From: an uncultured Chloroflexia bacterium
GTDB lineage: Bacteria > Chloroflexota > Dehalococcoidia > DSTF01 > JALHUB01
DNA: 64,000 nt
Direction: 5' to 3'
Assembly: GCA_963703345.1 (NCBI GenBank)
Contig: OY969814.1
Location: forward strand, 1,920,001 to 1,984,000
Shown: in pieces, positions 1 through 64,000 of the stretch
Position numbering within the stretch: position 1 is the stretch's first letter
Layout: every line of letters starts with the position of its first letter
Notes under the pieces: generated by a model
What the model was told of the DNA's origin: nothing
Databases searched by the model: none
What the model saw: the letters and a program-made list of their open reading frames with translations, nothing else
Program-made: the position numbers and the translations under genes

Positions 1-215
1 CGGGTGCAGGGACTCACATTCTTGGAGTGGACGATGGTGCCGGAGCTGTTCAGGAAGTCCACCTGAACGGATGCTGCGACCACATCCACGTTCGAGAGGT
101 TGGTCGCTAGACCAACAAAGTGGTTCGTGTCCCTGTCGAACGTCCCGAAGCGGACGAAGCAACCGGCGGCGAGGATTCCTGTTACCGCGAGGGCGAGGAC
201 CAATAGACGCTTCAT
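1..215 (-). CDS. Lipoprotein, truncated by window edge (MKRLLVLALAVTGILAAGC...), possibly FxLYD-like
   Basis: Not in ORF track. ATG at 215 with GGAGG SD; signal peptide with LAAGC lipobox; frame open to window start. Confidence 0.7.
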   Translation of the reverse strand, partial: MKRLLVLALAVTGILAAGCFVRFGTFDRDTNHFVGLATNLSNVDVVAASVQVDFLNSSGTIVHSKNVSPCT

Positions 216-415
216 TCTTGCCTCCTTTCGACACTTCAACGGATCGCCAAAGCTCGGCGGTCTACATTGATGATAACGCGCGCCGGAGAGGAAAGTTAAC
301 CGGATTTCGACATTTCTTAAGCCGCAATAGCAACCTGCAACGGGCCGCCCCAAAAAGTAAGGCAGGCCGCTAGAGGCGCACTCGGCAGAGCTCGCTACCC
401 AACCACGGTTGAACG

Positions 416-605
416 CCAGCTTCCCACTTATGAAGCCATTACACAGAGCTTCCCCTAGGACTAGTCGCAGTTGCGGCTAATGGCCCATTTTCCAGATGAT
501 AACTTCCGCGTTTTCGCTCGGGGGTGCTGAATCTGTTGCACAGCGCTCAGGCTCAGATGCTTTACACCCAGAAGGTCGCAGGTTCGAGCCCTGCATCGCC
601 CACCA
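416..605 (+). repeat. tRNA-Val-half repeat copy 1 (att-like): conserved flank plus tRNA 3' half at 561-605
   Basis: Colinear with 1721-1910. Ends TTTACAC-CCAGAAGGTCGCAGGTTCGAGCCCTGCATCGCCCACCA (TAC loop, T-arm, acceptor 3' strand, CCA). No 5' half. Confidence 0.9.
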
Positions 606-665
606 AAACCGCTGCCGAGCGGCGCTTCTCGCCCTGGCTAATCACAAGAATGTTTGGCGCCACCC

Positions 666-694
666 TTGACAGGCTGTTGACGTAGGAGTAGTTT
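666..694 (+). promoter_or_regulatory. sigma70-type promoter
   Basis: TTGACA-17 nt-TAGTTT. Confidence 0.55.
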
Positions 695-700
695 GTCAGC

Positions 701-831
701 GCACAGACGAAGGGACCGCCGGTGATTGCTCCACCGACGGCCCCAGTTGCCGAGCCCTGACGCCGCCAGGGTCGACCTGCTCACTCTAGCATGGTGGGCC
801 CCGACCGCGGAAGGGTTGGGGCCTTCTGTTT
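701..831 (+). ncRNA. Structured leader or small RNA ending in an intrinsic terminator
   Basis: Three hairpins; terminator GGCCCCGACC/GGTTGGGGCC followed by TTCTGTTT (797-831). Confidence 0.35.
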
Positions 832-909
832 GGAGGCGGAGCACAGAGAATGGAGCCCAGCGGAAGTGCTTCGATAGCCAGGGCAAAGTAGGAAACAAGG
901 AGGTTCCCC

Positions 910-1233
910 ATGCCACATTACATGGTTCAGGCGGCCTACTCCCAGGCGGCAACGGCCGCGATGGTGAAGAACCCACAGGACCGGGCCGAGGGGCTGCGCC
1001 CGGTAATCGAGCGGCTTGGAGGCAAACTCCTCTCTCTGTACTTCGCTTTCGGTGAATACGATGTCGTGGGAGTGGCGGAGATGCCAGACAACGTTTCCTC
1101 CGCCGCCTTCTCGATAGCCATCTCCGCAGGCGGGGCAGTTAGGGCAGTAAAGACGACGCCTCTAATGACCGTGCAGGAAAGCATCGAGGCTATGCGGAAA
1201 GCGGGTCAAGCTGCTTATCGCCCGCCAGCCTAG
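910..1233 (+). CDS. GYD domain protein
   Basis: AGGAGG SD; LGGKLLSLYFAFGEYDVV motif. Confidence 0.85.
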   Translation: MPHYMVQAAYSQAATAAMVKNPQDRAEGLRPVIERLGGKLLSLYFAFGEYDVVGVAEMPDNVSSAAFSIAISAGGAVRAVKTTPLMTVQESIEAMRKAGQAAYRPPA

Positions 1234-1298
1234 GCGAGTCCTTTCGCCGAAGCCAGCTTCGGCGGTGGTCCCCAGAGCACACAAGGAGGGAACAGCAC

Positions 1299-1598
1299 AT
1301 GTTATGCGTGGCTATCGGGACGCCAGTACGCGGCCTGACTAGGCAGCAGGCACAGGAGTACACAACACTGTTCCGGCAGTGGGCACCCCCTCCCGGATAT
1401 GACATGAAGACGCTGTACTGGGGCTCAGATGGCAGTGTCGTTGTCATAGCCGAAATCACGACATCAGCCGCCAACTACGAGGCGGGGCTGCCTTGGACGA
1501 ACATGGAGTGGAAGCTCATACCGGTTGTCGAGGGAGCCCAAGCGGTGCAAATGCAAGACAAGGTTACTGCCTGGGCGCAGAAGATTCTGGGGAGCTAG
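1299..1598 (+). CDS. Small ferredoxin-like-fold hypothetical protein (DUF3303-like)
   Basis: AGGAGG SD; W-x-PP-x-G motif and terminal PVV; followed by a hairpin. Confidence 0.6.
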   Translation: MLCVAIGTPVRGLTRQQAQEYTTLFRQWAPPPGYDMKTLYWGSDGSVVVIAEITTSAANYEAGLPWTNMEWKLIPVVEGAQAVQMQDKVTAWAQKILGS

Positions 1599-1637
1599 GG
1601 ACAAGTTCCTGTATTGCGGGGGCCGCCGCCGCGCTCT

Positions 1638-1665
1638 GGGGGCCGGTTCCTTCGGGCCGGCCCCC
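1638..1665 (+). terminator. GC-rich hairpin after the DUF3303-like gene
   Basis: GGGGGCCGG...CCGGCCCCC. Confidence 0.45.
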
Positions 1666-1720
1666 GACAGCGGGTGATAGGCGTCGCCTATAGCCTACGG
1701 TCTCAGGCGGTTTCCTAAGA

Positions 1721-1910
1721 CCAGCTTCCTGATTATGAAGCTATTGCGCAGAGCTTTCACTGGGATCAGTCGCACTCGCCCCTGATGGCCCATTTTTCAG
1801 ATGATAGCTTCCGCGTTTTCGCTCAGGGATGCTGATTTTGTTGCACAGCGCTCAGGCCTGGCTGCTTTACACCCAGAAGGCTGCAGGTTCGAGCCCTGCA
1901 TCGCCCACCA
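1721..1910 (+). repeat. tRNA-Val-half repeat copy 2
   Basis: 190-bp diverged colinear copy of 416-605; tRNA 3' half at 1866-1910. Confidence 0.9.
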
Positions 1911-2063
1911 TAGCCCTCAAGCACATTCGCTTTCCGCGTTTTCTGTCACTGACGTCGCAACGTCGTTAACCAATCGCCCCGCCATGCGTTATCAATAACG
2001 TCGCACATCCTCCTCACGCTCGCATCGGAACCAGCGCCATGATTCGATAAGAGGCGAAACACG

Positions 2064-3230
2064 ATGTATAGGCTTCTGCTCCTAGGCGTTGTTCTTGGAT
2101 GCCTGCCATTGTCTTCCACAGCTACTCAGGCCAGCGCCAATACGTTCATTCAGGTCAGCGCCGGCGCCTATCACACCTGCGCAGTAAGGACGGACAGTAC
2201 ACTGGCCTGCTGGGGAAGCAACTACGACTATCACGGGCTTTGGATCGGGCAGGCGACGCCACCCACCGGCACCTTCAGCCAAGTCAGCGCTGGCGGTTAT
2301 CACACTTGCGGCGTAAGGACGGACGGTACCCTTGCCTGCTGGGGCGACAACAACTATCAAGAGGCGACGCCACCCAGCGGCACCTTCAGCCAGGTCAGCG
2401 CGGGCTTCCAATATACGTGCGGCGTCAGGACGGACGGCAGGCTAGCGTGCTGGGGAGCCCCTTCCGAGGACTACGGGCAAGTGACACCACCAAGCGGCAC
2501 TTTCGGCCAGGTCAGTGCGGGCGGCTTTAGCACGTGCGGGCTGAGGACCGACGGCACCGTCGCCTGCTGGGGGAGGAGTGGGGAGGTTGGGACTCCGCCC
2601 TCCGGCACCTTCAGCCAGATCAGTCAGACCAGCACGCGCACTTGCGGCGTGAAGACGGACGGCACGCTGGCCTGCTGGGGCGAGTACGGCCAGCTTGAGA
2701 CGCTACCCGCCGGCACTTTCACGCAGGTCAGCGTGGGAGGCTTTCACACGTGTGGACTGAAGGCCGACGGCACGATCGTTTGCTGGGGAGGAAACTCCCA
2801 GGGCCAGGCGACACCACCCGCCGGAACCTTCAGCCAGGTGAGCGCAGGCGGTTATCACACCTGCGCCGTAAAGACAGACGGTACCATGGCCTGCTGGGGC
2901 AGCAACTACGATGTCAAGGGGATCCGCACGGGGACCCAGTACTTCGGGCAGGCGACACCGCCTACGTCCGAAGCCACCCCAACCACCACGCCGGTGTCAA
3001 CATACGCGCCGACCCCAACCGAGGCCTACTCACCTTCACCGACAGAGACACCCACCCTCACGGGTTCGCCCGAGGCTCCTGGCACAGTGAGCCCCCCGTT
3101 CACAGGAATCGCCCACCGTTCTCGGGCACCGTCGGCGGCCTGGGCGATAGCGATCTGCACAGCAGCCGTTGGTGGCACGATGCTGCTGGCTGGCGGGCTG
3201 TACGCCAGGAGGCGTTGGGGAACCCGGTAA
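2064..3230 (+). CDS. Secreted RCC1-repeat (beta-propeller) surface protein with C-terminal sorting signal
   Basis: Signal peptide; about 7 repeats of FSQVSAGGYHTCGVRTDGTLACWG; Thr/Pro linker; PPFTG, TM helix, RRRW tail. Confidence 0.85.
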   Translation: MYRLLLLGVVLGCLPLSSTATQASANTFIQVSAGAYHTCAVRTDSTLACWGSNYDYHGLWIGQATPPTGTFSQVSAGGYHTCGVRTDGTLACWGDNNYQEATPPSGTFSQVSAGFQYTCGVRTDGRLACWGAPSEDYGQVTPPSGTFGQVSAGGFSTCGLRTDGTVACWGRSGEVGTPPSGTFSQISQTSTRTCGVKTDGTLACWGEYGQLETLPAGTFTQVSVGGFHTCGLKADGTIVCWGGNSQGQATPPAGTFSQVSAGGYHTCAVKTDGTMACWGSNYDVKGIRTGTQYFGQATPPTSEATPTTTPVSTYAPTPTEAYSPSPTETPTLTGSPEAPGTVSPPFTGIAHRSRAPSAAWAIAICTAAVGGTMLLAGGLYARRRWGTR

Positions 3231-3272
3231 GGTTCGCGACAGAAGCCCCAATCAATACCATCAGCCGAGCCG

Positions 3273-3381
3273 CGCAGAATAGGGCACTGGGCACTAATCG
3301 CAATCGCGCATATTGGCCCAATTTCCAGATGATAACTTCCGCGTTTTCGCTCGGGGGTCCTGAATCTGATGCACAGCGCTC
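3273..3381 (+). repeat. Truncated repeat copy 3 (flank only, no tRNA half)
   Basis: Contains TTCCAGATGATAACTTCCGCGTTTTCGCTCGGGGGT...GCACAGCGCTC. Confidence 0.85.
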
Positions 3382-3587
3382 GTTCGAATACCGAGGCGCG
3401 GGCCATTGCCTCAGCGGAGCGGAGCCTGCGGTTTTGGCAACGGGGGACAGACACTAAGTGTGGATGGTGACGGTTCGCCCCCTCTGCTCGCTTGACATTC
3501 GCCGCTCCCTGCGTATCATGGCGAACGAAAGCCAATTTCCCCGCACAATCGTATTCGACGTGCCCACGCAGGTTCGAGGGAGCGAGC

Positions 3588-6500
3588 ATGGCGCAGGTTG
3601 TCATTGAGAACCCCGTCCTCAACTCACCTTACCGGGAGCCACAGCGCCACTTCCAGTTCGCCGACGAGGGTATAACCGACGAGATCGTCGAGGCGCGGCG
3701 GCCCAGCTCGTACTTCGTCCCCATACCTGCGCCCAAGAAGAAGGGCAAGCAACTCGCCTTCGACACGGAATGGACGAAGGACCGTGTCGAAGAAAACGAG
3801 TTCATCAACCAGGTACGGGAGCGCGTGGCCCGCTGGCGACAGGGCGGCTACGTCGGCATCACCAAGACAACACGCCAGCTTCTCGACTACTGGCAGCGGG
3901 GAGACCGCGAGAAGAAGCTATTCTTCTGCCAAGTCGAGGCGCTGGAAACCGCCATCTTTCTGACGGAGGTCGCCTCTAAGTACGGCGACGCCTGGATCGA
4001 CAACAAGCTGCGTGACGAGAACAAGCGCGCCAACTCCATACTGAACCGCATCGCCTTCAAGATGGCGACCGCCGCCGGCAAGACCGTCGTCATGGCGATG
4101 CTCATCTCTTGGCAGGCCCTCAACAAGCTCCGCGACCCCCAGGACGCCCGATTCTCCGACGCGTTCCTCATCGTCACGCCGGGCATCACCATTCGCGACC
4201 GCCTCCGCGTCCTGCTGCCCAACGACCCGAACAACTACTACCGGGAGCGCGACGTCCTGCCGGCGGAGTGGCTGGAAGAGCTTGGCCGCGCCAAGATCGT
4301 TATCACCAACTTCCACGCCTTCCTCTTGCATGAGCGCGGCGAGGCCGGAAAGGTCACCAAGAGCATTCTCAAGGGCAACCAGGAGGAGAGCGCCTTCACC
4401 GAGACCCCCGCCCAAATGGTTCGCCGTGCCTGCCGTGACCTCGGAAGCAAAAAGAACATCGTCGTCATCAACGACGAAGCGCATCATTGCTATCGCCGCA
4501 AGGCCGACGGCGACGACGTGAAGTTAACCGGCGACGAGCGCAAGGAAGCGGAGAGACGCGAAGAGGAGGCCCGCGTCTGGATTTCCGGTCTGGAGGCGGT
4601 CAAGGACAAGATCGGGGTCAAGGTGGTGTACGACCTCTCGGCCACGCCCTTCTTCCTCCGCGGCTCCGGCTACCCCGAGGGCACGCTCTTCCCCTGGGTC
4701 GTCTCCGACTTCTCGCTCATCGACGCCATCGAGTCCGGCATCGTGAAGGTGCCACGGGTGCCTGTGGCCGACGACTCGATGTCCGGCGACCAGCCGACCT
4801 ACCGCGACCTCTGGATACGCATTCGCGAGGAACTGCCCAAGAAAGGACGCAAGACGGACGCCGTCAGCGGCGAGCCCAAGCTCCCGGTCGAGTTAGAGGG
4901 CGCCCTCCATAGCCTGTACGGAAACTACGAGAAGTCCTACCGGCTCTGGGAGCAGAACGCGGAGGCCCGCGCCCGCGACCAGACGCCGCCGGTCTTCATC
5001 GTCGTCTGCAACAACACCAACGTCTCCAAGCTGGTGTTCGACTACGTCGCCGGCTGGGAGAAGACGCTCCCCGACGGCTCGAACGCCATCGTCCCCGGCG
5101 CGCTGCCAGTCTTCAGCAACGAGCAGAACGGAGGCTGGAGCGCCCGGCCCAACACCATCCTCGTCGACAGCTCCCAACTCGAATCCGGCGAGGCGATGAG
5201 CGCCGACTTCAAGAAGATCGCTGCCGCTGAGATTGAAAAGTTCAAATGGGAATACCGGCAGCGCACGGGCCGGGACGCTGAAGGGCTCACCGACGAGGAT
5301 CTACTGCGCGAGGTGATGAACACTGTTGGCAAGCAGGGCAAGCTGGGCGAGAACGTCAAGTGCGTCGTCTCCGTCTCCATGCTCACCGAGGGCTGGGACG
5401 CCAACACCGTCACTCACATCCTGGGCGTGCGCGCCTTCGGGACGCAGCTACTGTGCGAGCAGGTGGTGGGTCGTGGCCTGCGGCGGACGAGCTACGCCAC
5501 GGAGCGCCGCACGGTCGCTGTGAATGGCAGTACGGTGGAGATCGAGGCGTTCGCCCCGGAATACGCCGAGGTCTACGGCGTGCCCTTCTCGTTCATCCCC
5601 TGCTCCGGTTCCCGTGCCGACCCCAAGCCCGGCCCGATGCCCACTCGCGTGCGCGCCCTCGAAGACCGCATCGCCTGCGAGATCACCTTCCCCCGCCTCG
5701 TCGGCTACCGCTACGACCTGCCGGGCGAGCGGCTGACGGCGACATTCAGCGACGCGTCGAAACTCGCCCTCTCGACCGCCGACATCCCAACGAAGACACA
5801 CCTGGAACCGATCTTCGGAGAAGGCAGCACCCACACGCTCGACGAGCTCAAGCGGCGTCGCGAGCAAGAGGTTGCGTTCCTGCTGGCCAAGCTAACGCTG
5901 GAGCAGTACTTCCGTGATGACGACGGCAACGTCAAGCAGTACCTCTTCCCCCAGGTGCTGGGGATCGCCAACCGCTGGCTGCGCGAGTGCGTCGTCCTCA
6001 AAGACAACACCTTCCCCCAGCTCCTGCTCCTCGCCGAGTTCGCGCACGACGCCGCCGACCGTATCTATCGCTCCATCGTCGCCTCCGCCGGTGGCGAGAA
6101 GGCGCTGAAGCCGATCATGCGTCCCTACGACCCGGTGGGCTCCACGCGCTACGTCGACTTCGACACCACGAAGGCGGTGTATCCAACACGTCCGGACAAA
6201 TGTCACGTCAGCCATGTTGTGGCGGACACTGAATCCTGGGAGCAGAAGATGGCCCAGGCCCTCGAAGAGATGGATGAGGTACTGCGCTACGTGAAGAACC
6301 AGAGTCTCGGCTTCACCATCCCCTACACGCTGAACGGCGAGGAGAGAGGCTACATTCCGGACTACATTGTGGTCATCGACGACGGCCACGACGACTCGCT
6401 GAACCTGATCGTTGAGGTTACCGGCGAGGCGAAGAAAGACAAGGCGGCGAAGGCAGAGACCGCCCGCACCCTCTGGGTGCCCGCCGTCAACAACCACGGC

Positions 6501-6593
6501 GGCTTCGGGCGATGGGCCTTCATTGAGGTTACCGACCCCTGGGACGCCCAGAACACCATTCGCGCAATGCTGCGGAAGCTATCGCAGGAGTAG
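3588..6593 (+). CDS. res: Type III restriction enzyme Res subunit (SF2 helicase plus nuclease)
   Basis: MATAAGKT, NDEAHH, LSATP, MLTEGWD, QVVGRGLR; C-terminal YIPD...IVEVTG nuclease; GAGGGAG SD before ATG 3588. Confidence 0.9.
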   Translation: MAQVVIENPVLNSPYREPQRHFQFADEGITDEIVEARRPSSYFVPIPAPKKKGKQLAFDTEWTKDRVEENEFINQVRERVARWRQGGYVGITKTTRQLLDYWQRGDREKKLFFCQVEALETAIFLTEVASKYGDAWIDNKLRDENKRANSILNRIAFKMATAAGKTVVMAMLISWQALNKLRDPQDARFSDAFLIVTPGITIRDRLRVLLPNDPNNYYRERDVLPAEWLEELGRAKIVITNFHAFLLHERGEAGKVTKSILKGNQEESAFTETPAQMVRRACRDLGSKKNIVVINDEAHHCYRRKADGDDVKLTGDERKEAERREEEARVWISGLEAVKDKIGVKVVYDLSATPFFLRGSGYPEGTLFPWVVSDFSLIDAIESGIVKVPRVPVADDSMSGDQPTYRDLWIRIREELPKKGRKTDAVSGEPKLPVELEGALHSLYGNYEKSYRLWEQNAEARARDQTPPVFIVVCNNTNVSKLVFDYVAGWEKTLPDGSNAIVPGALPVFSNEQNGGWSARPNTILVDSSQLESGEAMSADFKKIAAAEIEKFKWEYRQRTGRDAEGLTDEDLLREVMNTVGKQGKLGENVKCVVSVSMLTEGWDANTVTHILGVRAFGTQLLCEQVVGRGLRRTSYATERRTVAVNGSTVEIEAFAPEYAEVYGVPFSFIPCSGSRADPKPGPMPTRVRALEDRIACEITFPRLVGYRYDLPGERLTATFSDASKLALSTADIPTKTHLEPIFGEGSTHTLDELKRRREQEVAFLLAKLTLEQYFRDDDGNVKQYLFPQVLGIANRWLRECVVLKDNTFPQLLLLAEFAHDAADRIYRSIVASAGGEKALKPIMRPYDPVGSTRYVDFDTTKAVYPTRPDKCHVSHVVADTESWEQKMAQALEEMDEVLRYVKNQSLGFTIPYTLNGEERGYIPDYIVVIDDGHDDSLNLIVEVTGEAKKDKAAKAETARTLWVPAVNNHGGFGRWAFIEVTDPWDAQNTIRAMLRKLSQE

Positions 6594-6597
6594 ATCA

Positions 6598-9450
6598 ATG
6601 GCACAGAAGAAGGCGAGCGGCAAGTCCGTCCCCGTCGACGCGACGCGACACAGGGACAAACGCAAGAACATCCCCACCGAGGAGCTGCGAGACTTCGTCG
6701 CTGAGGACGAGGCGCAGCCCCAGAAGATGCTTTACCCCCGCGACCCGTCGCTCGACCCGCAGCTCGTCTGGAAAGGCAAGGACGAGCAGGACCAGCAGGA
6801 CCTGGAAGTGCCCGTCGTGCCCGTCTACATCCAGGAGAAGATCAGCCCCCAGGCCATCGTGGAGGAGGTGCGGGCGCAGGCGCGCAAGGAGCGGCCGGAA
6901 GCGCAGCTCAACCTCTTCGCCGACTTCAACGGCATCGCCTTTGAGGAGATGGTCGACTTCTACCACCACGAGCAGAACTGGTCGAACCGCATGATCCTGG
7001 GCGACTCCCTCCTCGTCATGACCTCGCTGGCGGAGAAGGAAGGACTGAAGGGCAAGGTCCAGACGGTCTACGTCGACCCGCCCTACGGCATCAAGTTCGG
7101 CTCCAACTGGCAGGTGAGCACCCGCAAGCGCGACGTTAAGGATGGCAAGGTGGATGATGCCACCCGCCAGCCGGAGCAGATAAAGGCCTTCCGCGACACC
7201 TGGGAGCTGGGCATCCATTCCTACCTGGCCTACCTGCGCGACCGGCTGGTGGCGGCGCGAGAGCTGCTGACGGAGACGGGCAGCGTGTTTGTCCAGATAG
7301 GCGACGAGAACGTGCACCTGGTGCGCTGCCTAATGGATGAGGTCTTCGGCAGCGAGAACTTCTGCCTGCTCGTTTCGTTCGCAAAGACCGGAGGCCAAAG
7401 CAATGACCTCTTGTCGGTCGTCGGTGACTACTTGATCTGGTATGCGAAGGATCGGGCTACAGTGAAATTCCGCCAGCCGTACCTGAACAAGAGCGGCGCG
7501 ATCGGAGGAACCCAGGGGTACGATTGGATCGAATTGAAGACCGGCGAACGCCGGCGCATGTCGAGGGAGGAGAAAGAGAACCCTTCGTTGGTTGAGGAGT
7601 TGGGGGCACGGGTCTTCATGGCTGCTGACCTAACTTCTGCCGAAGATCGCCCATCCACTACGGTTAAATTCTGTTTTGAGGGGCGAGATTACTATCCGGG
7701 GGCCAACAGACACTGGCGAGTCCTTCCCTCATTCCTTCAGACTCTCGCGTCCCAGGAACGGTTGTTGGCTCTGGGGAACACGCTCAGGTTTGTGCAGTAC
7801 CTCGACGATTTCCCTGTTTCCGCGCTGTCGAACAATTGGGGGGATACCGGCATTGCTGGCTTCACGTCTGACAAAATCTACACCGTACAGACAAATACGA
7901 AGGTCATCGAGCGTTGCGTCGTTATGACCACCGACCCAGGCGATCTAATCCTCGATCCCACCTGCGGCAGCGGCACCACCGCCTACGTCGCGGAGCAGTG
8001 GGGCCGCCGCTGGATCACCATCGATACCTCCCGCGTCGCCCTAGCCCTCGCCCGCACCCGGCTCATGTCCGCCCGCTTCCCCTACTTCGTCCTGGCGGAC
8101 TCGCCGGGAGGGGTCGCGAAAGAGGCGGAAGTCGCCGGAGCGTCGCCGGCGGCCTTCGGCGGCGCGCAGACGGCGGGGGACATCAAGAAGGGGTTCGTCT
8201 ACGAGCGCGTCCCCCACGTAACCCTCAAGTCCATCGCCAACAACGAGGAGATCGACGCCATCCACGCCCGCCGGCAGGAGCAGATCGAGCCGGTGCGGCA
8301 GCGCCTCAACGCCGCCCTCAAGCAGACCTGGGAGGACTGGCAGGTGCCGCGGGAGGAGTCGCCGCAGTGGCCGGCGGAGGCGAAGCGACTGCACGAGGAG
8401 TTCTGGCGGCTGCGTCGCGAGCGCCAGCAGGAGATCGACGCCTCGATAGCCCGCAATGCCGACGTCGAGTTGCTCTACGACCAGCCCTATGAGGACAACA
8501 AGCGGGTGCGCGTCACCGGCCCGTTCACGGTCGAGAGCCTGTCGCCGCATCGCGTCCTGTCGGCCGAGGCGGAGCGGCCGCAGAGCGAGCAGGAGGCGCA
8601 GCGGGAGGCAACGAACGGCCAGTTCGAGACGATGATCATCGAGAACCTGCGCAAGGCGGGCGTCCAGAACATGCGCCGCAACGAGCGGCTCAAGTTCGAC
8701 CGGCTGGAGCCCTACGCCGGCCTCTGGCTCCAGGGCGCCGGCGAGTATACCGACAAGGGTGGCATGAGCCGTCGCGTCGCCGTGTCCCTCGGGCCGGAGC
8801 ACGGGACGGTCGGGCCGGAGCAGGTGAAGGAGGCGGCGAAGGAGGCCCTGCGCGGCGCCGGCTTCGACCTGCTGGTGGTCTGCGGCCTGGCGTTCGACGC
8901 CCACGCCGGGGAGACGGCGAAGGAGTTCTCGCCCCAGTCGAAGCGGGCGGAGGGCTTCGCCATCGCCGAGGAGACAAAACAGTACGGCAAGCTACCCGTC
9001 ATGCTGGCGCGCATCAACGCCGACCTGACGATGGGCGACGAGGTGCTGAAGAAGACGGGCGCCGGTAACCTGTTCATGGTCTTCGGCGAGCCGGACATCG
9101 CGATCAGCGAGGTCGAGGGTGGCAAGCTGGTCGCCGAGGTGCGCGGCGTTGACGTGTACGACCCGACGACGGGGGAGATACGCTCCAGCTCGACGGACGA
9201 CATCGCCTGCTGGTTCATCGACACCAACTACAACGGCGAGAGCTTCTTCGTCCGCCACGCCTATTTCACGGGCGCCGAGGAGCCGTACGACAAGCTGAAG
9301 CGCGCCCTTCGCGCCGAGATCGACGAGTCGGCGTGGTCGGCGCTCTACCAGACGCGCAGCTACCCCTTCGAGCGGCCGGAGACGGGGAAGATCGCGGTCA
9401 AGGTCATCAACCACTACGGCGACGAGGTGCTAAAGGTCTACGAGGTGTAG
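6598..9450 (+). CDS. mod: Type III R-M Mod subunit, N6-adenine DNA methyltransferase
   Basis: DPPY motif IV before DPTCGSGTT motif I (beta class); KIAVKVINHYGDE C-terminus; starts 4 nt after res. Confidence 0.9.
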   Translation: MAQKKASGKSVPVDATRHRDKRKNIPTEELRDFVAEDEAQPQKMLYPRDPSLDPQLVWKGKDEQDQQDLEVPVVPVYIQEKISPQAIVEEVRAQARKERPEAQLNLFADFNGIAFEEMVDFYHHEQNWSNRMILGDSLLVMTSLAEKEGLKGKVQTVYVDPPYGIKFGSNWQVSTRKRDVKDGKVDDATRQPEQIKAFRDTWELGIHSYLAYLRDRLVAARELLTETGSVFVQIGDENVHLVRCLMDEVFGSENFCLLVSFAKTGGQSNDLLSVVGDYLIWYAKDRATVKFRQPYLNKSGAIGGTQGYDWIELKTGERRRMSREEKENPSLVEELGARVFMAADLTSAEDRPSTTVKFCFEGRDYYPGANRHWRVLPSFLQTLASQERLLALGNTLRFVQYLDDFPVSALSNNWGDTGIAGFTSDKIYTVQTNTKVIERCVVMTTDPGDLILDPTCGSGTTAYVAEQWGRRWITIDTSRVALALARTRLMSARFPYFVLADSPGGVAKEAEVAGASPAAFGGAQTAGDIKKGFVYERVPHVTLKSIANNEEIDAIHARRQEQIEPVRQRLNAALKQTWEDWQVPREESPQWPAEAKRLHEEFWRLRRERQQEIDASIARNADVELLYDQPYEDNKRVRVTGPFTVESLSPHRVLSAEAERPQSEQEAQREATNGQFETMIIENLRKAGVQNMRRNERLKFDRLEPYAGLWLQGAGEYTDKGGMSRRVAVSLGPEHGTVGPEQVKEAAKEALRGAGFDLLVVCGLAFDAHAGETAKEFSPQSKRAEGFAIAEETKQYGKLPVMLARINADLTMGDEVLKKTGAGNLFMVFGEPDIAISEVEGGKLVAEVRGVDVYDPTTGEIRSSSTDDIACWFIDTNYNGESFFVRHAYFTGAEEPYDKLKRALRAEIDESAWSALYQTRSYPFERPETGKIAVKVINHYGDEVLKVYEV

Positions 9451-9452
9451 GC

Positions 9453-10022
9453 TTGCATCGGAGAGAAGACGCACCACGCACAGTGCACGTTGAATATCTC
9501 CTATCGCACGCGCAGTACCATGATTCCCTTCTGCAGCAATACCGCGGATTTGCGATTAGTTCGGCGTCTATCCTTGTGGCGCTCGGGACTGGTCTGACGG
9601 TCACGATTCTGCTCATCGACAATTCTATTGCGGCTTTGGCCTTAGCTGTCGTGACAGTGCTACTCGCGGTCTTCGCTTTCGTCTTTTCCAAGAGAGTTTC
9701 ACGGATAATCAGCTCACGTGGCGACGCCGTTTCCTATTGGCTATGCCAGTTGATCGCAGCCGAGCAACTGCTTCCTAGTAGCGAGCGATACTACACGAAA
9801 TTCCAACTCGAACGGAGGGGGCACGACTTGGACTTGCCCAGCAATGATGCCGACTTCGAGCTAGACTCGCTCACTTGTGAGCAGCGGCAACTGCTCGTAG
9901 GACGGGATGGAGGCAATGCTCGCCAGGCACTCGACTTCTGGCTTGACTTCGGGATCCGCGGGCTCTGGCTTGTGTTGATTCTCGTGGTGCTGATATCGCT
10001 TGTCATTAGGCTATTCGCCTAG
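9453..10022 (+). CDS. Three-TM hypothetical membrane protein
   Basis: Three hydrophobic segments; directly after mod; lower GC; start uncertain (TTG 9453). Confidence 0.6.
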   Translation: MHRREDAPRTVHVEYLLSHAQYHDSLLQQYRGFAISSASILVALGTGLTVTILLIDNSIAALALAVVTVLLAVFAFVFSKRVSRIISSRGDAVSYWLCQLIAAEQLLPSSERYYTKFQLERRGHDLDLPSNDADFELDSLTCEQRQLLVGRDGGNARQALDFWLDFGIRGLWLVLILVVLISLVIRLFA

Positions 10023-10135
10023 CGGATAGAACAGCCGATTTTTCAAAGCCTTCTGTGGACAAACACGATCAGGTCATCGTGCCTGGTCTTCGACTTCTCC
10101 GCCCACCGGCGGCCCTTCGTTGAGGACGCTCGGGA

Positions 10136-10846
10136 CTAGGTGCCACCCAGCCGCCAGAAGGGCCCGGTCTTCCCCAGCTTTAACAGGGTATTCAGCGTCT
10201 CGTCTTCCAGCTGCATCATACGAGGCAGGTAGTCAGGGGCAAGGCGCTCTCGAAACATGCCCCCTCCGAACAACTGAGCGTAGTCTCTGAGCGGCATCGT
10301 GCCATCGGCGCTGCCGGCATCGTACTGGGTCCAGTTGCGAACGTGCTCTTCCGACCGGAAGAGATTCATGCCGCTTCAGGAGAAGGCTATATTCTCCTCC
10401 CAGCGTGACAAGGGCACGTTGACGTGCCCGACGACGGAGGGCGGTGAGGCTTCCAGAATTTCGCCGTCTCGCATGCGGACTCGTATCGGTTCATTGCAGT
10501 CAAGGCAGGGGCAGTCGATTTGGACTTCTTTGCCAGGGTAGAGCCAGCTGACCGCTAGCGACTCAAACCCTCACTGCCCGTACCATTTCTGCTGGCCGTC
10601 CACAGATATCAGGTACTGCGTCGGGATGTTGGAGAACGGCGCGAAAGACGCGATGTAGTCAGTGCCCGGCTGGAGCCAGAAGCCCGTTATTCCTGCGCCT
10701 TCGAGATCATGAAGGGCATCCCGTGCCGCATCAGGCGAGAGAGCCAGTTGAGTGGCGAGTTCCGTGTAGTGTGGGGCGCGACCGTCGGCAACCAGACGGC
10801 TGATGATGGCGTGATACATCCTTGCCAGGAGTTCGGGTTCTGCCGT
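10136..10846 (-). CDS. MerB-like organomercurial lyase homolog, predicted selenoprotein with two Sec (UGA at 10571-10573 and 10376-10378)
   Basis: One continuous frame: HTH...PFSNIPT...WYGQ-U-GFE...CLDCNEPI...AFS-U-SGMNLFRSEEH; UGAs at MerB catalytic Cys positions; hairpins follow both. Start is ACG 10846 or ATG 10819. Confidence 0.85.
10346..10363 (-). promoter_or_regulatory. SECIS-like hairpin 2
   Basis: CUCUUCC-GGUC-GGAAGAG, 12 nt 3' of UGA. Confidence 0.75.
10543..10559 (-). promoter_or_regulatory. SECIS-like hairpin 1
   Basis: GCUAGC-GGUCA-GCUGGC, 11 nt 3' of UGA. Confidence 0.7.
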
Positions 10847-10988
10847 GGTGCACCTCCTTCGCTTTCAAGCCCCGCAGATTAGCGTGGTGCAGACCATAGC
10901 ACAACCGCTCGCGGCTGCATAGATGGCCCTGGGGTCTGAACACCGGTGGCCCTCGCGGCGCTGGCCCCGTCCCTCATGACACACTTCC

Positions 10989-11025
10989 ACCGTGCGAGCA
11001 ACCCGCTGCCTATCACGCAGAGGGT
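10989..11025 (+). repeat. Direct repeat A containing a tRNA-Asp-like anticodon arm
   Basis: ACCGTGCGAGCAACCCGCTGCCTATCACGCAG (32 bp) identical to 16438-16469. Confidence 0.85.
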
Positions 11026-11184
11026 CATCAACCATCGTTCCGGGATCGGCGCTCTGTGCTACTCACTGCGCAGGGGCGACTGAGCGCGAGACTTCCACAG
11101 ATATGGATGGAGTTTTGACACCCCACAGCCAAAATGTAATCCATATCCGGACGAATGAAGAGAGCGAATAATCGGAGATGAGTT

Positions 11185-14100
11185 CTAGGCAGCTTCGGAC
11201 ATCTCGGGCAGGCAGGCCGAGTCGCCCGAACTGATTCTCCCAATCTCTCCCTTGCGCAGGGCGCGGTTGAACGCCTCCACTACGGTGGGAGAGTACTGCC
11301 GGCCCTTCTGCGCTCGGACCTCCACGATGGCCTGCCTCTGCGGCCATGCCTTCTTATAGGGTCGGTCGCTGGTCATGGCGTCGAAGCCGTCAGCGACGGC
11401 GACGATGGCGGCGCACAACGGTATCTTCTCGCCACGGAGACCGTCTGGATAGCCGCCTCCGTCCCATCTCTCATGGTGCCAGCGGGCGATCTGTCGGGCT
11501 GTCCCCAGCCAGGGATGGGTTGACAGCAGCTCCTCTCCCCATGCGGGGTGTTGCTTCACAATCTTCCATTCTGCCTGTGAGAGCGGCCCCGGTTTGATGA
11601 GGATGGAATCGGGGACGCGCATCTTGCCGAGGTCGTGGAGGAGGGAGGACAACCCGATCTCTCTGATCTCGCCGGGCGGCAGACCCAACTCGGCGGCCAT
11701 CGCTTCCGCAAAGCCCCTTATCCTAGGCAGGTGGTCTTCTGTGTAGGGGTCGCGGGCTTCGGCGCCGGTGGCTAGGAGCATGACTATGCTCTCGTAGGCC
11801 TTGCGTTTGTCCTCGCCTGCGCGCTGACGCTCGATGAAAGAGGCGATGCTCTCCGAGGCGAGGCGCAGCAGTCTGACGTCCTCCTCCCGCTCGTTGGTGA
11901 CACTTTCCATGTTGGCGAATCTGACATAGCCGATGGGTTTGCCGTCGGAGAGCAACGGGACCGCCAGGAGCGAGCGGATGTTCAGCGCCTTCCAGGACTT
12001 CTTCGCTGCTACCGCATCCGGCGGCGCCGCGGATGTGTCGGTCATGATGATAGGGTCGTTCTGCGCCAGCTTCCCCATCCACCAGGGGATCGTCGCGCAG
12101 TCCAGGTCTTGGAGGTTGTCGATCTGCGGCTCCACGCCGGGGGCGCACCACTCGCTCGTGTTGTCCATCCTCGTATCGTTGTCCCGGAACAGGAAGATGT
12201 GGGCGCGGTCGGCGCCGACCGCTTCACTCAAGATGCGGAGGGCAAGATCAAGGCCGGCGCCAGCATCCTCTGACCCGGCCAGGAGGGTAGAGGCTTGGGC
12301 GATGGCGGATTCCATCTTGAGCCTGTTCGCTATCTCCTCCTCTGCCTGCTTCTTGTCCGTGATGTTTGTGACAGCGGCCAGTGCGCCAATGTAGTTCCCG
12401 TCGCGATCGGTGACCGGGTTCGTCGCGAGACTCGCATACACTCTCGTCCCGTCTTTGCGCAGGAACTCCAATTCGTACTGTTCAGCTATTCCCTGCCGGC
12501 GACGTTCGAGCTTGCGGCTGGCGAGTTTCTGTCCTTGCTTATCCATGAATGAGAAGACCTGTCTCCCCAGCATTTCACTGACTGTATAGCCGAGAATCTC
12601 CGCCATACGAGGGTTGGCGAAGGTGGTGTTTGCGTCTTTGTCGATGGCCCAGACGCCCTCCTGGAGCTTCTCAACCAGTTGCCGGTACTTCTCCTCGCTC
12701 TCCCGCAGTGCCTCCTCCGCCTTCTTGCGCTCGGTGACGTCGGTGAAAAAGCCCACATTGCACCTACGGCCGTCTAAGACCACCATGGTGGTGTTGACGT
12801 CAGCGTAGAACAGGCTGTCGTCTTTGCGCTGGCACGGAAGGTCAGATGACAACAGCTTCTCACCCCGCGCTTGGGCCTCGAACTCGGCCAGCACGTAGCT
12901 CAAGGACTCCTTTGGGTGAATGTCCGCCACGCCTATCCGCAAGAACTCTTCTTCAGTGTATCCGAACATCCTGCACATCGCTGGGTTGGCATGGCGGAAT
13001 TGTCTCGTTTGCAGGTCGGCCACGAGCATTCCCTCTGGGGCGCCTGCGAACAGCGCCTTGTACCGCGCTTCTGATTCCCGCAGCGCCTCCTCCGCCTGCT
13101 TGTCCTCCGTGACGTCGCGGACGGTGCCGACTAAGGTCAGCGCCCTCCCGCCCTCATCGAGAACAAAGGCGCGATTGTCGCTAAGCCAACGGTACTCTCC
13201 GTCCCTGCATTGCCAGCGGTACTCAACTGTTGGAGCCTCGTGGCCTTCAACAGTGTCGTCGGGCAGGCGGCTTGGGTGTGTTTGAAACCTCTCTCTGTCC
13301 TCAGAATGGAACCTCTCTCTAACCCCTTCGAGGCCCATGGCGACGATCTCCTGGGGTGCGAACCCGACTAGCCGGAGCGACGATGGGCTCACGTAGTCGT
13401 AGGTGCTGGTTTGCAGGTTCAGCCTGTAGATCAGGTCGCGGGACACCTCCAGGACGTTGCGCAACCGCTCCTCGCTCTTCTGCAGCGCCTCCTCCGCCTG
13501 CTTGCGCTCGATGACCCGTCCCAATCGCTCGGCGATGGCATTGATCAGGTCCCCTTTTTCCGGCAAGAAGGAGCCCTCATCACTCTCTCGCCTCTCCTTC
13601 AGGTAGCACACGTCCACAGCCCCGGTCCGCTCGCCGTTCACGATAACGTCGCTGGTCTGCCTCCAGGCCGTTTCTCTGAAGTTCTCCGTCCGAAACTCTC
13701 GACCGTTGAAGGTGATTCGTGCGCACGTCACCTCCGGATACTGCCAGCCGGGAGGAATGAGGCCGACCGTCTCCTGGAGTATCTCTTCCAGGGAAATGTC
13801 CGGCCTGTGAACTAGATTCGAGATTCCATACAGGCAATTCAGTTCCTTGACCCGCTCGCCAAGGTCGTGCGTCTGATTCCACAGCGCCTGCAGCGCCTGC
13901 CTGCGCTCGGTTATATCTACAAACGAACCCATCATGCAGACAGGTTCGCCGGCCTCATTCGTGACCGTGCTTGCCGAAAGCTGGACATAGAACAGTGAGC
14001 CATCCTTTTTCCTGGCGACCAGTTCACCTATCCAGCTCCCCTCCCAGCGCAGTTCTTGCACTACCTCCGAAGCCCTCTCTTCCATCGTCCAGAACCGGGT

Positions 14101-14667
14101 AGCAGGTTCTCCCAGAACCTCCTGCTCCACATATCCCCAGAGGCTGAGGAAAGAGGCGTTTACGTATGTCAGATTCCCTTCGAGGTCAGCGATGGCAATA
14201 GCATTGGTGGAGGACGCTATGGCCCTATCCTTTATCCTGAGCGCCTCCTCCGCCTGCTTGAGCTGGGTGATGGCGCGAAAAATGCCCCGGGTAGCAACGG
14301 GCTTGCCATCCTTGAATCTACAATCGATGTTCCCTTCAACCGTGATTGTCCTGCCGTCCTTGGCTACGAACATGGCCTCAACCCGTTCAATGCCCTCTCC
14401 AGCCATCACACGTTGGAATGTCTCCGCGCAGTGTGCTTTGCTATCGGGGTGGATGATGTCCATCAAGGACAGGCCGGGGATCTCTTCCTCGCTGTATCCG
14501 AGAGTTTCTCGCCAGGCACGGTTGACGTAGATGAGAGAGCCTTCGGGGGTGACGCTCTGGATCAGGTCATTGGCGTTCTCAACCAGATCCCGATATCCTT
14601 CTTCGCTCTCCCGCAGCGCCTCCTCGCTCCGCTTGCGCTTCGCCGTCTTGTCCCGCGGTTCAGTCAT
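11185..14667 (-). CDS. Multi-PAS/PAC, GAF and HD-GYP cyclic dinucleotide phosphodiesterase
   Basis: Repeated DITE-RKQAEEALRESE PAS linkers; GAF; LLHDLGK and HHERWDGGGYPDGL. Confidence 0.9.
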   Translation of the reverse strand: MTEPRDKTAKRKRSEEALRESEEGYRDLVENANDLIQSVTPEGSLIYVNRAWRETLGYSEEEIPGLSLMDIIHPDSKAHCAETFQRVMAGEGIERVEAMFVAKDGRTITVEGNIDCRFKDGKPVATRGIFRAITQLKQAEEALRIKDRAIASSTNAIAIADLEGNLTYVNASFLSLWGYVEQEVLGEPATRFWTMEERASEVVQELRWEGSWIGELVARKKDGSLFYVQLSASTVTNEAGEPVCMMGSFVDITERRQALQALWNQTHDLGERVKELNCLYGISNLVHRPDISLEEILQETVGLIPPGWQYPEVTCARITFNGREFRTENFRETAWRQTSDVIVNGERTGAVDVCYLKERRESDEGSFLPEKGDLINAIAERLGRVIERKQAEEALQKSEERLRNVLEVSRDLIYRLNLQTSTYDYVSPSSLRLVGFAPQEIVAMGLEGVRERFHSEDRERFQTHPSRLPDDTVEGHEAPTVEYRWQCRDGEYRWLSDNRAFVLDEGGRALTLVGTVRDVTEDKQAEEALRESEARYKALFAGAPEGMLVADLQTRQFRHANPAMCRMFGYTEEEFLRIGVADIHPKESLSYVLAEFEAQARGEKLLSSDLPCQRKDDSLFYADVNTTMVVLDGRRCNVGFFTDVTERKKAEEALRESEEKYRQLVEKLQEGVWAIDKDANTTFANPRMAEILGYTVSEMLGRQVFSFMDKQGQKLASRKLERRRQGIAEQYELEFLRKDGTRVYASLATNPVTDRDGNYIGALAAVTNITDKKQAEEEIANRLKMESAIAQASTLLAGSEDAGAGLDLALRILSEAVGADRAHIFLFRDNDTRMDNTSEWCAPGVEPQIDNLQDLDCATIPWWMGKLAQNDPIIMTDTSAAPPDAVAAKKSWKALNIRSLLAVPLLSDGKPIGYVRFANMESVTNEREEDVRLLRLASESIASFIERQRAGEDKRKAYESIVMLLATGAEARDPYTEDHLPRIRGFAEAMAAELGLPPGEIREIGLSSLLHDLGKMRVPDSILIKPGPLSQAEWKIVKQHPAWGEELLSTHPWLGTARQIARWHHERWDGGGYPDGLRGEKIPLCAAIVAVADGFDAMTSDRPYKKAWPQRQAIVEVRAQKGRQYSPTVVEAFNRALRKGEIGRISSGDSACLPEMSEAA

Positions 14668-14975
14668 CGATGGTTCGTCCCTATGCAGTCTGCTGCAAAC
14701 TGATGCCTACCACCCATGTCGCTGGCGCTCACAGTCGCCGGCAGGGTGCAGGCGATGTGCGCAAGAGGATCAGGGGCCTGCCCGCACCTTCGCGCCCATC
14801 CACTGAATTATTCGGTGTTTCGCTGCACATTGGCCAGGGGGTGTGGGGCAACAGTATTGGATCCGTATCTGCGCAGGTCAAGCGCCGGCCCACTCGTACT
14901 CGTGGCGGAGGCCGATGTTCCCTCAGGCCTTGACCCTCTGCCGGGAAAGCAGATGGTTGGCCGTCAGCGATGTAA

Positions 14976-15000
14976 AAGGCTGGGCGTATTGCCCAGCCTT
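14976..15000. other. Perfect intergenic hairpin
   Basis: AAGGCTGGGC-GTATT-GCCCAGCCTT. Confidence 0.5.
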
Positions 15001-15071
15001 CCCTAATGTATATGTGTTCTGGAGCGGGAAACCAGAGCAGTGCGTTTCCCAAGACTTGACACCCCAAAGGA

Positions 15072-15099
15072 ATGCACACGATGAGGTCATAGTGTGCGG
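15072..15099. repeat. 11-6-11 palindromic site (Xer-like or operator)
   Basis: ATGCACACGAT-GAGGTC-ATAGTGTGCGG; right arm 10/11 identical to the site at 17687. Confidence 0.5.
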
Positions 15100-15397
15100 T
15101 CTAGCCCTCAGTGATAGCGCTGCCACGAGTGGTGCTTTGGCACCCCAGAACTGCCTAGGCGACGCTATCTCCGGATATGGCGCTCTCCGAGAGCTCCCGC
15201 GAGAAATGCTGGAGGCCATCAGCCAGCTTTTCCACACCGTAGGGACCCTGCCGGCGGTGGCGCACCAGGGCGCCTGCGTTCAACGCTCCGTTCGCGTTCG
15301 ACTCCTCGGGCACGGTGCCGCCCTGGCCCTAAAGCAGCGTCTCACAAGAATCGTAGCCGCAGGGTCGCAGTCGGAGGAGGTCAGCCTCTCTGGAAGG

Positions 15398-16024
15398 CTA
15401 CTTTGACTTCGCCGAACTCGCTGCGGGCTTGACGACGCCGAGCGGCAGCACTTCGCGACCCCACGTCTCCTGGAGGAGGATCGCGAAAGAGGTGTAGAGT
15501 GCGGCTCCCGCCGTGAGCATTCCCTCCCAACCGATCGCATGCATGAAGTTGCCATTCGGCTCGTGCACACCGATTGCGAGGCCGAAGAAGAGCACGGTGA
15601 GCAGGACAAAGGTCACCTGCAGGGCACGCGAAATGCCAAAGGTCGCGACCGTCATGTAGGCGGCGAAGATTCCCCAGCAGACGAGGAATAGCGACTTGCC
15701 CTCGGCTGCCACCGGCGCGATTGCCCCCGTCTTCGTGAGGATGTTGACGAGTGCCAGAAACGCCCAGAAGGCACCGAAGGCGCTGAAAGCGGTGAAGCCG
15801 AAGGTATTATTCTTCTTTGCCTCCCACATGCCCGCCGCGAACTGGGCAATCCCGCCGAAGGCGATGCCAAGCGACCACACTACCCCCTCGGACCCTTTGT
15901 TGACGAGGCCGGCGTTGAACGCGTTCAGGGCAAGCGTCGTGAGCCCAAAGGCCGCAAGGCCGAGGGGCGCGGGGTTGGCGAGCCTCTCACTTACCTCGAT
16001 CACGGTTGGATTGCCGTCTGCCAT
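15398..16024 (-). CDS. satP: Acetate/succinate uptake channel (GPR1/FUN34/YaaH family)
   Basis: LANPAPLGLAAFG and NTFGFTAFSAFGAFW signatures; AAGGAG SD. Confidence 0.88.
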   Translation of the reverse strand: MADGNPTVIEVSERLANPAPLGLAAFGLTTLALNAFNAGLVNKGSEGVVWSLGIAFGGIAQFAAGMWEAKKNNTFGFTAFSAFGAFWAFLALVNILTKTGAIAPVAAEGKSLFLVCWGIFAAYMTVATFGISRALQVTFVLLTVLFFGLAIGVHEPNGNFMHAIGWEGMLTAGAALYTSFAILLQETWGREVLPLGVVKPAASSAKSK

Positions 16025-16437
16025 TCTAGAGGGTCTCCTTTCGTTCCGCCCCTTAGCCGAAGCGGGGGTGCCAGTGGTTTCAACCACTGTGCAGGCAGGA
16101 GCGCGAAGAGGTCAAGCCCCCCGGCGGTTCAGGCATTCCGCTTCGATTGATGTCAGGTGGGGTCGCAATCGCCGGGTGGTTTCTCGTGAAGGATTTCAGG
16201 CCAAACCCGGGTCGATGTTCGTTCCGGAAGAATAGTTCAGGAATTCGCTGTTGAGTCGTCTGTGAGCCGTCACGCCTGGTTGACCATTTGCGACCTACCC
16301 GGTCGCCATACTAAAGCGGCAAGACTGCGGACACAGACGACGGAACCGGATAGCGGCAGGCCGACGCAGCTCTGACTAGCCCTACAGTGGCGCAACGCAA
16401 GCGTCCGCAGCCTAAGTAGCCGGAGAATAGGAAAGAG

Positions 16438-16474
16438 ACCGTGCGAGCAACCCGCTGCCTATCACGCAGGGGGT
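16438..16474 (+). repeat. Direct repeat B containing a tRNA-Asp-like anticodon arm
   Basis: Identical to 10989-11020; followed by a GAGCCTTC/GAAGGCTC hairpin and T-run. Confidence 0.85.
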
Positions 16475-16684
16475 GACCGCGAGCCTTCATCGGTGACCAA
16501 CCGAAGGCTCTGCTTTTTGCTGCGTCTCGAGACCGCGGCCCCAGCAAACTCGACTGCGGCACCGATCCGGGGCAGCTCACTTTCCAGACCGTGATGGAGT
16601 GCGATGCCCCAACAGGCCAGACACCGGGGTATAATCGGCCCGGACGAGTCAACACGACAGAGCGCCTACCAGGGGAACGAACCG

Positions 16685-17638
16685 ATGAATGAGCAAGCTA
16701 ACCGAGAAATGAAGTTCGTGGAGAACTTCATTGAGTTTGGGGCGCTGCATCGCGCACGCGTCGCGTGGGGTCTGCGCGAACAGTTCAGGCGGACTCCGAA
16801 GGAACAGGCGAACTTGCGCGCATCGCTGGCACTGGATCTAGTCCAGACGTACTTGAACACTTACGAAGACATCGCCATCTGGCTGCATGTCCTGCAGAAG
16901 TGGGCCCGACGTGAAGGCAACGTCATACAGCTCCTCGACAGAGAGCGGGCCGTCGGTCAACGACATCGCATCGGCCATCTGCAACGACTCAGCGTTGCAG
17001 ATGGTGGTCACACCGGCGAGAGCCTCGCACGCCGGCTTGGTCTTCCATACAAGGATCGGGACAACTGGGAGGCGGTGCACCCATCTAGCCGAGACCGACT
17101 GCGGCGGGACATCGATGAGTTGGCCAGGCTGTCTAACGCTCTCTTCTCAGGGGCGCAGAGTTGGACAAGGTCGGGCGACTTGGGTCTGTGGAGGGCATGG
17201 AACAAGACTAAGCACGGCATATTCGTCACTCTCAGGCGAAGCAGGACAGGGGCGGGGAACATCCTCACGATCCACGTCAACCCCGACGATCTCGGGGAAC
17301 GCTATGAGCTGCCCGTGCAGGACCGACACTTGGTGAGGCTGCTGGTGAGGACCTTCATGGGCTGCGTCTTTCTGGGGCGTGCACTGGACGTTGTATATCA
17401 GCTTCGGTTTCAGCGCGTGCCTGAAGTCAGTTGGATGGCCCACGCTGCTGCCATGAATATGACAGAGGTCAGCCGAGAAGATATCGAGGAGGTACTCAGC
17501 GCCTCACATGTTCAGCGACAGTCCTGGCTGCTCGGCCCTGGCCCTCACGATCGGCCGTATCAGCTTGAATCCACGTTCGCCCTCAAGTTGGCCTCCGGGT
17601 GGCGGATAAGTGAAACTGACACCGACAAGGCGGACTAG
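16685..17638 (+). CDS. Hypothetical protein (possible HEPN-like RAWNKTKHG motif)
   Basis: Long ORF, AGGGG SD before ATG 16685. Confidence 0.6.
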   Translation: MNEQANREMKFVENFIEFGALHRARVAWGLREQFRRTPKEQANLRASLALDLVQTYLNTYEDIAIWLHVLQKWARREGNVIQLLDRERAVGQRHRIGHLQRLSVADGGHTGESLARRLGLPYKDRDNWEAVHPSSRDRLRRDIDELARLSNALFSGAQSWTRSGDLGLWRAWNKTKHGIFVTLRRSRTGAGNILTIHVNPDDLGERYELPVQDRHLVRLLVRTFMGCVFLGRALDVVYQLRFQRVPEVSWMAHAAAMNMTEVSREDIEEVLSASHVQRQSWLLGPGPHDRPYQLESTFALKLASGWRISETDTDKAD

Positions 17639-17676
17639 ACTGGTCGCCGGTGTCGCCTCCCCCTGGTACTTGATCG

Positions 17677-17714
17677 CTTGACTTCCCCGCACACTAATGC
17701 ATCATGGTGTGCGG
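17677..17714. repeat. CTTGACTTCCCCGCACA repeat with an 11-6-11 palindrome (17687-17714)
   Basis: CCGCACACTAA-TGCATC-ATGGTGTGCGG; first 17 bp identical to 18598-18614. Confidence 0.65.
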
Positions 17715-17826
17715 CCCAGCCCTTTTGGCTGTCATCCGGGGGTCAATGCTCTGATGACCCGTCGCGCTAACGTTGGCACCAGGCGGCTCCGAAGGTGTCA
17801 GAGCTTAGATTCGAGGTGAGCGGGGA

Positions 17827-18519
17827 TTAACGCAGCCCTTTGGCGAAGCGCCGCAAGCGGGTAGACCCCTCCTTCATCAGGACCGGACCGTGTCCGAAGC
17901 AGACAATGTCACACTCCAGAGCGGCCAGCTTGCGGATGGATTCCCTGGCCTGGGCCTTGTCCTGGGTGAAGATGCCGGGCGGAGGGCGCAGGCCCAAGAC
18001 GTTCACGACGGCGTCCCCCACGAAGAGCACACCCCTGGAAGGCATGTGCAGGACGATCTGCCCAGGGGTGTGACCAGGGGCATGCACGACTCGAAGGCCA
18101 CCGACCCCAAGCTCGTCACCATCCTGAAGTTCCCGGCCCACTCGTGACGGTTTCGGCGGTCGGGCCAAGCGGCCGAGGAGAGGACCGAGAAGGCCACTCA
18201 AGAGTCGTGGTGCCCTCGGCGAGGGCATCGGCTGCTCGCCCCGCACCACCGGGGCATCCAATGCGTGCGCACATACTTGAGCGCCCGTAGCCTCGGCCAG
18301 TTCAGCCAGACTGCCGGTGTGATCCCCATGATAGTGAGTCACGACGATTTCTTTGAGGTCCTCGGGCTTGTGACCGATGGCGGCGATGGTCCGGAGTACC
18401 TTCTTTGTGGTACCAGCCATACCCGTGTCGACGAGAGTCAGCTGGTCTTCTCCCTCGACGAGGTAGACCCCACACCCCCTTACTCCCTCTACCCTGTAAA
18501 CGCCCTCGACAATCTTCAT
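17827..18519 (-). CDS. MBL-fold metallo-hydrolase
   Basis: LVDTG, THYHGDH, PGHTPG, GD, GHG. Confidence 0.88.
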   Translation of the reverse strand: MKIVEGVYRVEGVRGCGVYLVEGEDQLTLVDTGMAGTTKKVLRTIAAIGHKPEDLKEIVVTHYHGDHTGSLAELAEATGAQVCAHALDAPVVRGEQPMPSPRAPRLLSGLLGPLLGRLARPPKPSRVGRELQDGDELGVGGLRVVHAPGHTPGQIVLHMPSRGVLFVGDAVVNVLGLRPPPGIFTQDKAQARESIRKLAALECDIVCFGHGPVLMKEGSTRLRRFAKGLR

Positions 18520-18597
18520 GAGTACCCCCTCCTCGATGTTGTCATCGCCGCTGGCGGCTGGATTATACGACAACGTTCTTCGCCTTCGCAGCGTCCC

Positions 18598-18635
18598 CTT
18601 GACTTCCCCGCACAATAAGCGAATATGGTCGTGAT
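18598..18635. repeat. Second CTTGACTTCCCCGCACA site, upstream of the integrase
   Basis: CCGCACAATAA-GCGAAT-ATGGTCGTGAT; TTGACT could be a -35 box. Confidence 0.65.
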
Positions 18636-18661
18636 TCTACGTTTGCGAAGGAGAAACGGCC

Positions 18662-19594
18662 ATGACAGCAACGATCATCCCTGTTGGCGAGGAGGCGGCA
18701 GGCTGGGAACGTGCCCTGTACGCATTTCTTGCCGAAAAGGAGAGACGGAGCGGCTCAAGACGCACAGTCGAGGGCTACTCCCGAACCCTCCAGCACTTCT
18801 TCGGCGTCGTGGGCAAATCGCCCGACAGAATCACGAGCCAGGAGGTGTTCACCTGGGCTTACGGCACGGGATTGTCAGGTAAGGAGCCGTCCGCGATAAC
18901 GATCGGATCACGGCTCGCCTGCCTCAGTTCGTTCTACCGCTTCCTCATCCGTATGGAGATCGTCTCCGCCAACCCCTGCGACCAGATCGAGCGGCCGAAG
19001 TCCTCGCCCAGCCCGCCGCGGGGGATCAGCGCCGAGGGAATCAGGAGGCTGATGTCGGTCATCCCCAACACGCCGGCCGGGCTGCGGGACAAAGCAATCG
19101 TCCTCACGCTTGTCTTGACGGGTCGGCGCCGGGCCGAGGTCTTCAACCTGAAGGTCGGGAGCATTATCCGGACGGATGGCCTCTTCTATACCTACCGAGG
19201 CAAGGGTGGCAAGCAAGGAAAGCGGGAGCTGCCGATGCCGGCGTTCGACGCCATCCGCGTGGCGCTGGCTGCTTTCGGCAAGGACCTCGATTGCATGCAG
19301 CCGGAGGAGTCGCTCTGGCCATCGCCTGGTCGCAATGGTAGTGGCATCACCAGTGGAACCTTCTACGGCAACCTGCAGCATTACCTGCGCAAGGCGGGGC
19401 TGCCGCCCGCCGGCGTCCACATCTTCCGCCACTCAGCTACCAAGCTGCGGCGAGACGTCGGGGAGTCGGTGGAGGACGTGAGCTCCTTCCTCGACCACAG
19501 CAGTTTGGCGGTGACGACCGTCTATTTGAGACGCTTGGAGGGACAGGAGGATCGGAGTTGGGGGAAGGTGGCGGAGGCGATTGGCATTTGTTGA
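18662..19594 (+). CDS. Tyrosine recombinase (XerC/D-like)
   Basis: SAM-like N-terminus; TGRRRAEV, HIFRH, LDHSS, TTVY catalytic residues. Confidence 0.92.
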   Translation: MTATIIPVGEEAAGWERALYAFLAEKERRSGSRRTVEGYSRTLQHFFGVVGKSPDRITSQEVFTWAYGTGLSGKEPSAITIGSRLACLSSFYRFLIRMEIVSANPCDQIERPKSSPSPPRGISAEGIRRLMSVIPNTPAGLRDKAIVLTLVLTGRRRAEVFNLKVGSIIRTDGLFYTYRGKGGKQGKRELPMPAFDAIRVALAAFGKDLDCMQPEESLWPSPGRNGSGITSGTFYGNLQHYLRKAGLPPAGVHIFRHSATKLRRDVGESVEDVSSFLDHSSLAVTTVYLRRLEGQEDRSWGKVAEAIGIC

Positions 19595-19615
19595 ATGCCC
19601 CGCATGAGACTGCGG

Positions 19616-20515
19616 CTATTCGTCCTTTGACGCCATCGCTGTGTGTGCCTTCCGGCTATCTCGCCGTCTCCGCCGGGCACGTTCTCGATTGCAGTCCGGC
19701 GAGCCACAGTAGGTGCGACCCTGAATGGCTCGGCCGCCACAAGAACACTCCCTGATATCACCCGCGAGTTCAAGCAGATAAGCAGGCCAGCCCAGGTACA
19801 TTGCGATCGGGCGGGGTTCCTTCCACATTCCGCTGTAGCGGTTTGGGTCATCACAGTCGCGCAATCCCCTCAATTCCCACCACCACCGTCCGTATTTGCA
19901 GATGACTCTCCTGACTCGCCGCCTAACCCAAGCTCTTGGGGGCGGCTTTGTGACCAACAATCCGTCAACATGTTCCCAGGGCGTTAGATGGGCATCCCAA
20001 GGCGCTTCAAACTCAGGCGCGAGCGGAAGGGTACGTTCGTCGTCTGGTCGAGCCGAATCTCGCAATGGGTCGATCAGGGGAGTATTCACATCAAGGCGCC
20101 CGCCAACGACTCCTTCGTCAGACACGTGCTCGATTCCCGCGTGTGCTCCCCAGCCAGGGGGTCGCAGGTAAAGCAGACAATCTGCCCGCACGAATGCCGC
20201 AACAACGTCTCGGGTTACCCGGCCTTCCCACTCCGGCGGCAGCAATTGCCCAGGAGCCTCTCCACTCGAGAGTATTGGCGTGAAGTAGAAACCAAAGCCC
20301 TTCTCTGACGCCTGCAAGACCATCTTGACGCCCTCCAACCCGACGAACAAGGAACCCTTCTCGAGACCGGCGGCAACACGCTCGAAGTCGTCGAACACGT
20401 CAGGCAGGTCGCTAGGCTGTTCTGGGATATCGGCAGGAGAAAGGACAAGCGCGTCTTCGGATGTCACAGATTTCGTCACAGTCACACCGGCGGCCATCGC
20501 TTCCCTATTGTTCAA
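19616..20515 (-). CDS. Hypothetical protein with C-terminal CGNR-like zinc finger
   Basis: CSC...YCGSPDCNRERARRRR. Confidence 0.6.
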   Translation of the reverse strand: MNNREAMAAGVTVTKSVTSEDALVLSPADIPEQPSDLPDVFDDFERVAAGLEKGSLFVGLEGVKMVLQASEKGFGFYFTPILSSGEAPGQLLPPEWEGRVTRDVVAAFVRADCLLYLRPPGWGAHAGIEHVSDEGVVGGRLDVNTPLIDPLRDSARPDDERTLPLAPEFEAPWDAHLTPWEHVDGLLVTKPPPRAWVRRRVRRVICKYGRWWWELRGLRDCDDPNRYSGMWKEPRPIAMYLGWPAYLLELAGDIRECSCGGRAIQGRTYCGSPDCNRERARRRRRDSRKAHTAMASKDE

Positions 20516-20629
20516 CGTGGCGGCCTACTTCCGCAACAGTACGTTTTCGTGGAAGAGGCACCTGCGCTGGCAGCGGGTCTACATTCAGCCCGCCCTGGCG
20601 GAGCTCGTGGAGGCGAGTTAGAGAGAGAA

Positions 20630-20791
20630 GTGGACAACAAGTGCCAGCTGGTCGATGAGCTGATTCAGGCGGTTACCAGGAAGCTGGAGGCAAACCGGCC
20701 GCTGCTGGAGCGCTCCCTGCATTTTGGGCGGCTGACCTGGCGCGTGACGAAGAAAGGCGATATCACAGTGAACCTGGAGCTGAAGTTCTAG
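20630..20791 (+). CDS. Small hypothetical protein
   Basis: GTG start after GAGAGAG; followed by hairpin and T-run. Confidence 0.45.
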   Translation: MDNKCQLVDELIQAVTRKLEANRPLLERSLHFGRLTWRVTKKGDITVNLELKF

Positions 20792-20988
20792 GGCAAGAGC
20801 AGAGAACCAGAATAGGTCGCTCGGGGGCGGTCTTTTTCGTATGAATCGAACTGTTGACTCTCCGGCGAAGGTTACGCATATATACGACCGCCGGCGTCGG
20901 AAGGTCGGCGACAACGCACGACGCGATCGGCTGACGGAACTGCTGGTGCGGTCCTGGCGCAGGCAGTTGACCGAAGGAATAGCAGAGC

Positions 20989-22499
<1,511 letters not shown>

Positions 22500-22571
22500 C
22501 CGCAGCCATCTTACCGCCTGCCTTGCCGGCCTGACAAGGCCTTCCAGCCAGCGGCGCCGGACAGAGTCGCC

Positions 22572-23282
22572 CTAATGGCACTGCCGGTTGAAGGCACGGC
22601 GCGGCGGGTCCGCCAGCTCCCTGCTGATCGCCTGTTCATAGATCTGCGCGATCACGGCGTGGCCGGCGTTGTTGGGATGGATGTTGTCGCCGAAGCCGGT
22701 GCCGAGGAAGGTCTTGTCCTGAGGCGTCGAAATAAGACTTAGCTGCAGCTTCGTGGCGGTCCAGAGGTCGGCAACGGCGACGTCTCGCTTAGCCGCCTCT
22801 TCCGCGATTATCTGGCTAAACACGCCGGCGCGCTGGTAGTCAATCGAATCGGCCGGCCAACCGATCCACGGCACGGAGCCCGCCACAACGATGGTGTCGC
22901 CGCCGGTCACGCAGTCGAGCAGCGAGCCGTACATCTGGCGGAACTGGTCCGCCGTGATCTGCTGGTCGATCGTCGCATGCACGCCGATTTCGATTATGAC
23001 GAAGCGCCGGTCGTGCTTCATCGCCTGTCTCGCGGCAATGATGTCGGTCGTCGGGTCGAACGACAGGAACAGGCGTCCCTGCTCTTCCACGCCCTGCCGG
23101 TCAAGCTCCTCCGCGACGAGCGAGGGGAACGCTTCCGCCGGCGTCGTGGCGGCGGCGCCCAGCGTGAGGCTGTCGCCGATGAAGGCGATGCCGGCGCCGT
23201 CGAAAGGGATGTCCTTCGGCGTGAGGACGAGCGCCATCGCGAGGACGGCGGGCAGCAGGTAGAGAGGGCGGAGTCGACGCAC
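22572..23282 (-). CDS. SGNH/GDSL hydrolase
   Basis: FIGDSLT and DNIHPN motifs; signal peptide. Confidence 0.85.
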   Translation of the reverse strand: MRRLRPLYLLPAVLAMALVLTPKDIPFDGAGIAFIGDSLTLGAAATTPAEAFPSLVAEELDRQGVEEQGRLFLSFDPTTDIIAARQAMKHDRRFVIIEIGVHATIDQQITADQFRQMYGSLLDCVTGGDTIVVAGSVPWIGWPADSIDYQRAGVFSQIIAEEAAKRDVAVADLWTATKLQLSLISTPQDKTFLGTGFGDNIHPNNAGHAVIAQIYEQAISRELADPPRRAFNRQCH

Positions 23283-23421
23283 GGTGAGTCCTTCGGCGTC
23301 CGGTCGAGCCTGTTCCTATCTGAAGCTTATCACAACGACCGCTGGCCCCAATCGGCGAAGGTCCACATTGTGGCACAGGCGACCCTCGGAGTGTAGAATC
23401 AGCGGCGAAGGAGAGCTCAGG

Positions 23422-24039
23422 ATGGACTCGACTGCAATCGTGCGCCTCGAATCGGGACAGGTCGAAAAGGCCGGGAAGATGCTCGGCCGCGCCTTCTTCG
23501 ACAACCCGATGTCGCTCTTCCTCCTGCCCGACGCAGAGACACGCAGCCGTCCGCTGACCTGGATGTTCGATCGGACGACTCGCTACGGCCTGCTCTTCGG
23601 CGAGGCCTACACCACCATCGACAGCGTGGACGGCGCCGCAATCTGGCTGTCCCCGGAGAGCCCCGCGATGACCCGCGAGACCCTCACCGCCGCCGGAATG
23701 ATGGACATGCCGCAGCAGATGGGCTCCGAGCCGTTCCAGCGGCTGATGCTGATGAAGCGCCACTTCGACGAGCTGCGTCAGCGCGACGCTCCGGAGCGGC
23801 ACTGGTACCTGTGGACGCTCGGCGTGGACCCGCCGCGACAGGGCCAGGGCGTCGGCAGCGCGCTGCTGCGTCCCGTGCTGGCGCGGGCCGACGATGAGCA
23901 CCTAGCGTGCTACCTGGAGGCGGACAAAGCGAAGAACGTTCCGTTCTACCAGCGTCACGGCTTCGAAGTGGTGGAGGAGGACGATCTGCCGGGCGGCGGC
24001 CTCCACTACTGGACGATGAAGCGGCGTCCTCAACCCTAG
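23422..24039 (+). CDS. GNAT N-acetyltransferase
   Basis: LGVDPPRQGQGVGSALL; NVPFYQRHGF. Confidence 0.88.
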   Translation: MDSTAIVRLESGQVEKAGKMLGRAFFDNPMSLFLLPDAETRSRPLTWMFDRTTRYGLLFGEAYTTIDSVDGAAIWLSPESPAMTRETLTAAGMMDMPQQMGSEPFQRLMLMKRHFDELRQRDAPERHWYLWTLGVDPPRQGQGVGSALLRPVLARADDEHLACYLEADKAKNVPFYQRHGFEVVEEDDLPGGGLHYWTMKRRPQP

Positions 24040-24066
24040 CCACCGCGGGGCGAGTCTCACCCGCAC

Positions 24067-24168
24067 CATCGCCGCCAACTTCTCGTACTCCACGCGCGGC
24101 ACCTCGACGAATATGTCGATGCGGTCCAGCAGCGGCCCCGATATGCGCTTCTGGTAGCGGCTGACGGT
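24067..24168 (-). pseudogene. 102-bp duplicate of an internal comM segment
   Basis: Two mismatches versus 26897-26998 (TVSRYQKRISGPLLDRIDIFVEVPRVEYEKLAAM). Confidence 0.9.
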
Positions 24169-24335
24169 TCCCACGTGGACAGTTTTGCGCGTTCCCGTTC
24201 TAGTCTAGCAGCTAGGCGTGTGCCCAATTGAGATGCCCCCCTTCTTTGGCCCAGTGTTCTCAGCGAGAGAATAGAGAATACTGGACCTGGACTCGTTTTC
24301 GGCGGCAGGCCAATCATGCCGCCACCACGCCGAAG

Positions 24336-26522
24336 TTACACCACATGCGAGGACTCTCTTCCTCGGCGGTGCAAACGTGAGGCGAACCGCGATAGCAGCA
24401 GTAGCGCCCCGCCTAGTATCGTGCCGATTGTAACGGCAGCTCCGTAGCGAAAGCTGCGAGGATCGAATACGAATCTGTAGGTGTGTTCACCGGTCAACGC
24501 CTGCGTGGACAGGAAGCCCCCATAGTTCTCCGGCGCTCCTGCGCGTTTCCCGTCAATCTCGAGACGCCACCCAGGGTGGAAGCTCTCCAGAACAAGCAGG
24601 CGGTCATCGCTTGCAGGTGGATTCGCCTTCACTTCGATCACGTTCGCGGAGACCACGCGCGCCCCAGCCTCATGAGTCTTCTCATGCCAGAGATACGACG
24701 CATCCGTGGGCGGGTCTGCAGAACGCACTGTGGAGGCATAGTACGGGCTTTGAGGCAGTTCATAGATAGACCGTCCTTCTACAGTCCCGATGAGTTCAGC
24801 ACTGGGGAAGTTGCCTTTCAAATCTCCGATTACGTACTTGGGCGTTACGGTTATCGATCGAGGAACCGAAGGCGAGGTGGGATTCGGCGCATAGTATGCA
24901 TATTCCCAGTTGGCGTCCAAGCGTTTAATGCCCAGCTCATAGAACTCGGTCGGCACGGCCTGACCCAAGTCGGTGACGAAGACGTAGAAGACGGAAGGAT
25001 CGCGTTCACGAAGCCACTGGGCGGCGGAAGTGCGATCGCAGAAGCGGGTGCCCCCGTGCAAGATCGAACGGTTTGCGTCGAACACGTCGCGCAGACCGTA
25101 GAACGAGACAGCAATGAGCGCCGCCGCCAGGATGGGACCGAGCGCGATGTGCAGAGCTGTCCCCGCCGGCTGAAGAGCGAACGAGAGGCGCCAGCGATGC
25201 TGAGCGGCGAGCCAGTCTCTCAGGTACTGCAGTCCGAATGCGGCGAGGAGGATTAGAAACGGCGTTGCGAAGGCCAGGGTCCGCGTTGGAACACGGATGC
25301 GGTAGAGGAAGGAAGCATCGTCGTAGATCCATTGGAAGAAGGTGTGGGGAGCCGCTGCCCAGGCGAGGTAGAGGCCGAAGAGCGCAGCAGCCCAAGCAAT
25401 TGCGAAGCGCTGGGAAGGCCGTTGCAGCGCGGCCACCACCAGCGCCAACCCAACGAGCGGCACAACGCCGACATAGTAGTAGTACTCCCACCAGCCCCAC
25501 GTTCGTCCCAGGAGCTGCGCACCCAGATAGTTGGTATTGGGAATAAAGAAGTTCTCGGCAGAGGCCAAGACCGTTTGCGCACCGCTCAGGTCGAAGCGGG
25601 GCCCCCTGAAATAGCCTCGGCTCTCCAGTTGCGGCAGCAACCGGATGGCCGAGAAGCCAACGGTCCAGCCGAACACGGCTAGTCCGCGACTGAGGACAGC
25701 CGCGCCGCGTTCCGGACTCCAGCGTCCGTTGGTCCACCCTTCGGCAGCAAGAAGCACAAGAAAGGTGAGGAATAGGCCCGGGACGGCATAGATGGTGTAG
25801 TAGTATTGGCCGGATAGGAAGAGCAGGGCGCCCGCCAGCCCCGCAAGCATTGGATAGACTACGCCGGGCCTGCGCAGCGCCTGGAAGCCGAGTGCGAACA
25901 CCAACGGCACGTACGGGAGCCCGGTGACGAGGTTGAAATGCCCTGCGTACACCCTCCCGGCAAGCGCGCCGCTCATCGCCATCAGCAGCCCGCACCACAC
26001 CCGCCAGGGCCGCGAGAGACCTACTACGGCGGCAAGGTAGTACATTGCCAGGCCGGCAGCCACCATGCTCAGCACGGCCGCCACCTTCGACCCGTTGAGC
26101 ACGCCCCAGATGAGAGACGGTACGGAGGAAATAGGATTCAGCAGGTGCGTCTTCGGTTCCGCAACATATGGGACGCCCGTGCGAAAGTAGGGATCCCACA
26201 ATGGGTACTCTACATGGTCCAAGATGGACTGCCTGTCCAGCTGCATTGAAGACGTGGAGGCCTCCCAATCGGGGTGGCCCGACGGTATGTGGGACTCATC
26301 GAAGTTGAGGACGGGGCGGGCGAAGAGGATGGCCACCCCGACGATAACGGCAAGGTCCAGCAACACGCCAAAGCGAACCGCAGTCTTAAGAGCGGCTTGC
26401 CAAGGCTGGCGGCCGACGATGCCACCGGGCTCAGCCGTGAAACGCCGCCGCCGCACCGGTTTAGGAGCGCCAGCACGCTGCGGTTCGGCCGGGTCTTCTT
26501 CGCAAAGGGAGTCCATTGTCAC
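24336..26522 (-). CDS. YfhO-like multi-TM GT-C glycosyltransferase
   Basis: PLWDPY...GVP N-terminal motif, many TMs, R-x-P-x-R, PGW and G-x-H C-terminal motifs. Confidence 0.7.
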   Translation of the reverse strand: MTMDSLCEEDPAEPQRAGAPKPVRRRRFTAEPGGIVGRQPWQAALKTAVRFGVLLDLAVIVGVAILFARPVLNFDESHIPSGHPDWEASTSSMQLDRQSILDHVEYPLWDPYFRTGVPYVAEPKTHLLNPISSVPSLIWGVLNGSKVAAVLSMVAAGLAMYYLAAVVGLSRPWRVWCGLLMAMSGALAGRVYAGHFNLVTGLPYVPLVFALGFQALRRPGVVYPMLAGLAGALLFLSGQYYYTIYAVPGLFLTFLVLLAAEGWTNGRWSPERGAAVLSRGLAVFGWTVGFSAIRLLPQLESRGYFRGPRFDLSGAQTVLASAENFFIPNTNYLGAQLLGRTWGWWEYYYYVGVVPLVGLALVVAALQRPSQRFAIAWAAALFGLYLAWAAAPHTFFQWIYDDASFLYRIRVPTRTLAFATPFLILLAAFGLQYLRDWLAAQHRWRLSFALQPAGTALHIALGPILAAALIAVSFYGLRDVFDANRSILHGGTRFCDRTSAAQWLRERDPSVFYVFVTDLGQAVPTEFYELGIKRLDANWEYAYYAPNPTSPSVPRSITVTPKYVIGDLKGNFPSAELIGTVEGRSIYELPQSPYYASTVRSADPPTDASYLWHEKTHEAGARVVSANVIEVKANPPASDDRLLVLESFHPGWRLEIDGKRAGAPENYGGFLSTQALTGEHTYRFVFDPRSFRYGAAVTIGTILGGALLLLSRFASRLHRRGRESSHVV

Positions 26523-26578
26523 GCCGTTCCCTCGTAGGCCTTCCTAGGCGACATCATATTCCGTGGGCCCACGTGGCT

Positions 26579-28105
26579 TCACGCGCCGCGGTGACGGTAC
26601 TGCACCGCCTCCGCCAGGTGCGACGGCCCGATCTCGTCGCTTCCCGCCAGGTCCGCTATCGTCCGCGCCAGCTTCAGCACCCGGTGGAACGCCCGCGCCG
26701 ATAAGCCTAGCTGGTTCATCGCCAGTCGCAGGAGGCCCTTCGCCGGCTCCAAAAGCTGCGCCTGGCAGTACTCCCGCACCTCCGTCGGCGTCATCTCCGC
26801 GTTACACGTGAGGCGCGTCCCGTTGAAGCGCGCCGTCTGACGCCGTCGCACTGCCTCGACGCGGCCGCGCACCTTCGCTGATAGCTCGCCCGGCGACATC
26901 GCCGCCAGCTTCTCGTACTCCACGCGCGGCACCTCGACGAAAATGTCGATGCGGTCCAGCAGCGGCCCCGATATGCGCTTCTGGTAGCGGCTGACGGTCG
27001 ACTCCGAGCAGGTGCACTCCTTCGTCGGGTCGCCGTAGAAGCCGCAGGGACACGGATTCATAGCGGCGACGAGCATGAAGTTGCTGGGGAAGGTCGTCGT
27101 GCCGTGGGCGCGGCTGATGGTCACCATGCGGTCCTCCATCGGCTGACGCAGCACTTCGAGGACCGCCTGTCCGAACTCCGGCAGCTCGTCGAGAAAGAGC
27201 ACGCCGCGATGGCTCAGCGTTATCTCGCCCGGGCGCACCTGCCGTCCGCCGCCGACGAGCCCCGCGTGCGACACGGTGTGGTGCGGCGAGCGGAAGGGCC
27301 GTCGCCTGATCAGCGGCGTGTCCGCCGGCAGTAGCCCGCCGACGCTGTAGATCTTCGTCACCTCCAGCGCCTCTACCGGGCTCATCGGCGGCAGAATCGA
27401 CGGCATGGCGCGGGCGAGGAGCGTCTTGCCGCTTCCCGGCGGGCCCGTCATCAGCAGGTTGTGGCCGCCGGCCGCAGCGACCTCCAGAGCGCGCTTGACG
27501 TGCTCCTGTCCCTTGATGTCGGCGAAGTCCGCGCCGTCCCAGACCGGCTCCTCGGGCGCGAGCTCGGTTGGCCCGGCGACGAACGGCTCGATAGGCTCGA
27601 TGCCGGCCAGATGCGCCGCAAGCTGCGCCAGCGACTTCACCGGCAGCACGGTCACGCCTTCGATGAGCGCCGCTTCGGCGGCGTCGGCCTCCGGCACGTA
27701 GACGGTCTCGATGCCGCGTTCCTTCGCCAGCGCGACCATCGAAAGGATGCCGTGGGCGTGGCGCACCTGCCCGTCCAGCGCCAGCTCGCCGAGGAAGAGC
27801 GCGCTCGAAAGGTCGGCGACGACCTGCTGCGACGCCAGGAGGATGCCGACGGCTATCGGCAGGTCGTAGGCAGGGCCTTCCTTGCGAACGTCGGCGGGCG
27901 CCAGGTTGACGGTGATGCGTCTCGACGGGAACTGGTGGCCGGAGTTGCGCACCGCCGAGCGCACGCGCTCCTTCGCCTCCTGGACGGCGGTGTCGGGCAG
28001 CCCGACGATGTAGAACGCGGACAGTCCGGAGGCAATGTCGACCTCGACCTCGACGACGGTGCCTTCGAGGCCGACGACTGCGCAAGAAAGTACTTTGGCG
28101 AGCAT
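26579..28105 (-). CDS. comM: YifB/ComM Mg-chelatase-like AAA+ ATPase
   Basis: [41 protein letters not shown]. Confidence 0.95.
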   Translation of the reverse strand: MLAKVLSCAVVGLEGTVVEVEVDIASGLSAFYIVGLPDTAVQEAKERVRSAVRNSGHQFPSRRITVNLAPADVRKEGPAYDLPIAVGILLASQQVVADLSSALFLGELALDGQVRHAHGILSMVALAKERGIETVYVPEADAAEAALIEGVTVLPVKSLAQLAAHLAGIEPIEPFVAGPTELAPEEPVWDGADFADIKGQEHVKRALEVAAAGGHNLLMTGPPGSGKTLLARAMPSILPPMSPVEALEVTKIYSVGGLLPADTPLIRRRPFRSPHHTVSHAGLVGGGRQVRPGEITLSHRGVLFLDELPEFGQAVLEVLRQPMEDRMVTISRAHGTTTFPSNFMLVAAMNPCPCGFYGDPTKECTCSESTVSRYQKRISGPLLDRIDIFVEVPRVEYEKLAAMSPGELSAKVRGRVEAVRRRQTARFNGTRLTCNAEMTPTEVREYCQAQLLEPAKGLLRLAMNQLGLSARAFHRVLKLARTIADLAGSDEIGPSHLAEAVQYRHRGA

Positions 28106-28342
28106 TCGCCCCTTTATCGCACATTCATGCTGCGTGAGACAAGAGGCACGGCAAGGATTCTACGGGCCAGGCCATGTCTTCCGGGCTTGACCGACTCGCC
28201 TGCGCAGCGTTTAATGCGGCTGAGCAAGGGTGAGCGACGAGTGACGAAGACCGTGTGCCCGTTGCCGCGCTCCTTTGACAACGCCCCGCCGGGCCAACCA
28301 CCCTTCGAGCATCGTCGATAGAGCAAGAACCAGAGGGAACCC

Positions 28343-28558
28343 ATGGCTTTCGAGAAAGACATACTCAAGAGGTTCGCTTTTGTCTGGTTCGCATTGGCGC
28401 TCTTGCTCTTACCAGCTCTCACCATCTACTTCGTTGTCATAGGAGGAGGCAGCTTCGGGCCTGTCCTTGCGGCTTGGGCGGTATTCACGGCCTGTGGGCC
28501 GATCGGTAGTGTGAGTGTACTCCTCTTGCGCCGATGGGCCGAACGCCATCAGCCTTAG
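28343..28558 (+). CDS. Small two-TM membrane protein
   Basis: GAGGG SD; two hydrophobic helices. Confidence 0.55.
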   Translation: MAFEKDILKRFAFVWFALALLLLPALTIYFVVIGGGSFGPVLAAWAVFTACGPIGSVSVLLLRRWAERHQP

Positions 28559-28878
28559 CGAACGCCAAAGCCTCGAAGACGCGCGTGGCCGCAGAACGGC
28601 ATGCCGCCGAAGCAACGGGATCGGCCTGTTGGTCCGAAGACGTGTGGCAGAGCATCGGGTACTGATGGCTCAATCAACAACTGGTCGCACTGCCGCGTTC
28701 TTCACGTGCCTTTTGGTTTGACAAGAGGCACCACGTCGCTGATTCTGAGCTCGGAGGCGGGGGCCTGAGGCGAACCTTCCGGTCCCATTGACAAACGCTT
28801 CGGCAGCGCTATACTTGCTGCACCGGCCGTTCCCGCGATTCTCGAGCACAAGTATCCTCGCCGTCTAGAGAATGTACG

Positions 28879-30057
28879 ATGCGTCTCCGATCTATGTCCC
28901 GCTTCCTTCTCCTCGGAACACTGGCGATAGTCGCTCTGACTGCGAGCGCGGTGCGAACCCAACCGGCCCAGGCCAAGCCAATGAACGTCTTGGGCATCAA
29001 CCCTAGGCTTTGTTTCCTGATGACCCAGGGCAGAGACTGGAACGACAACGGGGTACTCGACAGCGGCGACAGCACGACGGCTCTTGTACAATGTCAGCAC
29101 CTTGACCAGCCTGGCGCAATCCAGAGCCTGGTACGCGTGCTCGGCGGAAATCCGGACAATCCCCAACCGTCCGACTTTGCACCAATTGACCTGGATGCAA
29201 ATCAGTTGCACGAGCAGGACGGCGTGCTGACGATCGTGGCCTTCGTGTCCAATGATGACCTGGTAACGTTTTCGACCGACAAGGGCATCTTCGACGCCAG
29301 TGGAACGGCCAGCGCCGTCTGCGGACCCGTTCCTTTCCAGGACGAGGACTGCGACGGCAATGGCGTCAGGGGCGACGGCGTCATCGCTGTCAATTTGATT
29401 GCCAACAACGCACCCCGCGGCCCGGGGACGGTAACCGTCAACCAAAGCGGCGTCGACACACTGCTGAATTTCACCATCACCGGGGAGCCCTCTCAGATCC
29501 ATCTCAGTATTGGTAAGGCAGTAGAAACTGGGGCAGCGAGTTGCCAATACCCACAAAGCGAGGCCGAATGGGGACAAGCTTCTACGGCGCGCCAAAAAAC
29601 GGTGATGCAGGCCCAGATTCTCGACTCTGACGGCAAGCCTTTGACGGCATCGCTCGTAAGATGGCAGACCGACGATCAGACAAAGGCAGTCACTGCCGCA
29701 CCGTTCGGCTGGACCACCGATCTGGGATCCGCGGGCTTTGCGGCGAGGAACGTTCTGTGCGGCGTGCATAACGCGGGACCAGTCACAGCCACGGCATCGA
29801 TCACCAACGGCGACAATGTACTGCCAAACGGCTTGGCCATCGATCCAATGGCTGGCGTAGCCTCCGCAAGCCTTTCGGAGACGGTGTTAGCGGCTGCAGC
29901 CGTCGGTGGCGTTGCGGAGCCTCCCGATTCCATTCAAAGCAGCGGCAATTCCGGCAAGACTGGCCTTACGCTGGCGGCGGCAACGGGATCGGTGGCGCTT
30001 CTTCTCGGCCTCGCTGCTGGCACTCGCTATGCTGGCAGGCGCCGGCGGGCAGAATAG
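28879..30057 (+). CDS. Secreted Ig-like surface protein with a VGGVAEPP-TM-basic C-terminal anchor
   Basis: Signal peptide; Asp/Gly Ca-binding-like loops; C-terminal TM and RRRR. Confidence 0.75.
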   Translation: MRLRSMSRFLLLGTLAIVALTASAVRTQPAQAKPMNVLGINPRLCFLMTQGRDWNDNGVLDSGDSTTALVQCQHLDQPGAIQSLVRVLGGNPDNPQPSDFAPIDLDANQLHEQDGVLTIVAFVSNDDLVTFSTDKGIFDASGTASAVCGPVPFQDEDCDGNGVRGDGVIAVNLIANNAPRGPGTVTVNQSGVDTLLNFTITGEPSQIHLSIGKAVETGAASCQYPQSEAEWGQASTARQKTVMQAQILDSDGKPLTASLVRWQTDDQTKAVTAAPFGWTTDLGSAGFAARNVLCGVHNAGPVTATASITNGDNVLPNGLAIDPMAGVASASLSETVLAAAAVGGVAEPPDSIQSSGNSGKTGLTLAAATGSVALLLGLAAGTRYAGRRRRAE

Positions 30058-30241
30058 CTGGCCAGGAGAGGCTATGAGTCGAAACAGCGTGGCTGGCGGT
30101 GCCTGCGCGGACGGGCGTGAATCCCCTCGTTCGCCGAGCCACAATCCTTCGCAATTGCCACGCGCCCTCTGTCCGATTCGCGGAATCGTGCTATAATCCG
30201 CAAGTCATCCATCATCGCAGAATCCAACGAAAGGAGAGCCT

Positions 30242-30337
30242 ATGCCGTCTGTCGTTAAGAAGCGGCGGAAAAAGATCCGCAAGCACAAGTACCGCAAGAT
30301 GCTCAAGAAGACGCGCTGGCAACGCAAGCACAAGTAG
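30242..30337 (+). CDS. Ribosomal protein bS22 (AURKAIP1/COX24 family)
   Basis: MPSVVKKRRKKIRKHKYRKMLKKTRWQRKHK; AAGGAG SD; too short for the ORF track. Confidence 0.9.
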   Translation: MPSVVKKRRKKIRKHKYRKMLKKTRWQRKHK

Positions 30338-30501
30338 GGGCGACGACCCCCCGAGCCCTGCTGCCTCTGCGTTCCTCTTCAGCGGCGTCGTTCTCGACAC
30401 CGATCCCCGTATCAACGCACACCGTCCAATCGACACTGCAGGCTGGCGCCCGCGGCTCGTGGTAGTGCGCCCTCCGCCCGTAGTACACTGATGGCGACAG
30501 C

Positions 30502-31038
30502 ATGGACGCGCCACAACTGCAGCCGCTCATCTCCAGACACGCCGTCCGCCGCCGCGTGCGCGCGCTGGCCGCGCAGCTCAGCCGCGACTACGAAGGACTT
30601 TCGCCGCTGTTCCTCGGCGTCCTCAAGGGATCCTACGTCTTCCTCGCCGACCTCGCGCGCTGCATGGTCGAGCCGCCGGAGGTCGACTTCATCCAGCTTT
30701 CCAGCTACGGTCTCAAGGGCACCGCCACCGACGGGAAGATCGAGATCTGCCTCAACCCCCGTAGCCAGATCCGCGGCAGGCATATCGTCATCGTCGAGGA
30801 CATCGTCGACTCCGGCGAGACGTTGCGCTTCCTGCGCGGCCACGTCGCCTCCATGCAGCCGGCCAGCGTTCGCGTTTGCGCCCTCCTGCTGCGAGAGCGC
30901 TCCAGACACCTGCTGAACGACCTCGTCGACTACGCCGGCTTCACCGTCCGCGACGGCTGGCTCGTCGGCTACGGCCTCGACCTTTCCGAGAAGTACCGCC
31001 ACTTGCCCGATCTCCACGTCGTCGAGGGCACGTCGTGA
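30502..31038 (+). CDS. hpt: Hypoxanthine phosphoribosyltransferase
   Basis: GVLKGS, VEDIVDSGET, VGYGLD. Confidence 0.92.
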   Translation: MDAPQLQPLISRHAVRRRVRALAAQLSRDYEGLSPLFLGVLKGSYVFLADLARCMVEPPEVDFIQLSSYGLKGTATDGKIEICLNPRSQIRGRHIVIVEDIVDSGETLRFLRGHVASMQPASVRVCALLLRERSRHLLNDLVDYAGFTVRDGWLVGYGLDLSEKYRHLPDLHVVEGTS

Positions 31039-32780
31039 GCCTGCCCACTGCCAAACCAAGCGTTGCCGAGCTCATCGCTGTCGCTCGCGGCGACGCTCCC
31101 GGCGACCTTCTCTTCACCAACGGACGCGTCGTCAACACCCTCACCGGCGAGATCGAGGAGGTCGACGTCGTCGTTTTTGAAGGCCGCATCGCCGGCCTCG
31201 GCGGCGGTTACGGCGCCCGCGAGACCGTCGACCTCCGCGGCGCCTACCTCCTGCCCGGCTTCATCAACGGCCACACACACGTCGAGAGCTCCCACCTCTG
31301 GATCACCGAATACGCCCGCGCCGTCCTTCCGCACGGCACCATCGCCGTCGTCACCGACCTGCACGAGATCGCCAACGTCGTCGGCCTCCCGGGCGTGCGC
31401 GCGGTCGTCCAGGCCGCGGCCGCCCTGCCGCTGGACCTGCACCTCATGGCTCCTTCCTGTGTTCCCGCTACGTCGCTCGAAACCGCCGGCGCGACCATCG
31501 GGCCGGACGAAATCCGTCAGCTCATCGAAAGCGAAGGCGCGATCGGCCTCGGCGAGCTGATGGACTTCCCGGGCGCAATCGCCGCCGACCCGCGCCTCCT
31601 CGACAAGCTCGCAGCCGCCTTGAGGTATCCCATCGACGGTCATGCGCCCGGCCTCTCCGGCAGCGCGCTCAACGCCTACCTCTGCGCCGGCCCGCGCACC
31701 GACCACGAGTCAACGACGCCGGCCGAGGGCCGCGAAAAGCTCCGACGCGGCATGTGGCTGATGGTCCGCGAGGGCACGACCGAGAAGAACCTGGCCGACC
31801 TCCTTCCTCTCATCACCGACGCCACCGCTTCCCGCTGCCTCTTCGTCACCGACGACCGCTCCGCCGCCGACCTGCTCTCCGACGGCGACGTCAACGCCAT
31901 CGTCCGCAAGGCCGTCGCCCTCGGCCTCGATCCCGTGCGCGCCATCCAACTCGCCACGCTGAACCCCGCGATCTGCTTCGGGCTGCGCGACGTCGGTGCC
32001 ATCGCCCCTGGCTATCGCGCCCACCTGCTGGTCTGCGACGACCTGCGACGCCCCGTTCCGCGCCGCGTCTACTTCGAAGGACGCCTCGTCGCCGAAGACG
32101 GCGTCGCTCTCTTCGACTCGCCCGCTGCCGTGCCGTCCGAGTTGCTGCGCACCGTCAACGTCGGCACCCTGACCGTCGACGACCTCGCGCTGCCCGCCGC
32201 CGGTCCCCGCTATCCCGTCATCGAAGCGATTCCCGGGCAGATCCTCACCGGCCGCCGCCTGCAGGAAGTGCGAGTGGAAGAAGGACGTGTCACCCCCGAG
32301 CCGGAGCGCGACATCCTCAAGCTTGCCGTCGTCGAGCGACACCACGGCAGCGGCCGAGTCGGCGTCGGGCTGGTCAGCGGCTTTGGCCTGAAGCGCGGCG
32401 CTCTCGCCTCCTCCTACGCCCACGATTCCCACAACATCATCGCCGTCAGCGCCAGCGACGACGATATGCTGCATGCCGTCCGTCAGGTAACCGAGATGCA
32501 GGGCGGCCTCGTCGTGGTAGACCAGGGCCGGGTCCTCGCCGCGCTGCCTCTGCCAATCGCCGGAATAATGTCGCTGGAACCAGCGGCGCAAGTCTCCCAT
32601 CGATGGGCCCTGCTCAATCCGCCGCAGCGGACGGCCCGCTCCCTCGGCGCGACAATTCCCGAGCCCTTCGCCGTCCTCTCTTTCCTCTCACTGCCCGTCA
32701 TCCCTTCGCTCCGCCTCACCGACAAAGGCCTCGTCAACGTCGGAGAAGGCGGCCTCTACGATTTCTCTCGACTCTCGTAG
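31035..32780 (+). CDS. ade: Adenine deaminase
   Basis: HTHVESS, HEIANV, DGHAP, TDHE, REGT, AHDSHN; GTGA overlap with hpt. Confidence 0.92.
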   Translation: MSLPTAKPSVAELIAVARGDAPGDLLFTNGRVVNTLTGEIEEVDVVVFEGRIAGLGGGYGARETVDLRGAYLLPGFINGHTHVESSHLWITEYARAVLPHGTIAVVTDLHEIANVVGLPGVRAVVQAAAALPLDLHLMAPSCVPATSLETAGATIGPDEIRQLIESEGAIGLGELMDFPGAIAADPRLLDKLAAALRYPIDGHAPGLSGSALNAYLCAGPRTDHESTTPAEGREKLRRGMWLMVREGTTEKNLADLLPLITDATASRCLFVTDDRSAADLLSDGDVNAIVRKAVALGLDPVRAIQLATLNPAICFGLRDVGAIAPGYRAHLLVCDDLRRPVPRRVYFEGRLVAEDGVALFDSPAAVPSELLRTVNVGTLTVDDLALPAAGPRYPVIEAIPGQILTGRRLQEVRVEEGRVTPEPERDILKLAVVERHHGSGRVGVGLVSGFGLKRGALASSYAHDSHNIIAVSASDDDMLHAVRQVTEMQGGLVVVDQGRVLAALPLPIAGIMSLEPAAQVSHRWALLNPPQRTARSLGATIPEPFAVLSFLSLPVIPSLRLTDKGLVNVGEGGLYDFSRLS

Positions 32781-32911
32781 CCCATCTCCGACCGCAATAC
32801 ATCCCTCTCGCCGGTCGCGCCTCCTCTGCCAATGGTATACTGGCCTTAGACGACATAGTGAGACCCAACGCGACAGGGCTGCTGCGCAGGGAAGACGGAA
32901 GGGAGGCTGTC

Positions 32912-33367
32912 ATGGTGTTCTCCAGAAGATTCGCCTTTGGTCTAGCGCTCATCCTCCTGCTGCTGGCAGGACCTTCCGCAGTGGCCTGCGGCAGTTCCTC
33001 GAAGAGCTCCACGCCCACGCCCGGCATGACGATGGCGCCCGCGGGTACGAAGGCGGCCACATCGCAGGCTACCGCCGCCGGCACGGCCCAGCCGGGAGCA
33101 GTGACGATCTCCGATTTCAAGTTCACGCCGCCGTCCATCACCGTCAAAGTCGGCGATACCGTGGTCTGGACGAACAATGGCCCGTCCACCCACACCGCCA
33201 CCGCCGACGACGGCAGCTTCGACAGCGGCAATATGGCGCAGGGCAAGACCTTCTCGCATACGTTCCAGACCGCCGGCACCTTCTCCTACCACTGCACCGT
33301 TCACCCGTTCATGACGGCGCAGGTCGTCGTGCAGTCCGGGTCGAGCGCCTTGAGCCCCGGCTACTGA
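32912..33367 (+). CDS. Cupredoxin (plastocyanin/amicyanin-like) lipoprotein
   Basis: VAC lipobox; H...YHCTVHPFM copper ligands. Confidence 0.88.
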   Translation: MVFSRRFAFGLALILLLLAGPSAVACGSSSKSSTPTPGMTMAPAGTKAATSQATAAGTAQPGAVTISDFKFTPPSITVKVGDTVVWTNNGPSTHTATADDGSFDSGNMAQGKTFSHTFQTAGTFSYHCTVHPFMTAQVVVQSGSSALSPGY

Positions 33368-33468
33368 CGGCGGAATAGTCGCGGGGGCGCCGCAGAGCAG
33401 GAGTGCTTCCCGCTAAGTCGACTATGCCCTAGAATAGCCTTGAATACTTCCGGAGGTGCTTGCGACCT

Positions 33469-33756
33469 ATGACCTACGTCATCACCACGCCCTGCATCGA
33501 CGTCAAAGACCGCGCCTGCGTCGACGTCTGTCCCGTCAACTGCATCCACGAAGAAGGCGACGCCGACCGCATGCTCTACATCGACCCCAACGAGTGCATC
33601 GACTGCGGCGCCTGCGAGCCTTCCTGTCCCGTGACCGCCATCTTCGCCGAGGACGACGTGCCCGACAGCGTCAAAGAATTCGCCGCGCTCAACGCCCAAT
33701 GGTACCAGGACAAAGACGCCGTTCGCGCCCGCGTCAACGCCATCAAGCCCGCCTAG
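33469..33756 (+). CDS. 7Fe/8Fe ferredoxin (FdxA type)
   Basis: PCIDVKDRACVDVCPVNCI; CIDCGACEPSCP. Confidence 0.92.
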   Translation: MTYVITTPCIDVKDRACVDVCPVNCIHEEGDADRMLYIDPNECIDCGACEPSCPVTAIFAEDDVPDSVKEFAALNAQWYQDKDAVRARVNAIKPA

Positions 33757-33804
33757 CGCCGACCGTATCTTCGACCTCAACCCGCATCGGGTGGGAGAGG
33801 ACTC

Positions 33805-33828
33805 GTAGGGGAGGACTGAAGTCCTCCC
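33805..33828 (+). repeat. GTAG-type REP-like palindrome
   Basis: GTAG followed by GGGAGGAC-TGAA-GTCCTCCC hairpin. Confidence 0.55.
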
Positions 33829-33856
33829 GCTAACCTGCGGAGTTCCGTGCCCGCCA

Positions 33857-34291
33857 ATGTTGACAACAGCGATGACGACGGATCCGAAGACGGCTCGGCG
33901 CGTCTTCGTTCTTCTCGCGGTATTGATCTTGGCCATGATCGCCATCGGGGTTTGGACGGTCATCCTTCGCGACTGGCTCTTCTTGGCGCTCTGGGCCTTT
34001 TGCTCAGTTGACATGGTTGGCATGGCGACCAGGCACTTCAGCGTCGGCTGGCCGGGGTCGCGCTTGGATTGCTACCGCGAGTTACCGTGGATTCGCCTGT
34101 CGAAGGCTCAGGGGATCGTGGCCGGTCTCATTTTCGTGGCTGCGACTGCCGTTGCCCTGATTGCGTTTGCCGAGGGGAACAGGGTGGCCCTTCTTGCCTT
34201 CGTCGCGTTGCTCGCGCTCGTGGATGCGCTTTGGCTTGCCCGGACTATACGGAGAAAAGGCTGGCGGCGCAAGAAGGAGGGGAAGTCGTAA
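33857..34291 (+). CDS. Four-TM membrane protein
   Basis: Hydrophobic helices, basic tail. Confidence 0.6.
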   Translation: MLTTAMTTDPKTARRVFVLLAVLILAMIAIGVWTVILRDWLFLALWAFCSVDMVGMATRHFSVGWPGSRLDCYRELPWIRLSKAQGIVAGLIFVAATAVALIAFAEGNRVALLAFVALLALVDALWLARTIRRKGWRRKKEGKS

Positions 34292-34369
34292 GGTAGACCC
34301 GGCGCGTCGCCAGCGACCCGCCTCACCGCTGCAGTTACCTCAACCTCGGAACCGAGAAGGGTCTCGTCC

Positions 34370-34987
34370 TCACGGACTGACGGTACCAACTACGACCGGC
34401 GTCGCTTCCGCCTTGGCCGCGGCATCCGGCGTCCAGCCGATGACCGCCGCCTTCCCTAGATCGATCCACACGTTTACCGCAGTGACGTTTGAGAACTTGG
34501 CGGTGTAGACCGTCACGAGATAGCTCACCTTCGCGCTGTCCCAGCTCACGCCTCGCCACTCGCCGTCGATCGTCGCCGGCTGCGAAAGCTCCATAACCAC
34601 CACGCCGCCGATCAGCGTTCCCTCGCTGTTGGCCCACGCCGCGACGCTGGACTTGGGAGCCGACAGACCCGCCAACACACGCGCGATGTTCGCGTCCTTC
34701 GACGCAAGGTCGACCAGATTCTGCTTCAGGTCCGACGTCAGCGTGGGACGAGGAGTCGGTGGGGTAGCCATAGCCACCGTCGGCAAGGTCGCGGGCGCCG
34801 ACGCCGCTGGGCCGGCTGGAGCGGTTGACGCAGGCGAAGTCGGCGCGAGCGACGAAGTGGCAGTAGATGACGCCGGCGTAGCCGATGCCGTAGGCGGCGC
34901 GGCCTTCTCCGACCCGCACGCCGCCGACGCCAGCGCCAACGTCATAAGGACAACAACACAAACGCGAATCAGCATTCTCAAAGCCAT
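34370..34987 (-). CDS. Lipoprotein with Ala/Thr/Pro linker
   Basis: AGGAG SD; SAAC lipobox. Confidence 0.7.
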   Translation of the reverse strand: MALRMLIRVCVVVLMTLALASAACGSEKAAPPTASATPASSTATSSLAPTSPASTAPAGPAASAPATLPTVAMATPPTPRPTLTSDLKQNLVDLASKDANIARVLAGLSAPKSSVAAWANSEGTLIGGVVVMELSQPATIDGEWRGVSWDSAKVSYLVTVYTAKFSNVTAVNVWIDLGKAAVIGWTPDAAAKAEATPVVVGTVSP

Positions 34988-35124
34988 CCCGCCGTACTCC
35001 TCCTAGCCGACGGCAGGCCCTCCGCTCATACTTGCCGGTCTCGGCCCATCAATGCCGCGGGCTTCAACCCGCGCCGTTTTTGCTGTTCACCGCGCCCCAA
35101 GAAGGACGGCCGACAGTGAAGCCG

Positions 35125-35475
35125 TCACTCCTTCGGCACGCGCACGTGGTGCGGAATCTCCGACGGCACCTCCAGCAGAAGCTCCACCAGGCCGGCGAGC
35201 GCCCCATTCCGGTACCATGGCGATTGGCACACCAGCCTCCTCACGCCGTCCCGCTCTATCGTATAAACGTTCGTCTCCCCCGACTGGAGAAGTTCCTTGA
35301 TCTTACTCCGAGACGGCTCAAGGTGCACCTCGAACAGGCTCTTGCCCAGCAAATCGCGTCCGCCCCTGTTGGCGAACCACTCGACAGCCTTGTCGTTCAT
35401 CTCGACGATCTTCCCGTCCAGGTCGGAGACGATAACCGGCTCGGGAAACTCCTTGACCCACTCGTTCTCTGCCAT
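35125..35475 (-). CDS. Stand-alone PAS domain protein
   Basis: VIVSDLDGKIVEMN, LLGKSLFEVH; AGGAG SD. Confidence 0.8.
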   Translation of the reverse strand: MAENEWVKEFPEPVIVSDLDGKIVEMNDKAVEWFANRGGRDLLGKSLFEVHLEPSRSKIKELLQSGETNVYTIERDGVRRLVCQSPWYRNGALAGLVELLLEVPSEIPHHVRVPKE

Positions 35476-35510
35476 CTCTCTTCTCCTCGAGTACGAATGA
35501 CCTTGCGCTC

Positions 35511-36551
35511 TCACTCCTTGAGCGACAACTGCTCCGGCAACTGCTCCCAGTCCGACCGAAGCGGCGCCATCAACCGGTCGCCCAAGCGTCCGACCCGCTT
35601 GTCCAGCTCGTCGTACTTCGACTTCGCGTGCCCGATGTGCGTCCCCAGCACCCCGAACTCCTCGCGGAAGCGGTCGTACTCGCTGCCCAGACGCCCCAGG
35701 TGGTCGATAATCTCCCGCGCGCGCTCCTCAACCCGCAGCCCCTTCAGCCCCAGCACAATCGCCTGCAGATACCCGTAGAAGCTGTTCGGCGACACCGGTA
35801 TGACCCGACGCCCCAGCGCGTACGCGCACGGCCCTTCGCCCTCCGACATCATGTCTTCGCGCGAAAACGTCTCGTAGTACACGCCCTCCGCCGGGATGTA
35901 CATCAGCGCGAACTCGAACGTCCCCTCGTCCGGCACGATGTACTTCGCGACGGCATCGATGTGGCTCCGCACGTCCCGCAGGAAGGCGCGGCGCAGCGAC
36001 GCCCGCTCCTCGTCCGTCTCCGCCGCCACCATACGGTTGAAGCTTTCCATCGGGAACTTCGAGTCGATGGGCACCAGCCCACTGCCCAGGCAGATCACAG
36101 CGTCCACCATCTCCCCGTTGCGGAAGCGGTGCTGAAAGCGATAGTTCTCCGGCGGCAGGATCTGCGTCAGCAGATTCTCCAGCAGCAGCTCCCCGAATCC
36201 GCCGCGCACCTTCGGCGGCTTGAGGATGTCCTGCAACTGGCCGATATTCTTCCCGACCTCCAGCATCTGCTGACTCGACGCGTCCAGCTTCCCGAGCTGC
36301 TGCCCCACGTTCCGCATCGTCTCCGCCGTCGACGCAAACGACGTGTTCATCGTCTGCTGCACGCTGCTCAGCCCCGCCGACAAGCGCTGGTCCAGCCCTT
36401 CGATTCGCTGCTCCAGCCCCTGCTGCGTTATCGCCATCATCTGCGCCACGTTCGCCGCCGTGTTGACCCGCTGCGATCTCAGCCTCTCCCACGCCAGCAC
36501 ACCGACCATGCCTATCAGCACCACCAGCAGAATGACTACCAACGCTTCCAT
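35511..36551 (-). CDS. rmuC: DNA recombination protein RmuC
   Basis: N-terminal TM, PKVRGGFGE, PIDSKFP, MYIPAE. Confidence 0.92.
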   Translation of the reverse strand: MEALVVILLVVLIGMVGVLAWERLRSQRVNTAANVAQMMAITQQGLEQRIEGLDQRLSAGLSSVQQTMNTSFASTAETMRNVGQQLGKLDASSQQMLEVGKNIGQLQDILKPPKVRGGFGELLLENLLTQILPPENYRFQHRFRNGEMVDAVICLGSGLVPIDSKFPMESFNRMVAAETDEERASLRRAFLRDVRSHIDAVAKYIVPDEGTFEFALMYIPAEGVYYETFSREDMMSEGEGPCAYALGRRVIPVSPNSFYGYLQAIVLGLKGLRVEERAREIIDHLGRLGSEYDRFREEFGVLGTHIGHAKSKYDELDKRVGRLGDRLMAPLRSDWEQLPEQLSLKE

Positions 36552-36574
36552 GTCCTCGCCCCCGTGCCTGCCCG

Positions 36575-38200
36575 CTATTGAATCTCGATTCGCTCCGCGT
36601 ACTCAGGAACGATAACCTCGATCCCGCTCCCCTTCAACCCCTCGACGAAATACCCCGGCGACTCCGTATGCACGCTCACCATCGTCTGCGGCGCGATCTC
36701 CTGGATCAGCTCCAGCAGGTCGCCCGCCGTCGCGTGCCCCGACGCGTGCAGCCCCGGATGCTCCAGTCCGCGCTCGCCCGACGCGTCGCGATACGGCAGC
36801 CCCTTGCCTTCCATCCCGAAGTGCCGCAGCCAGTTGTGCAGCCGCCGGAAGTCGATGTCCTGCTCCTCGCTGTAGCTCTCACTCGACGAGTAGATGTACT
36901 TGCCGCCCTGCGGCTCCATGTCGATGAGGTTCTTCACGTCCCAGAAGCTGAAGCACACGATGAAGTCGCCGCCCGACGCCTTGACGTCCGGCCCCGTCAC
37001 CAGGCGACTCGCGTACCTCTGGCGAAGCGTCTGCTCCCAGAACGCCGGCGCCGCCTTCAAGTCGCGATAGATCAGCATCTCCGGCGAATCGCCCACCGTC
37101 GGCACCTCCGACGAAGCCAGGCGCATCTTCTCCAGCAGGAACGCGTCCTTCGCCAGCACCACCAGCTTCCGATTCGTCGCCCGCGCCACGTCGAGGAACG
37201 TGCACAGCCGCTCGACGTTCCGCGGCCCGAAATCCGCGACCACCAGGCCGTCGGTGGTGTGCACCTCTTGCAGGACGTTCTCCCCGACCTCTTTCTCGGT
37301 CATCTGCTCGTCCTGGCCCCTCGCGGCTCCCGCGCGCGTCCCCTCGCAGACCAGCGCCCGCGGCCGCAGCGCCTTCGCCTCCGCGATGAAGCGACGCGTC
37401 ATCTCCCCGCGCGATCCGTGCAGTCGCAGGTCGCCCGTGTACACGATCCAGCCGGCGCTCGTCTCCACCGCCCAGGCGCAGGCCCCGTAGACCGAGTGGT
37501 CAACCGGAAAGTGGCGCACCTGCAGCCCGCCGACCCGGTCGCACGACGAATCGCACTCGCAGCAGTGCAGGTTGCGGCCTGTGCCCGGCTTCTGACGCCA
37601 GAACCGCGCCGCCTCCTCGCTCAGCCCGTCGACCAGCACGAAAGGGCGCATCACGTACGGGTTCTTGCGCCAGTCGCTGCCTTTGATGATGTCGTAGTCT
37701 GGGTCCACCTCGCGCGGCGCGAAGTAGCAGACCTCCTTCTCCAGCTCCGCTATCCCGCTGTCCTGCATCGACTTCGCGATGAACGCCGTCATCGCGGTCG
37801 AGTAGATGGGGATGTCCTCCCGCAGGAACGAGATGTAGCCCGTGTGGTCGATGTGCGCGTGCGACACCAGCACCGCGTCCACGTGGTCGATAGCCGCGTA
37901 GCCGGGGTGCTCGCGGTATCGCTCCCAGACGCCGCCCGGCGGAATGAGATCGCTACGGTAGATGCCCTCCAGGCGCGGCAGCAGCGGGCCGAAGAAGATG
38001 CCCTGCTCGTTCGTGTACTGCATTTCCAGGAGGTCGAGCAGTCCCGCGCCGGGCCGTGGTTTCAGGTACTCCTCGAAGTACTGCTCGCGGACCTTGAATG
38101 ATGTCCCGAAGTCGAAGAACAGGCGGGTTGTGCCGTCCTCCAGCAGGATCTTGTTCCCGCCGATGCTCCTCGCTCCCCCGTAGACCGTAATCGCAATCAC
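36575..38200 (-). CDS. MBL/beta-CASP nuclease (RNase J-like)
   Basis: IGGNKI, SHAHIDH, VDHS, YTGDLR, HASGHA. Confidence 0.88.
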   Translation of the reverse strand: MIAITVYGGARSIGGNKILLEDGTTRLFFDFGTSFKVREQYFEEYLKPRPGAGLLDLLEMQYTNEQGIFFGPLLPRLEGIYRSDLIPPGGVWERYREHPGYAAIDHVDAVLVSHAHIDHTGYISFLREDIPIYSTAMTAFIAKSMQDSGIAELEKEVCYFAPREVDPDYDIIKGSDWRKNPYVMRPFVLVDGLSEEAARFWRQKPGTGRNLHCCECDSSCDRVGGLQVRHFPVDHSVYGACAWAVETSAGWIVYTGDLRLHGSRGEMTRRFIAEAKALRPRALVCEGTRAGAARGQDEQMTEKEVGENVLQEVHTTDGLVVADFGPRNVERLCTFLDVARATNRKLVVLAKDAFLLEKMRLASSEVPTVGDSPEMLIYRDLKAAPAFWEQTLRQRYASRLVTGPDVKASGGDFIVCFSFWDVKNLIDMEPQGGKYIYSSSESYSEEQDIDFRRLHNWLRHFGMEGKGLPYRDASGERGLEHPGLHASGHATAGDLLELIQEIAPQTMVSVHTESPGYFVEGLKGSGIEVIVPEYAERIEIQ

Positions 38201-40155
38201 GAAGATGCAACAATCCTCTCGACTAGCTCTCTCATCATTCGCGCAGGCTTGCCCCTCTTCTCCGCCTCACAAAGGACGCTCCTCACAACGTGGGGACTCT
38301 TAAGCGCCCTGTCATTGCTGTCATAGCCAAGCTCGCTTCTGCATCGACCCACAAGTTCATCGAATAGTTCTGCACCAATCTCCTCTCGAAGCGCCCGCTC
38401 CAGCTCGTACTCGAAGCACGCGCCGTTGTCCCACACCCCTCTGGGCCAGGGATTTGGATCCCTGCCCAACAAACGGAGGAGGGTTCCGTTCATTTTAGCG
38501 CTGTCGCGTTGCTGACCCTCATTCCCCTGTCCCCTGTCACCATCCCAGATCACGTATGTCGCGATTCCCAGGGTGCTGAATATGGCAGCAGGCCGATCCA
38601 AATTGTACTTCCCACCGCATGGCAGAACAGAGATGCCTTTCCCCTCGAAATCGCATCCGCTCGCCTGCGCTGCACCCAGCAGTGCCGCTCTGTCGCTCTC
38701 GCCCTCCGTCAACACTGCCACCCGCGCAAAGAAACCCTCGTTTACCCATGGCGTCATCACGGCCGCCAGCCGCGCCTTAAGTCCCGCCACCGAAAACGTG
38801 CCCTGGGGCACATTGTGGGCTGTTTCCAATGTATGGACGATGTCCTCCAAATCAACCTCAGAGACTTGGGTGGATTTCCCCTCCCCGACCGTCCGTGCTT
38901 GCTTCCGCAGTACCCGTATCTGATCCGCCCGATCAATGCCGGTGAACAGAGGCGAATGGGTCGTGTATATCACCTGGGTTGTGTCGGCCACGCCAGCGAT
39001 GCTTCCGTCGCTCAATTGGAGAAGGACCCTAGCTATGAGACGCTGCCTGTCCGGGTGTTGGTACAGCTCCGGCTCTTCAATTCCCAATATTAGACTGCAC
39101 CCCGCCTCCGCGAGACCATTCCCCTCCTGGTCCTCCTCCGCTCTCTCGCCTGCGCTCTGCGTCGCGCTCACTGCTAAGTGCTGCAATAACGTCAGAATAA
39201 GAGCCCGCTGGGCTCCATGACCGCACCGTTCGATTGTAGACGCGTGTTCGTCTTCACGTAGCCGGGTATCCGCTGTCGGCATCGGTATGCGGATCTCTCC
39301 GGTCTCCCAAGTCATCTCCACATCCGTGCCGGGAGCGTAGGTAGCAAGAGTCTGTCCTAGTCGAGATTCCAAATCCCGCAGTTGCACTTCAGTCTTTCTC
39401 TGCATGATCTCTAGGTAGCGCGTCTGGGTTTCCTCCTCAAACTGGCGCACATCTTCGCACGTCCTCAGCTCGCTTCTCACCACGAGATCCAACAGTTGGC
39501 TGATCGTTGTGTTTTTGCCCTTCTCAGTGCCGATATCTGATGCGTCCAGCACCGCCGGAATCAGGACAAACTTGGTCCTGTTGTCGAGGCGACCACCTCC
39601 CACGTTCCGCGCACCGAAGAACTGCTCTTCCTTCCTTAGCTTGATGAGTCTTTCACGATGGGCATCCTCCCACTCCCTCAGAATCCCCTCCCCATGCTCC
39701 CTGCCGCGAACCGCAGCGGGCAACTCCTCGTAGCCCCCCGTCTCTCGGAGCGCAGCGTACCCAGCTCTCCAGTCCGTCCACACCGGAATGGCTCTGAGCT
39801 CGGCAAAATCCGGATTTTGGAGCTTAAAGCCAAAGTACTTCTGGCTCCTCTGGCCCTGACCACAGAGCATTTCCTTCTCCACCACGAGCGCGTCATTCTC
39901 AACATAGCTTCCAAAGAGCGCTTTCTCATCAGGCGACAAGTCCTCGTACGTCACCGTAACGAGAATTGGCTCTTCTCGCTCGTAGCAATCATCCTCCGAG
40001 AACCTAGCGTCCACGTCGTAGAAAAGCTCAAGTGCACGAAGGAAGCTGGATTTTCCACATCCGTTTGGACCGACCAGTACTGTCAGTCGGCGGCAGTTGA
40101 GGATTCCATCTTGAATGCACCGGAAGTTCTGCACCCGCACCGACTCAATTATCAT
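38197..40155 (-). CDS. OLD-family ATP-dependent nuclease (ABC ATPase plus Toprim)
   Basis: GPNGCGKS, IEEPELYQHP, TTHSP, TEGESD, WDGD. Confidence 0.9.
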   Translation of the reverse strand: MIIESVRVQNFRCIQDGILNCRRLTVLVGPNGCGKSSFLRALELFYDVDARFSEDDCYEREEPILVTVTYEDLSPDEKALFGSYVENDALVVEKEMLCGQGQRSQKYFGFKLQNPDFAELRAIPVWTDWRAGYAALRETGGYEELPAAVRGREHGEGILREWEDAHRERLIKLRKEEQFFGARNVGGGRLDNRTKFVLIPAVLDASDIGTEKGKNTTISQLLDLVVRSELRTCEDVRQFEEETQTRYLEIMQRKTEVQLRDLESRLGQTLATYAPGTDVEMTWETGEIRIPMPTADTRLREDEHASTIERCGHGAQRALILTLLQHLAVSATQSAGERAEEDQEGNGLAEAGCSLILGIEEPELYQHPDRQRLIARVLLQLSDGSIAGVADTTQVIYTTHSPLFTGIDRADQIRVLRKQARTVGEGKSTQVSEVDLEDIVHTLETAHNVPQGTFSVAGLKARLAAVMTPWVNEGFFARVAVLTEGESDRAALLGAAQASGCDFEGKGISVLPCGGKYNLDRPAAIFSTLGIATYVIWDGDRGQGNEGQQRDSAKMNGTLLRLLGRDPNPWPRGVWDNGACFEYELERALREEIGAELFDELVGRCRSELGYDSNDRALKSPHVVRSVLCEAEKRGKPARMMRELVERIVASS

Positions 40156-40161
40156 GACCGC

Positions 40162-40374
40162 CTACCCCACACGGATGTAGCTGTACCGGCCTTTGACGTG
40201 TTGGTTCAGGTACGCTCCGTGGGAAGAAGCCGCCATCAACCCGGCGTGAACCGCTTCCGGCACCCCGGAGTACTGATATGTCGCTCCAGCCTTGAACTCA
40301 ACTTCCAGGGTTCGAGACTCCGAGTCGTAGCCCACAGAGACGAGGTTACTGGAACTGACGGGTTCGCGAATCAT
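40162..40374 (-). CDS. KTSC domain protein
   Basis: VSSSNLVSVGYD...LEVEF...YQYSGVP...SHGAYLN. Confidence 0.92.
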   Translation of the reverse strand: MIREPVSSSNLVSVGYDSESRTLEVEFKAGATYQYSGVPEAVHAGLMAASSHGAYLNQHVKGRYSYIRVG

Positions 40375-40712
40375 TCGTCACCCTTTCGCTGCGCCACCAG
40401 AAGGTGGCAACCCTGTCCTCGAACATGTATTCTAGCACCGTCGTCAAGAGGAAGCTAGGGGTTTTCGCGCCCGCGACCCCGATATGCCGCGGGCTTTAGC
40501 TCGTGCTCAAAAGCAACCGCAGAGAGGAGCGCCAATGTTCCGCGAAGAACGCCGATCCGGCGCCAACCTTAACCACGACGCCGAGGTTTGGGCCACATTT
40601 CGACGCAAATTGGCGCCATATTTTGAATCTGAGTGTGCGCATCCCAAATCTGGAAAAGACGCGAAAAAATAATTGAATTCAATGGGTCAATTAAGCGACG
40701 GGCCGTGCCCTA

Positions 40713-42032
40713 TTAAGGTGGCAGTCTCTCCCGAAGCGCATCCACCAGCCCCTCCACCGGCACCCGCACCTGGTCCATCGAGTCCCGCTCCCGGATAGTC
40801 ACCGCCCGGTCCTCCAGCGTATCGAAGTCCACCGTCACACAGAACGGCGTCCCAATCTCGTCCTGCCGACGGTACCGCCGCCCGATGCTCTGCGCGTCGT
40901 CGTACGCCGTCATGAAGTGCGGCCGCAGCAGCGACCACACCTCGCGCGCCGTCGGTACCAGCTTCTCATTGCGACTCAGCGGCAGAACCGCCGCCTTGAT
41001 CGGCGCCAGACGCGGGTCCAGCTTCAGAAGCACCCGCTTCTCGCCGCGCACCTCCTCCTCCCGGTAGGCGTCGACGATGAACGCCAGCAGCGGCCGGTCC
41101 ACTCCCGCCGACGGCTCGATGATGAACGGCACCACGTGCTCGCCCTTCTCCTCGTCGAAGTAGCTAAGCGTCACGCCGCTCTCCTTCGAATGCTGCTGCA
41201 GGTCGAAGTCCCGCCGGTTCGCGATGCCCTCCAGCTCCAGCCAGCCCATCGGGAACTGATACTCCACGTCTGAGCACGCCGCCGCGTAGTGCGCCAGGTC
41301 TTTCTGCTCGTGCGCCGTCAGACGCAGGTTCTCCGGCCGCATCCCCAGGTCAACGTACCAGCGCAGCCGCTCCTCCATCCAGTACTCGTGCCAGCGCTGC
41401 GCCTCCTCCGGCCGCACGAAGAACTCGATCTCCATCTGCTCGAACTCCCGCGTCCGGAAGACGAAATGGCGCGGGTTCACCTCGTTGCGGAACGACTTCC
41501 CGATCTGCGCCATCCCGAACGGCAGCTTCTTGCGGCTGCTCGTCAGCACGTTCTCGAAGTTGACGAACATCCCCTGTGCCGTCTCCGGCCGCAGATAGAC
41601 GACGCTCGCCTCATCCTCCAGCGGTCCGGCGAACGTCTTGAACAGCAGGTTGAACATGCGCGCCTCGGTGAACTGCCCGACGGCGCCGCAGTTCGGACAC
41701 CGGTCCTCCTCGATCTCGTCCGCGCGGAAGCGGGCCTGGCAGTTGCGGCAGTCGACCATCGGGTCCGCGAACGTCGCGACGTGTCCGCTTGCCACCCAGA
41801 CCTGCGGGTGCATCAGGATCGCCGCGTCCATCCCCACCATGTCCTCGCGCTCCTGGACGTTCGTCCTCCACCAGGCGCGCTTGATGTTGTTCTTCATCTC
41901 CACGCCGAGCGGCCCGTAGTCCCACGCGCCGGCCAGGCCGCCGTAGATCTCGCTGCTCTGGAATATGAAGCCGCGCCGCTTGCACAGCGACACGATCTCG
42001 TCCATATCCACGCGATTCTCGGTTTCCGTCAC
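40713..42032 (-). CDS. glyQS: Glycine--tRNA ligase (homodimeric type)
   Basis: [39 protein letters not shown]. Confidence 0.95.
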
Positions 42033-42201
42033 CTTTCGCCTCGCACTCTAGCCTGCCTGTGGGGCAACGCTTGGGGATGCTTGAAAAGTAGCAGCTACGT
42101 TCTGGGAATCGCTGTCCGTCTGGCCTTCTTAGATACGGCCAGGCGGATCGAATCCGCATCGGTTTTTCGACCAGATTCTAGCTTATTCTTGGGTCTTCGG
42201 G

Positions 42202-42411
42202 CTAATTCTGCTTGACATGCCAGACGATCAAGTGGTCGCTCTTGAACTGGGCCACAACCTGCCCTTGGAGAAGAAAGGTAAGCAGAGTCTCGTTACCTCC
42301 CAGGGTTTGGCCTTGGACCAAGAGGTTTGGTCGCTCCCAGCGCCAATCGTCCGCTTGGATTTCGTAATAGTTCCCCGCAGCTTGGTCGGTGAGGACTTCA
42401 TAGGTGTTCAT
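42202..42411 (-). CDS. Small hypothetical protein (69 aa)
   Basis: AAGGAGG SD before ATG 42411. Confidence 0.55.
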   Translation of the reverse strand: MNTYEVLTDQAAGNYYEIQADDWRWERPNLLVQGQTLGGNETLLTFLLQGQVVAQFKSDHLIVWHVKQN

Positions 42412-42552
42412 CGGGGCCTCCTTGCTCGGACGGATATACTGGCCTCGATTATAGCAAACGCTAAGTCGGAGCATTGGCCCGCCCAACATTCTTCCGAAAG
42501 TAGAAGAAAGTAGGAGTTTCGACACCGAGAGTCAAAGACGGGCCAATTCTTC

Positions 42553-42582
42553 TTGACAGCCTTCTTCGGCGGTTGCTACCAT
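42553..42582 (+). promoter_or_regulatory. sigma70-type promoter
   Basis: TTGACA-18 nt-TACCAT. Confidence 0.5.
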
Positions 42583-42705
42583 CATCTTAGGAGAACAAGC
42601 AGCACCTCGACGGAGGCGGAGATAACGCGGGCCGCGACAGCAAGGAAGTCTGTCGGCCGCGTTTCTGTTCTCGACAACACGGCATTATGCTAAGGGGGTG
42701 ACGTC

Positions 42706-42882
42706 GTGAAGTTCTTCATCGGTTTCCTGCTCGGCCTGACAGTCGGCGCCTCGATCGGTCTTGCTTTCGCGCCCGAACCCGGCGCACGGACGCGCGCGAA
42801 GGTAATGGACCGAATGAGGGAGAAGACCCAGGGCTCTCCCATGGAAGAGGCCATGGACGAGATGAGGGAGCAGTACCAGTAG
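42706..42882 (+). CDS. YtxH-like small protein
   Basis: MKFFIGFLLGLTVGASIGLAFAPEPGARTR; AAGGGGG SD; not in ORF track. Confidence 0.8.
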   Translation: MKFFIGFLLGLTVGASIGLAFAPEPGARTRAKVMDRMREKTQGSPMEEAMDEMREQYQ

Positions 42883-42912
42883 CCCCCTCCGCCCTGCTAG
42901 GAAGGCAGGACC

Positions 42913-43257
42913 TTGGCCGAAGACCAGCTCAAGCTGGTGGTCATCATCGCTTCTGATGTCGACGGGGACCGGCTGATCAAACGGCTGGTCCAACGAGGCC
43001 ACCCCGCGACCAAGATCGGCGGCCTCGGCGGCTTCCTCCGGCGTGGGAACGCGACGATACTATCCGGTGTGCCGGCCGCCGACGTCGAATCGGTGATCGA
43101 AATCGTCCGCGAAGAGTGCCATGCCCGCCAGGAGTTTGTCCCCGTGCAGACGCTGCCTTTTCTCGGCGAGGGCGTCTCTTTCGCCGACCCGCTGGAAGTG
43201 CGCGTCGGGGGGGCTGTCGTTTTCGTCCTGGCGGTGGAACGGTTCGAGAAGACCTAG
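42913..43257 (+). CDS. Cyclic-di-AMP receptor (PstA/DarA, PII-like)
   Basis: TKIGGLGGFLRRGNATILSG; VGGAVVFV. Confidence 0.88.
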   Translation: MAEDQLKLVVIIASDVDGDRLIKRLVQRGHPATKIGGLGGFLRRGNATILSGVPAADVESVIEIVREECHARQEFVPVQTLPFLGEGVSFADPLEVRVGGAVVFVLAVERFEKT

Positions 43258-43320
43258 CTTGACACGGCGCAGGGGCGCGGCTTTGTAGCCGACTCGCCAC
43301 GGGATGGAGACATCGACTGC

Positions 43321-44688
43321 TCAGTGCAGGGAACGGAACTCGTTCACGAGGTGCGCGTCGAGCTGTGTTCCTGCTGCCCCCGTCATCACCTTCAGAGCGT
43401 CCTTCTCGCCGAGCGCCCGCCGGTACGGCCGGTCAGACGTCAGCGCCACGTACACGTTGGCGACGGCAATGATGCGCGATTCCAGCGGAATGAGGTCGGT
43501 CGCGAGCATCTCCGGATAGCCTTTGCCGTCCGGCCGCTCGTGATGGCCGCCCACCCATTGCGCCGCCTCCTCCATCCCCGACAGGTTCTCCAGGATCAGC
43601 CGCGAGTAGCTCGGGTGACGCTGCATGAGCTGCATCTCCGTCAGCGTCAGGATGTCAGGCTTGCCCATGATGCGCGCCGGCACCGACAGTTGACCGATGT
43701 CGTGCAGCAGCGCCGCCAGCCGAATCACCTGCACGTGCTCCGGCGAAAGTCCGATCGCCTCTGCGAGCTGCCCGGCTATCTCCGAAACGCGCGCCGATTT
43801 GGCTTGTGTGAAGCGGCTCTTGGAGTCGATGACTTCCGCCAGCCCTTTCGCCAGGCTCATGACCGCTTTCCAGCTCCACTTTCCGTTCTCCTGGCGCTTC
43901 GCGCCCAGCAGGGAGCGAGAGAGCTCCTTGCCGAACAGCCCCAGCCAGAAGTCGTCACTGCGCGAGAGGACCTTCACTTGCTCCACAAGCATTGGGTCGA
44001 GCACCATCTCGGAGACGTCTTCCAGCTCGGCGACTAGATTTCGTCGCGCCACGAGCGAGTTCTGCTCCTCGGCGATCACCGACTCCGCCCAGTCAGCGGT
44101 CGCAAGCACTCTCGAAAGAAGCGGGATGTCGTGCGCCGCGAGTCCCTCCGGATAGCCGCTGCCGTCCCAATTCTCGTGGCCGGAAGCGATCGTCTCGCCG
44201 ACCGGCGTCGACAGGCCGAGGGCGATCGCCTTGGCGCCTCCAAGTGACGCGTGCCGGTGGAAAGCGCCGATTATCGCGTCCGGAACAGGAGCCCGGCAGT
44301 CGGCGGCGAGCTCCTCCGGCGACTTGCGCGGTGAGGCGGCAAAGAGCGCGTTCTCGTTGACGCCGATGATGTCGGAAAGCTCCGCCGAGACGACCGGAAC
44401 GCCCAGGTCGTGAAGCAGGCTGGCATAGTAGAGGGTAGTCTCGCCAGTATCGGGCAGTTCCAGCGATTGCACCAGCCGGCCAGCGATGTAGCACACACGG
44501 CTGGCGTGCCCTATCACCCGGCCCTCAGCGAGGTCCAGCCCCTCGCTGAATCCCGATATCAGCTCCGCTTTGCTTAGAAGCGGCAGCTGTCCAGGTTCAA
44601 AAGCTCCTTCTTGTATGTCCGGGGATCCGTAAAGCTGTGCCGGGGAGACTCCCTCCTCACCCGCTATGGGTGATCTGTTTCGCGTCAA
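43321..44688 (-). CDS. Tandem HD-GYP domain phosphodiesterase
   Basis: LLHDLG...HENWDGSGYP and LLHDIG...HHERPDGKGYP; start uncertain. Confidence 0.85.
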   Translation of the reverse strand: MTRNRSPIAGEEGVSPAQLYGSPDIQEGAFEPGQLPLLSKAELISGFSEGLDLAEGRVIGHASRVCYIAGRLVQSLELPDTGETTLYYASLLHDLGVPVVSAELSDIIGVNENALFAASPRKSPEELAADCRAPVPDAIIGAFHRHASLGGAKAIALGLSTPVGETIASGHENWDGSGYPEGLAAHDIPLLSRVLATADWAESVIAEEQNSLVARRNLVAELEDVSEMVLDPMLVEQVKVLSRSDDFWLGLFGKELSRSLLGAKRQENGKWSWKAVMSLAKGLAEVIDSKSRFTQAKSARVSEIAGQLAEAIGLSPEHVQVIRLAALLHDIGQLSVPARIMGKPDILTLTEMQLMQRHPSYSRLILENLSGMEEAAQWVGGHHERPDGKGYPEMLATDLIPLESRIIAVANVYVALTSDRPYRRALGEKDALKVMTGAAGTQLDAHLVNEFRSLH

Positions 44689-44869
44689 TGTAGACCTCGA
44701 TGGGTATGTGAAAGAGGAGAAACCGCAGCCTCTCCCAAGTTGTAATTGTCCCAATCTGAATATCGGCAGACGGCGCGAACAGCGCAGACCAGGGAGTATG
44801 TTGAAAGACGCCAAAATCCAACTTGCGCCGACTTCAGCCCCCGTAGACAATGGCCGAGAGGGAGGCCTC

Positions 44870-45526
44870 ATGATCGTCGAAGCGCTCGTCGTCGGCATGT
44901 TTCAGAGCAACTGCTACATCGTCGGCAGCGAAGAGACCCAGGAAGCGATAATTGTCGACCCGGGCGACGAAGGCCGGCGCATCCTGAAGGCGCTGGAACG
45001 GCGAGGCCTCGAAGCGAAGCTCATCGTCGTCACGCACACGCACATCGACCACGTCGCGGCGCTGGAGGAAGTCAGGGAGGCAACCGGCGCTTCCGTCGCC
45101 ATGCACCGCGAAGCGTTCGACTCCGCGCAGCGGGACGCGCCTCTCCTGCGCATGATGCTGGGCAGCGAGCCACGTCCTCTGAGCCCGCCGGACCTCTTCC
45201 TGGAGGACGGCGACAAGGTGAAGATAGGCGATCTGGAGTTCGAAACGTTATTCTGCCCCGGTCACGCCTATGGCCACGTCTGCCTCTACGGGCAGGGAAT
45301 CGTGCTGACCGGTGATGCTCTCTTCGCCGGCGGAATCGGGCGCTTTGACCTGCCGGGCGGCGACGGCAGGCTTCTGCTGCGGAGCATCCGCGAGAAGCTC
45401 CTCACCTTGCCGGACGAGACGGTCGTTCTCCCCGGCCACGGCCCGTCGAGTACGATAGGCGAAGAGAAGGCGACCAACCCCTTCTTGCTCTATCCACGCA
45501 TGTACATGGGCTTCGATCCCGACTAG
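44870..45526 (+). CDS. MBL-fold hydrolase (glyoxalase II-like)
   Basis: THTHIDH, PGH, GDALF, PGHG. Confidence 0.88.
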   Translation: MIVEALVVGMFQSNCYIVGSEETQEAIIVDPGDEGRRILKALERRGLEAKLIVVTHTHIDHVAALEEVREATGASVAMHREAFDSAQRDAPLLRMMLGSEPRPLSPPDLFLEDGDKVKIGDLEFETLFCPGHAYGHVCLYGQGIVLTGDALFAGGIGRFDLPGGDGRLLLRSIREKLLTLPDETVVLPGHGPSSTIGEEKATNPFLLYPRMYMGFDPD

Positions 45527-45544
45527 GCGCTGAGCGGGACAAGA

Positions 45545-45573
45545 AGGAAGGCCGGAACGAATCCGGCCTTCCT
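45545..45573. terminator. Bidirectional hairpin between convergent genes
   Basis: AGGAAGGCCGGA...TCCGGCCTTCCT. Confidence 0.65.
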
Positions 45574-45592
45574 CGTTCTCTCGTGCCTCTGA

Positions 45593-47845
<2,253 letters not shown>

Positions 47846-48031
47846 GAGTCTGCTCCTTCGCTCTCGAATTGTCGCCCGGTAGGGAGTCGCTCAGCGGTTT
47901 GGAGGCTTCCCTCCGACCATGCGAAGTCTAGCAAAGGGTTCTTTCAATAAGCAACCGAGGATGGCCGTTTCTTGCAACGGATTTCACAAGAGAGTAAGCT
48001 CGGGCCCGACGGGGCGCAAACGTAGACTAGG

Positions 48032-48775
48032 ATGGCCAGAGTGGCAAACGTGCTCGTCATCAGCGCCGACCTGCCGACGCGAGACCTGTTGCGCGCCTGC
48101 TTGGTTGAGGATGGGCACCTCGTTGGCGCCTGCCACGAGCCGGCGGCCGCGCCGCGTCTCTTCGCCACGCTCGCCTTCGACGTACTTTGCCTCGACGTCC
48201 ATGTCGCAGAAAACAACGTCGACGATCTTCTGCGCTGGCTGCGGGCAGACGGCGATCATTCGGAGATCCCGGTCCTCTTCGTGCTGCCGCCGAGCCGTCG
48301 CTGGTTGCCTGCCGCAATCTCAGCGCAGATCCGGCCGGACTTGGACGACAGCCTGACGATGCCGCTGGACGCCGGCCGTCTCAGGGAGAAGGTCCAGCGC
48401 CTTCTTTTGCGCCGGCCATCGGCCGCTCAGCCGCGCGTCCTTCGCCTGCCGCCGCTCGTCCTCGACCGCGACACGCACGATCTCGCATCCGGCGGGAAGG
48501 TAGTTAACCTTACACCGACCGAGCACCGTCTACTTTTATATCTAATGGAGCGGCCGGGAGAGGTCGTGGCGGGCGATGAGCTCTTGGAGACAGTGTGGGG
48601 CTTTCATCCCGGCACCGGCTCGGCGTCTGTCGTCCGAGTGCACGTCGGTAACCTGCGGCGGAAGATGACGAGTCTTGGCCAGGGCCGGCTTCTGGAGACA
48701 CTCCCGCACCGAGGATATCGTCTGCGTGCGGAGGACACCAAAAGGTCGGTCCCGGGGGAGACGGCTGACGAATAG
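48032..48775 (+). CDS. OmpR-family response regulator with atypical receiver
   Basis: Winged helix LTPTE...VWG...VHVGNLRRK...GYRL. Confidence 0.85.
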   Translation: MARVANVLVISADLPTRDLLRACLVEDGHLVGACHEPAAAPRLFATLAFDVLCLDVHVAENNVDDLLRWLRADGDHSEIPVLFVLPPSRRWLPAAISAQIRPDLDDSLTMPLDAGRLREKVQRLLLRRPSAAQPRVLRLPPLVLDRDTHDLASGGKVVNLTPTEHRLLLYLMERPGEVVAGDELLETVWGFHPGTGSASVVRVHVGNLRRKMTSLGQGRLLETLPHRGYRLRAEDTKRSVPGETADE

Positions 48776-48784
48776 ACGGCCGTG

Positions 48785-50343
48785 TTAGCCGGCCGCGGCC
48801 ATTTGGAGTGCTCGTCGCATTGGCGGAAGCGAGAGCCGCTCAGCGGCAATCTCGCTCAGGTCTTCCGATTGGCGTTCCAGCCACTTTCGCAAGTCGTTCT
48901 CGATAATGACTCGTCGGAGTTGGTGCGCCCGCCACCGCTTCTCTTCGTCCGGCATCGTGAGGGCATGCCACAGTGCCCCCGCGGTACCTTCGATGTCCCT
49001 CGGAGCCACGGAGAGGGCTCCTTCCGCCAGCTCCCGCTGCGAGCCCACTTCTGTCGAGAGGACGACGACGCCGTCGCGGCGGTTGACCAGCGGCCCTTCC
49101 TTCGACACCAGGTTCATGCCGTCCGCCAGCGAATTGACGAGCAGGACGTCGTAGAGGCTCATTCGGCCAGCGCCTGCGCGTAGTTGTTCTCAGCGAACGC
49201 CTCGATTGGTTCCCAGTCGCCCTGCCTGAAGCGCACGTTGATGTCGGATATCCGCTTCCACACGCGGTCGGCGTGACTGCGGAACTCGGCTACGCAGCCG
49301 CGCGACGGCACAAGGAAGGCGAGCAGCTTGACCTGCCCTTTCAGCTCTGGATGGCGCCGGAGCAGTAACTCGAACGCATCGAGACCGCCGAGAATGTTCT
49401 TGCTCGGATCCAGGCGGTCCACCCGGACAATCGTCTGCCTGGCGACCTGCTGGGAGAGCTGCTTTCGATAGCGGGCGAAGTCGAGTGAGAGCATCTGGCA
49501 GCGCAGTCGCTGGGGGTCGACCGATACTGGATACGCCCGCACGCGCGTGAGTCTGCCGCCTCGCGTGATGGCGCCACCTGACCCGGAAGCGATCACGCCT
49601 GGGAGAAAGCGCCGGCACGTCTCGACGAAATTCTCCGCCGAGACGTCCGTTTGGAACCCCACGACGTCCGCGCTCAGCAGACTGTCGCAGATGGCCGAGA
49701 CGATGTCGTAAGGCAGCCTCTCCCAATCCTCAGGCTTCGGCCAGGGGATGTGGAGGAAATGTTGGAGAATGGCGTCCGGCGCTACCTCGCGCACGTACCC
49801 CGGGCACATGTAGAGGTGGTAGTCCTGGATCATCACGTAGCACGGCGTCGTCCCGCTCTTTAGCTCCTCCGCCACGCATTTCGCGAAAGCGCGGTTCACC
49901 GGCAGATACCCCTCTTCCCAGCTTCGCCGAATTCGCCCTTCCAGGTCGTGTGTTCGCAGGCTGTCCCAAAGGCCGTGCTGCAGGAACCAGAGGATGGGGT
50001 TGCTGAAGACGCCGTAGTGCTGGTGGTAGGCTTGCCGCGGCAGAACGACGAAGCGCTGATCGCACCGCTGACCGTCGACCTCCACTTGAGACCGCCCTTT
50101 GCCGGCCATCCGCCGGTCGCCGTCCGTCATGGCGCTGGCAATCCAGACGAAGTCGCCCAGCGGCATCAGCGACGTGAGGGCCGTAGCCACGCCGCCGTTG
50201 CCGCCGCAGGCGCGGAGGGCCCCCGACTTGTCGAAGTTGTATTCCAGCGGGCCGCGATTGCTGGCTAGGATGATGCGATTCGGGTGGCTTGCGGTCGCGA
50301 AGGCATCCTTGCCCGCCGCTGTGTCGTCCAGTTCAGGGCGAAT
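48785..50343 (-). pseudogene. otsA: Trehalose-6-phosphate synthase split by a frameshift at ~49160
   Basis: SNRGP, QDYHL, HIPW, VDRLDPSKN in ORF 49159-; DGMNLVSKE in ORF 48785-49162. Confidence 0.85.
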
Positions 50344-50583
50344 GCTAGTGACTCCCTTCCAGTCGAAACCTCGGCAGCGCTCACGTCCCTGCGACCGCAT
50401 TGCTGTCAGGCGCATTCTGCTCGCCCGATTCGCAGGCAAGATTGCCTGTCGTCCGAGTCTCTGCTGAAAGCCAGAGAATAGGGGTGAACTGGCACCAGCG
50501 CCCTCGGGCCACCGATACCCATTTTATTATCGGCAGACCGAGGCGATTCTTTAGGGTTTCAACCTCTGTCTTTCGGCAGATTT

Positions 50584-51390
50584 CTAATCGGCCGAACGCA
50601 AGAGGACGGCCAATCGCGTGAGGAAAACGGCGACTTCGCTCGGCCCGGCGAGCATGACATCGGAAGCCTTCGCCAGATCGCTGGGAGCCTCATCGCCGCC
50701 AACGCCGATGATCAGGCTTGCCGGGTCCGGTCGGAGCGCCCGTAGCGCTGTCATCGCATCTATGTCCGTGCGGTCGTCGCCGAGGAAGACGACACTCTCG
50801 ATGCCGCGCTCCTCCACGAGCGATCCGACAACGCTTCCCTTGTCCAGCGGCAGCTTCGGCCGGACCTCGACGACCATCTTGCCTTCGCTCAAGGCGTATC
50901 GGCCGGACGCCGCGATTCGATTCAGCGCTTCGATGATTCTCTTTCGGGCCGTCTCGGGCTCCGGCGCGTTTCGGTAGTGCACGGACAGTATAGTTCCCTT
51001 GTCCTCGATGCGCGCGCCTTCGATTTCGCCGGTGTCCTGCTCCAGCCGCGCGCGCAACTCCCGCGTCTCGTCTGCGAAGGCCGCGGCCTCGTTGCGGTAG
51101 CCGTTCTGTTGGTCCCAGCGCTCTTGGCCGTGGTTGCCCACATACAGCAGCTCGTCCAGCCCGACCATGCGACGAGCGTCTCCCACGGTCCGTCCCGATA
51201 TGACTGCAACGAGGTCTAGCAGGCGCGAAAGTCGGCGCAGCGCCTCGCGACTCTCAGGGAACACGATCGCCGCTTCCGGGGAGGATACGATGGGGCTGAG
51301 CGTGCCGTCGACGTCGGTGATCAGCGCCGCCGGACGCGCGTGCAGCAGCCGGGCCGCGACAGCGGCGGTCTTGTCGGGCATGCTCTTCAT
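50584..51390 (-). CDS. otsB: Trehalose-6-phosphate phosphatase
   Basis: DVDGTLSPI, ISGR, VHYR, GDDRTD. Confidence 0.92.
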   Translation of the reverse strand: MKSMPDKTAAVAARLLHARPAALITDVDGTLSPIVSSPEAAIVFPESREALRRLSRLLDLVAVISGRTVGDARRMVGLDELLYVGNHGQERWDQQNGYRNEAAAFADETRELRARLEQDTGEIEGARIEDKGTILSVHYRNAPEPETARKRIIEALNRIAASGRYALSEGKMVVEVRPKLPLDKGSVVGSLVEERGIESVVFLGDDRTDIDAMTALRALRPDPASLIIGVGGDEAPSDLAKASDVMLAGPSEVAVFLTRLAVLLRSAD

Positions 51391-51486
51391 GGCCCTATCA
51401 TTATCAGTCGCAGCTTCCGGCTGTCAATGAGCCTTCGGCGGCTGGCCTGTCAGTCCGTAATCCATGTTGTATAATTGCCGCTGGAA

Positions 51487-51561
51487 GGGCCCGTAGCTCA
51501 GCGGCAGAGCGGCCGGCTCATAACCGGTTGGTCGCAGGTTCGATCCCTGCCGGGCCCACCA
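51487..51561 (+). tRNA. tRNA with CAT anticodon (probably Ile2, otherwise elongator Met)
   Basis: GGGCCCGTAGCTCAG...CTCATAA...GGTTCGATCCC...CCA; paired G1-C72, so not an initiator. Confidence 0.92.
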
Positions 51562-51603
51562 GGAGCAAACCAAGTCCGCTTCTTCTGGCCCTTCCAACAG
51601 CTC

Positions 51604-52194
51604 ATGATCTCGTCCACTTCCTACCTTGATCTGGTGCGACGGGTCGTCGCCGCATACGAGCCGCAACGTATCGCGCCGGCGGGCCGGCCGCCGGCTGGCG
51701 TGCTCCTCCTCTTGTACGATGCCGCGGGCAAAACGCATCTGCTCTTCACCAAGCGTACCGAGCTCGTCGAGCACCATAAGGGCGAGATCTGCTTCCCGGG
51801 CGGCTCACAAGAAGCGGGCGATGACGACCTGTACTACACGGCGTTGCGGGAGACGTTCGAGGAGATAGGCATTCTTCCCGAAGACGTCGAGCGCGTCGGC
51901 CGGCTCGACGATATCGTGTCGCGCGGCAGCAACTTCGTCGTGTCGCCGTTCGTCGGCTTCCTGAAAACGGCCGAGCCCTATCACTACCGGCACGCCGACC
52001 ACGAGGTGGACGAGATCCTAGAGGTGCCGCTGGCGCATTTACTCGAGCCAGCGAACAGCGGCCAGGAGATGCGCAACCTCGACGGGCAGGATATCGAGAT
52101 CGTCTTCTACCGCTTCGGCCGGCACGTCATCTGGGGCGCCACAGCCCGAATGCTAAGTCAACTCCTGGGCCTGTTGACCGCGGCCAGCGAATAA
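51604..52194 (+). CDS. Nudix CoA pyrophosphatase
   Basis: FPGG...TALRETFEEIG; IWGATA. Confidence 0.88.
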   Translation: MISSTSYLDLVRRVVAAYEPQRIAPAGRPPAGVLLLLYDAAGKTHLLFTKRTELVEHHKGEICFPGGSQEAGDDDLYYTALRETFEEIGILPEDVERVGRLDDIVSRGSNFVVSPFVGFLKTAEPYHYRHADHEVDEILEVPLAHLLEPANSGQEMRNLDGQDIEIVFYRFGRHVIWGATARMLSQLLGLLTAASE

Positions 52195-52196
52195 CA

Positions 52197-53567
52197 TCAA
52201 TCGGACTGCTCGCCGTCCTTCTTCGCCGTCTTCCGCAGCCGCTCGTACTCTTCCCAGATGCGTTTCTCCCAGCCCAGCTCGCCCGGCTGATAGTAGCGCC
52301 GGCCGCGAAGACGCTCCGGCAGGTGCTCCTGCTCGACCTGATGCCCCTGGAAGGAGTGCGCGTACTTGTAGTCGCGCCCGTACCCCAGCTCGCGCATGAG
52401 GCCGGTGACGGCGTTGCGCAGGTGCAGCGGCACGGGGTCGTTCCGCATCTCGCGGGCGTCGGCTACGGCGCGACCATAGCCGGTGAGCGCCGAGTTGCTC
52501 TTGGGCGCCGTCGCCAGGTAGATCGCGCACTCCGCCATCGGCAGGTACCCCTCCGGCATGCCGACGAAGTGGACCGCCTGCTGGCACGCCGTCGCGACGA
52601 CCAGCGCCTGCGGGTCCGCCAGCCCGACGTCCTCGGCGGCAAGGATGACCATTCGCCGCACGACGAAGAGCGCGTCCTCGCCCGCCTCGATCATGCGGGC
52701 CAGCCAGTAGAGGGCGGCATCGGGGTCGGAGTCGCGCAGAGACTTGATGAAAGCGGAGATGGTGTCGTAGTGCGCCTCACCGGCCTGATCGTAGAGGTAC
52801 GTCCGGTGCTGAAGCGCCTCCTCGATGAGGGCGGCGGTGATTCGCCTGACGCCCTGTTCGTCCGGCGACGCGGCGGCCGCGGCGAGCTCGAGCGCGTTCA
52901 GGGCGATGCGTGCGTCGCCGCCGCTGCTTGCCGCCAGAGTCGCGATTACGTCGTCGTCGATCTCCGGCTTCTCGCGGCCGAGCCCTCGCTCCTCGTCCGC
53001 CAGCGCCCGTCGCAGAATCGTCTCCACCTGTTTCGGCGTCAGCAGGTTCAGCGTGTAGACGCGGCTGCGCGACAGCAACGGCCCGATGACTTCGAACGAT
53101 GGGTTCTCCGTGGTCGCGCCGATGAGCGTGACGGTGCCCTCTTCGACGTGCGGGAGGATGACGTCTTGCTGGGCCTTGTTGAAGCGGTGGATCTCGTCGA
53201 TGAAGAGGATTGTGCGCTGGCCGTAAAGGGCGCGGCGGTCGCGCGCCTCGGCGACGATGCGACGCAGGTCGCCGACGCCGGCGGTGACGGCGGAGATCGG
53301 CTCGAAGTGCGACTTCGTCTGGGCGGAGATGATGCGGGCGAGCGTGGTCTTGCCGCTTCCCGGCGGGCCCCAGAAGATCATCGACGGCACCTGGTCGGAC
53401 TCGATGAGACGCCGGAGCAGCCGGTCTTCGCCGACGAGGTGCTCCTGGCCCACGAACTCATCGAAGCTGCGCGGCCGCATTCGAGCGGCCAGGGGCGCCT
53501 CGCGCTCGCTCTGGGCGCGGGCCCGCTCCTCGAACATGTCGGGGCGCTTAGGCTTCCTTCGATCCAT
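52197..53567 (-). CDS. rarA: Replication-associated recombination protein A
   Basis: [36 protein letters not shown]. Confidence 0.95.
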
Positions 53568-54207
53568 CTTCGGCGTTCCGTTCAGGGAACCGCTTAACGC
53601 CCCACTTCTCCCAGAAAGTCACCTCATCCACCGGCAGGCGCCGCGGCGGCCCGAAGCGCCCGAGCGGCCGGCCGACGGGGATAAGCGCCATCGTCTCGAT
53701 GTCGTCGGGAACGTCCAGGAGCTTCTTAACCTCGGCCTCATGCAGTCGATGGAGCGTCGTTATCGTCGTGCCGAGGCCGAGGGCGCGTGCGGCCAGCATG
53801 AGGTTCTGAACCGCCGGGAAGATGGAAGAGCCGGTGACCGACGTCCCGAAGCCCGCCCCCTGTGTCGTGACCATGATGAGCACGGGCGTGTCCGCCAGGT
53901 GGTGCGCCAGGTGCTCGGCGGAGCGATAGGCGCGCCCGAGGCCCTGCGGACCGGAGCCCGGCGGAGGCGCCTCCAGCTTGCCGTAGGTCGCGTCCCAGGC
54001 CTGGCGGTAGTACTCGCCGATGCGATGCTTCGTCTCCGGGTCGCGGATGACGATGAAGTTCCAGGGCTGGCGGTTACCGCCGCTGGGCGCCATCGTCGCG
54101 GCTTCGAGGATCGTCCACAGCTCCTCGTCGGTGACGGGCTCGTCCGAGAAACGGCGCATGGCGCGCAGGGTGCCGATGGCTTCGAAGAGGTCGATTTGCG
54201 GTCTCAT
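53548..54207 (-). CDS. Nitroreductase family protein
   Basis: RAMRRF, APSGGNRQPW, QNLMLAARALGLG. Confidence 0.9.
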   Translation of the reverse strand: MRPQIDLFEAIGTLRAMRRFSDEPVTDEELWTILEAATMAPSGGNRQPWNFIVIRDPETKHRIGEYYRQAWDATYGKLEAPPPGSGPQGLGRAYRSAEHLAHHLADTPVLIMVTTQGAGFGTSVTGSSIFPAVQNLMLAARALGLGTTITTLHRLHEAEVKKLLDVPDDIETMALIPVGRPLGRFGPPRRLPVDEVTFWEKWGVKRFPERNAEDGSKEA

Positions 54208-54265
54208 GGCGTCCCTCCCACCGTCATTGTAGGCGAGACGGAGGAGCATGACCAGCGGCGCCGGA

Positions 54266-55012
54266 TCAGGAGGTTGGTACGCGTCTTCTGCCCTTCAGCC
54301 CCGTCGCCAGCTTCGTCGCGACCTCGCGGCGAACGCGCGCCGGCAGCTCCGACTCGTGCCGCTCGACGAAGGCTATGACGGCGCCGCGGTCGAACTGGCT
54401 GAGGGCGCGCAAAGCCCAGGATAGCGCCTTTGCCACCATGTCGTCGCGGTCAGACGCGACGAGATCGCAGATCGCCAGCGTGCGCGTGGCCGCCTCGCCC
54501 TTCGACTCGCGGCTGAGGGCGACGGTTGAGACGACGGCGGCGCGTCGCCACCAGCGGTCCGGCGAATGCGCCCAGCGGAGAAACGTCTCGTCGTCCAGCC
54601 GGCCTTTCGCCCATGGCGGCCCGCTGATCGTGCCGGCGAAGGCGTCGACAGAGGCCCAGTTGTCCATGCCGCGTCCCAGCGCTTCGACGCGCTTGACGGT
54701 GAGCGCGGCCATGGCACCGCGATGGCGGTAGATGAGCTCGTAGGCGACCTGGCGGCCTTCGAAGGTGCCGGCGTCGATGACGGCGTCGGCGAGCCGCAGG
54801 ACGTCTTCGGCGGGCGCATCCCGCAGGCGCTTCGCGACGTCGCGGACGATGGCGCGGAGGTCGGGCACGGAGACGCCGACGACCTCCAGGGCGGTCGGGA
54901 AGTAGGTGACGGCGATGCGCTTTCGCTCCGGATTGGCGACGGCGCGGAGCCGGGCGTCGATTTCGGCTGTGACGGCGGCGACGTCGATCAACTCAGGGCT
55001 AATCCGTCGCAA
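54266..55012 (-). CDS. DNA alkylation repair protein (AlkD-like)
   Basis: GVSVPDLR, NWASVD, WWRR, KALSWALR; start uncertain. Confidence 0.85.
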   Translation of the reverse strand: MRRISPELIDVAAVTAEIDARLRAVANPERKRIAVTYFPTALEVVGVSVPDLRAIVRDVAKRLRDAPAEDVLRLADAVIDAGTFEGRQVAYELIYRHRGAMAALTVKRVEALGRGMDNWASVDAFAGTISGPPWAKGRLDDETFLRWAHSPDRWWRRAAVVSTVALSRESKGEAATRTLAICDLVASDRDDMVAKALSWALRALSQFDRGAVIAFVERHESELPARVRREVATKLATGLKGRRRVPTS

Positions 55013-55164
55013 TCATGAGGTTTGTCGCCCTGATGACGGCGTGTGTTGCGAGCGCTTATCTTCATGATTCCGCGCCTTCCTGCGCTTTTCCTCAGCTTAC
55101 CATATCGGCCAGTCGGACTTGACACCTACGCCCTCGTGGGGCGACAATCTGGCATCGCTAGCGA

Positions 55165-55509
55165 ATGGAGCGTAGCATGAAAGTGCTCTTCCTTCTCCTG
55201 GCGCTGTTCCTGTCGAGCGCGGCGCTGACCGCTGCCTGCGGCGGGAATGACCAAGCGGCAGCAACACCCACCCCGACGCAAGCGGCACGAACGCCCCCTC
55301 CGATCACGGCTTCGGGCCAGTCGACAGACCGCGCCGGTTGCGATCCGTCTTATCCCGACGCGTGTTTGAAGGATGGCATCGGTGACTACGACTGCGCGGG
55401 CGGCACGGGTAACGGCCCGAACTACGTCAAGGGCCCCATTCGCGTGCTGCCGCCCGACCCTTTCCGCCTCGACAGCGACCACAATGGCTGGGGGTGCGAG
55501 AGCCACTGA
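55165..55509 (+). CDS. Lipoprotein with Excalibur-like Ca-binding domain
   Basis: TAAC lipobox; CDPSYP, DYDC, LDSDHNGWGCE. Confidence 0.75.
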   Translation: MERSMKVLFLLLALFLSSAALTAACGGNDQAAATPTPTQAARTPPPITASGQSTDRAGCDPSYPDACLKDGIGDYDCAGGTGNGPNYVKGPIRVLPPDPFRLDSDHNGWGCESH

Positions 55510-55549
55510 GCGAAGGCCGCGAGGAATCCTCTTCGCGCGCGAACCGCGC

Positions 55550-57250
55550 CTAGTCCTCGATGATCACGGTGCCCTGCGAGCCGTCGACGGTGATGATCTG
55601 GCCCGTCCTGATGCACTGCGTCGCGGTCTTGACGCCGACGACCGCCGGCAGGCCGTACTCGCGGGCGACGATGGAGCCGTGCGACAGCGTGCCGCCTATG
55701 TCCACGACAAGCCCCGCCACGACGACGAATAGCGGCGTCCAGCCGGCGTCGGTCACCGGCGCGACGAGTATCTCCCCGCGTTTGACCTCGACGTTGTCGC
55801 GGGGGTCGTGGACGACGCGGGCGGGGCCGGTCGCGCGCCCCGGCGAGACGGGAAGCCCCCGCAAGACCTGGCCCGGAGTCAACGACGGCGCGGCGCTTAG
55901 AGGTCGCGGGCGTCCGGCGAAGGCGTCGGGCAGAACGACGACCCGGTTTCGCTCCTCCTCCTCGCGGCGGCGACGCACTCTGGTCATGGCTTCCGCCGGG
56001 TCGAGCCTTCCCTCCGCCAGGTCGGTAGCTTCGTCCCAGGTGAGGTAGTAGATGTCGTCGGGCTTCGTCAGGCGCCCGTCGGCGCTGAGGCGTTGGCTGA
56101 GCTCGCGCATCAGACGGCGAAAGTGGTCGTTGGCGCGGATGAGGAGCGACTTCGTGCGCTCCCGCTGCGCCAGGCTGTTGCGGGCGTCGCGGAGGGCCCA
56201 GCGAAACGCCCAATGCCTGCGCCTGCCGACGCGCCGCACAGCGTCCTTCTCAGCGACCTCGCGTTCGCGGCGCTGGTGTTCCTCCATCGAGTGGGGGTCG
56301 GCGGCGGGATCGGCGTTGAGGTAGCTCCTGATCATCGTGAACACGCAGGGCATGTCGTCCGTCCACGTGGGGCTGGAAAGATCGCCCTCCCTGACAGCGC
56401 GATGGCCGTGGCGCCCCAGGAATTCGGCGAGGCGGGCGCGAAATGGGCCGGCGGCACCTTCGTCGAGGCTGTTCAGCGTGCATTCGATCTCCGCGCCGTC
56501 GCCGGAAGCAAACGCATCACATAGCGCCGGCGAGGACAGGACGAGGCGCGAGAGGTCCCACAGGTCGAAGGCGGGACGGGCGCTCTCGACGCTGCCGGCG
56601 CTGCAGAGCGTCGCGTGGAGAGAACCATCGTCGCCGAGCCAGTCGGCCGTGCGCTGCCGCAGCCGCTCGAAGCTGAGGCCGGCGGACGCGGACGCCATCA
56701 AGTGGACGCTGGCATGAGGGGCCGTCTTGGCGCGCCCGTCGCGGACCGTCGCCGTCAGCTCTTCGAGGGAAAGCTGCGCAAGAGGGCGCAGGCTTTCCTC
56801 CGACTCATTCCCCTCGACCACGCGCTGGAAGCCGCGTATCTCCGCCGGCAATCGAAGCCAGACCCAGAGCACGCGGACGGCGGTGACGCCGCGGCGGAGG
56901 CGCTCGACGGGCGAACGGCGGACCGGCGCTGTTTCGGAGCGCGCGACGCCGAAGTACTGCTCGTCGAGACCGTCGTTGCCGGAGCCTTTGTCCGCCGCTT
57001 CTCGCAAGAGCGAGGCGTTGAGGAAGGGACGGCCGTAGAAGAGGGCCATAAATGGGTCAGGGTTGCTGATCTTGATGCCGGCGCGTCCGATCATGCGGCG
57101 CCAGGCCCGATCCATCACGTCGCTCATGAGCGACCAGGCGAGCGGCGAAACGGCGCCGGGGAGCACCTCCTGCACGTTCGCGGACGTCCAGACGGTGTCG
57201 GGGTGCGCCTGCGTGTCGAACTCGCATTCGGCCCTGGTGGCTGTGTCCAT
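55550..57250 (-). CDS. PEP-utilising mobile-domain protein (rifampicin-phosphotransferase-like, no ATP-grasp domain)
   Basis: WTSANVQEVLPG, FLGRHGHR, TDAGWTP, LSHGSIVAREYG. Confidence 0.8.
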   Translation of the reverse strand: MDTATRAECEFDTQAHPDTVWTSANVQEVLPGAVSPLAWSLMSDVMDRAWRRMIGRAGIKISNPDPFMALFYGRPFLNASLLREAADKGSGNDGLDEQYFGVARSETAPVRRSPVERLRRGVTAVRVLWVWLRLPAEIRGFQRVVEGNESEESLRPLAQLSLEELTATVRDGRAKTAPHASVHLMASASAGLSFERLRQRTADWLGDDGSLHATLCSAGSVESARPAFDLWDLSRLVLSSPALCDAFASGDGAEIECTLNSLDEGAAGPFRARLAEFLGRHGHRAVREGDLSSPTWTDDMPCVFTMIRSYLNADPAADPHSMEEHQRREREVAEKDAVRRVGRRRHWAFRWALRDARNSLAQRERTKSLLIRANDHFRRLMRELSQRLSADGRLTKPDDIYYLTWDEATDLAEGRLDPAEAMTRVRRRREEEERNRVVVLPDAFAGRPRPLSAAPSLTPGQVLRGLPVSPGRATGPARVVHDPRDNVEVKRGEILVAPVTDAGWTPLFVVVAGLVVDIGGTLSHGSIVAREYGLPAVVGVKTATQCIRTGQIITVDGSQGTVIIED

Positions 57251-57273
57251 ACTTCGAGCCCTCCGGCTGTCGT

Positions 57274-59667
57274 TTAGCTCGCCAGATGAACTATTGTGAC
57301 GCCTTCGCCGCCCTCTTCCCGCGGCGCGAAATCATAGTCCTTCACCAGCGGGTGCGAGGAGAGCATCTGCCGCACGGCTCGTGCCAGGGTGCCGGTCCCC
57401 TTGCCATGGACGATGCGCACCCAGGGCAACCGCGCGCGGAAGGCATCGTCGAGGTACTTGTCGAGGTCAGGCAGCGCCTCGTCGACCAGGCGACCGCGCA
57501 TCTGTATCTCCATCGGCACGGACGGCGGCGGCGGCGTGACGGGCGCCGTCCCACCGATGACCGGACCGTGCGCCTTGACGCGCTGCACCTTCTCGACTTT
57601 CTTCAGCGGCACCTGGCTGTGCAGCGAGCCCAGCCGGATGGCCACTTCGCCCTTCTCGTCCGGCGGCGACAGCGCTTCGCCGAAGCGGCCCAGCCCGCGC
57701 ACCCAGACGATGTCGCCGGCCTGTATCTCTTCCGGCAGCACGAGGTCGCCTCCCTTGCGACGGCGGCGTCTGGGAGACGGAGGCGGCGGCTTCAGCGCCT
57801 CGGCCACGGCTTCGGCGGCGGCGACCTTCTCGGCGGCCGCCTCGGGCTTCTGACGCTCGATGCGACGACCGGCGTGCGCCAGGAGCTGTCGGACTCGAGC
57901 GAGCTCTTCCTCCGCCTCGTTGCGGGCGTTGGCGAGGATCTGCTCGCGCTCCTCTTCGATGGCGTCGAGCTTGTCCTCCAGGCGCAGGCGTATCTCCTCC
58001 GCTTCCTTGCGGGCGAGCAGCTCGGCGCGACGGGCGTCCTCGGCGGCGGCGCGCTCGCGCTGGATCTCGGCCAGGAGGCTTTCGGCGTGCGCCCGCTCCG
58101 GCTCGATGGACGCGCGGGCGGCGGCTATAACGTCCTTCGGCAGGCCCAGCCGCTCGGCGATTGCGAGGGCGTTACTGCTGCCGGGCAGGCCGATGGCGAT
58201 GCGATAGGTCGGCGCCAGCGTCTCCGTGTCGAACTCGACGGAGGCGTTCATGACGCCGCTGGTGCTGTGCGCGAAGACCTTGAGCTCGCCGTGGTGGGTC
58301 GTCGCGACCGTCAGGCAGGCGGTGGCGAGGACACGTTCGAGGAGGGCGCGGGCCAGCGCGGCGCCTTCGTCGGGGTCGGTGCCAGCGCCGAGCTCGTCGA
58401 GGAGCACAAGGCTGTTGGGGCCGGCCCCGGCGAGGATGCCGATGATGTTCGTCATGTGGCTGCTGAAGGTGGAAAGCGACTGCTCGATACTCTGCTCGTC
58501 GCCGATATCGGCGAGGACGGCGTCGAAAACGGGCAGGCGGCTGCCGGCGTCGGCGGGCACAGGCAGGCCGGCCTGGGCCATCGCGCTCATCAGCCCGACC
58601 GTCTTCAGGGCGACCGTCTTGCCGCCGGTGTTCGGGCCGGTAATGAGCAGCACGCTGTAGTTGCCACCGACGGAGAGCGAGGTGGGGACGGCCTCGCCGC
58701 GGAGCAGCGGATGGCGGGCGTTCACGAGGTGAAGGGCGTCGGGCGGGCGCGTCAGCCAGGGCTGCGATTCGCCGTCGTAAGGCAGCTCCGTCGCGCCGAG
58801 CTCTTCGGCGAGGGCGGCCTTGGCGAAAGCGAGGTCGAGCTCCGCCAGCGATTCGATGTTGACGCCGATGGCGTGGGCGGAGCGGCCGGCAAGCGCGCTG
58901 AGACGGCGGAGAACGCGCTCGACCTCCCGCTGCTCCTCGGCCTGCGTTTCGCGCCAGGTGTTGCCGAGGTCGACGACCGCGAGGGGCTCGATGAACACGG
59001 TGGCGCCGCTCGCCGACACGTCGTGGATGATGCCGCGCACCTGGCCGCCGGCTTCGACTTTGATTGGGATGACGTAGCGGCCTTCCCGCAGGGTGATGAT
59101 GGGCTCCTGGATGGCGGCGCGCATGTCCGGCGCCGTCAGAAGCTCCTGGAGCTTGGCGTAGAGGCGGTCGTGCACCGTGTGGAGATCGCGGCGGACGATA
59201 GCGAGCGCCGGGCTGGCGGCGTCGGCGATCTCGGCACGCGGCGTGATGCAGCGATAGATCTCTCCGGCGACTTCGGCGAGGTCGGTGATGCGCTCGGCGA
59301 TCTCCACGAGGAGCGGCAGCTTGTTCGCGGGCAGTCCGCCGAGCCGGACCAACGTCTCCTTGAGGCCGCGGCCCGCCGCCAGCGTGCCGGCGACGTCGAG
59401 CAGCTCCGACGGCTCGAGGATGCCGCCGAGGTTCGCCTTGTTGGCAAGCTGTCGCACATCGTGGACGCCGCCGAGGCCGCTGCGGGGCTGCATCTCGCGC
59501 AGGCGTCGCGCTTCGGCAGTGAGACGCTGTCGGCGGACCACCTCGTCGTAGTCCGTGGACGGGCGCAGCGACACGGCGAGGTCGCGGCCGGCGGAGAACG
59601 AGGTGTGCTTCGCCAGTCGCGCCAGCACCTTCTCGAACTCGAGCGTGGCAAGGGTCTTCTCGTCCAT
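57274..59667 (-). CDS. mutS2: Endonuclease MutS2
   Basis: TGPNTGGKT, DEQSIEQSLSTFS, DELGAGTDP, Smr HGKGTG. Confidence 0.95.
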   Translation of the reverse strand: MDEKTLATLEFEKVLARLAKHTSFSAGRDLAVSLRPSTDYDEVVRRQRLTAEARRLREMQPRSGLGGVHDVRQLANKANLGGILEPSELLDVAGTLAAGRGLKETLVRLGGLPANKLPLLVEIAERITDLAEVAGEIYRCITPRAEIADAASPALAIVRRDLHTVHDRLYAKLQELLTAPDMRAAIQEPIITLREGRYVIPIKVEAGGQVRGIIHDVSASGATVFIEPLAVVDLGNTWRETQAEEQREVERVLRRLSALAGRSAHAIGVNIESLAELDLAFAKAALAEELGATELPYDGESQPWLTRPPDALHLVNARHPLLRGEAVPTSLSVGGNYSVLLITGPNTGGKTVALKTVGLMSAMAQAGLPVPADAGSRLPVFDAVLADIGDEQSIEQSLSTFSSHMTNIIGILAGAGPNSLVLLDELGAGTDPDEGAALARALLERVLATACLTVATTHHGELKVFAHSTSGVMNASVEFDTETLAPTYRIAIGLPGSSNALAIAERLGLPKDVIAAARASIEPERAHAESLLAEIQRERAAAEDARRAELLARKEAEEIRLRLEDKLDAIEEEREQILANARNEAEEELARVRQLLAHAGRRIERQKPEAAAEKVAAAEAVAEALKPPPPSPRRRRRKGGDLVLPEEIQAGDIVWVRGLGRFGEALSPPDEKGEVAIRLGSLHSQVPLKKVEKVQRVKAHGPVIGGTAPVTPPPPSVPMEIQMRGRLVDEALPDLDKYLDDAFRARLPWVRIVHGKGTGTLARAVRQMLSSHPLVKDYDFAPREEGGEGVTIVHLAS

Positions 59668-59724
59668 GGGAGAGTATTGTAGCAGACTCCGCGGTTCAGC
59701 AGAGATGGAGATGCAGAGGAAGGT

Positions 59725-60543
59725 CTAGTCGAGGGAGAGCCAGATGCGGTAGAGCCGGCGCCGCGGCAGGCCATAGAGTTTTGAGAGCTGCGCCGTCGCG
59801 GCCTGGGCGCCCACGCCTTCTTCGCGCAGCCGCCGCATCTCGGCGATGACCTCCGGCGGGACCGCTTCGTCGGCTGACGCAGCAGGAGCGCTGGCGATGA
59901 CCAGCGTGAACTCGCCGCGAGGCTCCGCGAAGTGCCGCAGGGCGTCGGAGACGCGGCCGCGAAACACCTCCTCGTAGAGCTTCGTCAGCTCGCGGCAGAC
60001 GGCGACGTCGCGGTCACCCAGCGCCTGCTCGATGTCGGCCAGCGTCTGGCGCAGGCGGTGCGGCGCCTCGAAGGCGACAAGCGTCTCTTCGCGCGCTGCC
60101 AGCGACTGGAGCAGGCGTCGACGCTCCGTTGCCTGACGCGGCAGGAAGCCGAGGTACGTGAACGCGCGGGTCGACAGGCTGGAGACGGCAAGCGCGGTCG
60201 TAATCGCCGAGGGGCCAGGCACGGGCACGACCGGAATGCCGGCGGCGTAGGCGGCGCGCACAAGGTCCTGCCCGGGGTCGCTTATCGCCGGCATGCCGGC
60301 TTCGGAGACGAGCGCAACGTCGCCCTCCATCAGCTTCGCGAGGATGACCGATGTTTTCGAGCGCTTGTTGCGGTCGTTGTAGCTGGTCAGCGGCGTGTGG
60401 ATGTCGTAGTGCGAGAGCAACTTCCGTGTCGTGCGCGTGTCTTCCGCGGCGATGAGACTCACCTCTCGGAGCGTTCGCAGCGCCCGCAGCGTCACGTCCT
60501 CCAGGTTGCCAATCGGCGTCGCGACGAGATAGAACGTGCCCAT
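59725..60543 (-). CDS. rsmI: 16S rRNA C1402 2'-O-methyltransferase
   Basis: VATPIGNLED, AAEDTR, SDPG, RELTKLYE. Confidence 0.95.
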   Translation of the reverse strand: MGTFYLVATPIGNLEDVTLRALRTLREVSLIAAEDTRTTRKLLSHYDIHTPLTSYNDRNKRSKTSVILAKLMEGDVALVSEAGMPAISDPGQDLVRAAYAAGIPVVPVPGPSAITTALAVSSLSTRAFTYLGFLPRQATERRRLLQSLAAREETLVAFEAPHRLRQTLADIEQALGDRDVAVCRELTKLYEEVFRGRVSDALRHFAEPRGEFTLVIASAPAASADEAVPPEVIAEMRRLREEGVGAQAATAQLSKLYGLPRRRLYRIWLSLD

Positions 60544-60768
60544 TATGTCAAGAGTTGCCCTAACGACTATCTTTTTTCGGAATTATATCAGATCGTCACA
60601 GATTCGCGTTGACCTCTCCGCCCCCGCTTGGTATAGTTTCACTATACTCCTCGCAGTTCCCCACGCCGAAGGGAGGGCAGCGCAATGAGGGACGTTGGCT
60701 GGCAAGGCGTCCCGGGTCGGGCGTCCGCATCCTCGGCGGCGGTCGTCGACGCTGAGCAGCGGGAAGAG

Positions 60769-61908
60769 ATGCGCCTGGCGCCGCCCGGCGCAAAGCAGAT
60801 GCGCCGCGCTTACGGCTTCGACGAAGTCGCCATCGTCCCCGGCGACGTCACGATCAACCCGGAGCTCGTCGATATCTCCTTCGCTCTCGGCGATGTCAAG
60901 CTGCGACTGCCGTTCCTCGCGGCCGGTATGGATGCGGTAGTCGATCCCCGTTCGGCCGCCATCTTCTCGCAGCTCGGTGGGCTTGCCGTCCTCAACGTCG
61001 ACGGCCTGCAGACGCGCTACCAAGACCCGGAAGGCGTTCTTCGAGAGATAGCCGCCGCGTCGCAGGAGACCGTGGGCGCGCTTCTCCAGCGAATCTACTC
61101 GCAGCCGGTGCGCCTCGACCTCGTCGGCGAGCGCGTGCGCGCTGTCAAGCGAGAGGGCGCGCTCTGCGCCGTCTCCTGCACGCCGGCGAATGCCAAGCGC
61201 TTCGCGCCGGTAGCCGTAGAAGCCGGCGTGGACGTGTTCGTCGTCCAGTCGACCGTGACGACGGCGCGTCACAGCTCGCGCAGCCTGGAGGGCCTTCGCT
61301 TCGAGAAGCTGTGCGAGCAGGTGCCGGTGCCCGTGATCGTCGGCAACACCGTCAGCTTCGGCCCCTGCAAAGACCTAATGGAGACCGGCATTGCGGCCGT
61401 GCTCGTCGGCGTCGGCCCGAGCGTCATCTGCACCACGCGCGACGTCCTGGGCATCGGCGTGCCGCAGGTGACGGCGATAATCGACTGCGCCGCCGCCCGC
61501 GACGCGTACCAGCGGGAAAGCGGCCGCTACGTGCCGATAATCGCCGACGGCGGCATCCACACCGGCGGCGACCTGTGCAAGGCGTTCGCTGCCGGCGCGG
61601 ACGCCGCGATGCTGGGGACGCTTCTGGCTGTTGCGGAGGAAGCGCCGGGCCGCGGCTACCACTGGGGCATGTCGGCGCCGCACGCGGAGCTGCCACGGGG
61701 CAAGCGCGTGCACGTGGGCGTGCGGGCGAGCCTGGAGAAGATCCTCTACGGGCCGACCTCTCGCAGCGACGGCACGGAGAACCTTGCCGGCGTTCTGCGG
61801 ACCGCGCTCGGTGTCTGCGGGGCGAGCAACGTCCGCGAGTTCCACCAGGCGGAGATGGTGATTGCGCCTTCAATAAAGACTGAAGGGAAGACGATCACTT
61901 CGGCCTGA
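60769..61908 (+). CDS. guaB3: GuaB3-family IMP dehydrogenase-like protein
   Basis: RAYGFDEVAIVP, CTTR, ADGG, HWGM; alternative start 60685. Confidence 0.88.
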   Translation: MRLAPPGAKQMRRAYGFDEVAIVPGDVTINPELVDISFALGDVKLRLPFLAAGMDAVVDPRSAAIFSQLGGLAVLNVDGLQTRYQDPEGVLREIAAASQETVGALLQRIYSQPVRLDLVGERVRAVKREGALCAVSCTPANAKRFAPVAVEAGVDVFVVQSTVTTARHSSRSLEGLRFEKLCEQVPVPVIVGNTVSFGPCKDLMETGIAAVLVGVGPSVICTTRDVLGIGVPQVTAIIDCAAARDAYQRESGRYVPIIADGGIHTGGDLCKAFAAGADAAMLGTLLAVAEEAPGRGYHWGMSAPHAELPRGKRVHVGVRASLEKILYGPTSRSDGTENLAGVLRTALGVCGASNVREFHQAEMVIAPSIKTEGKTITSA

Positions 61909-61942
61909 GGCGACCGCTCCAAACAACTGCGCGCTGACAGCT

Positions 61943-62058
61943 TGGTGGGCGATGCAGGGCTCGAACCTGCGACCTTCTGGGTGTTAAGCATCTGCGCCTG
62001 AGCGCTGTGCAACGGAATCAGCACCCCCGAGCGAAAACGCGGAAGTTATCATCTGGAA
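61943..62058 (-). repeat. tRNA-Val-half repeat copy 4 (inverted)
   Basis: Four mismatches over 116 bp versus 490-605; loop reads TTAACAC. Confidence 0.9.
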
Positions 62059-62173
62059 CCTGAGGCTCAAGGCCGGCCTTGTCCGCAAGAAGCCGCGATG
62101 GCGCGAAGCCCTGCGTCGCGCGTTTCCCATGGAAACCTAGTATCGTGTGACGTCTTTGTTGTTTGGGATGAAG

Positions 62174-63499
62174 CTATTCGACAAGCTTCATGCTTGGCTT
62201 TCCGACATCCACGTAGTCGGCGTAGTTGATAGTAACCGCGTTGGAGCCGGAGTAGCTGAATGTGTTGACGATTATCTGGAGAGCGCCCAGATTTCCTCCC
62301 CCTGACACATTCAACTGGGCGGCAGGCAGGTAGATGATTCCCGTGGTGGTGTAGCTGGACCCCGCGTACTTCATCTGCGCGTTGCAGCTGCTGGCCTGCC
62401 AGAAGAGCATGTTCTTGTAGGCGCCGGAGGTGGGCGCGCTGAGGGTCAGGGTGCCGGAGCCCTGGATGGCGATAGAACCGCAAGCGCCGTTGTTGTTCTG
62501 AGCGTAGGCGTCGTCGATGTTGTAGAAGGTAACGCCGGTGCCGTGGATGTTAGTCCCGCCGCTATAATCGAATCCGCCGCCGGCAAAGATGTAGACGCCA
62601 GAACTGAAGGTGACAGTCCCTACTCCGGTGATCTTCAGGCCGCCGTAGTATGTTCCGGGCTGAAGCGTGACGGTTTTATCATTAAAGGTTGTAGCTTTGG
62701 GGTTTTTGGCAGTCCCGCTGGAAGTACTTGATGCCGCCACGCAACCGGGGGTCGGTGTGGTGCCGCAAGGAACGGGCGGGGACAAAGATGCGAGCGGGTC
62801 GGGCACTTGACCGGGGACAGACTCTGGCGGGACTGATGTCGTGGCGTTGTTGCTCAGCGACCAAGATCCCGCACTGTAGTAATCAATGTAATCGGCCACA
62901 AAGTGACTGCCGCCGCCTTGGGAGCCGGAAGGCCCGGGGGGCTGGCACTTTGTACCTGATGAGTTGACGATTGCGCCACCGCCGTTGATCGTGAGGGTGC
63001 TGTTGCTCGTCTGGTTGTAAGCCGGGCAGGCAGTCTTGTCGAGGACAACCAAGGCGTAGTTCTTGGGGACGGTGGTGATGCCTGCGACGGCGCGGGCACT
63101 GATGGTGAACGTCTTGACCCCCACAACCCGCATGAACGCTGTTGGCTGCGAGTGAACTATGTCTACTTCCACGTAGTTAGCGTCGCCGGCATGCGTGCCC
63201 GAATGAGGCGGGATCGAAACGCTTGTTTCGTTGGCCGGGTAGCCGTTCTTTTGTGCCCAGCCCGAAGCTGCGCTAATGGCATCTGAGCGGGAGCCGTCGG
63301 TTAGCAGAACGCCGGCCCCAGCAAGAGCAGCAGCATCCGCACCGTTCTGCGTTTGGGTGCGAACGACGAGGACCGTTCCTCCGTCGATAGCCAGGCCTGC
63401 GAACCCGATGAGCACCGTCATCATCACGCCGGCGAGGATGGCAACCTGACCGCCCTGGTTTCGATGAAGCCTCCCCCAGACGCGAGATAGAATGCGCAT
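62174..63499 (-). CDS. TadG-like Flp pilus assembly protein
   Basis: GQVAIL prepilin site; GLAIDGG; QNGADAAALAGA. Confidence 0.85.
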   Translation of the reverse strand: MRILSRVWGRLHRNQGGQVAILAGVMMTVLIGFAGLAIDGGTVLVVRTQTQNGADAAALAGAGVLLTDGSRSDAISAASGWAQKNGYPANETSVSIPPHSGTHAGDANYVEVDIVHSQPTAFMRVVGVKTFTISARAVAGITTVPKNYALVVLDKTACPAYNQTSNSTLTINGGGAIVNSSGTKCQPPGPSGSQGGGSHFVADYIDYYSAGSWSLSNNATTSVPPESVPGQVPDPLASLSPPVPCGTTPTPGCVAASSTSSGTAKNPKATTFNDKTVTLQPGTYYGGLKITGVGTVTFSSGVYIFAGGGFDYSGGTNIHGTGVTFYNIDDAYAQNNNGACGSIAIQGSGTLTLSAPTSGAYKNMLFWQASSCNAQMKYAGSSYTTTGIIYLPAAQLNVSGGGNLGALQIIVNTFSYSGSNAVTINYADYVDVGKPSMKLVE

Positions 63500-63503
63500 A
63501 GTC

Positions 63504-63977
63504 CTACTCCAATCGCATGTCGGATTTTGACGATAGGTCGAAATAGCCGGGGAAATTTCCTCCTGAAACGAGGGTAAGAACGCTGGACAAGGGGGTGATC
63601 AGGGTATAGCGGTACTGCGCCTGCACTACCACTGAGTTGCCGGAAGTGCGACCGTTGGGGAAGGTCACGCTCACGCTCCGCATATCGGCGATGGTCAAGT
63701 CTGCGGTCTCGCAGACACGGCTTACGACGTTGCCCCGGTCAGAGCCGGTGCAGTCGGTCGGGTATGTGCCGGCAGCGTTCCCGACCGCCGCGTAGCGCGC
63801 TCCTTCGCGCGCCGCGTTCGTCAACTCGACGTAGGATTTGAACCCCATGCTGAAATCGACGATCGCCAGGCAGAGCAGCAACAGAATCGGTGCCACCATG
63901 GTGAACTCCACCAGACTTTGGCTCCGCTCAGATCCAATCCTTCGCAACATCCTAACGACTCCATGTCTCCCACTCAC
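63504..63977 (-). CDS. tadE: TadE family pseudopilin
   Basis: QSLVEF...P; NAAREGARYA. Confidence 0.88.
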   Translation of the reverse strand: MSGRHGVVRMLRRIGSERSQSLVEFTMVAPILLLLCLAIVDFSMGFKSYVELTNAAREGARYAAVGNAAGTYPTDCTGSDRGNVVSRVCETADLTIADMRSVSVTFPNGRTSGNSVVVQAQYRYTLITPLSSVLTLVSGGNFPGYFDLSSKSDMRLE

Positions 63978-64000
63978 GTATGCGTTCGCGCCGACGAGCG

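What the first reader, a model, noticed from the sequence alone, without database searches (positions are those of the whole stretch)
416..3381. Cassette-like array of cargo genes separated by tRNA-Val-half repeats
Seen: three co-oriented copies (416-605, 1721-1910, truncated 3273-3381) of a ~145-bp flank joined exactly at the anticodon loop to a tRNA-Val(TAC) 3' half with CCA. They delimit units of about 1.3 kb (GYD plus DUF3303-like) and 1.5 kb (RCC1 surface protein). No integrase lies within the units. Established: tyrosine integrases often cross over in tRNA anticodon loops and duplicate the 3' half. Inference: non-autonomous mini-islands of 1-2 genes stacked at a tRNA att site and mobilised in trans, functionally an integron-like gene capture array built from att sites. 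Divergence among the copies implies repeated independent events.
Basis: partly seen in the sequence, partly recalled or inferred. Interest (0 to 1): 0.78.

Follow-up and report, generated by a model that had tools for sequence, protein, structure and literature searches.

The report
Shuffled gene cassettes from tRNA-targeting element
The repeats match the two ends of a 4.5-kb mobile element found inserted in the valine tRNA gene of a related uncultured bacterium; they separate integrase-free one- or two-gene units that occur in different orders and places in related genomes and are likely moved by that element's integrase, a miniature version of known island stacking rather than a true integron.

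Summary
Observation real, with two corrections: copy 3 is arm only (3293-3381) and a fourth, half-only site lies 634 bp left of the window, so there are three cassettes. The array is not at a tRNA-Val gene. It lies inside a 47-kb island at tRNA-Arg(CCG); the intact tRNA-Val(TAC), 660 kb away, has its own five-junction array. I found the likely parent in a metagenome contig (L080): tRNA-Val, 302-aa tyrosine integrase, Rep_trans gene, and a right end 98% identical to copy 1, followed by the start of the window's GYD cassette. Of 61 units from relatives (median 1.3 kb, 48 types) only that one has an intact integrase; five keep remnants; shared cassettes change neighbours. Best reading: integrase-less derivatives (CIMEs) of this element stacked and rearranged by site-specific recombination. 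Integron features tested were not met. Mobilisation in trans is unproven: this genome lacks the cognate integrase and no circles were seen. The scan noted this family (e1-751061) and similar arrays on other DNA before; the parent element and reordering are what this adds.

The parts
1..215 (-). 5' part of a 240-aa predicted exported protein gene, cargo of the first cassette (unit runs from genome 1,919,367 to window 560; 1194 bp)
   Evidence: no Pfam match
416..560 (+). Element-side arm, copy 1 (last 72 bp match the parent element's right end)
   Evidence: arm plus half 98.3% identical to L080
561..605 (+). 7-bp overlap (anticodon loop, 561-567) plus tRNA-Val(TAC) 3' half with CCA, copy 1
   Evidence: 45/45 to the intact tRNA at genome 1,259,609-1,259,685
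606..909 (+). Conserved leader of the second cassette, with 12-codon mini-ORF (722-760) and terminator-like hairpin (796-824)
   Evidence: 300/304 identical to L094; first ~65 bp follow the parent element in L080
910..1233 (+). GYD-domain gene (cargo)
   Evidence: PF08734 E 1.3e-22
1299..1598 (+). DUF3303 gene (cargo)
   Evidence: PF11746 E 1.9e-7
1721..1865 (+). Element-side arm, copy 2; changed next to the core
   Evidence: arm plus half 89.7% to L080
1866..1910 (+). Overlap plus tRNA-Val 3' half, copy 2
   Evidence: 43/45
2064..3230 (+). RCC1-repeat protein with N-terminal signal-like stretch, Thr/Pro linker and C-terminal hydrophobic stretch (cargo of third cassette)
   Evidence: PF13540, 6 repeats; termini read from the sequence
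3293..3381 (+). Truncated arm, copy 3; no core, no tRNA half
3451..3469 (+). dif-like site (ACACTAA-N6-ATGGTG); a second one lies 70 bp left of the array's first core (genome 1,919,297)
   Evidence: 9 in the genome against 0-1 in 3 shuffles; role inferred
16438..16474 (+). Related core site with overlap CTATCAC; in genome G007 the same right flank is joined to the tRNA-Val-type arm exactly at this core
18662..19594 (+). 310-aa XerC-like tyrosine recombinase of the host island (24% to the cognate integrase; probably not the cognate enzyme)
20989..22488 (+). Large serine recombinase beside the island's tRNA
22424..22499 (-). tRNA-Arg(CCG), anchor of the 47-kb island that contains the array (end repeat at genome ~1,895,200)
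61943..62058 (-). Another arm + tRNA-Val half junction, behind a tadE/tadG-like pair

Best explanation
The repeats are att junctions (a 72-150-bp element arm, the 7-bp anticodon-loop overlap and the tRNA-Val 3' half) matching the ends of a 4.5-kb integrase- and Rep_trans-encoding element, and the DNA between them is likely a set of integrase-less derivatives of that element (CIMEs) that its integrase probably stacked and rearranged by site-specific recombination. Shown: junction anatomy, an intact parent with the same ends, remnants of it in some units, and the same cassette next to different neighbours. Inferred: units lose integrase and Rep by deletion while keeping or gaining 1-2 genes with their own promoters; when an intact element enters the cell its integrase excises single units or element-plus-unit composites and reinserts them at the tRNA, at internal junctions, or at look-alike cores; between cells they would travel in cis with the element or inside larger islands. 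The window's array is such an off-tRNA stack, carried in a tRNA-Arg island, and its truncated last arm suggests it is now partly fixed.
For: Parent L080: intact tRNA-Val, integrase starting 124 bp after CCA, PF00589 E 7e-27, Rep_trans E 2e-20, right end 98.3% to copy 1; its interior is confirmed with 0 differences in contigs of run X9. Directly behind it begins the window's GYD cassette. That cassette is end-to-end homologous to the first unit at the intact tRNA in L094 and L098, with a different right neighbour in L094, and sits behind another core in G006. Other types also change place: T1 is fifth in G000, second in G003 and G008 behind different units; T6 second in G000, first in G006. Integrase remnants in 3 and right-end remnants in 2 of the 60 other units; left-end similarity in 11 of 60; left-arm motif in the first 45 nt of 18 of 61 units against 0 in interior control windows. 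In G000 the arm is joined to four different right flanks and the tRNA half to five different left flanks, each time at the 7-bp overlap. The cognate integrase belongs to a clade of 16 metagenome proteins (97/91 support).
Against: Only one intact parent was seen, on a short-read contig where repeats can misjoin. The cognate integrase was not found above 58% identity in 93 genomes of the order, G000 included, so present activity is unshown. No circle joint was listed (contigs only). Decay with distance from the tRNA, expected from polar insertion, was not significant (rho -0.14, p 0.45, 30 junctions, degenerate ones missed; 3 of 6 multi-junction arrays decline). 55 of 60 units show no internal remnant, so origin by deletion is not shown for most. 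Homologous recombination between 120-190-bp repeats could also reorder units; the GYD cassette alleles are mosaic. A different 416-aa integrase also sits at tRNA-Val in G035, though with other flanks.
Confidence: 0.68

Rival explanations
1. Working integron analogue: units are excised and reinserted singly and routinely by an integrase supplied in trans (a visiting element or the resident sibling integrase at tRNA-Gly(TCC)), with tolerance of overlap mismatches, giving a genome-wide mix-and-match cassette pool.
For: Small uniform size (55 of 61 units at most 2.6 kb), well kept junctions (mean 93% to the parent at rank 1), hybrid junctions with overlaps CTATCAC and TTTCTAG, filled versus other-state site at window 16459, intact 5.8-kb sibling element with integrase 55%, Rep 45%, small protein 61% in G000, and a core shared with the tRNA-Gly(CCC) anticodon stem.
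Against: No circles; the sibling integrase is in a separate clade whose members inspected sit at Gly, Lys, Phe, Pro or Arg tRNAs; the inverted-repeat segment shared by the two intact elements is absent from 60 of 60 other units; many units lack the left-arm motif (43 of 61).
Confidence: 0.17
2. Inert fossils: each unit is the decayed stump of a full element that inserted once; later differences arose by deletion and RecA-type exchange between repeats, and the window's array arrived passively as a block (for example between the two dif-like sites by the island's XerC-like recombinase).
For: Remnants in 5 of 60 units; degenerate distal junctions in G003, G006, G008; truncated copy 3; dif-like sites on both sides of the array and 55 bp before Val cores in two G002 loci next to that recombinase; no cognate integrase in 93 genomes.
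Against: Arms switch partners exactly at the 7-bp overlap, also with unrelated flanks that offer no homology; one cassette has three or more left neighbours and at least two right neighbours; junctions in G000 and L097 are uniformly about 96% to the parent.
Confidence: 0.13
3. The repeat is a tRNA-derived non-coding RNA, MITE or assembly artefact unrelated to site-specific recombination.
For: High copy number and dispersal in the genome.
Against: No Rfam match beyond one chance hit; no folding signal (z 0.38, 0.22, -0.31, -1.04, 0.58, 0.67); arm and half occur separately, split at the overlap; present in many independent assemblies and bridged by a public contig.
Confidence: 0.02

Closest known systems
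CIMEs and tandem accretion of IMEs/ICEs (ICESt1/ICESt3 type; review PMC5704250, passages read)
   Same: Units that lost integration and transfer genes but keep attL/attR, stacked in tandem with an element carrying a tyrosine integrase and a Rep_Trans protein; the review lists such IMEs and the three-step accretion model.
   Different: Here units are 1-2 genes (median 1.3 kb), arrays reach five to six junctions, mostly without visible debris, the crossover is in the anticodon loop with a 45-bp tRNA half, and stacks also form away from the target gene.
Dehalococcoides ssrA genomic islands (PMC3146451, passages read)
   Same: Same class of host; tandem islands bounded by target-gene repeats; 15 islands without integration module proposed to be cis-mobilisable.
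   Different: Those use the serine integrase DsiB, a 20-bp ssrA repeat and a six-gene module; the paper reports no duplicate islands within a strain and does not mention tRNA-Val (0 occurrences).
Islander tRNA islands with anticodon-centred att site (PMC4383910, passages read)
   Same: Regenerated tRNA plus displaced 3' fragment; anticodon-centred crossover is the commoner class (2083 of 3919).
   Different: Islander calls tandems only when each member has its own integrase (4 tandems of 3 or more), so these arrays would be filtered out.
Tycheposons of Prochlorococcus (bioRxiv 10.1101/2020.12.28.424599, passages read)
   Same: Cargo elements with integrase and replication module at tRNA genes; neighbours separated by partial tRNAs; scattered partial tRNAs in islands.
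   Different: Tycheposons are integrase-bearing and larger; remnants there are described as lacking clear boundaries, whereas these units keep both ends.
Integrons (IntI, attI, attC; defining features from my own knowledge)
   Same: Ordered array of short gene units delimited by repeated recombination sites, variable between strains.
   Different: No intI, no attC hairpin, mixed gene orientation, own promoters, double-stranded att sites derived from a tRNA-targeting element.

Membership tests
CIME / tandem accretion | Bounded by attL/attR-type sites of an integrative element | tested here: met
   Junction 98.3% identical to the right end of L080; split at the anticodon loop. Third unit has a truncated right site.
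CIME / tandem accretion | No integrase or transfer genes inside the unit | tested here: met
   No hit in the three window units; 57 of 61 units without trace of this integrase
CIME / tandem accretion | Derived from an autonomous element with the same target | tested here: inconclusive
   Parent found; internal remnants in only 5 of 60 units, left-end similarity in 11 of 60
CIME / tandem accretion | Found in tandem with an autonomous element | tested here: met
   L080: element directly followed by the start of the GYD cassette; one case
CIME / tandem accretion | Excision and transfer in cis with the autonomous element | not testable with these tools
   Needs experiment; contigs list no circle joint
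IME (parent element L080) | Own integrase beside target site plus Rep_Trans/MobT-like initiator, no mating-pore genes | tested here: met
   integrase, Rep_trans, three small cargo-like genes in 4.5 kb
IME (parent element L080) | Mobilised by a conjugative helper | not testable with these tools
   Rep_trans may serve replication only
Integron | Integron integrase IntI next to attI | tested here: not met
   Cognate integrase 65.6 bits, window recombinase 36.6 bits on TIGR02249, cut-off 265
Integron | attC sites: R''/R' boxes and single-strand hairpin | tested here: not met
   No RYYYAAC...GTTRRRY pair on one strand in any of 3 junction regions; folding z-scores from -1.04 to 0.67
Integron | Cassette genes co-oriented under one promoter | tested here: not met
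   Longest ATG ORF 35 forward, 26 reverse of 61 units (crude); first window cassette is reversed
Dehalococcoides ssrA islands | ssrA repeat and DsiB serine integrase module | tested here: not met
   Repeat is tRNA-Val; parent integrase is PF00589

The most novel reading that the evidence does not exclude
These Dehalococcoidia run an integron analogue built from tRNA att sites: tiny promoter-bearing cassettes are excised and reinserted singly by a 302-aa integrase family supplied in trans, and because several tRNA-specific members share one core (T/G)CTGC-N7-(G/C)CAGA and tolerate overlap mismatches, arms from different elements recombine combinatorially across the chromosome, building cassette stacks away from any tRNA.
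Probability: 0.27. Interest if true: 0.78.

Novelty: new variant of a known kind. Interest (0 to 1): 0.52.

Why it matters
It ties integrase-free, tRNA-half-delimited arrays, which island finders that require an integrase would skip, to a concrete minimal parent element, and so gives a testable pair: a 302-aa integrase and a 117-bp site. If single-unit or cross-site recombination is confirmed, it is a route of gene capture and shuffling in sediment and peat Chloroflexota that parallels integrons with different parts, and a compact integrase with a defined site. If not, it remains a well-resolved example of CIME accretion at unusually small scale.

Tried and rejected
Rfam scan of 1-4000: one chance hit. 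Window recombinase 18662-19594 as cognate enzyme: it lies near Val junctions in three relatives' loci but its close relatives sit in islands at Arg, Pro and Asp tRNAs or far from any Val site and are preceded by the dif-like motif; rejected as cognate, kept as possible carrier. 416-aa integrase at tRNA-Val in G035 and its remnant in G029: different post-tRNA flank, no arm found within the fetched 9 kb; treated as another element. Viral contigs: pattern scan 0 hits, integrase scan none confirmed. Empty sites: relatives have the left-flank acyl-CoA dehydrogenase at another locus, and no empty version of the secondary site at genome 1,026,500 was found in 17 relatives, so in-place insertion versus block transfer is undecided. 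Polarity test not significant. No RNA holder listed. No circle joints in 8 lays on contigs; contigs cannot show absence. ORF-restricted divergence was checked in 11 cassette pairs and is marked only in the GYD cassette. The 83-aa protein of the parent has no Pfam or NCBIfam match and only unnamed Atlas clusters; 'excisionase-like' is my guess. Paper searches for this system: searches gave 0 papers, one search gave three integron papers (listing only), one search gave Islander; most subscription papers are not in that library, and no supplements were read.
Full report
Observation. The window is bases 1,920,001-1,984,000 of a single 2.28-Mb contig, 95.85% complete; relatives carrying the same junction are titled Dehalococcoidia or uncultured Chloroflexia. 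Copies 416-605 and 1721-1910 are 162/190 identical, and each ends in 45 bases that match the tRNA-Val(TAC) gene from the first base of the anticodon loop to CCA (45/45, 43/45). The third copy is an arm fragment, 3293-3381, without core or tRNA half. GYD, DUF3303 and RCC1 cargo are confirmed. The array begins outside the window with a half-only site at genome 1,919,367, so it holds three units of 1194, 1305 and about 1528 bp.

Where it sits. The only intact tRNA-Val(TAC) is at 1,259,609-1,259,685, about 660 kb away, and is followed by five arm+half junctions spaced 0.8-2.6 kb. In all, the genome has 8 complete junctions, 4 arms without the Val half and 3 halves without the arm. The window's array lies inside a region of about 47 kb bounded by tRNA-Arg(CCG) (22424-22499) and a ~50-bp repeat of its 3' end and flank near 1,895,200; that island has a serine recombinase and a XerC-like recombinase. 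A dif-like motif occurs 70 bp before the array's first core and 70 bp after its last arm.

Relatives. The arm, not just the tRNA, matches in 6 of 8 genomes of the genus and 4 of 9 other genomes of the family, with weaker matches in five or six of 23 genomes of other families in the order. In an even sample of the class only 4 of 301 genomes matched at a strict threshold, all in this order (two candidates scored per genome). Arrays follow the intact tRNA-Val in many fetched loci. I delimited 61 units automatically from the fetched loci, leaving out 11 duplicate loci and most loci fetched for other integrases, and missing some degenerate junctions: median 1313 bp, 55 of 61 at most 2.6 kb, the largest 15 and 19 kb; they fall into 48 types. 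Because loci were picked by the arm, retention of the arm is by construction.

Parent element. Metagenome locus L080 holds an intact tRNA-Val, a 302-aa tyrosine integrase starting 124 bp behind it, two cargo-like genes, an oppositely oriented Rep_trans gene and 83-aa ORF, a beta-flower gene, and then arm+half, 4535 bp in all. Its right junction is 98.3% identical to window copy 1 and 89.7% to copy 2. The bases after that junction are the start of the window's GYD cassette, identical over the 60-odd bases aligned. Contigs of run X9 cover most of the interior with 0 differences and show a second integrase allele. Sixteen protein clusters at 75-100% identity form its clade; their contexts are unknown. 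Three other units carry integrase remnants, two carry right-end remnants, 11 of 60 share its left end. No genome among 93 of the order has a match above 58%. The best match in this genome is the integrase of an intact sibling element at tRNA-Gly(TCC), which also has the Rep and small-protein homologues but lies in a separate clade whose inspected members adjoin Gly, Lys, Phe, Pro or Arg tRNAs, on their 5' side.

Units move as units. The GYD-DUF3303 cassette is second in the window, first at the intact tRNA in L094 and L098 (full-length coverage, 83% identity), behind the parent in L080 and behind a CTATCAC-overlap site in G006; its right neighbour is RCC1 here and an unrelated unit in L094. 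Its distal arm allele goes with it (69/70 to L094 against 54/70 to copy 1). Types T1, T5, T6 and T7 likewise have different left neighbours or ranks, several in long-contig assemblies. Within this genome the arm is joined to the Val half and three other right flanks, and the half to the tRNA, the arm and three other left flanks, always at the 7-bp overlap, whose sequence varies (TTTACAC, TTCACAC, CTATCAC, TTTCTAG). In G007 the arm is joined at that overlap to a flank whose homologue at window 16459 has another left arm. Against a tidy model: no significant outward decay, no circles, 43 of 61 units lack the left-arm motif, and the inverted-repeat segment shared by the two intact elements, which I take by inference for an origin, is absent from 60 of 60 other units.

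Mechanism. Established knowledge: tyrosine integrases often cross over in the anticodon loop and restore the tRNA with an element-borne 3' half (Islander passages); decayed elements that keep attL/attR accrete with incoming ones and can be carried in cis (PMC5704250 passages; proposed for ssrA islands in PMC3146451). Inference: the parent loses integrase and Rep, leaving arm-bounded cassettes; a visiting parent supplies integrase that excises and reinserts units or composites at the tRNA, at junctions and at look-alike cores carried by other islands. The short CCAGA-containing repeats on both sides of the core resemble the core half-site and may be accessory binding sites for an integrase that has no separate arm-binding domain; this is untested. 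Whether the window's stack was built in place or moved as a block is undecided.

Comparison and verdict. It works like CIME accretion and meets the CIME features I could test; it fails the integron tests. I found no paper on this tRNA-Val system in the searches. The scan's notes already record this family in relatives (e1-751061) and similar integrase-free arrays at other tRNAs in other genomes. New here are the intact parent, cassette-level reordering and the hybrid junctions. New variant of a known kind; interest 0.52; the integron-analogue reading has probability about 0.27.

Noticed in passing
window 606-1790 versus L094 556-1780: In the GYD cassette the non-coding parts are 94-99% identical between the two copies while both ORFs are only about 80% identical, with many synonymous and non-synonymous changes; the G006 allele is a mosaic of the two. 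Suggests allele replacement inside a fixed frame or strong constraint on the leader.
   Followed up: partly
window 606-830: Leader with a 12-codon ORF ending Glu-Pro-stop and a terminator-like hairpin; homologues without the cargo in several relatives.
   Followed up: partly
genome-wide G000: Dispersed 3' halves of tRNA-Lys(TTT) (about 11), tRNA-Pro(GGG) (4) and tRNA-Gly(CCC) (about 7), many behind shared arms, plus 5' halves of tRNA-Gly: several parallel att families.
   Followed up: partly
window 11010, 14948, 16459 and about 20 other genome sites: A 30-bp motif (about 24 strong copies, none in one shuffle) lies 20-100 bp inside cores of the same consensus, sometimes in inward-facing pairs, e.g. 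around the PAS/HD-GYP gene at 11185-14667.
   Followed up: partly
window 3451, 17691, 18612; genome 1,919,297 and five more: dif-like ACACTAA-N6-ATGGTG sites, one directly before the XerC-like gene and similarly in relatives; possibly a second module system.
   Followed up: partly
genome 1,918,028-1,919,280 and ~736,080: The acyl-CoA dehydrogenase left of the array is missing from the locus where four relatives have it and sits in the island instead.
   Followed up: partly
genome 1,253,377 and 1,026,430: The same DUF1330 gene plus Val arm occurs twice (93%), once behind a tRNA-Lys half and once behind a tRNA-Val half.
   Followed up: partly
L026 1327-16403: A 15-kb unit between Val junctions carries a lipid/steroid-degradation-like cluster and no integrase hit (functions read from the sequences).
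   Followed up: no
G003:C7 186,584-187,011: Several 33-bp copies of a tRNA-Val 3' end at about 64-bp steps behind the other tRNA-Val gene; also short tRNA 5'-end repeats upstream of tRNA genes in several loci.
   Followed up: no
window 3588-9450: Type III restriction-modification pair (Res then Mod) directly after the array.
   Followed up: no
G000 2,123,920-2,124,395: Broken paralogue of the window's XerC-like recombinase near an arm+core hybrid site.
   Followed up: no
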